From contig BK006949.2 in NCBI GenBank assembly GCA_000146045.2, positions 704,001-768,000 on the forward strand: 64,000 nucleotides of DNA. Reading direction: 5' to 3'. Below are positions 1-64,000 of the stretch, piece by piece (position 1 is the first letter of the stretch; each line of letters opens with the position of its first letter). The notes beneath the pieces are model-generated. The model was given only the letters and a program-made list of their open reading frames with translations. It ran no database searches and had not been told where the DNA came from. The position numbers and the translations under genes are program-made. Source of the DNA: TPA_inf: Saccharomyces (taxonomy: Eukaryota).

Positions 1-224
1 CAAAATGTTCTTTAATGTATCACATTTATCGTTTTTCACTTTCATTGTCTAAAAGAAAAAAAGGGTTGCAACTACTATCGCAGGTTCATAAATTAGACCT
101 CATACGAACAGTTCATCAGAACTGATCAATATGCTTCGACCTTTTATATTCTGTCAAGGTTATTCATTACTTACTCACTGAATTGTTAAGACATCGTGCG
201 CCTAGCCTACATAGTTATTATGAA

Positions 225-656
225 TTATGAAACACGCTTATGATTATAATCGTATGGAGAGACCACCAGCCCTTTGTTCTTCCTGGCACCTCTGAATATA
301 GTTTCTAATATGTCAATCATTTCTTGTTTGTCGTCTACAATAAAGTTCAACTTGTTGTTGTTCCCTGTACCAAAATCACACATCATGTGCTTATTGTGGT
401 AGAAAAACATTACTGTCATGGGATCCGTCAGCTCGTACATCTCATCAAAATCTGAAACTTCATCTATATCACATAAATAAATAACTGCAAAGTTCCTTAC
501 TCTTTCAGCAATCGAAGATAACAACTCGTCCATGATCATACATTGTCTATCATTTTTGCGACCAAAACGAATGACAACAAGTCGTTTAGTCTCGGTAACA
601 ATAGCCTGATCCACATGCCATCCCGTACGCAATTGAGGCAACAAAACACTAGCCAT
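225..656 (-). CDS. DIB1: DIB1 (YPR082C), Dim1-family thioredoxin-like U4/U6.U5 tri-snRNP protein, 143 aa
   Basis: The ORF-track frame 225..737 opens on GTG. The first ATG (cat at 654-656 on the plus strand) gives 143 aa, MASVLLPQLRTGWHVDQAIVTE..., which I recognise as yeast Dib1. Confidence 0.9.
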   Translation of the reverse strand: MASVLLPQLRTGWHVDQAIVTETKRLVVIRFGRKNDRQCMIMDELLSSIAERVRNFAVIYLCDIDEVSDFDEMYELTDPMTVMFFYHNKHMMCDFGTGNNNKLNFIVDDKQEMIDILETIFRGARKNKGLVVSPYDYNHKRVS

Positions 657-853
657 CAAAACTTGACTTCTTACTCTTTCTCTACGTACTATTTCTATCC
701 GATGATCGAATTTGGTATGTAAGTTCTGTTTTTCCACTTTGCGAAGCGGTCATTGGCCCAAAAGAAATACAACGAGTCATCTCCTCGCAGTAAACTGTAC
801 AACAGCAAAGAAACAGTTAAAAACCCTCCAGAGAGAACACTTACTACTATAGC

Positions 854-2593
854 ATGGATGAAAACGGTACAGTAAAGCCTGGCTATGAATTAAAGGGACT
901 CAATTCGGGAAATTCGAGGTCAAATATGGATAAGGATCCCATCGTTAGCAAATTTCATAGGGCTGGTCTCAATGATTCTGCAGACGAGGAAGATACTGAT
1001 ATCAATGGTAATCGCAACACTAGCTGGATAACTTCAATGATTAGTGAAGAAAAACGCAAGGTGGAGGGAAAATCTATGCTGAATGATGAGGAAGATTTGC
1101 ATTTATCCAAAGCTACTTTGAACAAATGCGATGCTCTAGTTAAGATATTAGCGGATATTATCAAGCTAGAGTTTGTTATTCACCAATCATGGTATATCAG
1201 ATCCCTTCACAAGAGTGTCTTAATTCAATTTGAAGTAGAAACGTCTGGTGGAAATAAGAATAGCGCCGGTGATAGCGGCGACGATGATGATGATAATCAT
1301 AATGGTAATCTGGACGATAGCTTTTATAAAGATTTAAGCTTAAAATGCATCAAAAAATGCGAGAAGTCTTCCCTTGCACTTGAGTCGCTGTCAAGGGACA
1401 TTGACCAAATTAGAGATTTCATAATGTCCAATACAATAGAAGACAACAGGGTTGACAGGCTTTTGCAGAATTCGATGACCCTGTTATTAGAGTGTTGGAT
1501 CTACTCTATGAAGAGATTGCGCCGTCTAAGGATGAAGATTGCAGGTATCTTTGTTAGGTCCAAACTTTTGCTTATTGATCATGAATTAGTGACCATATGG
1601 CATTTTTTACAGGAGCAAAACGAGCACGAAACGGTTAATAATGAGAACGAACTGAAATTGGCAGAAACAATAAAATCATACAGAGCGTTCATTAAGATAT
1701 TTATTCAACAATTGGAGGACTCCGAATCGGGATCTCCATCCTCCTCTTTGTTTGAAGAATGTTTACACGTTTTTTTGGATATAGAATCGATGTACAACTC
1801 TTTAAACCTGAATTGGCTTTTGAACGAAAACAAAGCATTACAAGAAAGACTACTATCACCATCGTCGACATCGGAGAACGATCATACTAATAACCTTCCC
1901 GTTATTGATGAGACAAAGGAAATCGAAGATATCAGCTCATTTGTCAATAGCATTGTGGATGCATCCATGTTGACACATGATTTGACTCCTATTAACTCAT
2001 CAGATAGCGACAATTTATCAAACGGAGAAATCGATCGTCTAGATGGAAGAAGGTTATCCTCTTCCACGTCAGATATGTCATTGATGATGCAAAGGACTTC
2101 TCTGCAGAAACAACTTCCTAGCTTATTAACTGCCTTCAACAACGCAAGAAGACTAGAACAAGAATTGCAAAACGCATGCAAAGTAAACGATAACAAACAT
2201 AGCACGAAAGATACTGATTCAAATATACGACGGAATGAACATGCTATGTCTTCAAGTGTATCCTCCATCATCTCCCAAAACTCCACATTAGCATCACCGT
2301 CTCCTCCGATGTCATCGTCCTTTATATCCACGGCGCCATCACAATCAAGTTCTCGTATGAGTACATTACCACTGTCTCCTTCCTCTTCATTATTGGAATC
2401 ACAATCGCAAACGCTGAAGAACAATATGTCGCAATGGTTGAACCAATCGCGATCTGGCCTCAACGGCACAAAACTTATTCCAACAAACCACATTGGGTTT
2501 CACAGCAATGTTCTGAATACTTTGTATGGTATCGGTGGTGGTCCGGTATCGAAATCTTATAAATCCAATCAACCTTCTTCACAAAATACTTGA
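854..2593 (+). CDS. MDM36: MDM36 (YPR083W), mitochondrial distribution and morphology protein, 579 aa
   Basis: ATG at 854 opens an uninterrupted 579-codon ORF. Length and sequence (MDENGTVKPGYELKGLNSG...) match Mdm36. Ser/Asn-rich C-terminus. Confidence 0.85.
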   Translation: MDENGTVKPGYELKGLNSGNSRSNMDKDPIVSKFHRAGLNDSADEEDTDINGNRNTSWITSMISEEKRKVEGKSMLNDEEDLHLSKATLNKCDALVKILADIIKLEFVIHQSWYIRSLHKSVLIQFEVETSGGNKNSAGDSGDDDDDNHNGNLDDSFYKDLSLKCIKKCEKSSLALESLSRDIDQIRDFIMSNTIEDNRVDRLLQNSMTLLLECWIYSMKRLRRLRMKIAGIFVRSKLLLIDHELVTIWHFLQEQNEHETVNNENELKLAETIKSYRAFIKIFIQQLEDSESGSPSSSLFEECLHVFLDIESMYNSLNLNWLLNENKALQERLLSPSSTSENDHTNNLPVIDETKEIEDISSFVNSIVDASMLTHDLTPINSSDSDNLSNGEIDRLDGRRLSSSTSDMSLMMQRTSLQKQLPSLLTAFNNARRLEQELQNACKVNDNKHSTKDTDSNIRRNEHAMSSSVSSIISQNSTLASPSPPMSSSFISTAPSQSSSRMSTLPLSPSSSLLESQSQTLKNNMSQWLNQSRSGLNGTKLIPTNHIGFHSNVLNTLYGIGGGPVSKSYKSNQPSSQNT

Positions 2594-2971
2594 TAAGAAT
2601 AAGGATATCATTGCTATGTAAACAAACTAAATGCGAGGGTTGAGTACATAAATACAAAGCAAGACTTTTATCATACATAACACATATAACAACCAATGCA
2701 TGCATCCTCTCGACAATAGTTTTGTGCGTATGTCTTTGCGAAGTCCAAATACTACTCACATCCATCTTTTATTTTTTAATCCCATCGCAGCGAGTTTAAG
2801 CCTGAAAAATAGTGAACCAGTTGAAAAACACTAATAACATCGATGCAAAACTAACTATCAATAAACTGTTGTGTTTTTAGAACTCTGTACGTTGTTTCCT
2901 ATCCCAAGAGTTCAATAAGACGCAGCCAAGCTTTTATTCTCTTGACTCGTCCATCATAGAGCTTTATAGAA

Positions 2972-4342
2972 ATGTCAGAGAAGGCTTCTGAAGAGAGACC
3001 CATACGGCTGGCCGTTCTGGGGGGCACTTCTACCGGAAAGACCTCCCTGGTATCTAGGCTTACTGTTAATATCGTCCACGAGGTTCATTATCCAACAAGA
3101 AACCAAACTAACTGGCTTTTCGGCTTTGTTCCGTCATCGATCCTGGCCAGAGCTATATTAGACGAACAAGCTCACGAAAGACTTTGCCTTCGTTCCCCAA
3201 GCAGCCAAACCTTAGAGCCTATCTTCCCTTCACCTCAGGTCTCCAAAAATGTACTGCTGTCGCCATTGGTGTTTCAAGCTTCCACTGATAATTTTCAATC
3301 AGTGAGGTTACACAACAAAAGCCACTCCAGGAGATCCCTATCTTTGGATAAATCTGATTCTCCGCTGTATCAAACTTTTTCCAATGACATTAACTCTCAA
3401 AGTGTTCCTAAAATCAAGGCAGACCAGCTTAACGTTATCGAGCATTTTAAATTGCCCCTGAATTACATTCCACCCACTTATGCACCAATCCAGATTGATA
3501 TTATTGATACGCCTGGCTTCAGTCCTGATAATGTGGTGCCGTTCTTAGAAGTTTCTCTCTTCCGAAATTTAGGAAAATCAATCCTACATGGACTAGCAGA
3601 TGAACCAAGACGACCTGTATCTACTACTTCACTATTGGTTGCCTCTGGTGCCTCTGAGTTGAATGGTAAAGTTGACGGTTATATCTTGGTGTATAGCGCA
3701 GTCCCTGAATTAAACCATATTGGAGGCCCTCCGGAATATGGAGATGATGTGATGAACACAGATACGGAAAACGTCAGCGATGGTGGATTTGAACTTTTAA
3801 AAGTGATTAGAAACTGCATACTAGATGCTTGGACTGAATTTCGAAATTATGAAAAAAGATGGGAGGAAGGCAAAGAGGATGATATTTACTCATTGGTTTA
3901 CAGCCTGAGACATCTATGGAGTAAAAATAGCAAAGAGAAAAGCGCCAAAATAGAGCAATTGAGATCCTATAATACCAAACTAAAATCCATCGAGTTAGAC
4001 CCCTCATCTCCCGATTCACCACCACCATGCATTATCGTCTGTTCTCACGTTAATCATGAACTCGCAAGCCCAATGTTGATTGAAATGGGAAGACAACTAG
4101 CAACAAAATGGAAATATGGATTTGTTGGAATAGACAGCATGGATGATTTAAATGTCGATGTGGCGGTTAGCTTACTAATAAAGGAAATATCAGAAAAGAT
4201 GAAGCTACTGGTTTCTAATTCCAATGGAAGTAGTAGTAGTGGTAATTCAAGTTCAATTTACAACTCTCATTTAATGAATGACAAGAAGAAAAACAACAAT
4301 GCCGGCTTAAACAAAAATATGTTGAAGAAAATTATAAAATAA
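2972..4342 (+). CDS. YPR084W, uncharacterised protein, 456 aa
   Basis: ATG at 2972 opens a 456-codon ORF at the position expected for YPR084W between MDM36 and ASA1. It has an N-terminal GxxxxGKT-like motif (LGGTSTGKTS). Confidence 0.75.
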   Translation: MSEKASEERPIRLAVLGGTSTGKTSLVSRLTVNIVHEVHYPTRNQTNWLFGFVPSSILARAILDEQAHERLCLRSPSSQTLEPIFPSPQVSKNVLLSPLVFQASTDNFQSVRLHNKSHSRRSLSLDKSDSPLYQTFSNDINSQSVPKIKADQLNVIEHFKLPLNYIPPTYAPIQIDIIDTPGFSPDNVVPFLEVSLFRNLGKSILHGLADEPRRPVSTTSLLVASGASELNGKVDGYILVYSAVPELNHIGGPPEYGDDVMNTDTENVSDGGFELLKVIRNCILDAWTEFRNYEKRWEEGKEDDIYSLVYSLRHLWSKNSKEKSAKIEQLRSYNTKLKSIELDPSSPDSPPPCIIVCSHVNHELASPMLIEMGRQLATKWKYGFVGIDSMDDLNVDVAVSLLIKEISEKMKLLVSNSNGSSSSGNSSSIYNSHLMNDKKKNNNAGLNKNMLKKIIK

Positions 4343-4496
4343 TTGATAGAGGGAAGAACTCCCTTTAACATTCTTATGACCATGATACATCGCACTTTTT
4401 TTTACTTGGATTGAGGAAATATGTATATATAGGCACGTATGTATATATACAAATGTTCTTTCTGAAACCATGTAAACAGAAAAGGAAAAAAAATAA

Positions 4497-5843
4497 TTAT
4501 ATTTTATTGAGCTTTATGGTACCATCTTCATATCCAATTAAACACCAGTTACATTTCGCCAGCGCTTTAATACGTCTAAGTTGTCCTAACCTCAACCCAT
4601 CTGACTGCACATCAAACGATTCCAAACATGTCATGGCTCCCACTTTATAGTTATGGGATTTCGAGCTGGATTCGGTATTTGAGCCGCTACCGTTTGTTAG
4701 GTCTCCCATAGAGCTATCACTCACGACCAGGTTGTTCTTTGATTTCACAAAAGTTTGCTCCACTTCTGAAGTCCGCATATTATAAACAATGGTCATACCT
4801 GACCAACTACTCACGACTAAGTAATCGTCTTTTACTTTATCAATATGACCAATATTCTTCAAGGGAAGATGTACTTTTGATGGCTCACTGACTCTCAGTG
4901 AGCTTGGGCATTTTATCAAAAGCGCATCATCTCTAAGGTATTTCGTCTCAAGTTGTAAGTTCACTGGAATTTTGTACTTGGTTATGAAATCGTCTGTTGA
5001 ACAACTATAAAGTTCATCCCCGCTAACACACATATCAAGTATTGGATTCGGATAATGATCGTTAGAAACATGGACCAGTTCTGCAATGTCCCTTTGAAGG
5101 CCTTCATCAAAAGTAATTTTAAATCCGACTACAAACCCATTTTCATAACCTAAAAATATGACATCGTTTAATTTAGCAAATCTCATTATGATACCGAATT
5201 TGGAGTCTTTCGAAATTCCTAAAAAATTCTGCTGCTTCAAGAATCTGGGGAAATTAATATTATTGAATGGTCTTTTCAATTTAAATGTGGAGTCTTCTAT
5301 TATCTGATATATATCGATAGTTTCCGAATCATCAGTATGACAGCAAACCAATCTATAACTTTTATTATCTTTGGTTGGTTTCACTTCAGCTTCGATGATG
5401 AAATTCGCAAAATTCAGTGTGTTTATGGGCATTTCATAGATTTTAGTCCATTGTAAATGATCCGTTTTATTGGCTTGGCTAAGCTTTCTAACTAAATCTA
5501 TAGATAGTTGTGTAGATGAATCAAGCTCAAAAATTCGCAGCATGGAGTCTTTCGAAAGAATGTACAGCACATTGGTAGTTTCCACCCACCAAAACGCTAT
5601 AATGTGCGAGTTGCCCTCGATTTCTATATGTGTAATCGGTCTCTTGGTCACCAGGTCCCACATAACGAAATAACCGTAGTTATCACCGGATAACAAGACT
5701 GGCACATTCGAAACTGACGGTGCTTTGATGACCTGCAAAGCTGTGATGCCCCTTTTATGGTAACGTAAGGTGAAATCGGATAAAGTCAACGTTCTCTTCA
5801 GGATTATCTCATTACTAAAGCCTCTCATGTGTTCTACGCCCAT
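4497..5843 (-). CDS. ASA1: ASA1 (YPR085C), WD-repeat subunit of the ASTRA (Tel2/Tti) complex
   Basis: Long minus-strand ORF. The track's start at 5870 is GTG. In-frame ATGs lie at 5843 (448 aa) and 5828 (443 aa). My recollection of a 443-aa Asa1 favours 5828. WD-repeat-like sequence. Confidence 0.8.
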   Translation of the reverse strand: MGVEHMRGFSNEIILKRTLTLSDFTLRYHKRGITALQVIKAPSVSNVPVLLSGDNYGYFVMWDLVTKRPITHIEIEGNSHIIAFWWVETTNVLYILSKDSMLRIFELDSSTQLSIDLVRKLSQANKTDHLQWTKIYEMPINTLNFANFIIEAEVKPTKDNKSYRLVCCHTDDSETIDIYQIIEDSTFKLKRPFNNINFPRFLKQQNFLGISKDSKFGIIMRFAKLNDVIFLGYENGFVVGFKITFDEGLQRDIAELVHVSNDHYPNPILDMCVSGDELYSCSTDDFITKYKIPVNLQLETKYLRDDALLIKCPSSLRVSEPSKVHLPLKNIGHIDKVKDDYLVVSSWSGMTIVYNMRTSEVEQTFVKSKNNLVVSDSSMGDLTNGSGSNTESSSKSHNYKVGAMTCLESFDVQSDGLRLGQLRRIKALAKCNWCLIGYEDGTIKLNKI

Positions 5844-6100
5844 TGTAATCGACGCTCGCCTTGACTGCACATCACACCCAATTTATGCACGTGCTTAAAT
5901 AGTAGTTTATAGCTTAGTATCTCTGTATTTCTGTCTTACTCATCACCGTTTCGTCTCAATATTTGCTTAAAAATCGAAAAATTTTGTTATAAATTTAGTT
6001 AAAAAAAAGTGAAGAGAATAATCATCACTTATAAAGACAACTTAATAGACGCTGGTGTGGACGATCCAGTGATAGAGAAGGGGAGAAGTAGATACGCAGA

Positions 6101-7138
6101 ATGATGACTAGGGAGAGCATAGATAAAAGAGCAGGAAGAAGGGGTCCTAATCTGAATATTGTGCTGACGTGTCCGGAGTGCAAAGTCTACCCACCAAAAA
6201 TCGTTGAAAGATTTAGTGAAGGGGATGTTGTATGTGCTCTATGTGGTCTAGTACTATCAGATAAACTGGTTGACACCAGGTCGGAGTGGAGAACGTTTTC
6301 AAATGATGATCACAACGGTGATGACCCAAGTCGTGTTGGTGAGGCTTCAAATCCTCTTTTAGATGGGAATAACCTATCTACAAGGATCGGAAAGGGTGAA
6401 ACCACGGATATGAGATTCACCAAAGAACTGAATAAGGCACAAGGAAAAAATGTGATGGATAAAAAGGATAATGAAGTACAAGCTGCATTTGCTAAGATTA
6501 CCATGCTATGTGATGCTGCTGAATTACCGAAGATTGTGAAAGATTGTGCCAAGGAAGCATATAAACTTTGCCACGATGAAAAAACTTTGAAGGGGAAATC
6601 AATGGAGAGTATAATGGCTGCATCCATACTGATTGGTTGCAGACGTGCTGAAGTGGCAAGGACTTTTAAAGAAATCCAGTCATTAATCCATGTCAAAACT
6701 AAAGAGTTTGGTAAAACTTTAAACATAATGAAGAACATTTTAAGAGGCAAGAGCGAAGATGGTTTCTTGAAGATTGATACCGATAATATGAGTGGTGCAC
6801 AAAACCTAACTTATATACCCAGGTTTTGTTCGCATCTGGGCTTACCGATGCAAGTCACTACTTCTGCTGAATATACCGCAAAGAAATGTAAAGAGATCAA
6901 AGAAATTGCAGGTAAATCCCCTATTACTATCGCTGTTGTTTCCATCTATCTAAACATCCTGCTCTTTCAGATCCCTATTACCGCAGCGAAAGTGGGCCAA
7001 ACCTTGCAAGTTACTGAAGGTACCATCAAATCTGGTTACAAGATACTTTATGAGCATAGAGACAAGCTTGTGGATCCGCAGCTTATTGCTAATGGTGTAG
7101 TGTCTTTGGATAACTTACCGGGCGTTGAAAAGAAATAA
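6101..7138 (+). CDS. SUA7: SUA7 (YPR086W), general transcription factor TFIIB, 345 aa
   Basis: ATG at 6101 opens a 345-aa ORF. It has an N-terminal zinc ribbon (CPECKV...CALCGLV) and cyclin-fold repeats. The sequence is recognisably yeast TFIIB. Confidence 0.95.
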
Positions 7139-7402
7139 TGAAGTGATAAAACAGTAAATTATAGGAACAAGAAGCACGGGTACTCGTGTTAGAGGGTAGA
7201 ACCTTTTCCATGGCAGTTCAATCGAATATTTATTTTGTTATTTTACAATTCAAAAAAATAGAATGAACACTTTATAATTTAACAAGATTTTTCTTTTTTT
7301 TTTTATTGAAGGAGGTATTCGAAAGGATGAAAGCTAAACAAGTTATTTGAAATATGCATACATACATATATATATATACTGTGTATATTCAAATGGTGGC
7401 CT

Positions 7403-9028
7403 TTAGCCCATACCGAATTGTTTTGCCATTTGTTGCATTTGTGGATCTTGCATCATTTTCATCATTTCGTTCATATCAGGCATTCCTCCGCCCATTCCTC
7501 CGCCCATTCCGCCACCAAACATGTTCATCATATTTTGCATTAGACCTGGATTTTGCTTCAGCTTTTGTTGTGCCTGCTGCATCATTTGTGGAGTCACTTT
7601 TGGCATACCAGGCATATTCGGCATACCAGGCATGTTTGGCATACCCGGCATGTTTGGCATGCCAGGCATCCTAGCATTGGCACCAGGGGCTCCTGGTTGT
7701 TGCTGGGTTGCGGTTTGTGCCATTCTTGCCATCATCTGCTGTTGCATCAATATCATTTCTACCTCGAACACAGAAGTACCTGAACCTTTAGCTACACGAA
7801 CCATTCTTGTAGGCTCTTCAATGAACATTCTACCATCAGATTCTAGTTCTTCTTTAGTCATAGAATCCAAAACGTAAACCATTTTCTTCATCTTTTGAGA
7901 GGTTTCCTCCTCCCCTACTTGATTCATCATATTACTCATACCAGGAATCATCTGCGCTATATTTGATAATGGACCCATTTTCATTATTGTTTGCATCTGT
8001 TTCTTGAAATCTAGCAAGGTGAACTTACCCTTTTGGATGTTTTCCATTGTGGCTTTTGCATCTTCCTTGTTGGAAACGGTTTGTAATTGCTCAAAGAGAC
8101 TCTCTATATCACCAATACCCAACAGTTTAGATATGAATGACTTAGGCGAGAACTTTTCCAAATCATGAATGTGCTCACCTGTACCAATAAAGATAATCGG
8201 AGTGTTTGTGGCTGCAACGGCCGAAATTGCCCCACCCCCTCTAGCGTGGCCGTCCATCTTGGTTAATATAATGGCACCAAAATCGGACGATTCTTTGAAA
8301 GCCTTGGATTGTTGCTCTGCAGCTTGACCAATGGAAGCATCTAAAACCATGATAGTTTGATTAGGCTTGATGACATTGGATATTTCAATCATTTCTTGGA
8401 ACAACTCTTCTTCTTGATGATGCCTACCTGAAGTATCAACGATGATGATATCAAACTTCTCTTTCTTAAACTTGTTAATACCTTCTTCTGCAACTTTGGC
8501 AGGGTCAGTCTCCGTATATGACCCATAAAATGGAATTCTTGCTCTTATAGCGTTTTGTTTCAATTGGTCAAATGCACCAGCACGGAAAGTATCCGCACAT
8601 ACCAAACCCACTTTGAAACCTCTCTTCGAGTAGTAAACTGCTAACTTGGTACAGGAAGTAGTTTTACCTGAACCTTGCAGCCCAACAAACATGATGATGT
8701 TTGTCTTTCTCTTCTTGGGCACAAAGGCCTTCTCTTCACTACCTTCGCAGGTGACCAACTTACACAGTTCATCAAACACCGTTTTCTGAATAAGCTTCTT
8801 AGTTTGTGCGTTTGTTGTGGACTTCTCACTACGGTTCTCACTCAGCAGCTGTGACCTTATATTATTTCGTAACTTAGAAACCAGGGCAATATTCACATCC
8901 GATTCTAACAACGCAGTCACGATGCCCTTTAACATTACATCTACGGATGTAGTAAAGTCATCCTGTGTATTGGAAATCGCGTTATTCACAGCAGAATTAA
9001 TCCGCTTCCCCAAATCAGCCAAAACCAT
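7403..9028 (-). CDS. SRP54: SRP54 (YPR088C), signal recognition particle 54-kDa GTPase, 541 aa
   Basis: ATG (cat at 9026-9028) opens a 541-aa ORF. It has GTPase motifs ([18 protein letters not shown]) and a Met-rich M domain with a C-terminal (PGMPNM)n repeat. Confidence 0.95.
7602..7673. repeat. 4 x 18-bp tandem repeat (ggcataccaggcatgttt) inside SRP54, encoding the (MPGMPN)n tail
   Basis: Near-identical 18-mers lie directly in tandem at 7602, 7620, 7638 and 7656. Confidence 0.8.
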
Positions 9029-9274
9029 CCTTTAGTTAGACTCGATGCTGTGTTTTCTTTCCCTTCTCTTCTGCATCCTTGCTGTTCAACCACTTTTCAT
9101 TATCTTGTTTTACCACTATTTTTTTTCACTTTGTTGATGTCTTTATCGTTAGCGGTGATTTTTCGATATTGAGATGAACGAAAAGACCATCATACTATAA
9201 CAATATGGGTAGTGACTGAAGTATAGGAGAGCCGCAATTGCCGGTCTACAGAACTCACAAGGCATTCGTGAACA

Positions 9275-11941
9275 ATGAACAGTGTTTGGGATGATGCTAG
9301 AATAGAGGACAGAACGGTGGACAAACCAGTAGGCTCCTCTCACGCTCAGGAGAAACTCGCGCTGGTAAAATCAACTTTGTTTAAACTTGACCAAGAAGAT
9401 AGACCAGAATGCGATTCCTGGGTACAACTAGTCAAATTGATCTGCGACGAAGACCGTGAAGAAGAATTTACTACATTCAAGGAGTTATTAAGGGAAGTCA
9501 AAAACGTTAATGATAAATCCGTCACAGGCGTTGCCTTGATTCATTATATCATTGTATTTGATCGTGCAGACTACATTGAGTTACTACATGATAATCCTTC
9601 TGGTGCAAAATTAGATTTGAATCTTGTCGACGACATTGTAGGTTACACACCTTTGATGTGGAGTTTCAGTCTGCAGAGAAGGAACTGTTGCTTGGAGCTG
9701 TTCAACGCATTCGACGAGATAAACTTCAACATGACGAATAAGGCTGGATTAACCGCTTGGGATATGGTTCCTCCATATTCACCACTTTCGGAATTTTTGG
9801 AACAAAACAATATGTTTCGATACCGTACCGAAGTAAAACATGAAATACCTCAAATTTCCCAACCGAAAGACACCTCTCTTCTAATGAGTAATGAAGACTC
9901 TACCACGAAAGAAACTTTTGATAATATTGACTTACAAGTCGCCGGTTTGACCCTGTCCCCTGGTGCAAATGACAACATGTTTCTGGATTCTGATGAAAAG
10001 AACATGAATCATTCTCAGGGAGCTGCAACCCTAATAGATCCCACATATACAGAAGACTACCACGGTACATTTGATTATGATAAACTATCTCCGGACCAAT
10101 ACTTGGAATTTTCCGACTTTGATATACCACAAATCCTGAATCTATTGATATCGCTACCACAAAAGGAACCTCACATGACCACCTATCCAGCTGGTTTAAT
10201 ATACCAATGTATTAGATATGCTGATCATAAGATAAAGTCCAAGCCACTAGTAGAATCGTTAATTAACTTATCTCTAACAAAAATTCTGACCAGTGTTTCA
10301 TCCAACGGAGCTGCAGGATTGGTCTCCACAGAAGCTTCTTTGCAAGCAGGTGACATTGTATTGCAATCGTATTGGTTAAGTTGTTTATCTTTTCTCTATT
10401 ACTACCTCTGTAGAGATGATTCATTTTTCAAGAGGCATCCAAGCGTGTTACAAGAGCTGATTAACACCATCCACTCTATTATCATAGAACTGACATCTTC
10501 CATTCATTGCAGGTTGATTTCTTTGATAGATTCAACTTTACTAGCATACACAACAATCCAGGACGTTAAACAAACTTTATACAAAAGAGACTGGAACTTT
10601 TTTAAAAAGAGAAAGCAGGCCAAGCTTTTATTGAAGGAAAAGAACAGAAAACAATTAAAGGAACAACAAAAGAAAGAACTTCATCGAAAAAGCCAGGGTC
10701 AAGAAAATCATGAAGAAGAGGAGGGTCAACAAGATGGGAATGATTCAGATGATAGGGCATCAACAAATGATGATAACAATTCTAGTGTTTCACTCTTTTA
10801 TGATAAAGAAATTTTGAGACATTTATATCCTCCATCATTCGAAGAGCAGATGAAACCCTCTCCACTAAAGATTGTTCAAATATTTGGTGCCTTGTCTTAC
10901 GTTCTTAATTTACATCAAACGCATCCGATTTTCCAACAACAGTGTCTCTCTATTTCAGTTAACTGGTTTGCCACGACCTTATTCAATAAGATCTTAAAGG
11001 ACAAAAAGAAAAGATCTTTATCAAGAGCCCATGCTATTCAAATCAGGTTAAATCTTTCAACTCTAGAATCATGGATACAGAACAACGATTTCTGTGTTCC
11101 TAAACCGATGCTTATTGATGACTTCATGTGGCAGCGCTTTCCAATGACTTTAATTCGCGACGTTGGCGAGATAGATTTATCGGATCCGATACTAAGAAAT
11201 GTAGCAACTTACAAACCTATAGATGAAAATAACAAGGACTTGATATATGATACGTCAAACTCATTATTTTACTACCAACCTTTCCATAAGATCGCCCAAA
11301 TTCATCTTGAGCCAGTTTTCCAACTATTACAATGGTTGCAAGTAGCTACAACACTAGATAGTGAAGAATCATTAATATCAACAATGAATTTATTACCAAG
11401 AATTACACCAGTACAGCTCCTAAAGTCTATGGAAAAATACAATTACGAATTGAATGAAAATAAATTCAACTCCAAACTGAAGAAATTTTTAAACAACAAA
11501 ATCAAAGATAGTAAGATGAGCAAGGCAGACGCGTATTTACAAGAACATGAAATACCGTATCTAGTTTTACCAACTATACCCGAAATGACAGACTTGTATT
11601 CAAAGGGTCCTGATTCACATTCTTTCCAACCGTTTTTACCAGGCAGTATCCAAGACGATGTTTATGAAATTCACGATGTCAACTTCAAACAAAGACAAAA
11701 TGAACCACAGATATCTCGGACTAACTCGGGTACCTCAGATTTTACTGGAGATGAGGATAAGGCGCAATATGAAACTGAAGGGGTAGGGGAAAGTATAGAT
11801 ATTAACGAAACAGTCGAACCCGAGAGCAACGCGTTCAATGTAGGTAATGATGATTATTTTAAAGAATTAAATATTCCGTCTTCAACTGCTCAACGTCCTG
11901 CTTGGTCGAATAATGATGATATGGAACAAAATCCGTGGTAA
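9275..11941 (+). CDS. YPR089W (merged YPR089W/YPR090W), uncharacterised protein, 888 aa
   Basis: ATG at 9275 opens an uninterrupted 888-codon ORF. Its position and length fit YPR089W. Confidence 0.8.
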   Translation: MNSVWDDARIEDRTVDKPVGSSHAQEKLALVKSTLFKLDQEDRPECDSWVQLVKLICDEDREEEFTTFKELLREVKNVNDKSVTGVALIHYIIVFDRADYIELLHDNPSGAKLDLNLVDDIVGYTPLMWSFSLQRRNCCLELFNAFDEINFNMTNKAGLTAWDMVPPYSPLSEFLEQNNMFRYRTEVKHEIPQISQPKDTSLLMSNEDSTTKETFDNIDLQVAGLTLSPGANDNMFLDSDEKNMNHSQGAATLIDPTYTEDYHGTFDYDKLSPDQYLEFSDFDIPQILNLLISLPQKEPHMTTYPAGLIYQCIRYADHKIKSKPLVESLINLSLTKILTSVSSNGAAGLVSTEASLQAGDIVLQSYWLSCLSFLYYYLCRDDSFFKRHPSVLQELINTIHSIIIELTSSIHCRLISLIDSTLLAYTTIQDVKQTLYKRDWNFFKKRKQAKLLLKEKNRKQLKEQQKKELHRKSQGQENHEEEEGQQDGNDSDDRASTNDDNNSSVSLFYDKEILRHLYPPSFEEQMKPSPLKIVQIFGALSYVLNLHQTHPIFQQQCLSISVNWFATTLFNKILKDKKKRSLSRAHAIQIRLNLSTLESWIQNNDFCVPKPMLIDDFMWQRFPMTLIRDVGEIDLSDPILRNVATYKPIDENNKDLIYDTSNSLFYYQPFHKIAQIHLEPVFQLLQWLQVATTLDSEESLISTMNLLPRITPVQLLKSMEKYNYELNENKFNSKLKKFLNNKIKDSKMSKADAYLQEHEIPYLVLPTIPEMTDLYSKGPDSHSFQPFLPGSIQDDVYEIHDVNFKQRQNEPQISRTNSGTSDFTGDEDKAQYETEGVGESIDINETVEPESNAFNVGNDDYFKELNIPSSTAQRPAWSNNDDMEQNPW

Positions 11942-12155
11942 TTTGTGCGTTAGAACAGTGAACTTTTGTATCGAACTTTATATAATAATTCTACGGATGT
12001 ATCCATCTTATTTCTTTTCAAAAGAATGGAAGAATAGAAATGTAAATAATGAGTTAAAAGGGGCAGTTGCTTGATATTTTGACACGAATTTAGTTACAAC
12101 ATTTTGCATATAGCTTCAAGTGATATTTATTTATTTTTAATATAGTACCGTGGAC

Positions 12156-14468
12156 TCACAGTTTGGGCTCTCGCTGTTCTTCAAATTCTAAATCTTGCTT
12201 GAAAAAGCCGTCATTAAAACGATTCTGAGAGGTCTTCTTAACAAAAGCTTGAGAGCTTTCAAGTTTTGAAGCTTTCACATGGGGATCACCATTTTTGAGC
12301 GAATTCTGAGAATCATTTGAGGATACAGAAAACTTTCTATTTTCTTTGTTCGCAAACATCTTTGAAGCATTCATATTTGAAGCCGACGGTGGAACTGGAA
12401 AATTCTCAGTGTCTTTTTCCTTCCTGCCTTCTAGTTTTGGAGATAGTGTATTTAACGGTTGTGAAGGCCTTCTTGGTACTGGTCTCCTATTAGAAATCAT
12501 TTTTGGATTGGATGTAAGGATAGGATTATCTGATTCTCTCTCATCTGCTGAATCGTCATTTTTCTTATCTTGAACATCTATTTCATCCATATCTTCGGTG
12601 TCACTCGAATTACCAACATTATCCTTATACCATCTACCGATTTTCTTGATTGAATTCTTGAAGTATTTCCTTGACTTGGTAGAATTTTCAGAACTGGAAA
12701 CATCATCATTAGTCGCGGTTGTGACTGTTGTCTGGGTTGTAGTTTTCGTTGCCACTCCAGATGCGTCAACAAGATCTTTTAGGTTTTCTTTCTTTCTCTC
12801 TGGCCTTAAGGCTTTTTTGATTCGACTCTGGGTTTTCATTCCGCCCTCTTGAAGTGCTTCTAAGTGTTCCTTAGCACTAGTATTATTCATATCTGAGGCT
12901 GCCGCAGCAGTGCGAGCCCTCGCCGCTGCCTCAGGATCCTGCTCCTCCCAAATACCACCTCTGTATACTTCATTAGGTGTTGGATAAAAAACAATATCAT
13001 CCATAAACGGTACAACTAGGGACTCCTTCACGGCTTCGGCAAACTTACTCTTTATAGCGTTAGTAACGACGTTGTATGATAATTTACTTGAACTGACAAT
13101 GGGCTCAATTTCAAAATCCATTATAGGTTCGGTGCGAAAAGCATACCAAATTCTGTTAGATGGAGGTGGTTTGATTAAAAATAAAAGTGGACCGGAAAAT
13201 TCTTTAATTTTTATGGACAACTGCAAAGAAACCTCCCTTTGTTTGAAACGTGATCCCAAGTTAATACTCGCCTTTGTCGCAATAATAATTGTCAAGTTTC
13301 CCCTGTATTGAACGTCGATAGCAATCTTAGTCGAACCCTCAGGAGACAATTCTAATAACTCAGGAGAGGTGAATAATGGAGCACTATCACCCACGTCGAC
13401 CTTTTCAACAACCAAATCATCCAAGAACCCTGGGGTTTTTATTTTATTCAATTTCTTGCAGATTTTCTCATGAATAAACTTATTCAACGTATCAGTTTGT
13501 TGCAGAGAAAGAAATAATCTCCCAAGAAGAGCATTCAGCCACTTAGTAGTTAACTGATTTTCAGTAGAGTTGATATCCTGAATCAATTGTAACATATCCT
13601 TAGTCTTCAAATGAGCTGCGTTAGCTGAAACATTAGGATCCAATAAACCAGTTGAGAGGGAATTACTGTTTTTAGAGGCATTGATCAACTGATAATACCA
13701 ATCTTCTTTGTCCATGTTATTATCGAAATACAAGAAGAACTGATTTGAGCTATGGAATTGTGATTGATATTCATGTGTAGTGTCATTGGTAGAGATGTCA
13801 CCGTTATTCGATTCAGCACTGGTAAGTGGGTCGAAGTGTGGCAGGATAACATTATGGTTTTTAGAGTCTATAGAAACGAGGTCATTCTTGAAAATAGCAA
13901 TACAAGTTCTCTTAGTGAAAAGCGAGGCATCTGGCAATTCTTCCTTACCCAGTTCATCGAAACGGGGCCAAATGGTGATAAATCTGTTTTGTAAAGATAT
14001 AGCATGGACCAAATTTGCATTTTGAGAATCGTCTTTATACAAAAACAAATTTCCATGTCTTAATACTGCAAAAAACCTTTGTTTTTTCTTCAAGTCTGTT
14101 CTTTGCAAGATTTGCTCTTGAAGTGCAGTGTCTGAATCTTTATTATTATTAGAATTCTTCAAAATTACAGCCACTTCTGAAGAATGATAATAATATTGCT
14201 TAGTGACGGTGATCCAACCCTTGTTAAAAACTTTGACACCTAATTGCTCTTCTAGCTTGCGTGCTTTAAACTCTGGGTCTATATCGCGAGCCAGAAGTCT
14301 GGTTTTCTCATCAATTTCGTCTGCTGTATCATGATCTAGCTCCTTCTTCGATGCCGATTTAAGGTTACTGTACAATAAATGGATTTTATAGAGGGTGAAA
14401 AGGACCAAAGGCAAAAATGTGATACCGCCAAGCAAGTAAACTGCGAGAAATACCTTCAAGCTAGCCAT
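12156..14468 (-). CDS. NVJ2: NVJ2 (YPR091C), SMP/PH-domain lipid-transfer protein of the nucleus-vacuole junction, 770 aa
   Basis: ATG (cat at 14466-14468) opens a 770-aa ORF with an N-terminal transmembrane segment (LKVFLAVYLLGGITFLPLVLFTLY). Length and sequence match Nvj2. Confidence 0.85.
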   Translation of the reverse strand: MASLKVFLAVYLLGGITFLPLVLFTLYKIHLLYSNLKSASKKELDHDTADEIDEKTRLLARDIDPEFKARKLEEQLGVKVFNKGWITVTKQYYYHSSEVAVILKNSNNNKDSDTALQEQILQRTDLKKKQRFFAVLRHGNLFLYKDDSQNANLVHAISLQNRFITIWPRFDELGKEELPDASLFTKRTCIAIFKNDLVSIDSKNHNVILPHFDPLTSAESNNGDISTNDTTHEYQSQFHSSNQFFLYFDNNMDKEDWYYQLINASKNSNSLSTGLLDPNVSANAAHLKTKDMLQLIQDINSTENQLTTKWLNALLGRLFLSLQQTDTLNKFIHEKICKKLNKIKTPGFLDDLVVEKVDVGDSAPLFTSPELLELSPEGSTKIAIDVQYRGNLTIIIATKASINLGSRFKQREVSLQLSIKIKEFSGPLLFLIKPPPSNRIWYAFRTEPIMDFEIEPIVSSSKLSYNVVTNAIKSKFAEAVKESLVVPFMDDIVFYPTPNEVYRGGIWEEQDPEAAARARTAAAASDMNNTSAKEHLEALQEGGMKTQSRIKKALRPERKKENLKDLVDASGVATKTTTQTTVTTATNDDVSSSENSTKSRKYFKNSIKKIGRWYKDNVGNSSDTEDMDEIDVQDKKNDDSADERESDNPILTSNPKMISNRRPVPRRPSQPLNTLSPKLEGRKEKDTENFPVPPSASNMNASKMFANKENRKFSVSSNDSQNSLKNGDPHVKASKLESSQAFVKKTSQNRFNDGFFKQDLEFEEQREPKL

Positions 14469-14692
14469 TATGGTCTTTTAATGCTACTTTTCTCTTGCTG
14501 TTCTGCTCTTCGATGTGTTCAAAACCCTTTCTCCTGGTTATTATACAAGAGGGATTTACGGAGAAAACTTAAGTGGGAGAAAACTGAAAAATGTGCCATA
14601 CCAATTAGGTGCAAAAATGAAAGATCTAAAGGGAAGAGAACCAAGAGTTATTTAAAGGGCTACATAGGGTGCAAGATTAGTTAGGTTGTAGA

Positions 14693-14813
14693 ACTAGTTT
14701 TTCAGAGTCATTAAATCAGTTATTTTTTATTTTGTAGTCATCAATTAGCCCCTTCGTTAAAGAGACCAATCTAGTACAGTGTGAATATAAAAAAATCATC
14801 ATAATAAACTAGT
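14693..14813 (-). ncRNA. SNR51: box C/D snoRNA, snR51 (guide for 18S Am100)
   Basis: On the minus strand the order is: 5' ACUAGU stem, C box AUGAUGA (plus 14796-14802), a C' box UGAUGAC, a 16-nt guide AUAACUGAUUUAAUGA, then D box CUGA (plus 14702-14705) and a 3' ACUAGU stem. The guide (plus 14708-14723) is perfectly complementary to the 18S rRNA 5' region ...GGCUCAUUAAAUCAGUUAU... The fifth nucleotide upstream of D pairs with A100. The ends are approximate. Confidence 0.8.
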
Positions 14814-14874
14814 CCGCAACAGTCTCTTTTATCATCCAAATCAACTGATAAGGAATAAATTGAAATAAGAAACA

Positions 14875-15060
14875 AATTTCCGAAAAAATCAGATGTCTTG
14901 TGACCAATCATCAATTCTCCACTAAAGAACCATAATGCCATCAACATCGCTCCTTTAAAAAATTTGTACACAAAAGAACGATGAGAGTAGACGGCGACCC
15001 TTTAACAGATACTAATATGTCCGCCCGGTCGACAACAAATCATCATATCAAAAGGAAAAT
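14875..15060 (-). ncRNA. SNR70: box C/D snoRNA, probably snR70 (middle unit of the polycistron)
   Basis: On the minus strand the order is: 5' UUUCC stem, C box AUGAUGA (plus 15040-15046), an internal C' UGAUGA (about plus 14907-14913), then D box CUGA (plus 14889-14892) and a 3' GGAAA stem. It is about 165-185 nt. Its identity rests on position between the other two snoRNAs. I could not confirm a guide duplex by eye. Confidence 0.6.
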
Positions 15061-15129
15061 TAAAAATTCCATTGCAGGCATGAAAAAGATAATAATGAAA
15101 GATAAATGCTTTCTTTTCTTCCCTTCCGT

Positions 15130-15248
15130 GGCACCCCTCATACAAGGCTGAAACTTAACGAAAAAGGGTTGTCGACATGTAGTTAAACCACTATTCAGTC
15201 GGAACAATTGGTATATGATTAATAATTTTTAATCATAGGGGAGTCACA
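15130..15248 (-). ncRNA. SNR41: box C/D snoRNA, snR41 (guides for 18S Am541 and Gm1126), with degenerate C (AUGAUUA) and D (AUGA) boxes
   Basis: The minus strand carries two guides. Guide 1 is CCAAUUGUUCC (plus 15201-15211), complementary to 18S GGAACAAUUGG. It lies two nucleotides 5' of a CUGA (plus 15195-15198), so the fifth nucleotide upstream pairs with the first A of GGAAC. Guide 2 is UUAAGUUUCAGCCUUG (plus 15143-15158), complementary to 18S CAAGGCUGAAACUUAA. It is followed by U then AUGA, so the fifth nucleotide pairs with a G. The terminal stem is CCCCU/AGGGG. The ends are approximate. Confidence 0.6.
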
Positions 15249-15450
15249 CAGAAAGAAAATGGAAAAAGAAAAAAGGAACTCATATATTATCTCTTCCAAG
15301 GGACCTACTGGTCGCTTAATCTGCCTCTTTGTAGTGCAGTAGCACTCACAATGGTGCTATATTTGAGTTTGTTCAACTGTTTTCTATTGAAGACGAAGAA
15401 GCAAACAAAGGAAGATGTGAAAAAAAAATTCTATGGGTCAAACTTGTGCT

Positions 15451-15503
15451 TTTATACGTCGTACGAGAGATGGGTCACCCGCTTCTGAGGGTTTTTTTTA
15501 GGG
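15451..15503 (-). promoter_or_regulatory. Putative promoter of the snR41-snR70-snR51 polycistron: Tbf1 site plus TATA box
   Basis: On the minus strand a TATAAAAG (plus 15451-15458) lies about 40 bp downstream of RCCCTAA (plus ttaggg at 15498-15503), with an oligo(dA:dT) tract between them. A Tbf1 site plus TATA is the known architecture of yeast snoRNA promoters. Confidence 0.4.
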
Positions 15504-15557
15504 CTCATACTAGAGTATTATACTGTTTATATCTTGTTTTAATGTTATATTGCATTA

Positions 15558-16490
15558 CTACTCATCATGACAGTAAATTAGGAGTTCTGTGTGCACTCCA
15601 GTTCGGGCTAAAGAGTCGTAATCGTACTGGTCAGGCAGGTACTTGTTGTCAGAGAGACGGTACAACTTGCGGGATACTTGCTTGTTGACGTGCTTGTAGG
15701 CATCCTTGAAGCGCAGCAGAGGCAGTGGGTACCGGTCCAGTGCTCGTCGCACGTGCATCTGGATTTTGTGCTTGGCATTCCGTATCTGTTCATACATCTG
15801 CTGTGTCTTGACGCTGTGCTTGTCCCGTAACTCACCAGCAAAAATCATGGAATTCCTGGAATCGTAGCTAGCAAGTTGGCTACTGATAGCACCCATGCGC
15901 AGCTCGAGCAATGCATTTGATCTACAATCTGTGCACTCCTGCCACGTATTGCGATCGCCCACCTCACAAGCTAGCCCGCGTAGACATGTTTCGTGATATA
16001 TTGCTTCGCAGTCTTGGCAATACAGGCTTAATCGAGAAACATCTGTGTCTCCGCATATGCTGCACTGAATTATCTTAATGGTATCCATCACCAGCGTACC
16101 TCTAAGCCTTTCGCTGAGAAATTCTATTTCTTGGTCTTGCTCCCCTGTATCGTCCTCATTTCTTTCGTTAGTTGTTTCGGCCCCCACATAATCGATAGCA
16201 TTCTTAATCATAAACCCCATCTTCAAATTTATAGAAAGTGCATGTTGCCCTTCGCCAACTTCTAAATGGGTGGATTCAACCCTGCAGATGGGGCACTTCA
16301 AGTTGATACTATACTTGTGCCACTCTCTTATACAGTTTAAGTGGAATTTATGCCCGCAAACGTTCAAACATCCAAATTGTTCACCCTCTTGGTCATCTGC
16401 CAAACAAATAGGACACTCTTCCATCTTTTTATATGATATTTGGATATTTGGCTGAGGGTATGGTCTCTCCCTTGGCTCAACTCCTTGCAT
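15558..16490 (-). CDS. ASR1: ASR1 (YPR093C), RING/PHD-finger ubiquitin ligase that binds the RNA Pol II CTD
   Basis: ATG (cat at 16488-16490) opens a 310-codon ORF. It has a RING-H2 (CPICL...[13 protein letters not shown]...CPICR) and a second Cys-rich PHD-like finger. An internal ATG at 16424 (MEECPICL) would give the 288-aa form I half-remember for Asr1. Confidence 0.8.
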
Positions 16491-16636
16491 CTTTTTTTCT
16501 ATTTTTTTTTCTCACTTTCTGTTCTTCCATATATGCATTACTTGCCATATTTCTCACTTACTAAGGCATTCAACATAGAAAATGAAGATGGATACAAAAA
16601 AGATCCACACACATACAAGCCTCCAACAAAAAAAAC

Positions 16637-16960
16637 ATGTCCCGCCATCAGTTTGATCTAATAATGTGCCTAAAGCAGCCTGGTGTACAGACAGGTCTTC
16701 TTTGTGAAAAATGTGATGGCAAATGTCCTATCTGCGACTCTTATGTAAGGCCCAAAAGGAAAGTTAGAGTATGTGAAAACTGTTCGTTTGGTAAACAAGC
16801 TAAAAATTGTATAATTTGTAATCTAAATGTTGGAGTCAATGACGCATTCTATTGTTGGGAGTGCTGCCGCTTAGGTAAAGATAAAGATGGCTGTCCTAGG
16901 ATCTTAAACCTTGGCAGCAATAGACTGGATAGACATTTCGAGAAAAAGAAAAAGGTATAA
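16637..16960 (+). CDS. RDS3: RDS3 (YPR094W), SF3b zinc-cluster splicing factor (PHF5A homolog), 107 aa
   Basis: ATG at 16637 opens a 107-aa Cys-rich ORF, MSRHQFDLIMCLKQPGVQTGLLCEKCDGKCPICDSY..., which is recognisably Rds3. Confidence 0.9.
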   Translation: MSRHQFDLIMCLKQPGVQTGLLCEKCDGKCPICDSYVRPKRKVRVCENCSFGKQAKNCIICNLNVGVNDAFYCWECCRLGKDKDGCPRILNLGSNRLDRHFEKKKKV

Positions 16961-17036
16961 CACATACATATAGAATATGTAAAAATATATAAATAAATAA
17001 CATGCATTTATAACCCATGGTACTATTTTCTTCCCC

Positions 17037-20000
17037 TTATTCGTTACTATATTCGTCGTAACTACTGTCGCTCACGCACACTTGCAAACTGTTCTCGTTG
17101 AATAAGAAGCTTTCCTCTATATCATCTATACCATCACTATCGTCGTTATTGCCTTGCCCCTCCTCTTCTCCTTTACCATGCTCTAAGATATTCTTTTCAG
17201 CCTGCTTGCGAGTCACTTCTTTTATGATACTTACAAACAGCTCGCTTCTCTTAATTTCGTAGATTAACCAGTCCATTCTGACAGCCAGCTGTCTTATGCG
17301 GTTTATCATATCTGTCTTAGTCTTTGTGCTAATAGGAACACATTTTCCCATAAGCATCAGAGTGCTTTCAAATTTTTTCAATTTCTCCCATTTGGCTGAT
17401 TTTATAGACCTAAGTCTTTCCATCCTCTGCAAAATGGTAAGCTTTCTCTTATTACAAATAGTGTTTGCTATACTACCAATTTCCACATAGCATCCGTCAT
17501 ATGCTGAAAATAGATTGATAGAATCGATCCAGTTGTCCCTTTCATACTTATTAGCACATTTCCAGATAAAATTTCGATGACATGTATGTAAGTATAATAG
17601 ACAATCGGCATTTTCGTCTTCGAAAATCGGATACTCGTCCTTAATGGAATGATAATCTTCATTACTGTCATTTGAACTGAGTTGATTATCTGAACTAGAA
17701 ACACTATCGTTGTCACTCTCGCCGTTACTCACACTGCTCGTACCATCAGTAGAATTCGTTATGCTATCCTCTTCATCTGAAGATGGCTCGAAGACTCCTT
17801 CATTGTGTTTGGCGGAGCTACTTGCTGCAGTTGTGTTGCTTGTATGACTCCCAGTAGAATGATGCTCTGTATACGCAAGTACCAAACTTGCGAAATGAGA
17901 TTTCCCAAGTGAATCTCGCTCCCTATCAGCAAATAAACCGTTATACACGTCAATCGTACTTCCCGGAACAAAAGAAAATCCTGATTTAAAATCAATTATA
18001 TAGTTTGTAGTTCCTGATTTTGGGTCCTTCATCATCTGTGGATTTATCCAGTCCATTTTATCGCAGATCAAAAGCCCCAATGATGTTAATATGGCAAATT
18101 CCTTTTTCCAATGAATTTTAGCGGAGTTAACAATAGAAAATTTTCTACTGGGCATCCCCAAATTCATTATTGCTCCCATTTGAAGGATTTTGCAATACTT
18201 ATAATCGGAGTTCTTGCATCCAGACCGGCTATTATCATTCAATATTTCAAAATTAGGTAAATTCAGTTTATTCAATTGACTTTTGTGAAAGCGTAAATAC
18301 CCACCTTTAGTATCATTCATAATACTATAATATTTTTCGTATTTATGTTCTTCATTTCTCAACAAATTTGCCTTCAGAGCATTCTTATTCCAATATTTTG
18401 AGACTTCTGGAAATAGATTTACTTCATTTAATGTATCATTTATAATGTGCGAATAAACGTTAATGTCATCTTGAACTAACGTAGCATTTCCGCTAGAACT
18501 AGAGCTTGGATTATATGAAAAATAAGACGATATTGAGTTAGAAGCCGGTCTATTGCTATTACTGTTAGCCGTTCCGAGGTTGGCCCCGTTTATAGTACCC
18601 GACGTACTTGGTGGGCAAGAAGCCGCCGTAGATGGGGCAATACCAGATGCACTAATTGAATTCGTTAGCGGATAAAAGATTGGGGAAAGGGAAGCTTCCT
18701 TGGGTATTATACTCCCCCTTTTTATCATGTCTATGGGAGAATACATCGAATTCGAAGATAATGTGATAGCAAAATTTGTGTCAAATGCATCTTTATCAAG
18801 GATGCTATCGTCCAACGCCATTGGTGACATCAAAAAGTAATTAAATTTCGGCGACTCTTTGGCTGTCACATTCTCATAAAAATATGTCAAAACGGCCATA
18901 GGGATCTCATTACCTCCTGAGTATTTGTCATTATGGACTAAATCCACGAAATCATGCTTTGTCATTTTGCTTTTATTGTTGGGGTTAAAGTAATCAGTGT
19001 GCAACATTAGTAAGGAAAATGCAATAAAATACACCTGGTCTGCATTAGACCAGGGGCACTCAATTCCTTTTTTCTTAGAATAGCTCTTTTGGGCCTTATA
19101 GTATGCAAAGCTAAAAGCCATTATCAATCTATCAATTTGCTGCGTCTCCTTTGGAAGCTCTAAAAACATCAACAATTTCCTCAGGGCAATATCTAAAGGG
19201 TCATTTTTAAATTCGAAGCAATTCGTTAATAGGTAGTTTAAACAATTTTTTTTGAACTCATCATCTTTTTCCGTTAAAATGATCCCAATGAACTTTCCGT
19301 AGGGCGCTAATTTAATCAAGAAGTCCTTACAAGAATCACTAAATTCAGGCGCGGGAACCGGTGGTAGATCTTCCAGCGAGACATCCAGTTTTTGTTGTAG
19401 CTGCTGTTGTTGTTGAAGGTGCTGTTGCCTAGAGGATGATAAACTGGAGGAGCGAAGGTTAACAAAACTACTTAAAGCATTCACAATTGAGCTACTTCTT
19501 CTTGACATTCCAGTAATAGTTGAATTGGCATTGCTTTTATTGTTGTAAACTGAAGTAGGGCCTGATCCATGAGGTAGGCCCAATTTGTTATGGTAGCCTT
19601 CATCTTCAATTGATTTTCTCTTGCCGCCCTTGCCTTGAACAAAAGACGTACTTTGAGATCGAGACCTTGATAAAACCTGATGGTCTGGGTGACTTGCTTC
19701 CGCTCCATCTGTATCATTGCTTATAATATTGGCATCATCGGGCAAAAGAGGTCCGCGGGATCCCATGGGGTCTTGCATAAGAGAATTTGTATTTTTCTCG
19801 TCAATAGTCCTAATAAAAGAAGATGGAGAGAGTGGCGGTTTGTTCTTTGCTGTATTGTTTTTGTTAATATAGTCAAATACGTCAACAGTTCTACTGCGCC
19901 TTCTTCCGAACCTCCTTTTGGAGATCTCATCTTGTTGTTTTGCCAATTCAATTTGAGGAGTTGCATCAAGTGGTATTGCGTGCAGCGAATTGAATTTTAT

Positions 20001-20717
20001 TGACGACGACGATGATGATGATGATGCAACAACAGCTCTTTTGGACGGATTGAAATATCTTGAAGCCGCTGTAGAGGAACCGACGGAAGAAGATGTCGAT
20101 ATCCTACTCACAGTAGGAAGAGTAGGAACTAATCTATCACCGTTAAACAGGGTAGGCTCTTGTGATTTTCTGTAATCTCTTGACAATCTATTAGAAGAAG
20201 GAAATTTTTCTAGAGCAGGTTTCACAGGAATGAATGGGGCGTGTTTTGAATTTCTCTTTACGTTATCAGACCCGGAGCTAGTAAGCGTGACTCTCTCACC
20301 ATCGGGCTTGGGAACTTTCTCTATCGAATCTATGTTGTTTTCTGATTTGAAAGGCATTTCTTCAGGATCTTGTCCATTACGGAGGTGTTGTGCAACCAAG
20401 ATTTCATCATCTTCAGAACCCTTTTCATTGGCTGACCTGAAATTCAAGTCTAACCTACCCATCTTACGCCGTATCCTGCTTAGTTTGCTGTGTTTTTTTG
20501 TGGGCTCGCATTCTTTTACATCAAGTTTATCGTCGTCATTATTAGTGTGTTCCTGTATTTCTGCGAGTTGAAGAAAAGGACTTCTATAACTTTCCGACTC
20601 TCTTAATTTATCTATGCCTGTTGAAACATTGCTTCCGCCCTTTTTGTTGCCATTTTTATCGTTACTGTGTGATTGAAGGAATTTAAGCTTAATCAACGAA
20701 GAAATAGACTGATTCAT
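17037..20717 (-). CDS. SYT1: SYT1 (YPR095C), Sec7-domain Arf guanine-nucleotide exchange factor, 1226 aa
   Basis: ATG (cat at 20715-20717) opens a 1226-aa ORF. It has a central Sec7-like region, a poly-Ser run and a poly-Gln run. Length matches Syt1. Confidence 0.85.
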   Translation of the reverse strand: MNQSISSLIKLKFLQSHSNDKNGNKKGGSNVSTGIDKLRESESYRSPFLQLAEIQEHTNNDDDKLDVKECEPTKKHSKLSRIRRKMGRLDLNFRSANEKGSEDDEILVAQHLRNGQDPEEMPFKSENNIDSIEKVPKPDGERVTLTSSGSDNVKRNSKHAPFIPVKPALEKFPSSNRLSRDYRKSQEPTLFNGDRLVPTLPTVSRISTSSSVGSSTAASRYFNPSKRAVVASSSSSSSSIKFNSLHAIPLDATPQIELAKQQDEISKRRFGRRRSRTVDVFDYINKNNTAKNKPPLSPSSFIRTIDEKNTNSLMQDPMGSRGPLLPDDANIISNDTDGAEASHPDHQVLSRSRSQSTSFVQGKGGKRKSIEDEGYHNKLGLPHGSGPTSVYNNKSNANSTITGMSRRSSSIVNALSSFVNLRSSSLSSSRQQHLQQQQQLQQKLDVSLEDLPPVPAPEFSDSCKDFLIKLAPYGKFIGIILTEKDDEFKKNCLNYLLTNCFEFKNDPLDIALRKLLMFLELPKETQQIDRLIMAFSFAYYKAQKSYSKKKGIECPWSNADQVYFIAFSLLMLHTDYFNPNNKSKMTKHDFVDLVHNDKYSGGNEIPMAVLTYFYENVTAKESPKFNYFLMSPMALDDSILDKDAFDTNFAITLSSNSMYSPIDMIKRGSIIPKEASLSPIFYPLTNSISASGIAPSTAASCPPSTSGTINGANLGTANSNSNRPASNSISSYFSYNPSSSSSGNATLVQDDINVYSHIINDTLNEVNLFPEVSKYWNKNALKANLLRNEEHKYEKYYSIMNDTKGGYLRFHKSQLNKLNLPNFEILNDNSRSGCKNSDYKYCKILQMGAIMNLGMPSRKFSIVNSAKIHWKKEFAILTSLGLLICDKMDWINPQMMKDPKSGTTNYIIDFKSGFSFVPGSTIDVYNGLFADRERDSLGKSHFASLVLAYTEHHSTGSHTSNTTAASSSAKHNEGVFEPSSDEEDSITNSTDGTSSVSNGESDNDSVSSSDNQLSSNDSNEDYHSIKDEYPIFEDENADCLLYLHTCHRNFIWKCANKYERDNWIDSINLFSAYDGCYVEIGSIANTICNKRKLTILQRMERLRSIKSAKWEKLKKFESTLMLMGKCVPISTKTKTDMINRIRQLAVRMDWLIYEIKRSELFVSIIKEVTRKQAEKNILEHGKGEEEGQGNNDDSDGIDDIEESFLFNENSLQVCVSDSSYDEYSNE

Positions 20718-20841
20718 TATCTGGCAAGTGTGGATTGAAGAGCTGGTCTGGCGGGAAGTTAGCGAAAATGAAGTTACAATGAGTTGAAACAGAGTAAATA
20801 ATAGGGAGTGGATGCGAGTAACCTTGCGATGTCAAAAGAAT

Positions 20842-21144
20842 TCAAAGTACTATATCTACTGCCTTTCTTTCCACTTGGTGCCTTTTACCCTGAAAGTCTA
20901 ATGAGCAGGTAGTATAAGAGAAGCAGCTTCTGAAGAAGAGTTCTTTGTACAATAAACCGGCCTTGTGGTGCGAGAGAGGCTTGTAATATAGATTATACTG
21001 AAGCCTGTTGAACTTAGCGTCTATTTTCTTTTCGTTCCCTATATCACTTTTCCTAATATTTTCAACATCTCCTTTACGCCAAAAACAAGAAAAAGGACGA
21101 GATGGCCTTGGGTTTTTAATGCTTACGCCTGTTTCGCCTCTCAT
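20842..21144 (-). CDS. YPR096C, small uncharacterised protein, 100 aa
   Basis: ATG (cat at 21142-21144) opens a 100-codon ORF in the SYT1/YPR097W intergenic region. This is the size I recall for YPR096C. I see no domain evidence. Confidence 0.45.
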   Translation of the reverse strand: MRGETGVSIKNPRPSRPFSCFWRKGDVENIRKSDIGNEKKIDAKFNRLQYNLYYKPLSHHKAGLLYKELFFRSCFSYTTCSLDFQGKRHQVERKAVDIVL

Positions 21145-21393
21145 AAGACAGATAAATGTACGTTAACCATTTGACAGTTAACTTTTTAGGCGTGAACAAG
21201 GAACGTATTAAAGTGTTTTTCGAATAATTGATCACTTTCTAGCTTTCATTCTTTTTTAAGAGCTACATCCAATTACTGTGCATTGGGCTCTATAAAAAAA
21301 GAAAAACGAACCTTACCTTGTGGTCGGAATTGTGTACTGAAATCAGTGGTTGAAGATAATTGTACTAAAGAATCAAAAATAGACAGTCTTCAA

Positions 21394-24300
21394 ATGATTA
21401 CTCAAGACACTCCTGCTTTAAATCCAACGGAAGAACACTACCTGAAGAGGGAACTGCTTCGATGTCAATTGGATTATGAAATTGGAAAGCTTAACGATCA
21501 GTTTGCTTTGAGAAAGTTCGGTTATCCTTTCTCACCAAACGATCCGACAGCTCCACAGCCTATCTCCAATAACGATTCATCACCAGTGCTCGGTGGCAAA
21601 GGCCATTTTAGCGTTAATTATCCCATGCTGAGTTATGTTTTGCAAGAATTTATATCCACATTTCCTTTACTTTCAACAAATTTGCTAGTTGATGAAAAAT
21701 TCTGGCAGAGTAAGGTTCAAGTGTTCTTTGAACATTTCATGAGTCTTGGGTTTAGTGAAAGTTATGACAGGGAGGAAGCTTCAAAAAGGAAGAAAGTTTC
21801 CAAAAAGCTATCAAAGGTTATCTTGTTGCTCTTTAACTCCGGTGTTGGCTCTTTTCAAGAGCAAGCGTATTATAATGAGGATAAATTCGTTTTACAGTCA
21901 GGCCAAGCGAGAAAACGCTCTAATATTGAGAAATTTGCAATGCCAACTAGAGAAAATTTAGAGAATTTGCTCACTAACGAATCCGTTTTTATTAACGGTT
22001 GGGACGTCAATATTATATCCGTGTTCAATAAGAATTCACGGAAATGTACTGAAAGTGTGGATAATGACAAGTCTAGTAAATCTACTCCAACTTCGAGTCC
22101 CAAAAGCCATGCTATAAAATCATTTGCTTCCACTTCTAAATGGATGAAGAATGCCTTCAACAACACTATTAACAGTACCATAAATAGTATGCCCGAATCC
22201 TCAGCATCTTTATTTTCGAAATTATCCCTTGGCGTGCCTTCAACTAAGAGCAAGCAATCTAGAAAACATCATTATTTCTTGATTAAGATTAAGAAGCAAG
22301 ATGACGACGACCAAGATAACAGCAATGAAGAGAATAGTAATCTTGATCACCATGCTGGTTATTTCTATGTGACAAGAACATACAGCGACTTCAAAAAACT
22401 ATCTCATGATTTAAAATCAGAATTTCCGGGGAAGAAATGTCCGCGCTTACCTCATAGAAATAAAAAAGTGACGTCTATGATAACTAAAACCGAAGTGTTA
22501 CACAATGGGCAAACTAAATCAGCAGCCAGGGAAAAAATCGTCAACACTTTTGACACTGATTTACAATCTGCATCAGAGTCTGATAATTCTTCATTTTTAC
22601 AGACAACGAATGAATTATCTGCTACAGAAACAGTACTCACAGAAAAAGAAACTGAAACGTTGAGAAAAAATATTCTAAATGAGATCAAGGAAGAAGATAA
22701 TATTGATGAGGACGAGTATGAGGAAGAAGGTGAAGGTGAAGAAAGTGATTTTGATGAATATAAAGATGCATCCGATTCAAAAATCAATACTTTGGTGGGT
22801 GAAAAAATGAGAACTTCATTAAGACAATATTTAAGGACTTTGTGTAAAGATGCAGAGGTTTCTCAAAGCTCATCTATTCGTCGCTTCTTCCTAAGTGGGC
22901 CTAATTTAGATATTAAGGACATAAATCCGAAAATAGCAGATGACATTAGAAACAGGGCTCTGATAGATGTAAGTAATTTGGAGAACCAAATACGTTTCCA
23001 ACAGATGGCGTTAGAAAAGTCTTTAAAGCTGCAAGACTCAATGAAAGATTTCAAAACATCCCTGTTAAAAGATGAAAAATACTTGATGAGTCTACTAGTA
23101 GAAATCAAGGACAATACGAAAGTTGAAGACCTGTCACCACTTTTACAAGACTTTGTGGAATGGTGTAAGATTTATATTTCCTCAATGATTTATCAAATGT
23201 TTCTGGGTAACGATAACAGTTATGAACTCTATACACAAATAAGACGGTTACATAAGCTTATGCCGTACACAGTAATGGGACAGATCATGAAATTTACTAA
23301 TCCAATAGCGATCATGAGGGGTATGATTGAATTATTTATGGCACAACCCTTCGGTGGTCATTCGCTCCTTCAAACAATGTTTTCTACGATATTAACAGAT
23401 GATTTGAAAACTCAAAAGGTAGCTATAAAGGAATTAGAAAGGAAAATTGCTGAGATGGACCCGGGCGCTTCAGTTGTGACTAAATGCTTGAAGGATTTTG
23501 TCTTTAATAATGATACTAAGGATGAGCATGATACTAAACTCTTTACTATGGACGCAGTAAATGCAGAATCCGAATCCATGAACATGCCTGTACCATTGAT
23601 AGTATTAATGAAAAGTGCAGCTGCAAATCTAATTCCAGACGAGGTTGTCGCGGGACTTATTGAATCCTATTCATCATGGAAACTGCAAAAAGAAGACACG
23701 GATGCCTTGAATGTAACCAGCGAAGATCAGTCAGGTATTTATTTCACACACGTCAAAGATTTATGGCAATTGTATATTAAAGAACATGATAAACAGCTAA
23801 TGAGGCAGCTATGGCAAGATCCTGAGTTAACCCAAATGCTAAAGGCAATTGTCACTATGATTTACGAACCTATGGTCAAGATCTTCAAAGTTGCAAGGAT
23901 GGATGTTGCTTTGAAAAATTTTGAGAAGTTCATGAGTGATTTGATCAGGCTTGTTGATGATGTTATCAATGGTCAGTTGGGCGTTTCCACACAGTTCGAT
24001 GTCGTGGAAGAAATCCATAACTTAGTAACCAAACATCAAGATGCCTTTTTTGAGTTTATTCATGATGTATATTTGAACGATTCAGAGGGCATTTTTGAAG
24101 GTTTTATTACTTGGATTACTACGATAGTGAAATTTTTGCAAAAGAGTAAATTCGGAGGACCGAGTGAAAGGATCGACTTCAATAAGTTAATTTGTAGAGA
24201 TGATATCGATATTGATGTCAAACTTTTGAAAGTTCAAGTTAATAATGTTCTTAATAAAAAGATTGGTGCGAGAAAAATCTATAAGAAGTTGTTAGATTTG

Positions 24301-24615
24301 AAGGTTAAACAAGGTACTAAACAAAATAACAAACACGCTGCTGGCATACTTCAAAAGAATTGGAGTGACATAAACTCCTTGGTTATGCCATCCAGCTCTG
24401 GATCTTTTGGACTTGGAGATGGTGATTTGGTGGATTTGGATCTCGATACAGGTGATTACGATTTTTTACATAAAGAGAATGAAGTTGAATTAGAAAAGCA
24501 ATACAAAGATTTATTGAATCTTGTTGTTGATGAAAGTGAAATTGATAAATTGAGATCTCAAGTTTTCGCACAGGAATTAAAAAATTATTTAGAAGCTCAA
24601 ATTGCTAAAAAGTAG
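21394..24615 (+). CDS. YPR097W, PX-domain protein, 1073 aa
   Basis: The track's start at 21283 is TTG. The first ATG, at 21394 (MITQDTPALNPTEEHYLKRELLRC...), gives 1073 aa, which matches YPR097W. It has an acidic low-complexity middle region. Confidence 0.85.
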   Translation: MITQDTPALNPTEEHYLKRELLRCQLDYEIGKLNDQFALRKFGYPFSPNDPTAPQPISNNDSSPVLGGKGHFSVNYPMLSYVLQEFISTFPLLSTNLLVDEKFWQSKVQVFFEHFMSLGFSESYDREEASKRKKVSKKLSKVILLLFNSGVGSFQEQAYYNEDKFVLQSGQARKRSNIEKFAMPTRENLENLLTNESVFINGWDVNIISVFNKNSRKCTESVDNDKSSKSTPTSSPKSHAIKSFASTSKWMKNAFNNTINSTINSMPESSASLFSKLSLGVPSTKSKQSRKHHYFLIKIKKQDDDDQDNSNEENSNLDHHAGYFYVTRTYSDFKKLSHDLKSEFPGKKCPRLPHRNKKVTSMITKTEVLHNGQTKSAAREKIVNTFDTDLQSASESDNSSFLQTTNELSATETVLTEKETETLRKNILNEIKEEDNIDEDEYEEEGEGEESDFDEYKDASDSKINTLVGEKMRTSLRQYLRTLCKDAEVSQSSSIRRFFLSGPNLDIKDINPKIADDIRNRALIDVSNLENQIRFQQMALEKSLKLQDSMKDFKTSLLKDEKYLMSLLVEIKDNTKVEDLSPLLQDFVEWCKIYISSMIYQMFLGNDNSYELYTQIRRLHKLMPYTVMGQIMKFTNPIAIMRGMIELFMAQPFGGHSLLQTMFSTILTDDLKTQKVAIKELERKIAEMDPGASVVTKCLKDFVFNNDTKDEHDTKLFTMDAVNAESESMNMPVPLIVLMKSAAANLIPDEVVAGLIESYSSWKLQKEDTDALNVTSEDQSGIYFTHVKDLWQLYIKEHDKQLMRQLWQDPELTQMLKAIVTMIYEPMVKIFKVARMDVALKNFEKFMSDLIRLVDDVINGQLGVSTQFDVVEEIHNLVTKHQDAFFEFIHDVYLNDSEGIFEGFITWITTIVKFLQKSKFGGPSERIDFNKLICRDDIDIDVKLLKVQVNNVLNKKIGARKIYKKLLDLKVKQGTKQNNKHAAGILQKNWSDINSLVMPSSSGSFGLGDGDLVDLDLDTGDYDFLHKENEVELEKQYKDLLNLVVDESEIDKLRSQVFAQELKNYLEAQIAKK

Positions 24616-24946
24616 GCCCTTTCTAGTATCTCCTTTATTCGTTTTTATTCGTTACGATTTTCCGGCTTAATAATATAGGATTGCTAGGTCTATATATAAG
24701 AAAAGCTTGTAGAAATAAAAAAATAGAAAAAACTTCAAGATAAATATTGTTCTCTTTTATTTTAAGATCCTACAAACAGCACAATTCCCCTTTTAGTTAT
24801 TTTTAGCCAAGATCAGGATAGCAGAGAACTGAGTCCCTTATTCTTTAATTGAGGGTCAAAAAATTCCGATTGCGAACTTCATCTCCACCTTGGCAAAGGA
24901 ATGACGAAAAAATGATCTTGCATATATATATTTACTTGTAAAATAA

Positions 24947-25527
24947 TTATTTTGGAATTTTTCTTAACAAACCACCTGACAAACAAACACCGTACGCAAG
25001 CATCCCGCAAACATTAGAAAGATTGAACAAAAGACTCAATCCGTGCGACTTGCCAAATTCTTTACGTAATATAGCATCCTTTGCTTCCAATTCACTACCC
25101 GTGTATTTCTTCGCAATATTCTTTCTTTGTTCTTTAACTTTATGGGTCCAGGGCAACAACCAAAACAAATTGGTTAGCCCACTGACAGATGCAACCACCA
25201 AAGAAGATAATGGTCCTGTTGTCAAGGCAATTGGAGCGGTAAGGGCCAGGATGACAGGTGATGCCGCTTGCATTTGGAAAAAATACGGGAAGATCTTATT
25301 TTGCAAAGCAGAAAATTGGTCTTTTTCAAGAACTTTGAATGCGATTGGAGAAGCTACATAGGAATAAAACGTCGTTCCTCCAAATCTGAAAGATTAAGTT
25401 GGTACATAAAAGTTGTTAGTCAGTTATTCTCAATTAATCATAATTGTTCAAATTTTTTCTTGTGTCTTAATCTGTACATACACAAAGGAATAAAAAAGCA
25501 AATGAGCCGTAGTTTTGACTAAACACA
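24947..25527 (-). CDS. YPR098C, small mitochondrial outer-membrane protein, two exons (25481..25527 and 24947..25385), 161 aa
   Basis: Exon 1 is ATG TGT TTA GTC ... (ATG at 25527-25525) and ends at a GUAUGU donor (plus acatac at 25475-25480). A branch-point-like GACUAAC lies at plus 25415-25421, and the acceptor is uuucag| (AG at plus 25386-25387). Exon 2 continues in the frame of the 24947..25306 track ORF. In total 47 + 439 nt gives 161 aa, matching YPR098C. Confidence 0.8.
25386..25480 (-). other. Spliceosomal intron of YPR098C (95 nt)
   Basis: The donor is GUAUGU, a branch-like GACUAAC lies 28 nt upstream of the acceptor, and the acceptor is UUUCAG. Splicing restores the downstream reading frame. 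Confidence 0.75.
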
Positions 25528-25760
25528 TTTTTCGTTGTTAAGTTTACTGGACTGTAAAGCGTAGTTTGATCTGCCTATATCATCAAACAACTCCATTTAA
25601 CTCCCTTAAATAATACTATTCTTTTCTGTAAGTTTATCGCACTATACGTTACGGTGCTTTCCGTCTTTTTCGGATGAGGGATGCTCATAAGAATTACAAC
25701 AAATCATAAGCCCTGAGATAAAAAAGATCAATCAATACGATTATCATAAACCATGACTAA

Positions 25761-26213
<453 letters not shown>

Positions 26214-26491
26214 CTTTAGTATATAAGAAAATTCTAGAAATAGAGAGAGATAATTATACTTGTATATATAATTTGGGGCAGATAAGACTCCTGATATTTA
26301 AGATTTAAAGTCAATTTTGCCATTGTTATATGATCATGTCCTGAAATATGACCTCTTGTATTTGGTTACCCGCTTTACACCCTGCAAATCACACTAGTCT
26401 AATAAATATGGAATAAGACTGAAACATATAAAAGATGTAACTTCTAGGATATCTGAAAGAGCAACCGTACGGTATTCAACGTTTAGATTTG

Positions 26492-27019
26492 ATGGACGGC
26501 CTTAGCTTTGTTGATAAAGGGAAAATACCAGATGGTTACAAAAATGAAATAGATCAATTAGTAAAGAAGGAATTTGCGAATATAAAAAGAGAGCCTGTTC
26601 ATCCCGAAATACGAGGTATACTTGCGAAGAGAAAGGGGGCCGATAATAGTGTTTCTACGCTTACAAATGCATTGTACACCGAATACTTGAAACAACGTAA
26701 TAACAAAAAAAGGCGAACACCGGATTTTAATGACGACGATGATACTTTATTTTTGGAAGAGTATAGAAGGAAATACCCGAGGATTGATACTTCCAGATAC
26801 ATACCGAACGAGTCTTCCGAAGTTAGCTTGTTAGGAATTGTAGATTCTTATTTAAAACATCAGGAAATAGTTTTGGATACACTTCTACCGCAAACGGTAT
26901 CGAATCAATGGAGAATTAATAATGATTATATTCGTCAAACGTGTACTATAGTGGAAGAAATGAACATCCAGCAGAGGAAACAAATTAACGATTTGGAAAT
27001 ATACAGAAAGAGGTTATAA
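26492..27019 (+). CDS. SNT309: SNT309 (YPR101W), NineTeen-complex splicing factor, 175 aa
   Basis: The track's start at 26489 is TTG. The next codon is ATG (26492), which gives the 175 aa known for Snt309. Confidence 0.85.
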   Translation: MDGLSFVDKGKIPDGYKNEIDQLVKKEFANIKREPVHPEIRGILAKRKGADNSVSTLTNALYTEYLKQRNNKKRRTPDFNDDDDTLFLEEYRRKYPRIDTSRYIPNESSEVSLLGIVDSYLKHQEIVLDTLLPQTVSNQWRINNDYIRQTCTIVEEMNIQQRKQINDLEIYRKRL

Positions 27020-27223
27020 TGTCGCAATGGACCTTTATTATTATAAATGTGGCGGCAAATCGTGGAAGGATATTGGATCGCTCGCCATAGAAGTCCTTAG
27101 CGCGCATGTACAATAACATAGAGTTTCATCTTGGTTTAAAATTCATAATTTTATTAATTGGTTACAAAAAAAACATAGATATGAGTATATAAATGTATTA
27201 TATTTCTTCACAAACTAATTAAA

Positions 27224-27748
27224 TTATTTGTCCAAAACATCAGCATCGTACTTTTGCTTGAACCAAGAGACGGTGTCTTCCTTAGTTGTCTTGTGGGAGT
27301 TACCAACGGTACCCTTACATCTCTTTCTTCTAGTGACTCTAGCACCTGGTCTGTTCATGACGACATAGAAATCCATACCGAAAATACCGATGGATGGGTC
27401 ATACTTGATACCCAAGTCAATGTGTTCGTCAATACCGAAACCGAAGTTACCGGTAGCAGAGAAGTTTCTGTCTCTCAATTGGTATTCCTTGACCTTCAAA
27501 CCTCTTTCCAAAATTTCTTCAGCCTTTGGACCTCTGACGGTAACGTGAACAGCAATTTTTTCGTTTCTTCTGATACCGAAAGTTCTGACAGTGTATCTGG
27601 CCTTGGATTGAACTGGAGTTTGACCAGATAATTGCTCTAAAACCTTGGAGGCTCTGGTCAATCTGTCACCAGATTCACCAACAGAAATGTTTAAGACCAA
27701 CTTTTCGATCTTCAAATCACGCATAGGGTTTTGAGCTTTGGCAGACAT
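27224..27748 (-). CDS. RPL11A: RPL11A (YPR102C), 60S ribosomal protein L11 (uL5), 174 aa
   Basis: ATG (cat at 27746-27748) opens a 174-aa [46 protein letters not shown]..., which is unmistakably uL5. It has no intron. The A copy is assigned from its chromosome XVI neighbours. Confidence 0.95.
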
Positions 27749-27967
27749 CTTTGGCTATGTTTGTATGTTCTTGGTTCACCTTCCCTTCCACTGAAAAAAA
27801 AATAATATTAGTTGAAATACAATAAAATATGAACTAAGAAAGAAGCCTGCGGTTACTATCAAGATGTATCAAACAATGAAACTTTCGCATAGCTGAGTGG
27901 TAAGTGGGCTACCTTTGCTAGTGAAACAATAATTCCCTGCAAAGTGAAAAAGTTCGATTGGAAACTG

Positions 27968-27994
27968 GTCACGTGGATGTGAGTCTATTACCCG
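27968..27994. promoter_or_regulatory. Cbf1 E-box GTCACGTG (27968-27975) and Reb1 site TTACCCG (27988-27994) in the RPL11A/PRE2 divergent intergenic region
   Basis: Exact consensus matches read directly from the sequence. Confidence 0.4.
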
Positions 27995-28103
27995 TAGAGT
28001 CTGCGCGCTGTTTGCGTCGCTCTCTGTATTTCTATGGATTTCACCGTTCTTTTTTCATTTATACAAAAAAGACAGAACTTAATGAAATAATCGCATCGTC
28101 AGT

Positions 28104-28116
28104 ACACCCATACCTT
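28104..28116. promoter_or_regulatory. Rap1 binding site ACACCCATACCTT, about 355 bp upstream of the RPL11A ATG
   Basis: It matches the Rap1 consensus ACACCCRYACAYM and lies at the distance typical for ribosomal-protein promoters. Confidence 0.55.
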
Positions 28117-28193
28117 TAGGATGGTTGGATGTTGCGCTGTCGCAGGAAAGAGCCTCTCCGGGTATTATGTGATATGAGGGAAAACAGCAAAAG

Positions 28194-28202
28194 GGTGGCA
28201 AA
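28194..28202 (+). promoter_or_regulatory. PACE (Rpn4-binding) element GGTGGCAAA, about 150 bp upstream of PRE2
   Basis: It is a perfect 9-mer, and PRE2 is a proteasome subunit gene. Confidence 0.6.
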
Positions 28203-28348
28203 ACGAAGAATAGCACTCCTTCAATAATGCAAGGTGAATTGTAAAGAAAGGCTTCAATATATCAATTTTCAAAAGAGAATAACAAATTTACTATTAAATT
28301 GAATAGATAGAAAGAAACCAGAAAGAAAAGAAGGAAAAAAAAACAAAC

Positions 28349-29212
28349 ATGCAAGCTATTGCCGATAGTTTCAGTGTACCAAACAGATTGGTTAAGGAAC
28401 TTCAATATGACAACGAACAAAACTTAGAGAGCGATTTCGTAACGGGCGCCTCCCAGTTTCAACGTTTGGCACCATCGCTTACGGTTCCACCAATTGCGTC
28501 TCCACAGCAGTTTTTAAGAGCACACACAGATGATTCACGAAACCCAGACTGTAAAATCAAGATCGCACATGGTACTACAACCTTAGCATTTAGATTTCAA
28601 GGCGGTATTATTGTGGCAGTAGATTCTCGTGCCACTGCCGGCAATTGGGTTGCTTCTCAAACTGTGAAGAAAGTTATTGAGATCAACCCATTTTTATTGG
28701 GTACAATGGCTGGTGGTGCGGCAGATTGTCAATTTTGGGAAACTTGGCTAGGTTCTCAGTGTAGGCTGCACGAGCTGAGGGAAAAGGAACGTATATCTGT
28801 CGCAGCCGCATCCAAGATTTTAAGCAATTTAGTATACCAATATAAAGGGGCCGGTTTATCAATGGGTACTATGATCTGTGGTTACACTAGGAAGGAGGGC
28901 CCAACCATTTATTACGTCGACTCAGACGGTACAAGATTAAAAGGTGACATATTCTGCGTTGGTTCAGGTCAAACATTTGCATATGGTGTTCTAGACTCTA
29001 ACTATAAATGGGATTTATCCGTTGAAGATGCTTTATATCTAGGTAAGAGATCTATTTTAGCTGCTGCCCATAGAGATGCTTACTCTGGTGGTTCTGTAAA
29101 TTTATATCATGTTACCGAGGATGGTTGGATATATCACGGTAATCATGACGTAGGTGAACTATTTTGGAAGGTCAAGGAAGAGGAAGGATCTTTCAACAAC
29201 GTTATTGGCTAA
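28349..29212 (+). CDS. PRE2: PRE2 (YPR103W), 20S proteasome beta5 (chymotrypsin-like) subunit, 287 aa
   Basis: ATG at 28349 opens a 287-aa ORF. It has a propeptide and then a mature N-terminus ...[25 protein letters not shown]. Confidence 0.95.
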
Positions 29213-29622
29213 ATAGAAGCATCAAACATATGTATATGCACATCTATATTAATGATACATTATTCTCTTCAAGGATCCAATATGGCTTCCCATAGAATTA
29301 TGAAGGAAGTCCAGTTCTCATGTTTCCAATCATCACATCTATATATTTTTATATAATTATATCTTTAAGTATTGTTCGGTAATATGAGGACAGACGCCAT
29401 CAATGCAAACAAAAAGTGAAACCCGAAATCAAACGAAGTGAATAAGTAGTTGTAGAGGCGACCCGATGGAAAATTTTGTAAAAATCGAAGACTGAATCTC
29501 AACAACGCAAAACAGAATAGGACGCATAGATTCATACCTATTACTATGGCTTGATCCGATCTATCTTTATGAAAAGATTTATGCTTCTACTTCGAATATG
29601 CTAATACTATTATCGAAATTTT

Positions 29623-32433
29623 TTAAAGTTTTTCCTCAAGGGATACATTTACTTCAGTGATACCCTCGTTGATATCCTCGCTGACCTTCCGCCTTTTAGA
29701 ATCATGACCTTCTTCGTCGGTTTTTGAAATCTCGCGATTATCATTGCTACTATTCTCGTCTTTAGATGGAATATCATCTTTAGATTCGTTGTTTTTAATA
29801 CTTTCACTATCGATCTTTTCGTTTTTGTTGTTCTTTTCATCTACTTCGCTTCCACTATCACTTTCGCTTTCGCTTTCACTACTAGTGCTGCTATTATCGC
29901 CGCTTCCACTAGCACTACCGTCATCGCTACCACTATCGCTCTCGCTTCCGCTCTCACTACTGGAACTGCTACTACTACTAGTGCCGCTTTCACTTTCTAA
30001 GTCGTTGTCCTGTGCAGGCTTAGGTTTGGGTTGTGCATCAACATTTTGAGAAGCAGCCGCCGGAACTGACGTAGCTGCCACAGAGGATGTAGCCCTAGCA
30101 TTTTGTCTCGGTTGAAAAAATCGAGACAAGGACGAAGGATCAAACGATCCCGGTTGTTTATCATGCAAGTAATTATTGGGATGGGATGATGCCGACGCAG
30201 ATAACTGAGATGGAGGCCTATCTGGTACATGCGGCGTCTGGACTATTGGTTGGCGTATCGGTTTGGAATGCTGTGCCTTAGCTGCTAAAGCCGCCGCCGC
30301 TGTAGTTTCAGGGTTCACTAATTGCTTTACCTCACCTTTTGTGACTTTTGCAGTTGCCGCGTTTACAGCAGCTGCTAAAATTAGATTCAAATGCTGAGGA
30401 TTCTTGTCCATCAAGGCTGTAAGTGGATTACCAGTAATCCCCTTGTTTTTTGCCGCTTGTGTAACCTGATTTATTGTCATAGCTAGAGCCTGCGTCAAAA
30501 TTGCAGCGATGACCTGCTTCGATAAACCCTTTCTATCTCGTGTTAAAATGACAAGCTGTTCCTGCAGATATTTCATTGTCCTTTGATTATCACTTGCTGT
30601 ATTTTTCCTGTTCGAGGCGGCTCTGTTTGCTGCAAGAGTTTGTGAGATGTTTTGTTTTCTCGCATTAACGTTAGATCTCTGCGAAACAATATCTTTTTTG
30701 CCCCTCTGCGGCACTTGCTGAAGTTTGTGCTGTTGCTGTTCAAGTTTTAATTGTGCAGCTTGTGCCTTTGCCACAGCTATCTCACTTTGTTTCTTTTTCT
30801 GTCGTTCCCTCTCTGCAATATATTCTTCATCAAGACCCCATAACCATCCTTTGCCTTCTTTAGAAACCTTCCTGAAAGATTTATTTAGCGATAAGTTGTG
30901 TCTTACCGAGCTTTGCCACCCATCAGGACAGTATTTATAATAGGGGAAGAGTTCTCTTATTCCTGCATAAATTTCAGATAAAGACATTCCCTTGGCAGTC
31001 GAGTACTTTCGTATGCAAGTAGTTAGCATAGCAGAGTAAGATACAGTAGGTTTCGTTCTATATTCTACTGGAATCTCCTCCAAAGTATATACTTTCTTTG
31101 GTATTTTCGGTGGCTTCTTTTCTTTCTTAACAGCTGGTTTGGTCTGCGCTTTCTTGGGCTTTGCTCCAGTTGTAATCTTTTTCTTAGATTTGGGCTCGTT
31201 TTTTTTGAGATTTCTTGTATTTATTTCAGATTCTGCTATGTCAGCGTTTTCTGGGCTTTTGCTATCGTCGTTACGTTCTTGTTCTGGTAAAATAAATTGA
31301 AATGGAATTTGTCCAATTTGAATTTTTGTCTTATTACGAAGTGGCACAGTATTTCCTTTTTCAACGAAAATGTCATCCACAAAAGCACCATTCTTCCCTA
31401 TTATGGACAATTCGAACCTTCCTGTCCCAAAATTGTAAAAAATCTGGGCGTGTCTCCTCGATATTGATTTTGAAGGACCAAGATTAACGTCAACTTTGTG
31501 GGAGAAGTCATTCTCAGACCTCCTTCCGATTATTGCATGTAATGTTTGTACATAAAATGTGAAACTTTGAAAGTCCAGCCTTGCATAGGCGAAGATAGTC
31601 GGTTGTTCATTCGGTAGCGGTAAACTTGCATCGATTGGCTCAGATAGTTTTCGTTGGGTAGTTTCAGCATCTGTACTATTATTTTCCGTTACAGTGTTTT
31701 GTGGCGGTTGTCCCACTAATTCATGCTGCTGAAACATTATTGGCGTTATTGAATTGTTTCTCATATGCAGCATGTTGTTTTTTTCATCTACTAATGTTGG
31801 TAGGGTCTCGGTATCTTTGTTTACTGATAATTTATGCACATCTGTGTATATAGCATCAGCAGTGGGTTCATCCTTTTGTATACTTGTATCTTCTGAGTTC
31901 CTTATGCCTTCAGTTTTCACTGCTGCTGTGTTATCTTGAGTTTTCTCCCTTTCGTCCTCATCAGGGTTTACTGGCTCTATATTGATATCTTCTTTTGATG
32001 AAACCTCCCTGCTGTGATCATGAGTTAAATCGATGTTATTTACAGGATCCATGGTGTGGGATAACAACTCATTTGAGTTGAACAGAGCTTCATCATTTTT
32101 TGCATCAAATTCCAGTAGCTTCGAAAAATCAGCGTTATCAAGGTTATCAGGTAATTCAAGTTTCAAATTTCCATTATCGTCTGTAACAGGATTCTCTACC
32201 TCGTTTTCAATATCAGTAGTCGTGTTTTGAGGATGTTTTTCCTCTGTTACTATATCAGAACTTTTTGGTAGTTTTGTTTCAATCGGTACCTCGCTTGTCG
32301 GTGAATTTGTTATGCTTTCTTTGGTTTCTTGGTCTTTCAATGCGGAAGAATCTATAGTAAACTGTGTTTCAGTGGTAGGCGATGAAGTCCCGACATGATT
32401 GCTGCTTTCTATTATTGCCATTTCCCCATCCAT
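29623..32433 (-). CDS. FHL1: FHL1 (YPR104C), forkhead/FHA transcription factor of ribosomal-protein genes, 936 aa
   Basis: It is a 936-aa ORF with an FHA region and a forkhead domain (...KPTVSYSAMLTTCIRKYSTAKGMSLSEIYAGIRELFPYYKY...WQSSVRHNLSLNKSF). It has a long acidic Ser/Asp/Glu tail. Confidence 0.9.
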   Translation of the reverse strand: MDGEMAIIESSNHVGTSSPTTETQFTIDSSALKDQETKESITNSPTSEVPIETKLPKSSDIVTEEKHPQNTTTDIENEVENPVTDDNGNLKLELPDNLDNADFSKLLEFDAKNDEALFNSNELLSHTMDPVNNIDLTHDHSREVSSKEDINIEPVNPDEDEREKTQDNTAAVKTEGIRNSEDTSIQKDEPTADAIYTDVHKLSVNKDTETLPTLVDEKNNMLHMRNNSITPIMFQQHELVGQPPQNTVTENNSTDAETTQRKLSEPIDASLPLPNEQPTIFAYARLDFQSFTFYVQTLHAIIGRRSENDFSHKVDVNLGPSKSISRRHAQIFYNFGTGRFELSIIGKNGAFVDDIFVEKGNTVPLRNKTKIQIGQIPFQFILPEQERNDDSKSPENADIAESEINTRNLKKNEPKSKKKITTGAKPKKAQTKPAVKKEKKPPKIPKKVYTLEEIPVEYRTKPTVSYSAMLTTCIRKYSTAKGMSLSEIYAGIRELFPYYKYCPDGWQSSVRHNLSLNKSFRKVSKEGKGWLWGLDEEYIAERERQKKKQSEIAVAKAQAAQLKLEQQQHKLQQVPQRGKKDIVSQRSNVNARKQNISQTLAANRAASNRKNTASDNQRTMKYLQEQLVILTRDRKGLSKQVIAAILTQALAMTINQVTQAAKNKGITGNPLTALMDKNPQHLNLILAAAVNAATAKVTKGEVKQLVNPETTAAAALAAKAQHSKPIRQPIVQTPHVPDRPPSQLSASASSHPNNYLHDKQPGSFDPSSLSRFFQPRQNARATSSVAATSVPAAASQNVDAQPKPKPAQDNDLESESGTSSSSSSSSESGSESDSGSDDGSASGSGDNSSTSSESESESDSGSEVDEKNNKNEKIDSESIKNNESKDDIPSKDENSSNDNREISKTDEEGHDSKRRKVSEDINEGITEVNVSLEEKL

Positions 32434-32983
32434 CTTATTCTTATATTTGTATAGATATGAGTGGGTTTTTGTTTTGAGCGGCTAGACGTTAAATCAGGTA
32501 AAAACCAGTACCAGGTATATTATGGTAATAAAAAAAGGAGAAAATAAAATGCTTTCAAATACAAAATTAATATTCGTGATGACCTTCTACAAGAGAAAAA
32601 AATGTGCCAATAGAAAAGTCCTATTTATCCAGCCCAGAAGATAATAGCAAATATTAATAGACTTTAAACTAACTCAAAGGATGACAAAGTTGGCCTTAGA
32701 GAAAGAGCTACTCCTTTCTTAGCTTGGTGACGGAATATATTTCAAAGGTTCCTTTGTTTATTTTTTATTAACGCTTTTAATTTTTCTTGTCTTAGTCTTC
32801 GTAATTTCCAGTTAATCGCAACGTTCAGAATGATAGTATGGCGCTATCATGTTGTGCTCTTTCATAAGAAAAATAAGAAATGTATTAACAGTCAAGAGTA
32901 TGCAGAAAAGGTACAACAGCCAAGATTATGTTTGCGTTTATATGAAACTACTTAGTATTCAGCTCGTAAAGCTTATGTTATAT

Positions 32984-35569
32984 TTACTGTGTTCTATCAA
33001 TCTTCATATTTCTAGCTTTAATTCTTTCCTGAGAGTTTATCACCCAATCGAAAGTACCATTGAAGTCATCCTTGATATCACCTGTAGTCAAATCAAAATT
33101 GTCATCATCTAAACCGAGAAGCAACACGATTTGTGTCAATTTCAAGAACTTCTCTCTGAGATTATAGTTCAAGCCACACATATTGCCGATGAAAAGGCTC
33201 AGTTCTCTATCTAATTTCGTAACACCAAGTTCATTGAATTCTAGAGTCCATATTCTTTGCTCCAATGTTGTTACGATGTAGTCGACTATGACAGATAGCA
33301 ACTCTGCATATGCTTCGTTGTGAAGAATATTTTTGTAAGGGATAATCAATTGGTTCCATTTGCTATTGAAACTGTTAATTTGCGACAAATCTTCGAAATC
33401 TTCTATGCTTGTGATGTAATTCTTTTGGTTCGAACCTGCAGAATAATCGCGAGACACATTTTTTTGATTGGACGTTGAGGAATTTGATGAGGCTGAATTA
33501 ACAAAAACAGTTCCCAATAAGTTCCGAACCCTATTTTGTAGGATATTTTGGAACAAGTATTTGACAGCCCATTTGCTTAGCTTATCTGTTTGTTCCAGGA
33601 CTAATTTTTCTGAGTTTATAATTAAATTCTGTAACTGCGCTGCATCATTGTCAAAAGGGAAATTGTCTCTCAAAATCCTTTGCGAATCGTCTTCTAATAT
33701 TTCTATGGATAACAGCCTGTGAACGTATACTTTACTCAAGTACAACGTGTTCAGATATATCAAATAATGGTGCAACGCAAGAATGGAATCCTCGTCCTCT
33801 GCAACTACGGCTTGTAAATTTGATTGAATATTTGTCAAAGCGCTAGCTGCTGCCCCTCTAAAAGTGAACCTGCTTAGCGGAGAAAACTTATTTGCAGGTG
33901 GAGAAACCGATCTTGATGTTGCAGATTGCTCCTCACCTTTTGGAATGTATCTTTTCAAAGATACATTGGAGGCTAGTTTCGATTGTAGTAACTTAAATTT
34001 GTTTTGCATAAATTTTACCAGAAATCGGTTCTGAAAAAATTTTACCAACTCGTTCAAAAAACTTGCTAAGAGCTTAAACTGGCCAGTATTAACCACTGAT
34101 ATCAGATTTTTCCGAACTAATAAAATTAAGTCATCTAAAACAGATGTTACAGGGTATGAAATGTTATCGTGGTCATTGAGGGGAACAGCAGTTATAAGAT
34201 CGTTCAGTGACGGTAATTCTTCTAGTGAAATACTATTTCTAAATGATCTCTGCAGATGGTTCAACACAAACACCTGAAACTCATCAAAGACCTTATCTTG
34301 CTTTAACTTTAAGGCAAATTTACCATCTGCTATTGGTGGAGGTGGTTGCAATACATGCGGATGCAAATCGCTAAATTCATTCCATTTAACTGAATAAAAT
34401 CTAGAATACATGGACCAATTTTGAAGTATTTGAGAAAATTCCATTATCAATAATGCCAAGTCATGAATGGATATAATTGAGCTCTTTTCCGTTTCTCCGT
34501 CTGTTTCGATATCCGACTGATTACTGTCTATATTCACATCTTCATTCTTTTGTGAATGTTCCCATTCATTTATATCATGTATAGTCCTTTCTATTTTCCT
34601 CGTCTCCATAAAAATATCTAGAATCAAACTAGCTTGAAGATCAGCTTCTTTTTCTACTTTTTCCATGACATGCACCATGTGCTTTTTTCCATAACACGTG
34701 GCGATGACTTTTGAATGATCATTTATAATGGTCGATACAATTTTAAAAAGATGTAACAGTACTTGTGAAAAAAATCCTTGAAACTTGGTGCTGTTTTCCA
34801 TAGAATTCGACATAATTTTCCTGCTTTCGTCCGCAATAATATCACAGACATATTTGGAATACAGGTCTAAACCAAGTACGTCCTGCCCAATCATAGGGAA
34901 CATTTTGAACATTAAGGTTAGCTCTTTAATATCCTGTGTTCTTGTTGCTTCCATGAATTGCTCCTGAAATAAACTTGTCAGTTCCTTACACCAATTCTTT
35001 ATTAGTATAGCTGGTTCTTCGGGAATTTCACTCGAGGGCACAACTTTCTTGGCAAACTCGGATACAATAAGTTTTTTATCCGGAAGGCTTCTAATTTCAT
35101 TGATTGCTGTCGCAGCAACTAAGTAATCCTTTGTTTCTAAAGCAGAATGCGCCAGTGAAATATTATTCTTTAGCGTCCTGACGTCTTTTACAAATTGTAA
35201 CGTTTTGTTGACCAAAGCGCGTTCCTGATCTACAGTTTCAATATCGTCATGTATAGCTTTTGCTCTTGCGTTCGAAGAAGAAATGGTGGCCACAGTCTCA
35301 TGAAACTGAGTCAAAGTAGTCGTAAGGTTAGTTCTTTGCAATTCTAATTTCCGGGACTCTTTGTTGAGCGATGATTGCGACTGTTGCACAAATGCATTTA
35401 ATTGTTTAGATTGTTTTGCGTAATCATTGGCTATCACTTCAGACAGCTTGTCTATTTGAGATAGTGTCGATAATTTGTCTAATAACAAGGTGTACCTTGC
35501 TAGATTTTTAGACAATTGGCCCTCGATGATCGAGCTCTCCCATGATGCATTCGATTTTTGCCCTTCCAT
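32984..35569 (-). CDS. COG4: COG4 (YPR105C), conserved oligomeric Golgi complex subunit 4, 861 aa
   Basis: The track's start at 35572 is TTG. The adjacent ATG (cat at 35567-35569) gives 861 aa, which matches Cog4. Confidence 0.85.
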   Translation of the reverse strand: MEGQKSNASWESSIIEGQLSKNLARYTLLLDKLSTLSQIDKLSEVIANDYAKQSKQLNAFVQQSQSSLNKESRKLELQRTNLTTTLTQFHETVATISSSNARAKAIHDDIETVDQERALVNKTLQFVKDVRTLKNNISLAHSALETKDYLVAATAINEIRSLPDKKLIVSEFAKKVVPSSEIPEEPAILIKNWCKELTSLFQEQFMEATRTQDIKELTLMFKMFPMIGQDVLGLDLYSKYVCDIIADESRKIMSNSMENSTKFQGFFSQVLLHLFKIVSTIINDHSKVIATCYGKKHMVHVMEKVEKEADLQASLILDIFMETRKIERTIHDINEWEHSQKNEDVNIDSNQSDIETDGETEKSSIISIHDLALLIMEFSQILQNWSMYSRFYSVKWNEFSDLHPHVLQPPPPIADGKFALKLKQDKVFDEFQVFVLNHLQRSFRNSISLEELPSLNDLITAVPLNDHDNISYPVTSVLDDLILLVRKNLISVVNTGQFKLLASFLNELVKFFQNRFLVKFMQNKFKLLQSKLASNVSLKRYIPKGEEQSATSRSVSPPANKFSPLSRFTFRGAAASALTNIQSNLQAVVAEDEDSILALHHYLIYLNTLYLSKVYVHRLLSIEILEDDSQRILRDNFPFDNDAAQLQNLIINSEKLVLEQTDKLSKWAVKYLFQNILQNRVRNLLGTVFVNSASSNSSTSNQKNVSRDYSAGSNQKNYITSIEDFEDLSQINSFNSKWNQLIIPYKNILHNEAYAELLSVIVDYIVTTLEQRIWTLEFNELGVTKLDRELSLFIGNMCGLNYNLREKFLKLTQIVLLLGLDDDNFDLTTGDIKDDFNGTFDWVINSQERIKARNMKIDRTQ

Positions 35570-36060
35570 CAAAACTTCACCCTTTTAGAGCCTGACAATA
35601 CAGTATCGTTAGTTTGCGCTACTTCGCTGTCCCAACGAATTTGGTTTGTTTTCTATGTTCTATCTCTATCCCACACTTTTTTCACAATTCCTTTACAGGC
35701 GAAAATTCAAAAAAGTGACGTAAATGGAGTTCTAAAAGCTAAAGCAACAAGTTAATAAGGTTAGAAGATCGTAAATGTGTTTCAAAAGTTGCTTACCTCC
35801 TTCACTATATCTCAGCTGCTTGTATAGCCTATGACGAAAATTTATGTTCCCTAGCAAGGATATAATGTGTCAATCAACATGATCGCAAACCAGCTAGATT
35901 GTGATGTATGGGTCTATCTTATTGTTTATTTTGACTAGCATTGAATAAACAAAAAGCGCTGCTAATAGATTCTTGCCTTTATATAACGGGGATCTAACCT
36001 CATCAACAGCAAAAATCGTCTTAAAACACATCTCAAAGACTAGTTCTCAAACGTCACGCT

Positions 36061-37392
36061 ATGAACAGTACACCTCCTACGTCACCCGTCACCAGGGTTT
36101 CTGATGGTTCCTTTCCATCCATAAGTAACAATAGTAAGGGTTTTGCTTATCGCCAACCGCAAAAACATAAAAGTAACTTCGCATATTCACATCTGGTATC
36201 TCCTGTAGAGGAGCCGACAGCTAAATTCAGTGAGGCATTCCAGACAGATTATTCTAGTAAGGCGCCCGTTGCTACCTCGGAGGCGCACCTAAAGAACGAT
36301 TTAGACGTATTGTTCACTACCCCCCGGTTTTACTCTCCGGAGAATTTGGCTTTAATGTTCCGTCTTTCTAATACAGTTTCTTCCCTAGAATTTCTGGATG
36401 AGTTTTTGATGGGCATATTACTTGCTCCAGAGATGGATTTTTTGTCAAATCCAAGTTATTCTCTTCCGTCTAACAAATTAGTGGGACAGGGAAGTTATTC
36501 ATATGTGTACCCTATATCATCAAGTGCTTCATCAAGATGTAACAACGATTCAGGGGTTGTTTTAAAGTTTGCCAAATCACAGCATAAAAGCAAGGTGATT
36601 TTACAGGAAGCTTTGACGCTAGCATATCTCCAGTACATGAGTCCTTCAACCAATGAAAGTCATATTATTCCATTCTATGGGTTGACATACATAACTAAAT
36701 CCCATTTTAGAAGACTGAGGTCCAACGAATGTGTTCCTGGCCTTATTCTTCCGAAATGCGAAATGAGTTTATATCACTTCAATACAGCAGTGTCACATAA
36801 GCTTTCGTTGATAACAAAAAGAAAAATATGGTGGAGACTTATGAAGCAAATGATAGACGCATTAAAATCTTTGAAAACAAATGGTATAATTCATGGTGAT
36901 ATAAAAACAGCAAATATTTTAATAACAGAAATGCATGTTCTTAATGGAGGCCATTGTAAGGATTTTGACTTCTACCTTGCTGACTTTACGTCGGCATTTC
37001 ACATTAATCAAACACCAACAGATCTGAATACCACGGTAGAATACTGTGCACCAGAACTAATTGATAGCTCCTCCGATCATGTTCCTACATTTGAATCGGA
37101 TTTGTATGCCGTGGGGCTTTGTCTTTTATCATTTATATCGCAGCATGAGCCTTACAACGAACTTCAGGCGTTAGTGTCGCATGGATCCTCTCCAGGTATT
37201 GGCAGTTCATCTATACAGCAGTCCCAATGGCTGATAAATGCTCTTTTGAAAAAAGATCCTATAAATCTAAACATGTTAAGAAACGATTTATTCCAGGATT
37301 GGAAGTCAGAACTAGCATTATTGTCCAGAATTCTGGTTGATAGACTTCCTCTAGAAAATCTCATAACTATACTCGATAGTAACTATATATGA
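36061..37392 (+). CDS. ISR1: ISR1 (YPR106W), Ser/Thr protein kinase, 443 aa
   Basis: ATG at 36061 opens a 443-aa ORF. Kinase motifs are present (HGDIKTANILI, DFTSAF). Confidence 0.85.
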   Translation: MNSTPPTSPVTRVSDGSFPSISNNSKGFAYRQPQKHKSNFAYSHLVSPVEEPTAKFSEAFQTDYSSKAPVATSEAHLKNDLDVLFTTPRFYSPENLALMFRLSNTVSSLEFLDEFLMGILLAPEMDFLSNPSYSLPSNKLVGQGSYSYVYPISSSASSRCNNDSGVVLKFAKSQHKSKVILQEALTLAYLQYMSPSTNESHIIPFYGLTYITKSHFRRLRSNECVPGLILPKCEMSLYHFNTAVSHKLSLITKRKIWWRLMKQMIDALKSLKTNGIIHGDIKTANILITEMHVLNGGHCKDFDFYLADFTSAFHINQTPTDLNTTVEYCAPELIDSSSDHVPTFESDLYAVGLCLLSFISQHEPYNELQALVSHGSSPGIGSSSIQQSQWLINALLKKDPINLNMLRNDLFQDWKSELALLSRILVDRLPLENLITILDSNYI

Positions 37393-37437
37393 TAATATAC
37401 ATGTCTATGAAATCGAAAACCCCCAGCCATGCATAGA

Positions 37438-38064
37438 TCAAACTTCACCGTTTATAATTGCGTTTAAACGCCTTTCCTTTTCTTCATCCATTTTCCTGGT
37501 ATTTATCTCATCGTCTCTCTTAATTCTTAATTTACTACCTTCATCTGGGATTATGAACTGTGGATGTTCCATATCACATTCATCCTTCCCTAAAGGACAA
37601 AATCCGGTCATGTATCTTTGACAGAAAACCTTCTTAATATGCCGTCTAGGACAAGAACTCCCCAGAGGACAGAATCCCATTTCGTAATTTTCACATTTTG
37701 GTATCTTGCTAGCGGGATCTATGTGTAGATATTGACAATCTGGACTTTGTGTACAGTACCCGTTTTTGCTGAAGAAGACACATTCAGGCATTTTTCGAAG
37801 ATTGTATTCATGTAAGTATTCACATTGGTCATTCTTTTTGCACAACCCTCGAAGCCAATGTCTACAAACAATTTTATTCTGAAATATTGGTAACACATGC
37901 TTTTTTGGACATAACGGTCCCCTCGGACATGATTTAGGGCCTTCTCTAGAATTGTAAAATTCACAAATAGGTCTGTCAGGATCGAGTGAAAACGAATACT
38001 CTTGCCTGAGGAAAGGTTCAAATTTAAAAGGATATTTTGCTGTATCGGGGTGAATTAGGCTCAT
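37438..38064 (-). CDS. YTH1: YTH1 (YPR107C), CCCH zinc-finger subunit of cleavage/polyadenylation factor (CPSF30 homolog), 208 aa
   Basis: It is a 208-aa ORF with five C-x8-C-x5-C-x3-H fingers. Confidence 0.9.
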
Positions 38065-38299
38065 TACATAAACTTATTGATTTTATTCGTCCTAGAATAC
38101 TTGTTTAAGATACAGTGCAGAAATCTTTAGCTTATAATTCAGAAATGTGATATTTTGAAGCGATTGGAACAACAAAGTACAGTGCATTCTATATAATTAT
38201 TAAAAGTTATAGTGGACTATTGTAATAACACTTGTTTTCCCCATATCATAACCGACGGCGCGTAAATGCATGCTCAATCAAGTTTCCGAATAAGTTAAG

Positions 38300-38308
38300 T
38301 TTGCCACC
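38300..38308 (-). promoter_or_regulatory. PACE element (TTTGCCACC is the reverse complement of GGTGGCAAA), about 145 bp upstream of RPN7
   Basis: It is a perfect 9-mer in inverted orientation, and RPN7 is a proteasome lid gene. Confidence 0.55.
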
Positions 38309-38453
38309 CATTGAGGATTAATATACACAAGGCAGCATTGAAAAACCTAATTGTTAACACTACACAAATCTCTATTGTTGTAGTAAACTGCGCTTTTTAC
38401 CACTGTTACAATAGTTACTAATACACGCAAAAATTCTGGATAAACACGGCAAA

Positions 38454-39743
38454 ATGGTAGACGTGGAAGAGAAAAGTCAAGAAGTTGAATATGTTGATCC
38501 AACGGTGAATAGGGTGCCCAATTATGAGGTATCTGAAAAGGCGTTTCTTTTGACACAATCAAAGGTTAGTATTGAACAGCGTAAGGAAGCGGCAGAGTTC
38601 GTTTTAGCCAAAATTAAAGAGGAAGAAATGGCCCCTTATTATAAATATCTTTGCGAGGAATACCTTGTTAATAATGGCCAATCTGACTTGGAACACGATG
38701 AAAAGTCAGATTCTTTAAACGAATGGATCAAATTTGACCAGGAGCTATACAATGAATTGTGCAAAAAAAATGAAAGTAAGATTAAAGAGTTAAATGAAAA
38801 GATCCAAAAATTGGAAGAAGATGATGAAGGTGAACTAGAACAAGCTCAAGCCTGGATTAATCTGGGTGAATATTATGCACAAATCGGTGACAAAGATAAT
38901 GCTGAAAAGACGCTAGGGAAATCATTATCGAAGGCTATTTCCACAGGCGCCAAAATTGATGTTATGCTAACAATTGCAAGGCTGGGGTTCTTTTATAACG
39001 ACCAACTTTATGTTAAGGAGAAGTTGGAAGCAGTCAATTCTATGATTGAAAAAGGTGGTGACTGGGAGAGAAGAAATAGATATAAAACATACTATGGTAT
39101 CCACTGCTTGGCCGTAAGAAACTTTAAGGAAGCGGCAAAGTTATTGGTCGATTCTCTAGCAACTTTCACCTCTATTGAATTAACTTCCTATGAAAGCATT
39201 GCCACATATGCATCGGTCACAGGTTTATTCACTCTGGAAAGAACAGACCTAAAATCCAAAGTCATCGATTCACCTGAATTGTTATCTTTAATCTCAACAA
39301 CTGCCGCACTACAATCTATCTCGTCGTTAACAATTTCCCTTTACGCGTCCGATTATGCCAGTTACTTTCCATATCTTTTGGAAACATATGCAAATGTTTT
39401 GATTCCATGTAAATATTTGAATAGACATGCAGATTTCTTTGTTAGAGAAATGAGAAGAAAAGTCTACGCACAATTGTTGGAATCATATAAGACTTTGTCG
39501 CTGAAATCTATGGCAAGCGCATTTGGTGTTTCGGTTGCGTTCTTGGATAACGACCTGGGTAAGTTTATTCCAAATAAGCAACTAAATTGTGTCATTGATA
39601 GAGTTAATGGGATCGTAGAGACCAACAGGCCAGACAACAAAAATGCTCAATACCATCTGCTAGTTAAGCAAGGTGACGGTTTGCTAACAAAATTACAAAA
39701 ATACGGTGCAGCAGTGAGATTGACAGGGTCAGATCGTGTTTGA
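38454..39743 (+). CDS. RPN7: RPN7 (YPR108W), 26S proteasome lid subunit with a PCI domain, 429 aa
   Basis: ATG at 38454 opens a 429-aa ORF, MVDVEEKSQEVEYVDPTVNRVPNYEVSEKAFLLTQ..., which I recognise as Rpn7. Confidence 0.95.
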   Translation: MVDVEEKSQEVEYVDPTVNRVPNYEVSEKAFLLTQSKVSIEQRKEAAEFVLAKIKEEEMAPYYKYLCEEYLVNNGQSDLEHDEKSDSLNEWIKFDQELYNELCKKNESKIKELNEKIQKLEEDDEGELEQAQAWINLGEYYAQIGDKDNAEKTLGKSLSKAISTGAKIDVMLTIARLGFFYNDQLYVKEKLEAVNSMIEKGGDWERRNRYKTYYGIHCLAVRNFKEAAKLLVDSLATFTSIELTSYESIATYASVTGLFTLERTDLKSKVIDSPELLSLISTTAALQSISSLTISLYASDYASYFPYLLETYANVLIPCKYLNRHADFFVREMRRKVYAQLLESYKTLSLKSMASAFGVSVAFLDNDLGKFIPNKQLNCVIDRVNGIVETNRPDNKNAQYHLLVKQGDGLLTKLQKYGAAVRLTGSDRV

Positions 39744-40283
39744 GGAATTTACATTATTTAGCAACGCACATAATCACATCAACATGTATACATAGTTTGG
39801 AGACTTGAGTAAATAGTAGTGAGAGGATATATGGATCGGTTCAAGTCAAAGGATTGTAATCATCCTCTTTCTCCTTTAAAACGGAGAGCTTCTATAGTTT
39901 TCAAGCTTCCATTAAAAATTTCAGTATTTAGTTCGGAAAGTTACATAATTGCAATGTCTCATAAAGGACCATGCTTCTTTTGAAAGTGAGGAATCTAAGG
40001 CTGAAAATGCCAATTCTTAAAAAGTAGTATAACCAGAAAAAGGAATCCCCATAAAAGGAAATTCATGATACGGTCATTGTTTCTTCATTTGTTTAATACG
40101 TTGTATTCGAGTGTTCTAGCCAATAAACGATTCAACTAAAACACTTCTGGTTCGCTTTTAGGGATATCGTTGAAATGAAATCACTCCATGATAGTTTAAG
40201 TGTTACAGACATTAAGAGAAGTCGGCTGCAAATTTCCATGCAGACACTTTGTCCCTTCTTGGAGGATACCCTACAGTGTAAAA

Positions 40284-40355
40284 GCCTCCTTAGCTTAGTG
40301 GTAGAGCGTTGCACTTGTAATGCAAAGGTCGTTAGTTCAATTCTGACAGGTGGCA
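40284..40355 (+). tRNA. tT(UGU)P: tRNA-Thr (anticodon UGU), 72 nt, no intron
   Basis: It folds as a cloverleaf. The D stem is GCTT/GAGC. The anticodon stem is TTGCA/TGCAA with loop CTTGTAA, giving anticodon TGT. The T arm is GTTAG-TTCAATT-CTGAC, and A is the discriminator. The acceptor stem has 6 of 7 pairs, with a U.U at 4-68. Confidence 0.85.
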
Positions 40356-40358
40356 AAA

Positions 40359-40364
40359 TTTTTT
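40359..40364 (+). terminator. RNA polymerase III terminator: T6 run 4 nt after the tRNA 3' end
   Basis: The sequence is ggca|aaa|tttttt|ccc. Confidence 0.6.
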
Positions 40365-40688
40365 CCCTAAAGTTAACACTTATTTAGCTTCTTTTTATAT
40401 AAAAAATCCATGAGAATTGATTCTGCATTTTAGTTTAAATTTTTTCTTTAAGACTATGATGCTTTCATGCACAAGGTTATATTGTTCTCCTTCTCTATAG
40501 TTATTGCAAGGAAATCATATATAACGAAACACAATTTGATCCTTTTGAACCTACATTATCCCGCACTCTTGACGTATCATCAAATAAAGCTAAACTGCGG
40601 AAGCCTAAAAATACTAAGCACGCTATTTGTCATCCATTAGCAGGCCAAAAGCAAACTAATCTATGTTTTCAATAAGGCCAATATAATA

Positions 40689-41573
40689 ATGGATAATTTT
40701 GAAAGTACTGCTGAAGGAAATTTAAGTATAGGAAACAAACGAGTATACGAACTACGAAAAAGAAACTTCCAAAGAAATTTGGTGAATAATTTGAGCTTTC
40801 TCGGGTATGTTTTAATATCATTGGAATATATCAAGTATGATCGTACCGTCTGGACACTTATAACAAGAGCAATAGTGCAATCTCTCATAAGTTCTCCTTT
40901 TCCAAGTGATGCCAAGTTACGTAGGCTAGCGACCCTCGGTGCAGATAATAACACGACGGGGGTTGCAACACTTCCAGGCGGAAGATCTATCAGGTTTCCC
41001 GGAATGTTTGGAACAGAAATGCTTTATAATTCTTCTAGTGAAGCTGAGCAACAAGACCATGATGATACCGCTATTGTGTCCATGAAAAAGCAAATCCGGA
41101 AGTTTTTATTTCATGGTTGCTTATCGTTGAATATGCTTTTCATTATCTTAACAATCCTATTCCCAATTGATTTTTTTGAACCCCTGAGTGGTAGCGAGCC
41201 AGTAGACGATGGCCCTAAGAATACTCCCTCACCCTTTTCCAATTCAGATGGTCTACTTTTGGGTGAGAGAAGAGGTGGGCTTTTTCTACAGATGATCGGA
41301 GAACGGCTACCAAAGAGCAACTTTTCCGGCAATCTTGGATTAGTAATGTTCGAATTTAGCATACTTATTGTACAGTTTACTTTATTTTCACTAACATGTG
41401 TTGTATTGGCAGATTTAGATTTTGAAGAGCCAGAAAGACTAGAACCTGTAAATAGTGATGGCTACGATGGCTCTGTAATAGTTGCACGAATACCATTAAA
41501 TAAAACCATGAATGCCATTTTAAATGACGGCAATATTAATGACAACAATGAGAATGCTAGCAATTCTGTCTAA
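40689..41573 (+). CDS. YPR109W, predicted multi-pass membrane protein, 294 aa
   Basis: ATG at 40689 opens a 294-aa ORF with several hydrophobic segments. Its position and length fit YPR109W. Confidence 0.75.
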
Positions 41574-41827
41574 TAGTATATATATGTAGTCCATAAGGGG
41601 TAATGCATATTACTGTTATCGGCACTATTTTATAGAGAGTTACATTTACATATATCATTCTATTACATTTCCTTATCTATGACGATTCATGGGTTTGTAT
41701 TTTTTTGGTAGGATTTGCCAATTCTACTAATACTAGAAGAAAAGATTATACAAAGATAAAGACCCTGAGGTTAAGTATTTAATATTTTTCTCAAACTGTG
41801 TTTTTTTTATTAGTATGCAAAGTAGGA

Positions 41828-42835
41828 TCATTGGGTAATTGGACAGTTTTTCAAATACTCAGCCTTATTCTTTAAAATCCTGACGGATTTGAAAAAAATT
41901 TCTTCTGGTGTCATGGCACCAGCGCTTTCTACGTTGAAAATAAAGTGGTTCCTCACTCTTCCTAATTTAACTTTATCAGCAAACTCTTCGTATCTTAAAA
42001 CCTCCCTGGAAACCGTATCCTTCCTAGCATCTTTGACATACGCTTCATCTGAACCTTCATCAATACCAATAACACCTGGGGGAAAACATTTTTGAAATCT
42101 TCTGGCACTTTCACCTTTGATTGGCTGTAAGATATTGATTTGAGGTAATAATCTATAAGAAGCGGTGGAAACTGGTGAAAATTTAGCATGATCACCACCG
42201 ATACCTAAAATGCAATGTGCCTTCAACGAAATTTCTTGACCAGGCCTTAGCTTAGCTAATAAAATATCAGGATCAGCTGGAACAACCGGACAATCAGCAA
42301 AAGTGGTAGATTGTCTGCCCTGTGGTTCAAACTTCAAATCACGGGCGTAGACATGGGCATTGTTATATAGTTCCTTTGGATCAGTAGATCCCTTTGGAGC
42401 ATCTGGATTTCTTGTGCACTTCACGTTCAAACTCAAAACGATAGTATTTTCATCCGTAAACTTTTCATCGTCCGGCAAATTACTATCAACCCATGTGAGC
42501 ATATCAGGGTCAACTTTTAATGGAACCAAGCCTATTCTATGAGCCAAAACCTCATCTTGGATAACGGATGTATTGTTAAAAAAATAGACGTATTCAGCAG
42601 CCACGGATGGAACCTCGGAAATCATTATACGACGAAAGGCATTCGCAATCGATGTGTCAATGTTTATCAAGTCGAAATTTGCCTCTCTTGCGTCTAATGA
42701 CGAAATATTGACTTCGAAGTCCTTTTTGAATTTTTCCACATTCCACTCGTTTTCTGCATCCTTCGAGAAACCAGGAAAATCCGTGGAGGTTGTATTCGTT
42801 ACACGGTTATATTCAATACCCACAATATTTGACAT
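41828..42835 (-). CDS. RPC40: RPC40 (YPR110C), AC40 subunit shared by RNA polymerases I and III, 335 aa
   Basis: The track's start at 42847 is GTG. The first ATG (cat at 42833-42835) gives 335 aa, MSNIVGIEYNRVTNTTSTDFPGFSK..., which matches AC40. It has an alpha-subunit-like fold. Confidence 0.9.
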   Translation of the reverse strand: MSNIVGIEYNRVTNTTSTDFPGFSKDAENEWNVEKFKKDFEVNISSLDAREANFDLINIDTSIANAFRRIMISEVPSVAAEYVYFFNNTSVIQDEVLAHRIGLVPLKVDPDMLTWVDSNLPDDEKFTDENTIVLSLNVKCTRNPDAPKGSTDPKELYNNAHVYARDLKFEPQGRQSTTFADCPVVPADPDILLAKLRPGQEISLKAHCILGIGGDHAKFSPVSTASYRLLPQINILQPIKGESARRFQKCFPPGVIGIDEGSDEAYVKDARKDTVSREVLRYEEFADKVKLGRVRNHFIFNVESAGAMTPEEIFFKSVRILKNKAEYLKNCPITQ

Positions 42836-42894
42836 ATCTTCTTTCACCTACTTACTTTCATGCACTTGATACCTGCTCTTCTACATAATATGAG

Positions 42895-42944
42895 TGAAAT
42901 TTTTTCTTTCAACTCATCGCAATAATTTTTTCACAAAATTTTTG
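42895..42944. promoter_or_regulatory. Ribosome-biogenesis promoter motifs upstream of RPC40: two RRPE-like elements and PAC
   Basis: RRPE-like gtgaaattttttc lies at 42895-42907. PAC lies at 42913-42920 (ctcatcgc is the reverse complement of GCGATGAG). A second RRPE-like aaaatttttg lies at 42935-42944. Confidence 0.45.
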
Positions 42945-43305
42945 TGAATCCAAGTCACTATAAACGGAATTAATAAATATTTGCAACATAAAGCACAATG
43001 TATTGTAGCAGAAGACAAACGACAAGTATGGGATAATGCAACATCTCTTTCTAATTAATATAAAATCAAGAATAAGCATGTCTTCTGACTAATTTTTATA
43101 TACAAACACCAAGATCATAAATTTTTGTCTTTGAATGGATAATTAACCCATACACCTCATACAAGATTTTGAGAGTAAACACAAATCAATGGACCTGTAG
43201 TCGGCTAGATCACAGATCATGATGAACTGTATTGTCGCAACAAACTTGTAACTCCAATAGTGATTAGCAACCCAGAATATCGTATTCAACAATAATTCGG
43301 TAGTC

Positions 43306-45000
43306 ATGTTTTCACGAAGTGATCGAGAGGTAGATGATTTGGCTGGTAATATGAGTCATTTAGGGTTCTATGATTTGAATATTCCTAAACCTACTTCTCC
43401 ACAGGCGCAATATAGGCCTGCTAGAAAGAGCGAAAATGGAAGATTAACTCCCGGACTTCCAAGATCATATAAGCCGTGTGATTCAGATGATCAAGATACC
43501 TTCAAAAATCGCATTTCATTGAATCACTCACCGAAGAAGCTACCCAAGGATTTTCACGAGCGTGCTTCCCAAAGTAAAACCCAGAGAGTTGTTAATGTAT
43601 GCCAACTTTACTTTCTCGACTATTACTGTGACATGTTTGATTATGTTATTAGCAGAAGACAACGTACGAAGCAGGTGCTAAGATATCTTGAACAGCAAAG
43701 AAGTGTCAAAAACGTTTCTAATAAGGTTTTAAATGAAGAATGGGCTTTGTATTTGCAAAGAGAACACGAAGTACTGAGAAAAAGGAGGTTGAAACCTAAG
43801 CACAAGGATTTTCAGATACTGACACAAGTTGGACAGGGTGGTTATGGGCAAGTTTATCTTGCAAAAAAAAAAGACAGTGATGAAATTTGTGCTTTGAAAA
43901 TATTAAACAAGAAACTTTTATTCAAACTAAACGAGACGAATCACGTCCTTACTGAGAGGGACATACTAACCACAACTAGATCTGACTGGCTTGTGAAGTT
44001 GCTTTATGCATTTCAGGATCCAGAGAGCCTATATTTAGCAATGGAATTTGTACCTGGTGGTGATTTTCGCACATTGTTAATAAATACAAGGATATTGAAG
44101 AGCGGTCACGCAAGGTTCTATATCAGCGAAATGTTTTGTGCCGTGAACGCGTTGCATGAACTTGGTTACACTCACCGGGATTTAAAGCCGGAGAATTTCT
44201 TGATTGATGCTACAGGGCATATCAAGCTGACCGATTTTGGTCTAGCAGCAGGGACCGTATCAAATGAAAGAATCGAAAGCATGAAAATACGCTTAGAAGA
44301 AGTAAAGAATTTGGAATTTCCTGCTTTCACAGAAAGGTCTATCGAGGATAGAAGGAAAATATATCATAACATGAGGAAGACAGAAATTAATTACGCTAAC
44401 TCTATGGTCGGTTCGCCTGATTATATGGCCCTAGAAGTTCTGGAAGGTAAAAAATACGATTTTACAGTGGATTATTGGTCATTAGGCTGTATGCTTTTTG
44501 AAAGTTTGGTTGGATATACACCTTTTAGTGGTTCTTCTACTAATGAAACTTACGAGAATTTAAGATATTGGAAAAAAACTTTAAGAAGGCCCCGTACTGA
44601 GGATAGAAGAGCAGCATTCTCAGATAGAACCTGGGATTTAATTACAAGACTAATAGCTGACCCCATCAACAGAGTACGATCTTTTGAGCAAGTTCGCAAA
44701 ATGTCTTATTTCGCAGAGATCAATTTTGAAACCCTAAGAACAAGTTCTCCACCATTTATTCCTCAATTAGATGATGAAACGGATGCAGGTTATTTCGATG
44801 ACTTCACAAATGAAGAAGATATGGCTAAATATGCAGATGTCTTCAAAAGACAGAACAAATTATCTGCAATGGTCGATGACTCTGCCGTTGATTCCAAGCT
44901 TGTTGGATTTACTTTTAGGCATAGAGATGGAAAACAAGGTTCAAGCGGGATACTTTACAATGGTTCAGAACATTCAGACCCTTTTTCAACTTTTTATTAA
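43306..45000 (+). CDS. DBF20: DBF20 (YPR111W), NDR/LATS-family Ser/Thr kinase (Dbf2 paralog), 564 aa
   Basis: ATG at 43306 opens a 564-aa ORF. It has AGC-kinase motifs (GQGGYGQV, HRDLKPENFLID, DFGLA), a kinase insert and a C-terminal extension. Confidence 0.9.
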   Translation: MFSRSDREVDDLAGNMSHLGFYDLNIPKPTSPQAQYRPARKSENGRLTPGLPRSYKPCDSDDQDTFKNRISLNHSPKKLPKDFHERASQSKTQRVVNVCQLYFLDYYCDMFDYVISRRQRTKQVLRYLEQQRSVKNVSNKVLNEEWALYLQREHEVLRKRRLKPKHKDFQILTQVGQGGYGQVYLAKKKDSDEICALKILNKKLLFKLNETNHVLTERDILTTTRSDWLVKLLYAFQDPESLYLAMEFVPGGDFRTLLINTRILKSGHARFYISEMFCAVNALHELGYTHRDLKPENFLIDATGHIKLTDFGLAAGTVSNERIESMKIRLEEVKNLEFPAFTERSIEDRRKIYHNMRKTEINYANSMVGSPDYMALEVLEGKKYDFTVDYWSLGCMLFESLVGYTPFSGSSTNETYENLRYWKKTLRRPRTEDRRAAFSDRTWDLITRLIADPINRVRSFEQVRKMSYFAEINFETLRTSSPPFIPQLDDETDAGYFDDFTNEEDMAKYADVFKRQNKLSAMVDDSAVDSKLVGFTFRHRDGKQGSSGILYNGSEHSDPFSTFY

Positions 45001-45255
45001 GATTACGTCCCTACAATTTAATTTTGTATAGCATAACAGATACATTGACAACAGCAACAAGATGTGCTAACATTTTCCATTTTGAATGATTACCAAAATT
45101 ATGAAACCAAGGCAACATGTAATTTTTAAGTTTAGTAATCTTTTTCGGGATGAGATGTTTTGAAGAGTTTTATGCTATTAAAGTAGTAATATGATTTATA
45201 TATTCAAATAAAATGTAAATTATGAAAGAAAAATACGATAAGCTGATAGGGTAAA

Positions 45256-47919
45256 CTAGAAACCTTCGTTTTCTTCATCATCCACATCCAGTTTCTTTCT
45301 ACCGCCCCCATTTCTTAAGGCAGCCATCTCATTAGTGGCAACTTGCTTTCTAACCTTCTTTGTCATCCTGGCTATCTCTTCTTCAGCGTCAACTGCATCT
45401 TCTTCTGCATATTGCATTACCAATCTGCGGCCCAGTAAATGGACACCGTGCAACTGATCCATAGCATTTTCTGCTTCCTTTGGAAGTAAAAATTCCACGA
45501 ACGCAAAACCTCTTGCAGACTTGTCGAACTTCTTTGGAACTCTAACAGATTTTAATTGACCAAAAGAATTGAATAATTCGAAAACGTCTTTCCTAGTAGC
45601 TTCAAATGGAAGATTCTTAACAATGATTTTACCGCTTTTCTTATTGGATTTAGTCTTTGTATTACCGCTCTGAGATGCTTGTCTATGGGATAACTTCAAT
45701 TGAATCTTATGGCCGTCGATTACCGTCCCATCCATTGCAGCTATCACGGCATTAGCTTGTTCCTTGGTCCTGAATTCTACAAAACCAAACCCCATTGACA
45801 AGGTCTTGCCTTGATGTTTTGGATCAGGTTTTGTCTTCACTTGGGCAACAACAAAACCAGTGAAAACCTTGAACCTATCAGTAAGATTTTGGTTCGTCGT
45901 GGAGAAGTTTAGATTCTTTATGAAAATTGAGACAGTTGGACCATCAATAACGTCTTCATCATGAGCATTAGATGACCCTTCAGTTACATCCTTGTTTGCT
46001 TCCATTAAGTCATTTGATGAAGGTTTTACCTCTACCGGGTTTTCTTCTTCTTTTGCAGAAGTGTTATTTATCAAATCATCGGCCTCAGCTGGTTTAGTAA
46101 AGCAATCCTTAGGCCCCCTTTCTAGATATATTATGCCGTCCTTAAATCTTTTATACGATAGTTTAGTGAAAGCTGCCCTTGCTGACGTTGTGTCCCTGAA
46201 TTGCACTATAGCTATTGTACCAGCTGGTGGCATGAGCAATCTTTCCAATTTACCATATGGCAAAAACATTTCGCCAAGCTCTTCTCTAGTTGTCCCAAAA
46301 GGAAAATTTTTAACCAGTATCACTTTATCGTCTCTTTGATTTGTAGATTTTAACTGTGAAAACTTGGTCAGATCAACACCTTTGGATTCAAAGTATTTTC
46401 TAACATCACCAATAACATGGGCTTCAGCCAAAGCTTGTTTGACAGCCGAACTTGAGTTTTCAGCATCGATCAATTGAGATTTTTCTAGACCCAATTTGGC
46501 TGCCACACTACCCAAAACAGCATCTTGGTTCATATACAAGGAGTTCCAAGAAAATGTTTGTCTGGATGCAGCTGCCTTCCTTTTCAATTCCTTTTGCTTT
46601 TTCAATGGCATATTCTTTAAATCAAACTCATCTAATCTATGGCTTTTTTTTTCTTCACCAGGAAGAATATGCAATAGTCTTCCTTGAAAAATCTGTTTAT
46701 CCAATTCAACATAGGCGTTCACTGCATTCTTAGAATCCTTAAATAGAACGTATGCAAATCCTTTGGATTGACCAGTCCTGGTATCCAAAGCCACATGAAC
46801 CTCCTCTAACTCTCCAAATGGACTAAATAGTTTCCTGAAATCTTCTTCTTTGGAGGTATACAAGATATTACGTAAGAATAAACGGCCAGTTTGGTTAATT
46901 TTTTCAATAGCCAGTTCTTCGTCCGTCTTTTGCGGCACAGCACGTTCTGGTTGTTCTTCCTTCTTGGTATCGAGACTTTCATTTTGTTCAGTAGCGTATG
47001 ATGATGATTTTTCCCTTGTTTCCGCTTCACTTTCTTTGATTCTTACACGGCGTTGTTTGAACCAATCTAGGTCAGAAACCTTTTCATCTTGGGCGAGGTT
47101 TCTCCTCTTTTCATTCTCTTTTTCATCACTATTAGCGTCATCATTAACTAAACCTATATCAGTATCCTTCAAATTGCTAATACTTATCATCTTTTCTTCC
47201 TCTCCGGCATCTTCTTGATCTTCATCCCTGTTTCTGTTGAGAGCCGAATATTCATCGTCACTTTCATTCTCAATGACCAAATTTGGTGCTTCGTCTTTAT
47301 TATTCTCTTCCTTTAAGGCTAATGCATGAGCCAATAGAGAATTCCCTTGCACGCTGGAGTCCTCTTCTTCCCGTTTTAGTTTTTCGTCCTCTATGCTCTT
47401 GTCAATGCCAACTTTTTCCCATGATGTGACTTGTGAGCTTGGCTTCATAGTCTCCATGAACTCTTGTAATTGCTTGTTCTTGCGAATCTCGTCATCAATG
47501 TTGCTGTGCTTATTTTCATCCACTTTCTTTTTCTTTCGATTTTCTTCTTGTAGCAATTTTTCTTCCTTTTCCCTAAACCTTTTCAGAGCTTCTCTTCTCT
47601 TCTCCTTCATGGGCTGCGGGACTCTTGGGTCTGCAAAGCTTTTAGCCATGGACACTTCTATCTTAGAAGTGTTGATAAAACTGCCATTGAAATACTCTAC
47701 AGCATCAAAAGCGTCTTCCTCGTTACGGTATCCGATAAATCCAAATCTTCTACTTTCTCCGTTCCTATCTCTAAGAATTTTAACATCTGTTATGAGGTCT
47801 GGACCACTACCATTAACTGCTTGATGGGAATGTTTTTGACGTAATCTTTTTGTAAAATGCTCCCTGAGATTATCATCTGTTAGATAGACGGGCAAACCCT
47901 TGACAATGATACGGGACAT
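45256..47919 (-). CDS. MRD1: MRD1 (YPR112C), multiple-RRM protein required for pre-18S rRNA processing, 887 aa
   Basis: ATG (cat at 47917-47919) opens an 887-aa ORF with five RRM-like units (RIIVKGLP..., RLFLRNILY..., KILVKNFPF..., TVSIFIKNLNF..., KIIVKNLPF...). Confidence 0.9.
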   Translation of the reverse strand: MSRIIVKGLPVYLTDDNLREHFTKRLRQKHSHQAVNGSGPDLITDVKILRDRNGESRRFGFIGYRNEEDAFDAVEYFNGSFINTSKIEVSMAKSFADPRVPQPMKEKRREALKRFREKEEKLLQEENRKKKKVDENKHSNIDDEIRKNKQLQEFMETMKPSSQVTSWEKVGIDKSIEDEKLKREEEDSSVQGNSLLAHALALKEENNKDEAPNLVIENESDDEYSALNRNRDEDQEDAGEEEKMISISNLKDTDIGLVNDDANSDEKENEKRRNLAQDEKVSDLDWFKQRRVRIKESEAETREKSSSYATEQNESLDTKKEEQPERAVPQKTDEELAIEKINQTGRLFLRNILYTSKEEDFRKLFSPFGELEEVHVALDTRTGQSKGFAYVLFKDSKNAVNAYVELDKQIFQGRLLHILPGEEKKSHRLDEFDLKNMPLKKQKELKRKAAASRQTFSWNSLYMNQDAVLGSVAAKLGLEKSQLIDAENSSSAVKQALAEAHVIGDVRKYFESKGVDLTKFSQLKSTNQRDDKVILVKNFPFGTTREELGEMFLPYGKLERLLMPPAGTIAIVQFRDTTSARAAFTKLSYKRFKDGIIYLERGPKDCFTKPAEADDLINNTSAKEEENPVEVKPSSNDLMEANKDVTEGSSNAHDEDVIDGPTVSIFIKNLNFSTTNQNLTDRFKVFTGFVVAQVKTKPDPKHQGKTLSMGFGFVEFRTKEQANAVIAAMDGTVIDGHKIQLKLSHRQASQSGNTKTKSNKKSGKIIVKNLPFEATRKDVFELFNSFGQLKSVRVPKKFDKSARGFAFVEFLLPKEAENAMDQLHGVHLLGRRLVMQYAEEDAVDAEEEIARMTKKVRKQVATNEMAALRNGGGRKKLDVDDEENEGF

Positions 47920-47993
47920 GTTAGTTATGTTATCTTGTGCTTGAGGCTCAAATTAAATCTCAGTTCAGGTTGCAGTCTTTGCATATGAAGTAC

Positions 47994-48040
47994 CGATGAG
48001 ATGAGATGAGATGAGCTCTAAATTTCCATAAAATTTTTTC
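47994..48040. promoter_or_regulatory. PAC-type (GATGA)4 tandem and RRPE (aaaatttttt), 75-120 bp upstream of MRD1
   Basis: The run ccgatgagatgagatgagatgag at 47993-48015 contains CGATGAG. The RRPE ataaaattttttc lies at 48028-48040. Confidence 0.5.
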
Positions 48041-48256
48041 ATTTTATAAAATTCACGTCGCTCCGCACGTAAATCCCTATTACGGAAATTATTTCTCAAT
48101 AGGGAAAGCCCCTCCTATTGTTTTTTCCGTCTCGAGGATTTTTCACTTTTAGTATATAAGTAAAACATAAAAAACATGAGAGGTGGTATGGTTTATTTGC
48201 CGTCACTGTGGAGCCTTCAAGTAATGTAAATAAGAGGGAAAGTGTGATAGTACAAG

Positions 48257-48919
48257 ATGAGTTCGAATTCAACACCAGAAAAGGTTACTGCAGAACACGT
48301 TCTGTGGTATATTCCCAATAAGATCGGTTATGTTCGTGTTATCACCGCCGCCCTTTCTTTTTTCGTTATGAAGAATCATCCTACGGCCTTTACATGGTTG
48401 TATAGTACATCATGTCTACTGGATGCGCTAGACGGAACCATGGCAAGAAAGTACAATCAGGTTTCCAGTCTGGGTGCCGTTCTGGACATGGTTACCGACA
48501 GATCCAGTACCGCTGGCTTGATGTGTTTCCTTTGTGTGCAGTATCCCCAATGGTGCGTTTTCTTCCAATTAATGCTGGGCTTGGATATTACTAGTCACTA
48601 CATGCATATGTATGCCAGTTTAAGTGCTGGTAAGACTTCTCATAAAAGTGTGGGCGAGGGTGAGTCCAGATTGTTACACCTGTACTACACGAGAAGAGAC
48701 GTACTGTTCACTATCTGTGCGTTTAACGAACTATTTTATGCTGGATTGTACTTGCAGTTGTTCTCAAATTCTGCAACCTTTGGTAAATGGACTACAATCA
48801 TAAGTTTCCCTGGTTACGTGTTCAAGCAGACCGCAAACGTTGTCCAGCTAAAAAGGGCAGCCTTGATTTTAGCAGACAACGATGCCAAGAATGCCAACGA
48901 GAAGAACAAGACTTACTGA
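48257..48919 (+). CDS. PIS1: PIS1 (YPR113W), CDP-diacylglycerol-inositol 3-phosphatidyltransferase (PI synthase), 220 aa
   Basis: ATG at 48257 opens a 220-aa ORF with the CDP-alcohol phosphotransferase motif (DALDGTMAR...G...DMVTDR). Confidence 0.95.
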   Translation: MSSNSTPEKVTAEHVLWYIPNKIGYVRVITAALSFFVMKNHPTAFTWLYSTSCLLDALDGTMARKYNQVSSLGAVLDMVTDRSSTAGLMCFLCVQYPQWCVFFQLMLGLDITSHYMHMYASLSAGKTSHKSVGEGESRLLHLYYTRRDVLFTICAFNELFYAGLYLQLFSNSATFGKWTTIISFPGYVFKQTANVVQLKRAALILADNDAKNANEKNKTY

Positions 48920-49300
48920 TAGGATGAGTTTCTTACTTTTTTTCTCCTTTTAATTGCGCTAATCTTTTATTTATGTGTAGTTTTTATTTATGTGAAATGG
49001 AACATTCGTTGATTTAACTTTAAAAGCAGCCTACTCTATCGTCTTGATTATACTTGGCACAACAAATGCTCAAATAAACGAAAAATTTCATATTGTTGGT
49101 ACTTTTTCTCAACGCGGTTTTTTTCCTGTTTTTTTCGAGCAGTTCCCGAGGGCATATTTAACATAAGCCAAGGAGAGAGAAAAAACGTTTGTTGGACAGA
49201 TCAAAAAGAAAAAGAAGAAGACCTCTCCTCTATCTCAAGCTTCTGCCCCCCCCCCCGGAAGGAATTCAAGCACGAAGGTGAACATTGCCTACAAGAAAAA

Positions 49301-50248
49301 ATGGATGTTTTATTGTCGCTTCCTCAACCGGAATTATTTAAGACCACGGTGATTCCGTTCTTGGCAAATCGCAATATAATCAAGTCGGAAGCGATTCTCT
49401 CCAACTTGCACTCAATTTTTTATGTTGCTATATTCTACCATATTTGGTTTCTTTTTGGCAAATGGATCTTATTCCCACATTTGGTTAAATGGAAATTGGA
49501 CTATGACCAAAAACATAACGTCAAGAAAGATGAGAAGACAACTTCGGAACGTCAAGCTCAACATTACAAAAAGAAGTACACTTCTTTGATCAATCAAAGT
49601 TCAGTCCACTTAATATCCCTACTGCAAAGCATAGTGGTCCTGTACTACTCATTGAAGTTCTTGCTTGATCCAAAAGCCTCGGCCGAGCCCTACCAAACCT
49701 CACACTCTCGAGTGTTTACAGAAAATCGAGACACTCAAGTCATCTGTATTTTTGCTATTGGTTATTTCGTCTGGGATATCTATATTTCCACCATGTATTC
49801 TACTTTCCCCTTCGTTGTGCACGGAATAATCTCCACCGTCGTGTTTTGCATCGGATTGAAACCGTACATCCAATATTACGCCCCAGTGTTCTTGATGTTC
49901 GAACTTTCCAATCCCTCCTTGAACTTTAGATGGTTCGGTATCAAATTTCTACCCCAGAAAAGCAAATTCTGCTCTCTACTGCTGCTGTTGAACAATTTGA
50001 CGCTCATGGTCGTCTTCTTTGCCGCTAGAATCGCCTGGGGGTGGTTTCAAATTGGAAAACTATGTTACGACTTTTACCAGGTGCGCAATGAACCTGGTTT
50101 CTTAGTCTTTGACACCATTGTTATCCTTGCAGGCAATTTCGTCCTGGACATCTTGAATGTTATTTGGTTTTCTACCATGGTGTCTGTGGCTGCAAAGGTC
50201 TTGAAGAAGGGGGAGTCTGTAGACAAAGTCACTAAGAATGAACAATAA
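49301..50248 (+). CDS. YPR114W, TLC (TRAM/LAG1/CLN8)-domain membrane protein, 315 aa
   Basis: ATG at 49301 opens a 315-aa multi-pass ORF. Its length and position fit YPR114W. Confidence 0.8.
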   Translation: MDVLLSLPQPELFKTTVIPFLANRNIIKSEAILSNLHSIFYVAIFYHIWFLFGKWILFPHLVKWKLDYDQKHNVKKDEKTTSERQAQHYKKKYTSLINQSSVHLISLLQSIVVLYYSLKFLLDPKASAEPYQTSHSRVFTENRDTQVICIFAIGYFVWDIYISTMYSTFPFVVHGIISTVVFCIGLKPYIQYYAPVFLMFELSNPSLNFRWFGIKFLPQKSKFCSLLLLLNNLTLMVVFFAARIAWGWFQIGKLCYDFYQVRNEPGFLVFDTIVILAGNFVLDILNVIWFSTMVSVAAKVLKKGESVDKVTKNEQ

Positions 50249-50876
50249 TCCATGGAGGCACACTTTAACATGTGCATATATGTGTATATAGACTATAAAC
50301 TTGTGTAAGCTATGCGAGCATTACAAACCTAGAAAATTACAGGCAATAAATCAATATTGATACATGGCGAATTTTTGTGGGGGGGGGGCAGGATCTTTGC
50401 CTACATTTTCTTCTTTAATTTTACCTAGACTGAGCGATTCTGCCACCTTCAGGACTACTGAACACTTTCAATGCTACTTTTGCCAGAATTATACTATACT
50501 ACCACACTTTCATGTGATGAAACGTGAAACTCTAATCACGAGATTTAGGGGGAGGTGTTTCATATGCGGATAACGCCGTTCTCGCGCAAGCTGATTTTCC
50601 ATTGCTTAATAAAAAGGCGAAAAGCCTCCTACATAGAGGATGATGTTGGTTTGACCGTGATTGATGTCCAAGTAGCTGTGGCTTATTGGGTATTCTTTCG
50701 GAAGCTTTTGTGATTTTTTTGTTAAGGTTTGAGAGTGGTTAATTGAGCCAAATACGGCGCGGTACAGGTAAAGAGAGAAGAATCATAAAGAAAGCTGTTT
50801 TCTTTATCCTAGTCTACTTTTTATGGCTTTGTGTGCTAAAAGAAGAAAAACAAGAGATAATTAAGTGGATTAATAG

Positions 50877-53800
50877 ATGTCTGACTATTTCACGTTTCCT
50901 AAGCAGGAGAATGGCGGTATCTCGAAGCAGCCTGCGACACCAGGTTCAACTCGGAGCTCTTCTAGAAATTTGGAGTTACCGAAGAACTATCGTTCATTTG
51001 GTGGTAGTAGCGATGAACTGGCATCTATGTATTCCGCCGACTCCCAGTACTTGATGGATATGATTCCTGATTCATTGACGCTGAAAAATGAGCCAGCATC
51101 TGGAAATACGCAAATGAACGGGCCAGATGGCAAAGAGAATAAGGACATAAAACTTGACGAGTATATATTACCCAAGACAGACCCAAGGTCACCCTACTAT
51201 ATTAACATGCCTATACCTAAAAAATTGCCGAAGAGTGAAGGTAAGGCGAGGGCTAAACAAAAGGTTAACAGGGCTGATCCTTCTGATTTAGATGTGGAGA
51301 ACATTTACGAAACTTCCGGGGAGTTTGTTAGAGAGTATCCGACAGATATTTTGATTGATAGGTTTCACAAATGGAAGAAAATCTTGAAAAGTTTGATCGC
51401 TTACTTCAGAGAAGCTGCCTACTCTCAGGAACAAATTGCAAGGATCAACTACCAGATGAAAAATGCCGTAAAATTTGCTTTTCTTACTGATTTGGAAGAT
51501 GAAACAAACAAACTGGTTGATCCAAGTATATCTAAGTTGCCTACTAAGAAACCTCAGCCTGTCCCATTGGCCGCTCAAAAATTGGACAGCAAGTACGACA
51601 CAGATGTGGAACAGCCGCAGTCAATCCAATCAGTACCTTCGGAAGAGGTAGCTTCAGCTTCTTCTGGCTTCATGAAATTTGGGTCAGGATCCATTCAAGA
51701 TATTCAAGTGATTTTGAAGAAGTACCATTTATCTTTGGGTAGTCAACAATATAAGATCTCTAAGGAAATCTTGGCATATATTATACCCAAATTGACCGAC
51801 TTGCGTAAGGATTTGACCACAAAGATGAAAGAAATTAAAGAATTAAATGGAGATTTCAAGACTAACATAGGCGAGCATATCAAAATAACAAGCAGGCTTC
51901 TGAATAAATATATTGCTTCAGTGAAGTTATTAGATGAAGCATCCACTTCGGGCGATAAGCAAGGTGAAAAATTAAAACCAAAACACGATCCATACCTTTT
52001 GAAATTACAACTAGATTTGCAGCTGAAAAGACAATTACTCGAAGAAAACTATCTTCGAGAAGCTTTTCTGAATTTACAATCAGCAGCACTACAACTGGAG
52101 AAAATAGTATATTCTAAAATTCAATCCGCATTACAGCGCTACTCAGCGTTAATTGATTCAGAAGCACGATTAATGATCAAAAATTTGTGCCATGAATTGC
52201 AGCAAGGTATTCTATCTAGACCACCGGCTGTAGAGTGGGATAATTTTGTCTCTCATCATCCTACCTGTCTGATGAATTTAAAATCGACAGACCCGCCACC
52301 GCAACCCAGAAGATTATCTGATATTGTTTATCCTAACATGAAATCGCCGCTGGCCAAATGCATTAGAGTAGGATATCTACTGAAGAAAACAGAGTCTTCT
52401 AAAAGTTTTACTAAAGGTTATTTTGTGTTGACTACAAATTATCTTCACGAATTCAAAAGCAGCGATTTCTTTCTAGACAGCAAGTCTCCCCGTTCAAAAA
52501 ATAAACCTGTTGTTGAACAATCAGACATTAGCCGTGTGAATAAGGATGGGACTAACGCTGGCAGTCACCCATCGAGCAAAGGGACACAGGATCCGAAACT
52601 GACGAAGAGAAGAAAGGGTTTGAGTTCTTCGAATCTATATCCTATCTCTAGTTTGTCTTTAAATGATTGCTCATTAAAGGATAGTACTGACTCAACTTTT
52701 GTTTTACAAGGGTATGCTAGTTATCATTCACCAGAGGACACATGTACAAAAGAATCAAGCACGACCTCAGATTTGGCATGTCCAACAAAGACGCTTGCTT
52801 CAAATAAGGGCAAACATCAACGTACGCCTTCAGCTCTCTCGATGGTGTCCGTTCCGAAATTTCTAAAGAGTTCTTCCGTGCCCAAGGAACAAAAAAAGGC
52901 TAAAGAAGAAGCTAACATCAATAAGAAGTCAATTTGCGAGAAGCGCGTTGAATGGACGTTTAAAATATTTTCCGCAAGTCTTGAACCAACTCCAGAGGAA
53001 TCAAAAAATTTCAAGAAATGGGTTCAGGACATAAAAGCGCTTACAAGTTTCAATTCTACTCAGGAGAGGTCGAACTTCATTGAAGAAAAGATTCTGAAAA
53101 GTAGAAACCATAATAATGGAAAGAGCTCTCAAAGGTCCAAAAACAGTACATATATCACTCCAGTAGACAGTTTTGTTAACCTTTCTGAAAAAGTAACGCC
53201 ATCTTCCTCTGTTACCACGTTAAACACTAGGAAGAGGGCAAATCGTCCTCGTTATATAGACATCCCAAAAAGCGCAAATATGAATGCAGGCGCTATGAAT
53301 TCCGTATACAGGTCAAAAGTCAATACACCAGCCATTGATGAAAATGGTAATCTGGCCATAGTGGGAGAAACGAAAAACAGTGCTCCACAAAATGGTATGA
53401 GTTACACAATTAGAACCCCTTGCAAATCGCCTTATTCACCTTATACTGGGGAAGGTATGCTTTACAACCGGTCAGCAGATAACTTAATGGCATCCTCTTC
53501 GCGAAAAGCATCGGCTCCCGGAGAGGTACCTCAAATAGCTGTTAGTAATCATGGGGATGAAGCCATTATTCCGGCAAGCGCGTATTCAGATAGTAGTCAT
53601 AAATCGTCTCGTGCCTCCAGTGTTGCATCCATTCACAACCAACGGGTTGATTTTTATCCTTCGCCATTAATGAACTTACCAGGTGTTTCACCCAGTTGTC
53701 TAGCATTGGATGGTAATGCAAACGGATATTTTGGAATACCATTGAATTGCAATTCGGAAGCAAGACGAGGGTCAGATCTTTCACCTTTTGAGATGGAGTC

Positions 53801-54128
53801 TCCATTGTTCGAGGAAAACAGAACTCAAAACTGCAGTGGCTCTCGCAAAAGTTCAGCTTGTCATATTCCCCATCAATGTGGTCCAAGGAAAGAAGGTAAT
53901 GACTCACGATTGATCTACGGCAATGAGAAGGGCGCCTCACAATCACGTCTAACGTTGAAGGAACCGCTTACATCTAAAGGTGTTGAAGCTCCTTATAGCA
54001 GTTTGAAAAAGACATATAGTGCGGAAAACGTCCCACTAACATCTACTGTATCGAATGATAAGTCTCTTCACTCGCGCAAGGAGGGAAGTACTAATACTGT
54101 ACCTGCTACATCCGCGTCAAGTAAGTGA
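50877..54128 (+). CDS. RGC1: RGC1 (YPR115W), PH-domain regulator of the Fps1 glycerol channel, 1083 aa
   Basis: ATG at 50877 opens a 1083-aa ORF that is Ser/Thr-rich and has a PH-like segment (GYLLKKTESSKSFTKGYFVLT). Confidence 0.85.
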   Translation: MSDYFTFPKQENGGISKQPATPGSTRSSSRNLELPKNYRSFGGSSDELASMYSADSQYLMDMIPDSLTLKNEPASGNTQMNGPDGKENKDIKLDEYILPKTDPRSPYYINMPIPKKLPKSEGKARAKQKVNRADPSDLDVENIYETSGEFVREYPTDILIDRFHKWKKILKSLIAYFREAAYSQEQIARINYQMKNAVKFAFLTDLEDETNKLVDPSISKLPTKKPQPVPLAAQKLDSKYDTDVEQPQSIQSVPSEEVASASSGFMKFGSGSIQDIQVILKKYHLSLGSQQYKISKEILAYIIPKLTDLRKDLTTKMKEIKELNGDFKTNIGEHIKITSRLLNKYIASVKLLDEASTSGDKQGEKLKPKHDPYLLKLQLDLQLKRQLLEENYLREAFLNLQSAALQLEKIVYSKIQSALQRYSALIDSEARLMIKNLCHELQQGILSRPPAVEWDNFVSHHPTCLMNLKSTDPPPQPRRLSDIVYPNMKSPLAKCIRVGYLLKKTESSKSFTKGYFVLTTNYLHEFKSSDFFLDSKSPRSKNKPVVEQSDISRVNKDGTNAGSHPSSKGTQDPKLTKRRKGLSSSNLYPISSLSLNDCSLKDSTDSTFVLQGYASYHSPEDTCTKESSTTSDLACPTKTLASNKGKHQRTPSALSMVSVPKFLKSSSVPKEQKKAKEEANINKKSICEKRVEWTFKIFSASLEPTPEESKNFKKWVQDIKALTSFNSTQERSNFIEEKILKSRNHNNGKSSQRSKNSTYITPVDSFVNLSEKVTPSSSVTTLNTRKRANRPRYIDIPKSANMNAGAMNSVYRSKVNTPAIDENGNLAIVGETKNSAPQNGMSYTIRTPCKSPYSPYTGEGMLYNRSADNLMASSSRKASAPGEVPQIAVSNHGDEAIIPASAYSDSSHKSSRASSVASIHNQRVDFYPSPLMNLPGVSPSCLALDGNANGYFGIPLNCNSEARRGSDLSPFEMESPLFEENRTQNCSGSRKSSACHIPHQCGPRKEGNDSRLIYGNEKGASQSRLTLKEPLTSKGVEAPYSSLKKTYSAENVPLTSTVSNDKSLHSRKEGSTNTVPATSASSK

Positions 54129-54647
54129 CACTATGAAAACCTGTCCAATAAGACTGCACAGATGAAGAGCATGTCATTTGGTTCCTTGATAAGTGTAATA
54201 AGCAACAAGAAAGTCCTGGGTCATGTTCCTGCTGAAAATACAAACCCATTAACTACCGGAAACGAAGAAGATTAAGACAAAATGGAAAAGTTAAGTTAAA
54301 CGCAATCAGTTCATATATTCTTAGATAGTTATCATGTTTTTATAAGTAAACAAAGTAGTCTTCTACCAAATAAAAATAGATTCCTGATTGGGTATTTTTC
54401 AGAAGTATCATCTGAACTTGATGTTATTTTAAAATGAAAGCCAGCGTCCATAATTATCTTTTTCTTACTTGTTTTTTACAGTGGCGGTAGGATTGGCAAT
54501 GCCTGTTCATCTCCAGTTTTCCGGTCCGCTTACGACATCGGCCTTTCTATAAGACAGGTTGGCAATGCGCCACGGTACATGATGACGATAGGAGCCTTCG
54601 AATAATATTTTGTTGTGAATTCTCCTGGGAACCTCTCAAAATCAAAT

Positions 54648-55481
54648 ATGGGTTTACCTAAATCGGCATATAAGAAGTTACTCATAGATTGTCCAACGAG
54701 AGTCATTAATAAAAACTGTGCCCAACGAGTCAAAGATGTTTCTCCGCTCATTACAAACTTCGAGAAATGGTCGGATAAGCGCAAGAAGCTCTATTTCAAA
54801 GATGAAGAGGAAATGGTGGGGCAGTTCCATTTGGAAAATTTCAATTTAAAAAATAACTTATATGGTAGGCTTTTAGCTTCTCCAATGAGAGCAGAAAAAA
54901 TCTCAAAATTAAAATCGTGTAGAGAATTACTAATTCCATTGAAAGTGGTACCATCAACTGGCAAAGATCAGCATGCTGATAAAGATAAACTAAAACTGGT
55001 ACCTACACTAGATTATTCCAAATCATACAAAAGCTCGTACGTATTGAATTCAGCCTCCATTGTACAAGACAACTTGGCGGCTGCGACGTCATGGTTCCCA
55101 ATCTCGGTATTGCAAACATCAACTCCAAAGAGCCTAGAAGTTGATTCCTCTACATTTATAACGGAATACAATGCTAACTTGCACGCATTTATAAAAGCAA
55201 GACTTTCAGTGATACCGAATGTTGGACCTTCTTCGATAAATCGTGTTTTACTCATTTGTGACAAGAGAAAAACACCCCCGATTGAAATACAAGTAGTTAG
55301 TCATGGTAAAGGGCTACCAATTACACAGTCTGTCTTTAACCTTGGTTATCTCCACGAGCCAACTCTAGAAGCTATCGTGAGTAAAGATGCAGTTACTAAT
55401 GGAATTTACCTGGATGCCGACAATGACAAGGATCTCATCAAACACCTTTATAGTACATTATTGTTTCATTCAGTTAACTGA
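54648..55481 (+). CDS. RRG8: RRG8 (YPR116W), mitochondrial protein required for respiratory growth, 277 aa
   Basis: The track's start at 54615 is GTG. The first ATG, at 54648 ([12 protein letters not shown]...), gives 277 aa, which matches Rrg8. Confidence 0.75.
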
Positions 55482-56024
55482 TTGCGGAAGAAAAAAGGAA
55501 GGAAAGCGGGATATATCGCTGGAATTGTCTCTCTGAATTTGCCATTATTCTTATTCAATGAATACAAAACTGGCTGTCAGCGAATGGCATCATTTTGCAA
55601 TCCGAAAATGAAAAATTTGGGCGCCTCGGGCAGGAGAATTCAGAACCCTTAATCCCGCACATCTACGTAAAATATCTCTGAGGTGTTCTATAGTCCATCA
55701 CTTACCATCCATCTGCAAGGCTGTATGATTGATAAAGAGGAACATTAAGGGTAAATAGATTTGTTGATTTGTTTGCACTAGTGGCTTTGTATTAAAAACT
55801 TCAAGGGCATACACATGCATTATATTCAAGAGCACAACCAATAATTTACCATTATAGAAGGTACTTCTTTGAAAACTAAATCATACACTTTTTCCCACGA
55901 AAAGGCTTACATTTAAAAGCTAAGCATTCAATTTAGTTTTGCTGATCAATTTCTCGAGTAGGCTTGTCATCCATAATATCTAGTAGCTGGAGTATCCTGT
56001 TTATTGCAAGAAAAAAAATCTACA

Positions 56025-59000
56025 ATGTCTATGTTACCGTGGTCTCAAATAAGGGATGTGTCTAAACTATTATTAGGCTTTATGCTTTTTATTATATCAA
56101 TTCAGAAAATCGCTAGTATTCTCATGTCATGGATATTGATGCTGCGCCATTCCACAATACGAAAAATTTCATTTGGATACTTTTTTGGTACGTCAATAAG
56201 ACGAGCGTTTATCTTAACTGATTTTGCTCAAATATATATTGGCAAGATAACCTTGCGAATAGGTTGGAAACCCGGAATTGTGTTTCATAATGTTGATTTG
56301 AAGTTATTTGGGAAGGACAGCCATATCACTGCACATTCAACTAAAGACTCCAGAACATATTTCAATCCGCGGGATCAAACTTTTACCTTTGTAATTAACA
56401 GGCGAGTCCTATCAATTTTGAAACTTGTGTTCTCATTTTCCACTTTCTTTCATACTTTAGCTCTTACAGTGCCTAATGGAAAACAATATAAATTAAATAT
56501 CGGATCCATAACGATATCACACCCACACGATGATACCATAAAGTTAGAGGCATTTTTGCATGATTTTACCCATCCTGAAACGAAAGATACTTTGAACCAT
56601 ACTGGTTTTTTTATGGTCTGTAAAATTGGAAAGGAAGATGATACAGGCAGCAACTGCACAAAAGTTATACTAAAAAATTGGAAATCAAGTCTCAAAATAA
56701 GTGATGTTTGTTGGCATCTTCCAGAGAAGAAAGGGAAGAATTTGCATTCGGAGCCTGTTGAGCCTTTTTCTGCTGGTGATGATGCGGAAATGCTCACTTC
56801 ATATCGTAAGATGCTAAAGCCTTTTCACTACCCACTGAAAACTTTGAACATTCTGGACCTTAAGGTAGAAAATGTAAAGTTGATTTACAAAAAAAAGTTT
56901 ACAATTCGCATATCAAGTGCTCAACTTTACTTGGAATCAATCTCCATTCTAAATAATGTCTCCGCTTTGGAACTTTTACCCTTAAATAAGCCCACATGGG
57001 GCGATTTTGAACTATCACTTTCTGCAAATGCTGTTGTAGTAGATATCGATGGTAATACAGCAGTTAGAATTCCATTTGGAAATGTCATACTGACGTCAGA
57101 TATTTTACTATTTTTACTTGACAATGTACCTTTACGGAGAACGAAGGTATCTTCCATTTTGAACATTATAAATCCTTCAGTATTCCTCACTATACATCAA
57201 GTACTGGAAGTTCTTCATTTAGTGGACAAATTCGATAGCCCTGAGACCTCATCATGTACTAACACAAACGACAGATCATTAAATATTTTAGATTTAGATA
57301 TTGATCGATTGCCCAGTTTTAACTTTGAACTACTAATGTCGAATTTTATTTCAAGGCTGCATATATCAGATGAGGAGAATGTGACGTTTAAGGTCTTCAG
57401 CACACATGCTCTCTTTAGCCGTAACAACTTGTCTATGACTCCTAAAAAGGGACAAGTAATGCAAATACGTCCGGATTGGCCATTTGCGAAGACAGCCCTA
57501 GTATCTGATCAATTATCTAACTATATTAAAATTGTGGGTACATCACTCTCTTACCTGAGAATTCCAACAGAGCAGGACGCTAACCCAGTGTCTATACCAG
57601 TCTGTGGCTTTGAAAGATTAGACACATTTCTGGATGAATTTTCAAATTCTAAATTGATCGTTCAGTCTACACTAAGACATTCGTACGTTAGTCTTGAGAA
57701 CATTGAAGTTTTGCATACTTTAAGTCGCGCCTTTGACAAAATTTACTTGCTAATATCTAGCAGAACAAAAAGGAATGCGGCTCATAAAGCGAATGGTGGA
57801 AAATTGGGGGACCTAAATGAAGCCAAGAAAACATTTAACTGGTCATTGAAACTTAGAATGAAGGATATTTCATGTTCGTTACTGGTCGCTGGGTTTCTTC
57901 CGAAAAATTTGGATCCTGTGGAAGCTGAGAATTTTAACTTATCTGACGTAACTAGAGGCGCCAAAGTTGTTTTTACAGAATCAATATTGTTAGCGGACAG
58001 CCAGGAGAAAAACTTCACTATTATTGATGCATCCGTATATCGTTTCATGGATGGCACTACGTATAAGCCCTCTCCTGAGGTTATTATTCAATTTACCAAT
58101 TTGTTATTGAGTTTTAACGACTCAGATGAAATTCATTTTTCACTTCCCAAGATTAAATTTAAGATGGATGTAAATATTATCTGGTTGTGGTTTTATATTC
58201 GGAGTATATGGATAAAATTTCGTCCTAATTCAAAATTGAGCCGAAATTCAGTGAGCAGTGTAAAATCTGTCAATGTTCTCGATAGATTAAGAGTAGATAT
58301 AGGAAAGATGATTATAGAGCTAACGCTTCCTCATAATACAGAGGTACTCCTAATATTCGAGAGGATTGGACTTTCAAGTTCCACTAAAAATCTTACAATT
58401 GCATCTTTGTCAGCGTACGTGGTATCGGTTTATGTGAAGCATATTAAGGTTTATGTTTCCTTGCTAAATATTAATGACTTTGAGCTAGACACTGAAGAGT
58501 TGATCTGCAAGAAATCCGCTGTTATAAACACCTCATTGATTCATTTTCATGCCGAATATCATTTTAGATTTTACATGATAACGGATAACATAGTCACGTT
58601 GTATAAATCGTTTAAGCAAATTAAATTGGCATTTTCCAATTTGAATGAATTTAAGCGATTATACCCTCAGCAACAGTTTCCGAAAAAAGTTCCAAATTTA
58701 CATATTTGTTGCCAGGATTTTCTAATTGATATTGAAGAAGATCCTTTTGAGCAGGAGTTAGGATTAATTTTGAAAGTTGGTGTTTTGGAACAACGTGAGA
58801 GGTTAAAGAAGCTTGAAGAGTTCAAGGAAAAGCTATCAACATATGAGGACATGAATGTACGTTTAAGGTCGCTCTATGATACCTCCCGTGGACAAAGTTT
58901 TTTCCCAGAGTTTTATGCGAATGATCAAGAATATGAGCAAAAGGCCTATCTCAGGTTGTTAGAAAACTTTTCAACGTCATGGATTGCCAGATACAGGAAA

Positions 59001-62000
59001 GCAAAACTTTCTTTTTATGGTATGCCTTATCGGGTTATCAGCCGTGAAGAGCTTGGTACGAAATACCACTTGTTTACTAGACAGAAAACCAGTACTGTTG
59101 CTAACCTCGTCGTAAAAGATTTGGATTTTAAACTAGGCAGTCCTTCCTTCCCTTTAGACAATTATATGGATTTTGTTTACCAGTATGGAAAAAAAGTTCC
59201 AAAATCTACGGAGTACACTTTGCTAATTATTCTTGGCCTCAAAATCAAAAGCGCGTTATGGGAGTTGCGTCTGAGAGATTATCCAATACCTGCTATATCA
59301 TTTCCCGACACATTTACAACAGGTGATGTTGTATTTGCTGAAAAGATGCCAGCACCTTGCGCGCTTCATACTGTTTATGTTCCTTTTGTCAGCTCTGCCC
59401 AAAGAAGCCCCTATAATGACGCCAATACAATATATGGTTTGCACATCATTCGTACAATTAATTCAGTCAAAACATATTTCAATATTAGGTCAATGGTTAC
59501 ATCTTCTTCATCTGCCAGAATAACATGGGGGAAATCTCTGCAACCCGGTTATGAGTCTTTGATGCTTTGGTTTGATTTTTTAACCAAACCTCTCATCGAT
59601 CCGTCCAAAAAGCTAGGATTTTGGGACAAATTCAGATATTTAGTGCATGGGAAGTGGATATACGAGTTTTCAGAGGAAAGTGAGATCCACTTAAATATTA
59701 AAGGTTCACATGATCCTTATAAGATTACAGATGATGGTGCGGGTCTGGCGTTCTGCTGGTCTGGTGGCACCACAATTTACGTTCATAACTCCACGGATCC
59801 TAAAGAGTTTTTAAAAATTGAATCCCAAAGGTTTCAGTTGGCAGTGCCAGACTTTGCCAAAGTTAGTAAATTTGATAAAGTCTTTATGAAGCTCGATGGA
59901 AGAGTAATTTGGACATTAGGTTTACTTTTTGAACAAGGCGATATATCTAAGGCTGGTGACGAAGAGAGGTTCCTTCCAAATAGGCCACATTATGAAATAC
60001 AGCTGATGAATCCAGATGGAGTCGCAGATTTGGATCACCATGATACATACAAAGGATTTAGAACATCTTTTATCCACATGTCATTTGGTGTCTATTCTTC
60101 TGAGCACGGATCCATAAATAGTCTCTATCTCGCACCTTACGCTTTAACACATTTCTTTAAGTGGTGGAATTTATTTCATACATATACATCTGGTCCTATT
60201 AGGCAAGGACGGTTATTTACGGATGTACTTCAAAACAAGACAAAGTTTGGTCGCTCATTATTTACAATAGCTTATCAGCTACATTTAAAACGGCTAATGG
60301 TTACGCATATTTATCGGCATATTACTACTCAATATGATCTTGAAAAAGACCGCAAAATAACTTTTACTGGATTGAAAGGGAGGTTTGATTCACTGAAAAT
60401 TGATTTGCATCAAAAAAGAGTTAAACTGACCCATACGAACCAAAAATTAAATAAGTCAAAACCTGTATGGAAGTTTAAGATGTCTAGGGGTGAGATTGAT
60501 TGTGCAGAAGCAGATATTAGGATATTATCAACTCTGTTTGATCAGGAAGCAGTTAAGGAAATTCTTACTTCTGGACTCGATGGCATACTTGAAGACGAGC
60601 CATCACGTCCTATTACGCCTCAAGATGTGGAATACTTGCGTGAATCAGATTGGTATGATTATGAGGATTATATAGACTTGAATCAAGTGCCGCTTGGTTC
60701 CTCACTTCCATTAAAATTAGAAGCAATACCATTGCTATACTCTCCTAGAATATCCTACTTTAGAAAAATAAATGATGATGGTTACGTACTAGCTTACCCA
60801 TTTGGTACCGAAGAATCTCACAATTGTCTGATTGGCAAGAATCATCCAGAATTGACGCAGGAGAAATTAGCAACTGAAAGAAAACGAGAAATAGAAGAAC
60901 AACTAAAATTATTACATATTACGTTAAGCGAATTGCAATCGAACAAAGGCGGAGGTTCGGTAAGTGGAAATTCGGAGCGCTATGCACGCGAATTAAAAGC
61001 AGAGGTAGCTGAATTAAACCACAGATTGCACACAGTCAACACCATCTTGAGCGATTTAAAAATCTCGGAGACTATTCCTGGAGGAAATACTGATGGTGAT
61101 AGCTCCAGCTCACTCTCCGATACTGATGTAAATTTGGAAAATGCACCGCCAATTCAAAATAGAATATCGCTATTGAGGACCAATACCGTGGAGTCTTTTG
61201 TATCAATGAGAAAAGCCTCTACTATGCAGGTTGAGTCCACCTATGATAACCGTTTCATGGTCCATAATATCGAGTTAAAAATCGATAATAAAATCAGGCA
61301 TCACCTTTTGGAATACGCTTCCAGTGCTTTCGAAAGGAAATCTATGAGGTTTGCTGTGACTTATAAATCCGTAACTATTTTAAAAGAATTACTGGGAAAT
61401 GTGTTGACTGGGGTCAGAACATCTGTAGAAGATTATGGTTCAATACTTGAGGACGATTTAGCCAGTAATTCAGAATTTATTGAGCACTTTGAGAAACTCA
61501 TCAGAGAAGTTCCGAGTGATGACTTTGATTATGTTGATAATTATCTTTTTAGACTAATCTCCCCTCAGGTTCAGATCAAATCGGACGTTGAAAGGAACGC
61601 AGCAGTTATTTTAGCTGCTAGGGATATAGAAATGGGAATAATTGATATAGTTCAAGTGTATGGAAAATCAGGAAAAAGAATTCCCGTTGACGTCGATACT
61701 ATTGTTGAAACTCGCTATTCCGCTGTTTCAAAGGACATTCAGTTGTTTACATTGTTCAAAAAGGATTTAGAGGGTCCTGAAGGTAGATTTTTCCATAAAA
61801 ATGGATATGGTTCCGACAAAGAGTCAGATATATGGCCCCCATGGATTCCTCTTGAAATGTGCTTTGACGGGTCTTTATTAGATAAGCATGTTTTTCTAAA
61901 ACGGAGATCAATGTTTTTGACCTACGTCGCTCCCAATCCCCTATTTTTTAGTGCAAATGATACGTCTGCATTCTCTTATGATTCGAGATTTCGTATTGCA

Positions 62001-63494
62001 TTTCCAGGATTGGTTCTGACCTCGGACTGTCAACAATACTGCGCTGTATATGCAATCGCAGAAGATTTACTTTCCTTTGGATCATCATTGGATGAAAAAG
62101 TTGAGAAACTTTCCAGGATATTATTTACTGATGAGGTCAGAAATAACCTGGAAAATCTTGATGTCTCTGTTGTCACAGCATTACAAGAAAGAATAAAGGA
62201 ACTCTATTATACGCGAGCATACCTCAAACTTCACGAGCCAAGATTGTTTATGAAATCAGGACAAGAGCTAACCTTCGATATTCAAACTAGTACGTTGAAG
62301 TTGACGTTACTTATGACGGCAATCAAGAAAACTTACGACCGGATGGGGAGTGGTAATAGAGTAATACAGAAAAGATTGAGGTGGCAAGTTGGAACAGATG
62401 AATTGATATGGGAATTGTACGATGAGAGTAAAACTCCTTTCGTGACTATCGGATTGGGGCCCTCTACATTTATTCGTTCAGAAACTTCCGATGGCACTAA
62501 TAGTAATAAAGTATCCATTTCTTCCTTACAATGTTTCAACCAGCAAGAAAATCCCGTTTACACTGAATTGCTGGCCCCCTTTTATGAAAATTCATCCTAT
62601 AATAAGAACGCGCCAATGGTAGAAATTTTTTGGATCCTGGGGCCATCAGTTGGAGGTATTTCAGATCTGCAAGATTTGATTGTTTCTCTACAGCCATTGA
62701 TTTTCAAGATGGATCACAAAACATCGGAAAAACTAATGAATTATCTATTTCCAAAGATAGAACAAACTTCCATAGAACCCAATTCTCCAGAACTTGTACC
62801 ACGTTCTTCCACTAGTTCCTTCTTTTCATCGTCTCCAGTTTTACGGCACAGTCTTTCTAACGGTTCTTTATCTGTGTACGATGCGAAAGACGTTGACTCT
62901 TGGGACTTGCGTAGTATCCAGAGCAAAGAAGGTATCAAAAAGCATAAGGGTGATCATAGAAAATTGTCAGCATCACTTTTTGTGCAACCTGATTATAACA
63001 TCAATGAAATGGTCAAAAGATCAGGGACATTTTTCAATGTAAAATCTATTATAATCCGAAAAACTCTAATGTCCGTGTGTTATAAGGGTTCACACAGCCT
63101 TTTGACCGATGTTAATAACCTGATTGTTAGAGTCCCTGTTTTAAAGTACCATAACAAACTGTGGTCGAGGGAAGAATTTTTTACTGCTTTGAAAAGAGAC
63201 GTCGTAAGAATAGTTTTACAACATTTGGGAAATATTATTGGTAACAAATTTTTGCCTCATAAAAAAGAGAATAAGAAAAAAACTTCTATGGAAATACATC
63301 GATTACTAAGTCCAGATTCTCAAAATCGTGATAATTCACATATCCTTGAAGTCGAAGGGCATAATTCATTTTATAGCTCCACGCACTCTTCAGATATCAG
63401 ATCAATAAACTCAGATGAAACGTATAATGAAAATGATGGAAATGGAGTAAAGCCATTTTACCCTGTTACGAGTGAGTTTTCAAAAAATAAATGA
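56025..63494 (+). CDS. YPR117W (HOB2), Fmp27/Hobbit-family bridge-like lipid-transfer protein, 2489 aa
   Basis: The track's start at 56004 is TTG. The first ATG, at 56025 (MSMLPWSQIRDV...), gives 2489 aa with an N-terminal transmembrane anchor, which matches YPR117W. Confidence 0.85.
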   Translation: MSMLPWSQIRDVSKLLLGFMLFIISIQKIASILMSWILMLRHSTIRKISFGYFFGTSIRRAFILTDFAQIYIGKITLRIGWKPGIVFHNVDLKLFGKDSHITAHSTKDSRTYFNPRDQTFTFVINRRVLSILKLVFSFSTFFHTLALTVPNGKQYKLNIGSITISHPHDDTIKLEAFLHDFTHPETKDTLNHTGFFMVCKIGKEDDTGSNCTKVILKNWKSSLKISDVCWHLPEKKGKNLHSEPVEPFSAGDDAEMLTSYRKMLKPFHYPLKTLNILDLKVENVKLIYKKKFTIRISSAQLYLESISILNNVSALELLPLNKPTWGDFELSLSANAVVVDIDGNTAVRIPFGNVILTSDILLFLLDNVPLRRTKVSSILNIINPSVFLTIHQVLEVLHLVDKFDSPETSSCTNTNDRSLNILDLDIDRLPSFNFELLMSNFISRLHISDEENVTFKVFSTHALFSRNNLSMTPKKGQVMQIRPDWPFAKTALVSDQLSNYIKIVGTSLSYLRIPTEQDANPVSIPVCGFERLDTFLDEFSNSKLIVQSTLRHSYVSLENIEVLHTLSRAFDKIYLLISSRTKRNAAHKANGGKLGDLNEAKKTFNWSLKLRMKDISCSLLVAGFLPKNLDPVEAENFNLSDVTRGAKVVFTESILLADSQEKNFTIIDASVYRFMDGTTYKPSPEVIIQFTNLLLSFNDSDEIHFSLPKIKFKMDVNIIWLWFYIRSIWIKFRPNSKLSRNSVSSVKSVNVLDRLRVDIGKMIIELTLPHNTEVLLIFERIGLSSSTKNLTIASLSAYVVSVYVKHIKVYVSLLNINDFELDTEELICKKSAVINTSLIHFHAEYHFRFYMITDNIVTLYKSFKQIKLAFSNLNEFKRLYPQQQFPKKVPNLHICCQDFLIDIEEDPFEQELGLILKVGVLEQRERLKKLEEFKEKLSTYEDMNVRLRSLYDTSRGQSFFPEFYANDQEYEQKAYLRLLENFSTSWIARYRKAKLSFYGMPYRVISREELGTKYHLFTRQKTSTVANLVVKDLDFKLGSPSFPLDNYMDFVYQYGKKVPKSTEYTLLIILGLKIKSALWELRLRDYPIPAISFPDTFTTGDVVFAEKMPAPCALHTVYVPFVSSAQRSPYNDANTIYGLHIIRTINSVKTYFNIRSMVTSSSSARITWGKSLQPGYESLMLWFDFLTKPLIDPSKKLGFWDKFRYLVHGKWIYEFSEESEIHLNIKGSHDPYKITDDGAGLAFCWSGGTTIYVHNSTDPKEFLKIESQRFQLAVPDFAKVSKFDKVFMKLDGRVIWTLGLLFEQGDISKAGDEERFLPNRPHYEIQLMNPDGVADLDHHDTYKGFRTSFIHMSFGVYSSEHGSINSLYLAPYALTHFFKWWNLFHTYTSGPIRQGRLFTDVLQNKTKFGRSLFTIAYQLHLKRLMVTHIYRHITTQYDLEKDRKITFTGLKGRFDSLKIDLHQKRVKLTHTNQKLNKSKPVWKFKMSRGEIDCAEADIRILSTLFDQEAVKEILTSGLDGILEDEPSRPITPQDVEYLRESDWYDYEDYIDLNQVPLGSSLPLKLEAIPLLYSPRISYFRKINDDGYVLAYPFGTEESHNCLIGKNHPELTQEKLATERKREIEEQLKLLHITLSELQSNKGGGSVSGNSERYARELKAEVAELNHRLHTVNTILSDLKISETIPGGNTDGDSSSSLSDTDVNLENAPPIQNRISLLRTNTVESFVSMRKASTMQVESTYDNRFMVHNIELKIDNKIRHHLLEYASSAFERKSMRFAVTYKSVTILKELLGNVLTGVRTSVEDYGSILEDDLASNSEFIEHFEKLIREVPSDDFDYVDNYLFRLISPQVQIKSDVERNAAVILAARDIEMGIIDIVQVYGKSGKRIPVDVDTIVETRYSAVSKDIQLFTLFKKDLEGPEGRFFHKNGYGSDKESDIWPPWIPLEMCFDGSLLDKHVFLKRRSMFLTYVAPNPLFFSANDTSAFSYDSRFRIAFPGLVLTSDCQQYCAVYAIAEDLLSFGSSLDEKVEKLSRILFTDEVRNNLENLDVSVVTALQERIKELYYTRAYLKLHEPRLFMKSGQELTFDIQTSTLKLTLLMTAIKKTYDRMGSGNRVIQKRLRWQVGTDELIWELYDESKTPFVTIGLGPSTFIRSETSDGTNSNKVSISSLQCFNQQENPVYTELLAPFYENSSYNKNAPMVEIFWILGPSVGGISDLQDLIVSLQPLIFKMDHKTSEKLMNYLFPKIEQTSIEPNSPELVPRSSTSSFFSSSPVLRHSLSNGSLSVYDAKDVDSWDLRSIQSKEGIKKHKGDHRKLSASLFVQPDYNINEMVKRSGTFFNVKSIIIRKTLMSVCYKGSHSLLTDVNNLIVRVPVLKYHNKLWSREEFFTALKRDVVRIVLQHLGNIIGNKFLPHKKENKKKTSMEIHRLLSPDSQNRDNSHILEVEGHNSFYSSTHSSDIRSINSDETYNENDGNGVKPFYPVTSEFSKNK

Positions 63495-63751
63495 GGAAAC
63501 ACACACATGTGTCTAGCGTAAATATTCTTCAGTTATATAGTAATTGTATTATATACTAAAATGAAAATCAGTAAGATTTTTTTTTTACAGGCCTTCTTGG
63601 CGTTAGTTTTTCCGGTTTTTCACTTACTAAGATGAGATGATGGGGCGCACGGCCAAAGTATTCCCCATTCATCAATTTAGCATGCTAGAATAAAAAGATT
63701 AAGAGCAATATCTACGACCGACAAAGTGATCTATCAAACTGCTGACAAAAA

Positions 63752-64000
63752 ATGTCGTTGGAAGCCATCGTCTTTGATAGATCGGAGCCAGAAAATGTTT
63801 CGGTAAAGGTACTTGATCAATTACTTTTACCATATACTACTAAATACGTTCCAATTCACACAATTGATGATGGGTACTCAGTCATCAAAAGTATGCAGGT
63901 GAGAGGTGCCCCGGCAATTGCAATTGTGGGTTCGTTATCTGTTTTGACTGAGGTACAATTAATAAAACACAACCCAACTTCTGATGTTGCTACGCTGTAT
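63752..64000 (+). CDS. MRI1: MRI1 (YPR118W), methylthioribose-1-phosphate isomerase; only the 5' end is present, because the window edge truncates it
   Basis: ATG at 63752 opens [37 protein letters not shown]..., which matches the Mri1 N-terminus. The ORF runs off the window. Confidence 0.8.

What the first reader, a model, noticed from the sequence alone, without database searches (positions are those of the whole stretch)
14693..15248. Polycistronic box C/D snoRNA array (snR41-snR70-snR51) in the NVJ2/ASR1 intergenic region, invisible to the ORF track
The 1.1-kb gap between NVJ2 and ASR1 holds no convincing ORF. On the minus strand it holds three consecutive units with box C/D architecture: terminal stem, RUGAUGA, internal C'/D', CUGA, terminal stem. 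The unit next to NVJ2 has a 16-nt guide, AUAACUGAUUUAAUGA, immediately 5' of its D box. That guide is perfectly complementary to the 18S rRNA 5' region and places A100 at the fifth position, which is the snR51 target. The unit furthest from NVJ2 has two guides complementary to 18S GGAACAAUUGG and CAAGGCUGAAACUUAA, the snR41 targets Am541 and Gm1126. The middle unit has canonical boxes and is snR70 by inference. This is the richest non-coding content of the window, and it shows that a protein-only reading misses real genes.
Basis: partly seen in the sequence, partly recalled or inferred. Interest (0 to 1): 0.55.

Follow-up and report, generated by a model that had tools for sequence, protein, structure and literature searches.

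The report
Known yeast snR41-snR70-snR51 snoRNA cluster

Summary
The finding is correct and already known. The window is S. cerevisiae chrXVI (offset 704,000). Rfam places snR41 (15133-15242), snR70 (14887-15050) and snR51 (14700-14806) on the minus strand, each at 2-3.4 times its gathering score. Against Rfam-verified yeast rDNA fetched here, the guides obey the box D/D' +5 rule for 18S A100, A541, G1126 and C1639 and for 25S U2729, the published targets. A published deletion removes exactly 14700-15242 and abolishes Am100.

snR70's guide is short (7 bp, plus 3 after a bulge) and is helped by a published 10-nt loop pairing.

The cluster lies upstream of NVJ2 in 8 of 9 yeasts examined. Published PARE data place Rnt1 cuts in both spacers.

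One extra point may be new. Spacer 1 has no AGNN hairpin of its own. It pairs with the 5' leader directly below the leader's short AGUA hairpin, and the mapped spacer-1 cut lies exactly 14 steps from that tetraloop. This suggests a single composite Rnt1 site that frees snR41 on both sides.

The parts
15494..15506 (-). Promoter element GAGCCCTAAAAAA. It matches the Tbf1-type ARCCCTAA motif of yeast snoRNA promoters (motif recalled from memory).
   Evidence: Invariant in S. cerevisiae, S. kudriavzevii and S. uvarum; coordinates. PMC4138321 names Tbf1 and Rap1 as the primary factors at S. cerevisiae snoRNA genes. Binding was not tested here.
15474..15482 (-). Conserved GCGGGTGAC element, Reb1-like by memory of the CGGGTRR motif.
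   Evidence: Invariant in the 3 Saccharomyces species; coordinates. The factor assignment is an inference.
15449..15456 (-). TATA box TATAAAAG, within the conserved ACGTATAAAAG.
   Evidence: Invariant in the 3 species; coordinates. It lies about 210 nt upstream of snR41.
15296..15319 (-). 5' leader hairpin UUAAGCGACC-AGUA-GGUCCCUUGG: 10-bp stem with one C-C mismatch, AGNN tetraloop at 15309-15306. Proposed Rnt1 docking site.
   Evidence: An AGNN loop is kept in 8 of 9 species (AGUA, AGUG, AGUU, AGCA, AGGG). Two A-U to G-C double changes in the stem between S. cerevisiae and S. kudriavzevii/S. uvarum. PMC5934358 reports a NET-seq signal at the predicted Rnt1 site of the SNR41 leader.
15245..15295 (-). 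Leader strand (purine-rich R0, then pyrimidine tract Y1) that pairs with spacer 1 to form a long helix enclosing snR41. Predicted +16 Rnt1 cut at 15290|15289.
   Evidence: Leader:spacer-1 duplex -53.9 kcal/mol, z -7.0 against shuffles. It starts 0 nt after the hairpin. Step table. The +16 cut is predicted, not observed.
15133..15242 (-). snR41, 110 nt. Terminal stem 15241-15238 / 15137-15134. Box C AUGAUUA 15236-15230. D' guide 15211-15201 (18S 539-549, Am541). D' CUGA 15198-15195. D guide 15158-15143 (18S 1123-1138, Gm1126). Box D AUGA 15141-15138.
   Evidence: Rfam RF01218, 126.8 bits, gathering score 50. Antisense matches. Boxes. Terminal stem covaries: 83% paired vs 52% shuffled, 4 of 4 pairs with double changes. 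Boxes and guides invariant in 9 species.
15051..15132 (-). Spacer 1, 82 nt (purine tract 15131-15109, pyrimidine tract 15101-15082). No conserved AGNN hairpin of its own. Rnt1 cut at 15088|15087, with nibbled ends at 15086-15084.
   Evidence: PARE 5' ends at chrXVI 719084-719087, with 719087 also cut by recombinant Rnt1 (PMC13183374 supp.; mapped). The S. cerevisiae AGCA loop becomes AACA and AAUA in sister species. Folded alone, the spacer is no more stable than shuffles (z +0.11).
14887..15050 (-). snR70, 164 nt. Box C AUGAUGA 15046-15040. Guide 15031-15021 (18S 1636-1645 with a 1-nt bulge, Cm1639). Degenerate D' CAUA 15019-15016. Long internal hairpin whose loop UGUGUACAAA 14972-14963 pairs with 18S 1626-1635. 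C' UGAUGA 14913-14908. Box D CUGA 14892-14889.
   Evidence: Rfam RF01238, 187.8 bits, gathering score 55.. Guide, D' and loop invariant in 7 species. The accessory pairing is published and tested (PMC3116282).
14807..14886 (-). Spacer 2, 80 nt, with an extended hairpin at 14873-14822 capped by an AGUU tetraloop (14846-14843). Rnt1 cuts at 14867|14866 and 14827|14826.
   Evidence: Fold -15.8 kcal/mol. An AUC-AGNN-GAU hairpin in 7 of 9 species with variable NN. PARE ends at chrXVI 718866 and 718826, both cut in vitro. The 3' cut is exactly +16, and the pair leaves a 2-nt 3' overhang (and hand count).
14700..14806 (-). snR51, 107 nt. Box C AUGAUGA 14802-14796. D' guide 14787-14777 (25S 2726-2736, Um2729). 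Degenerate D' ACUA 14775-14772. C' UGAUGA 14743-14738. D guide 14723-14708 (18S 98-113, Am100). Box D CUGA 14705-14702.
   Evidence: Rfam RF01214, 93.2 bits, gathering score 44.. D' is GUGA in Z. rouxii, T. globosa and L. thermotolerans at the same position. A published deletion of 14700-15242 abolishes Am100 and a plasmid restores it (PMC3938493).
14620..14699 (-). 3' flank: one half of snR51's external stem (AACUAGUUC, 14699-14691), followed by Nab3-type UCUU(G) motifs (starting at 14676, 14646, 14637, 14624) and a Nrd1-type GUAG (starting at 14663). Probable NNS terminator just upstream of the NVJ2 start.
   Evidence: Motif enrichment is only marginal (5 observed vs 2.3 expected, P = 0.07). 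AAACTAGTT and TTCTTGC are conserved in the 3 species. Termination here is an inference from known snoRNA biology (PMC5934358).

Best explanation
This is the S. cerevisiae SNR41-SNR70-SNR51 polycistronic box C/D snoRNA gene ('snoRNA cluster III'; YNCP0015C/14C/13C) on chrXVI between ASR1 and NVJ2.

Steps, with basis:
1. RNA polymerase II starts downstream of a conserved promoter (Tbf1-type element, GCGGGTGAC, TATA) about 100-150 nt before snR41. This is inferred.
2. One precursor is transcribed through all three units and ends in a Nab3/Nrd1-motif region just before NVJ2. This is inferred.
3. RNase III (Rnt1) cuts the precursor in spacer 1 and on both arms of the AGUU hairpin in spacer 2. This is shown by published PARE.
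4. 5'-3' exonucleases (Rat1/Xrn1) and the exosome trim to the snoRNP-protected ends. This comes from established knowledge.
5. Each mature RNA assembles with Snu13/Nop56/Nop58/Nop1 on its C/D k-turn, and its guides pair with pre-rRNA so that Nop1 methylates the nucleotide opposite the fifth position upstream of box D or D'. The sites are snR41: 18S Am541 and Gm1126; snR70: 18S Cm1639, helped by a 10-nt loop pairing with 18S 1626-1635; snR51: 18S Am100 and 25S Um2729. Complementarity and +5 geometry are shown here; the methylation itself is from the literature.

Sub-claim, about 0.6 confidence. snR41 is released by a single composite Rnt1 site. The leader's AGUA hairpin (10 bp) stacks on a helix formed between the leader and spacer 1. 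The enzyme then cuts 14 steps from the loop on the spacer-1 strand (observed, 15088|15087) and 16 steps on the leader strand (predicted, 15290|15289).
For: Identity:
- Rfam hits far above gathering scores.
- The NVJ2, ASR1 and ISR1 products are exact S. cerevisiae proteins; NVJ2 and ISR1 are identical to S288C.
- Published deletion primers bracket exactly 14700-15242.

Guides:
- 16-, 16-, 11- and 11-nt perfect antisense matches to Rfam-verified 18S (L010) and 25S (L011), and 7+3 bp for snR70.
- The +5 rule lands on A100, A541, G1126, C1639 and U2729, as published.

Conservation:
- The same three genes lie in the same order upstream of NVJ2 in 8 of 9 Saccharomycetaceae.
- Boxes and guides are invariant while linkers vary.
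- The snR41 terminal stem covaries.

Processing:
- SNR41 is uncapped, proximal in a polycistron, and has a NET-seq signal at its predicted Rnt1 site.
- PARE sites in both spacers are confirmed with recombinant Rnt1.
- The spacer-2 cuts fit +16 with a 2-nt overhang.

Composite site:
- The hairpin stem is only 6-11 bp in 8 species.
- The leader pairs with spacer 1 within 0-1 nt of the hairpin in 6 species, for 31-54 inter-strand bp.
- Duplex z-scores range from -2.7 to -7.5 in 7 species.
- No species has a conserved AGNN hairpin in spacer 1.
- The observed cut is exactly at step 14.
- The 261-nt spacing between the two canonical predictions equals the spacing between PARE sites 718826 and 719087.
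Against: Identity: nothing substantive. Minor points are that snR41's C and D boxes and the D' boxes of snR70 and snR51 deviate from consensus, that 11-nt matches are not beyond chance on length alone, and that no expression data were generated here.

Composite Rnt1 site:
- The partner cut in the leader (about chrXVI 719289) is absent from the PARE table. This may be because PARE used poly(A)+ RNA, and a doubly cut fragment has no tail.
- A weak local spacer-1 hairpin can be drawn in which 15087 lies in the lower stem.
- The polypurine/polypyrimidine tracts allow several alternative pairings.
- In the unconstrained S. cerevisiae fold the AGUA hairpin is replaced by long-range pairing, 2.6 kcal/mol better.
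- L. thermotolerans and K. lactis do not show the same arrangement.
Confidence: 0.97

Rival explanations
1. The identity is the same, but snR41 and snR70 are separated by a conventional local Rnt1 hairpin inside spacer 1: the purine tract 15131-15109 folding onto the pyrimidine tract 15101-15082. The leader AGUA hairpin would be an independent site used only to remove the cap.
For: Spacer 1 alone folds into such a hairpin (-12.2 kcal/mol), and the cut at 15088|15087 lies in its lower stem. An AGCA sequence sits at the tip in S. cerevisiae, with 11 of 16 positions pairable. Rnt1 can cut some non-AGNN loops in vitro (PMC13183374 introduction).
Against: The local fold is no better than shuffles (z +0.11). 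The MFE loop is a heptaloop, CAUUUAU. The AGCA becomes AACA and AAUA in S. kudriavzevii and S. uvarum. The cut is 19 nt from AGCA, not 16. The expected partner cut near 15119 is absent from PARE, although both arms of the spacer-2 hairpin were detected. No other species has an AGNN hairpin in spacer 1. The leader hairpin alone (6-11 bp) is too short to contain a 14/16-nt cut.
Confidence: 0.25
2. The long leader:spacer-1 helix is mainly an external terminal stem that brings boxes C and D of snR41 together for snoRNP assembly. snR41's own stem is only 4 bp and its boxes are non-canonical. Under this reading the coincidence with the Rnt1 cut is secondary.
For: The helix runs right up to snR41's terminal stem. 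snR51 likewise has a conserved 9-bp external stem. The snR41 box C/D deviations are conserved. External stems that aid C/D snoRNA processing are established knowledge, recalled from memory.
Against: This does not explain why the AGNN hairpin always abuts the helix with a 0-1 nt gap, or why the mapped cut is exactly 14 steps from the loop. It is compatible with the composite-site model rather than exclusive of it.
Confidence: 0.1
3. The three units are chance look-alikes or pseudogenes, and the region is simply the NVJ2 promoter and ASR1 terminator.
For: None beyond the fact that 10-12-nt antisense matches to rRNA occur by chance on both strands.
Against: Rfam E-values from 6e-10 to 1e-47. Two 16-nt matches, against 1 of 300 shuffles reaching one. 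Invariant guides across 9 species. A covarying stem. Published genetics.
Confidence: 0.005

Closest known systems
S. cerevisiae SNR41-SNR70-SNR51 ('snoRNA cluster III'; Rfam RF01218, RF01238, RF01214)
   Same: It is this locus: same genome, same coordinates (chrXVI 718700-719242), same targets, same deletion boundaries.
   Different: Nothing differs.
snR72-snR78 polycistronic cluster of S. cerevisiae (Qu et al. 1999; cited in PMC5033589)
   Same: Head-to-tail box C/D snoRNAs on one Pol II transcript, separated by Rnt1 cleavage in spacers and then trimmed by Rat1/Xrn1.
   Different: There, each spacer is described as forming its own stem-loop cleaved by Rnt1p. Here only spacer 2 has its own AGNN hairpin, and spacer 1 appears to borrow the leader's tetraloop.
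Bacterial RNase III processing stalks, where flanks of 16S/23S rRNA pair around the mature RNA (recalled from memory)
   Same: The sequences on both sides of the mature RNA pair with each other, and one RNase III double cut would release it with short extensions.
   Different: Yeast Rnt1 needs an AGNN tetraloop as a ruler. Here that loop would be supplied by a side hairpin at a three-way junction, not by the helix end.
Cluster III in Candida, Debaryomyces and filamentous fungi (PMC3596301, PMC5033589)
   Same: Same three snoRNAs in the same order.
   Different: In those fungi the snoRNAs are intronic and released by splicing. In Saccharomycetaceae they are exonic and released by Rnt1.
Human SNORD43 (same Rfam clan as snR70, CL00059)
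   Same: It guides the equivalent 18S C (recalled from memory) with a GGGCGGAC-type guide.
   Different: It is short and, as I recall it, lacks the roughly 100-nt internal hairpin and accessory loop of yeast snR70. This was not tested here.

Membership tests
Box C/D 2'-O-methylation guide snoRNA | Box C (RUGAUGA) near the 5' end and box D (CUGA) near the 3' end. | tested here: met
   snR70 and snR51 have AUGAUGA and CUGA. snR41 has AUGAUUA and AUGA, one mismatch each, invariant in 9 species. PMC3596301 lists ATGA as an accepted D box for these clusters.
Box C/D 2'-O-methylation guide snoRNA | A terminal stem that brings C and D together (k-turn stem I). | tested here: met
   snR41 has a 4-bp stem with compensatory changes at all 4 pairs. 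snR51 has a conserved 9-bp external stem. For snR70 only a weak 5-bp external pairing was seen by eye, so that unit is inconclusive.
Box C/D 2'-O-methylation guide snoRNA | An antisense element of 10 nt or more, ending so that the target pairs with the 5th nucleotide upstream of D or D'. | tested here: met
   Met for four guides (16, 16, 11 and 11 bp) on Rfam-verified rDNA. snR70 has only 7 contiguous bp (10 with a bulge) plus a 10-bp accessory pairing. PMC3116282 lists it among the snoRNAs with the shortest guides.
Box C/D 2'-O-methylation guide snoRNA | Internal C'/D' motifs. | tested here: inconclusive
   snR41 D' is a canonical CUGA. The D' boxes of snR70 (CAUA) and snR51 (ACUA) are degenerate but positionally conserved. 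PMC8413462 shows that the snR41 and snR51 C'/D' elements do not bind Snu13 in vitro. PMC3116282 shows the divergent motifs of snR51 and snR70 still direct methylation.
Box C/D 2'-O-methylation guide snoRNA | A stable RNA bound by Nop1/Nop56/Nop58/Snu13, whose loss removes the methyl group. | not testable with these tools
   Literature only: CRAC cross-links for snR70 and snR51 (PMC3116282), and deletion and complementation experiments (PMC3938493 and PMC5199042).
Rfam snR41 / snR70 / snR51 | Covariance-model score at or above the curated gathering score. | tested here: met
   126.8 vs 50, 187.8 vs 55 and 93.2 vs 44, all full-length matches.
Rnt1-processed polycistronic snoRNA unit | Same-strand tandem snoRNAs with one promoter and no promoter elements in the spacers. 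| tested here: inconclusive
   Conserved TATA and Tbf1-type elements were found only upstream of snR41, and the spacers are 80-82 nt. No transcription-start data were examined. The literature calls the unit polycistronic.
Rnt1-processed polycistronic snoRNA unit | An AGNN-capped stem-loop in every spacer, with cuts at -14/+16. | tested here: not met
   Met for spacer 2 (AGUU; PARE cuts fit). Not met for spacer 1, which has no conserved AGNN hairpin. Its cut fits -14 only when counted from the leader's AGUA loop across a leader:spacer-1 helix.
Rnt1-processed polycistronic snoRNA unit | Rnt1-dependent cleavage demonstrated. | not testable with these tools
   Literature: PARE comparing RNT1 with rnt1-delta, plus recombinant Rnt1 (PMC13183374), and NET-seq (PMC5934358).

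The most novel reading that the evidence does not exclude
snR41 is excised by a bipartite, three-way-junction Rnt1 substrate. A short AGNN hairpin in the 5' leader acts as the ruler, and the duplex that is actually cut is formed in cis between the leader and the snR41-snR70 spacer. One Rnt1 binding event would then remove the cap, free snR41 on both sides, and open the entry site for 5' trimming of snR70. The arrangement is conserved in at least six Saccharomycetaceae despite unalignable sequences. I could not read the primary Rnt1 papers (Chanfreau 1998; Ghazal 2005), so this structure may already be described. The probability given is for it being both true and undescribed.
Probability: 0.3. 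Interest if true: 0.4.

Novelty: already known. Interest (0 to 1): 0.1.

Why it matters
As a test of the scan, it shows that a sequence-only reader can recognise real non-coding genes that an ORF track misses, and can get their targets right. Biologically the locus is textbook material. It is annotated in the yeast genome, has Rfam families, has been deleted, complemented and used in vitro, and its Rnt1 cuts have been mapped. Nothing about the main finding changes current understanding.

The only part with possible research value is the processing architecture of spacer 1. If the composite Rnt1 site is real and undescribed, it would add a way for a tetraloop-ruled RNase III to make a double cut around a structured RNA. 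It would also explain why snR41's leader and spacer co-vary in length between species.

Tried and rejected
1. Length alone as evidence for the 11-nt guides. Rejected because shuffles commonly give 11-mers and the plus strand has chance 11- and 12-mers.

2. Folding each spacer on its own to find Rnt1 sites. This worked for spacer 2 but not spacer 1 (z +0.11). The S. cerevisiae AGCA loop in spacer 1 is not conserved.

3. Reading the primary Rnt1 papers: Qu 1999 (PMC116044), Ghazal 2005 (PMC1069626 and its DOI), Lee 2003 (PMC1287058) and Chanfreau 1998 (PMC1170708). None is held.

4. Verifying the chrXVI offset through an AGNN hairpin at the ISR1 PARE site. No clean hairpin was found. The offset was instead supported by ISR1 identity, by the exact fit of the spacer-2 cuts, and by the 261-nt spacing.

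5. L011 for the 18S reference. Its first repeat lacked the 18S and the second copy did not match position by position (110 apparent differences), so L010 was used for 18S and L011 only for 25S. The 25S in L010 is collapsed.

6. The idea that snR70's loop pairing with 18S 1626-1635 was a new observation. Rejected: it is published and tested (PMC3116282).

7. NNS terminator motif enrichment downstream of snR51. Only marginal (P = 0.07).

8. The bacterial sigma-70 promoter and terminator scanner was not used, because it is not applicable to yeast.
Full report
**Where we are.** The 770-aa ORF at 12156-14468(-) is identical to S288C Nvj2p. The ORF at 15558-16490(-) is Asr1p/YPR093C. The ORF at 36061-37392(+) is identical to S288C Isr1p. 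The window is therefore S. cerevisiae chrXVI. Its length and the fits described below put its first base at chrXVI 704,001. The gap between the NVJ2 start codon and the ASR1 stop codon is 14469-15557, 1089 nt.

- snR41 at 15133-15242: 126.8 bits, gathering score 50.
- snR70 at 14887-15050: 187.8 bits, gathering score 55.
- snR51 at 14700-14806: 93.2 bits, gathering score 44.

The only other hit in the window is a tRNA. The homology arms of the deletion primers published for 'snoRNA cluster 3' match 15243-15282(-) and 14660-14699(+). That deletion therefore removes exactly 14700-15242, the outer limits of the Rfam hits. It abolishes Am100, and a plasmid carrying the cluster restores it (PMC3938493).

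**Guide test on real rDNA.** rDNA is not in the window, so I fetched yeast rDNA from metagenome contigs using a 25S D1/D2 pattern. Rfam confirmed an 1800-nt 18S at L010 3784-5583(-) and a 3396-nt 25S starting at L011 3900. I then ran an unbiased search for perfect antisense matches of 10 nt or more between the whole 1089-nt gap (both strands) and 18S/5.8S/25S. On the minus strand it found:
- Two 16-mers: 18S 98-113 with 14723-14708, and 18S 1123-1138 with 15158-15143.
- Two 11-mers: 18S 539-549 with 15211-15201, and 25S 2726-2736 with 14787-14777.
- A 10-mer in snR70: 18S 1626-1635 with 14972-14963.

In 300 shuffles the longest match was usually 11 nt, and only one shuffle reached 16. The 16-mers are therefore far beyond chance. 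The 11-mers are not, on length alone (the plus strand has chance 11- and 12-mers), and they owe their significance to position.

**Box positions and the +5 rule.** Counting from the boxes found:

| Box | Window position | Target |
|---|---|---|
| snR51 box D CUGA | 14705-14702 | 18S A100 |
| snR51 D' | 14775-14772 | 25S U2729 |
| snR41 D' CUGA | 15198-15195 | 18S A541 |
| snR41 box D | 15141-15138 | 18S G1126 |
| snR70 D' | 15019-15016 | 18S C1639 |

These are exactly the published assignments (PMC5199042 table; PMC8307265).

**Corrections to the description.**
- snR41 does not have canonical boxes. Box C is AUGAUUA and box D is AUGA, and both are invariant in nine species.
- The snR51 D guide ends two nucleotides (CU) before box D.
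- An internal CUGA inside that guide (14719-14716) is not a box.
- The D' boxes of snR51 (ACUA) and snR70 (CAUA) are degenerate. In Z. rouxii, T. globosa and L. thermotolerans the snR51 D' reads GUGA at the same place, which supports the placement.
- The snR70 guide is only 7 contiguous bp (CCGCCCG), plus 3 bp after a bulged C. It is backed by the 10-nt loop of its long internal hairpin, which pairs with the rRNA immediately 5' of the target. I noticed this independently, but it is published and functionally tested (PMC3116282).

**Conservation.** Through NVJ2 homologs I fetched nine orthologous loci. Rfam finds snR41, snR70 and snR51, in that order and on the NVJ2 strand, in the gene-free gap upstream of NVJ2 in 8 of 9 species. 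In K. africana and K. lactis snR70 is below threshold, and V. polyspora has no hit. Boxes and guides are invariant while linkers diverge. The 4-bp terminal stem of snR41 covaries: 83% of cells are paired against 52% in shuffles, all four pairs show double changes, and all slid registers score much lower. The literature describes the cluster as conserved across fungi, intronic outside the Saccharomycetaceae (PMC3596301, PMC5033589).

**Expression signals.** In the three Saccharomyces species the upstream region keeps GAGCCCTAAAAAA (15506-15494), GCGGGTGAC (15482-15474) and ACGTATAAAAG (TATA at 15456-15449). Tbf1 is reported as a main factor at yeast snoRNA promoters (PMC4138321). The motif match itself rests on my memory of ARCCCTAA. 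Downstream of snR51 there are several UCUU(G) motifs and one GUAG before the NVJ2 ATG. Their enrichment is marginal (P = 0.07).

**Processing: published data.** PMC5934358 lists SNR41 as the uncapped proximal snoRNA of a polycistronic unit, with a NET-seq signal over its predicted Rnt1 site. PMC13183374 maps Rnt1-dependent 5'-phosphate ends by PARE at chrXVI 718826, 718865, 718866 and 719084-719087 on the minus strand. Of these, 718826, 718866 and 719087 were also produced by recombinant Rnt1. With the 704,000 offset these are window 14826, 14865/6 and 15084-15087.

**Spacer 2.** Spacer 2 folds into an extended hairpin (14873-14822) capped by AGUU (14846-14843). The tetraloop varies only within AGNN in other species (AGCG, AGUG, AGAA, AGGG, AGUC). 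The 3' cut at 14827|14826 is exactly 16 nt from the loop. The 5' cut at 14867|14866 sits at the top of the 7-bp lower stem and leaves a 2-nt 3' overhang. This is canonical Rnt1 geometry as described in PMC13183374.

**The spacer-1 puzzle.** Spacer 1 has no conserved AGNN hairpin. Its AGCA in S. cerevisiae is AACA and AAUA in the sister species. Alone it folds no better than shuffles. The leader does carry a conserved hairpin, GCGACC-AGUA-GGUC (15319-15296), with two A-U to G-C double changes between species. An AGNN loop is present there in 8 of 9 species. But the stem is only 6-11 bp, too short to contain cuts at 14/16 nt.

The leader and spacer 1 are strongly complementary. The 60-nt flanks give -36.7 kcal/mol (z -5.4), and the full leader and spacer give -53.9 kcal/mol (z -7.0). 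Similar excesses appear in S. kudriavzevii, S. uvarum, N. dairenensis, K. africana, Z. rouxii and T. globosa, although the sequences are unalignable. In S. uvarum both tracts are longer.

With the hairpin enforced, the leader starts pairing with spacer 1 within 0-1 nt of the hairpin's 3' end in six species. Counting down this stacked helix in S. cerevisiae, steps 1-10 are the hairpin and steps 11-14 are leader 15295-15292 paired with spacer-1 U15084-U15087. The in-vitro-confirmed product starts at 15087, so the cut is after step 14, the canonical -14 position. The weaker ends at 15086-15084 fit the 'nibbling' that the authors describe. The distance between this position and the +16 position of the spacer-2 hairpin is 261 nt, identical to 719087 minus 718826.

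On timing: an earlier notebook entry gave an uncounted guess of 15080-15075. The counted value, 15087, comes from the structure. I had worked it out before opening the PARE table, but it was only logged afterwards.

**Caveats on the composite site.**
- The predicted partner cut (15290|15289) is not in the PARE table. PARE used poly(A)+ RNA, and a fragment cut on both sides has no tail, so its absence is not decisive. NET-seq is reported positive for the leader site.
- Alternative pairings of the purine and pyrimidine tracts exist.
- L. thermotolerans and K. lactis differ from the other species.
- I could not read the original Rnt1 papers, and the PARE table flags all these sites as belonging to a 'known substrate'.

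I rate the composite model at about 0.6 and the local-hairpin rival at about 0.25.

**Verdict.** The finding is a correct rediscovery of an annotated, intensively studied locus. Novelty: already known. Interest is low. The only thread worth pulling is the spacer-1 processing architecture.

Noticed in passing
window 15245-15319 and 15051-15132 (-): The snR41 5' leader and the snR41-snR70 spacer form a long conserved helix that abuts the leader's AGUA hairpin. The published Rnt1 cut in spacer 1 (15088|15087) is exactly 14 steps from that tetraloop.
   Followed up: yes
window 14379-14684 (+): A 101-aa ORF equal to 'putative uncharacterized protein YPR092W'. It is antisense to the NVJ2 5' end and the snoRNA terminator region. 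Its cluster has only 2 members, both S. cerevisiae, and sister species have non-triplet indels there. It is probably not a gene.
   Followed up: partly
window 15558-16490 (-): The ASR1 reading frame is open for 310 aa from the first ATG, but several strain annotations give 288 aa, starting at Met23. Which start is used was not examined.
   Followed up: no
window 14963-14972 (-): The snR70 hairpin loop UGUGUACAAA is perfectly complementary to 18S 1626-1635, directly adjacent to the Cm1639 guide duplex. This turned out to be the published 'extra base-pairing' (PMC3116282).
   Followed up: yes
window 14716-14719 (-): A perfect CUGA lies inside the snR51 D guide and could be mistaken for a D or D' box by motif scanning. 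It is part of the antisense element.
   Followed up: yes
window 14771-14971 (-): A 66-aa GTG-initiated ORF runs through snR51, spacer 2 and snR70 on the snoRNA strand. It is a mechanical artefact of ORF listing.
   Followed up: no
window 40284-40355 (+): tRNA-Thr (anticodon UGU): Rfam 68.6 bits, confirmed by ARAGORN.
   Followed up: no
window 36750 (+), inside ISR1: The PARE table lists an Rnt1 site here (chrXVI 740750, cut in vitro), but I found no clean A/UGNN-capped stem at -14/+16 with a simple scan.
   Followed up: partly
L016 (V. polyspora NVJ2 locus): There are no snR41, snR70 or snR51 hits upstream of this NVJ2 homolog, and a cofilin-domain gene lies upstream. The cluster may sit at the other post-duplication copy or elsewhere.
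   Followed up: no
L015 about 3590-3610 (K. africana); L020 (K. lactis): snR70 falls below the Rfam gathering score in these two species, yet the K. africana sequence downstream of snR41 contains the invariant guide CGACCGGGCGGACAUA. snR70 is therefore present there but diverged.
   Followed up: partly
L010 1653-3023 and L011 1-3500: The metagenome rDNA contigs are imperfect. The 25S in L010 is collapsed to 1371 nt while spanning the whole model. L011 lacks the 18S upstream of its first 25S, and its downstream 18S copy did not match L010 position by position. These are probably repeat-assembly artefacts or an indel shifting the comparison.
   Followed up: no
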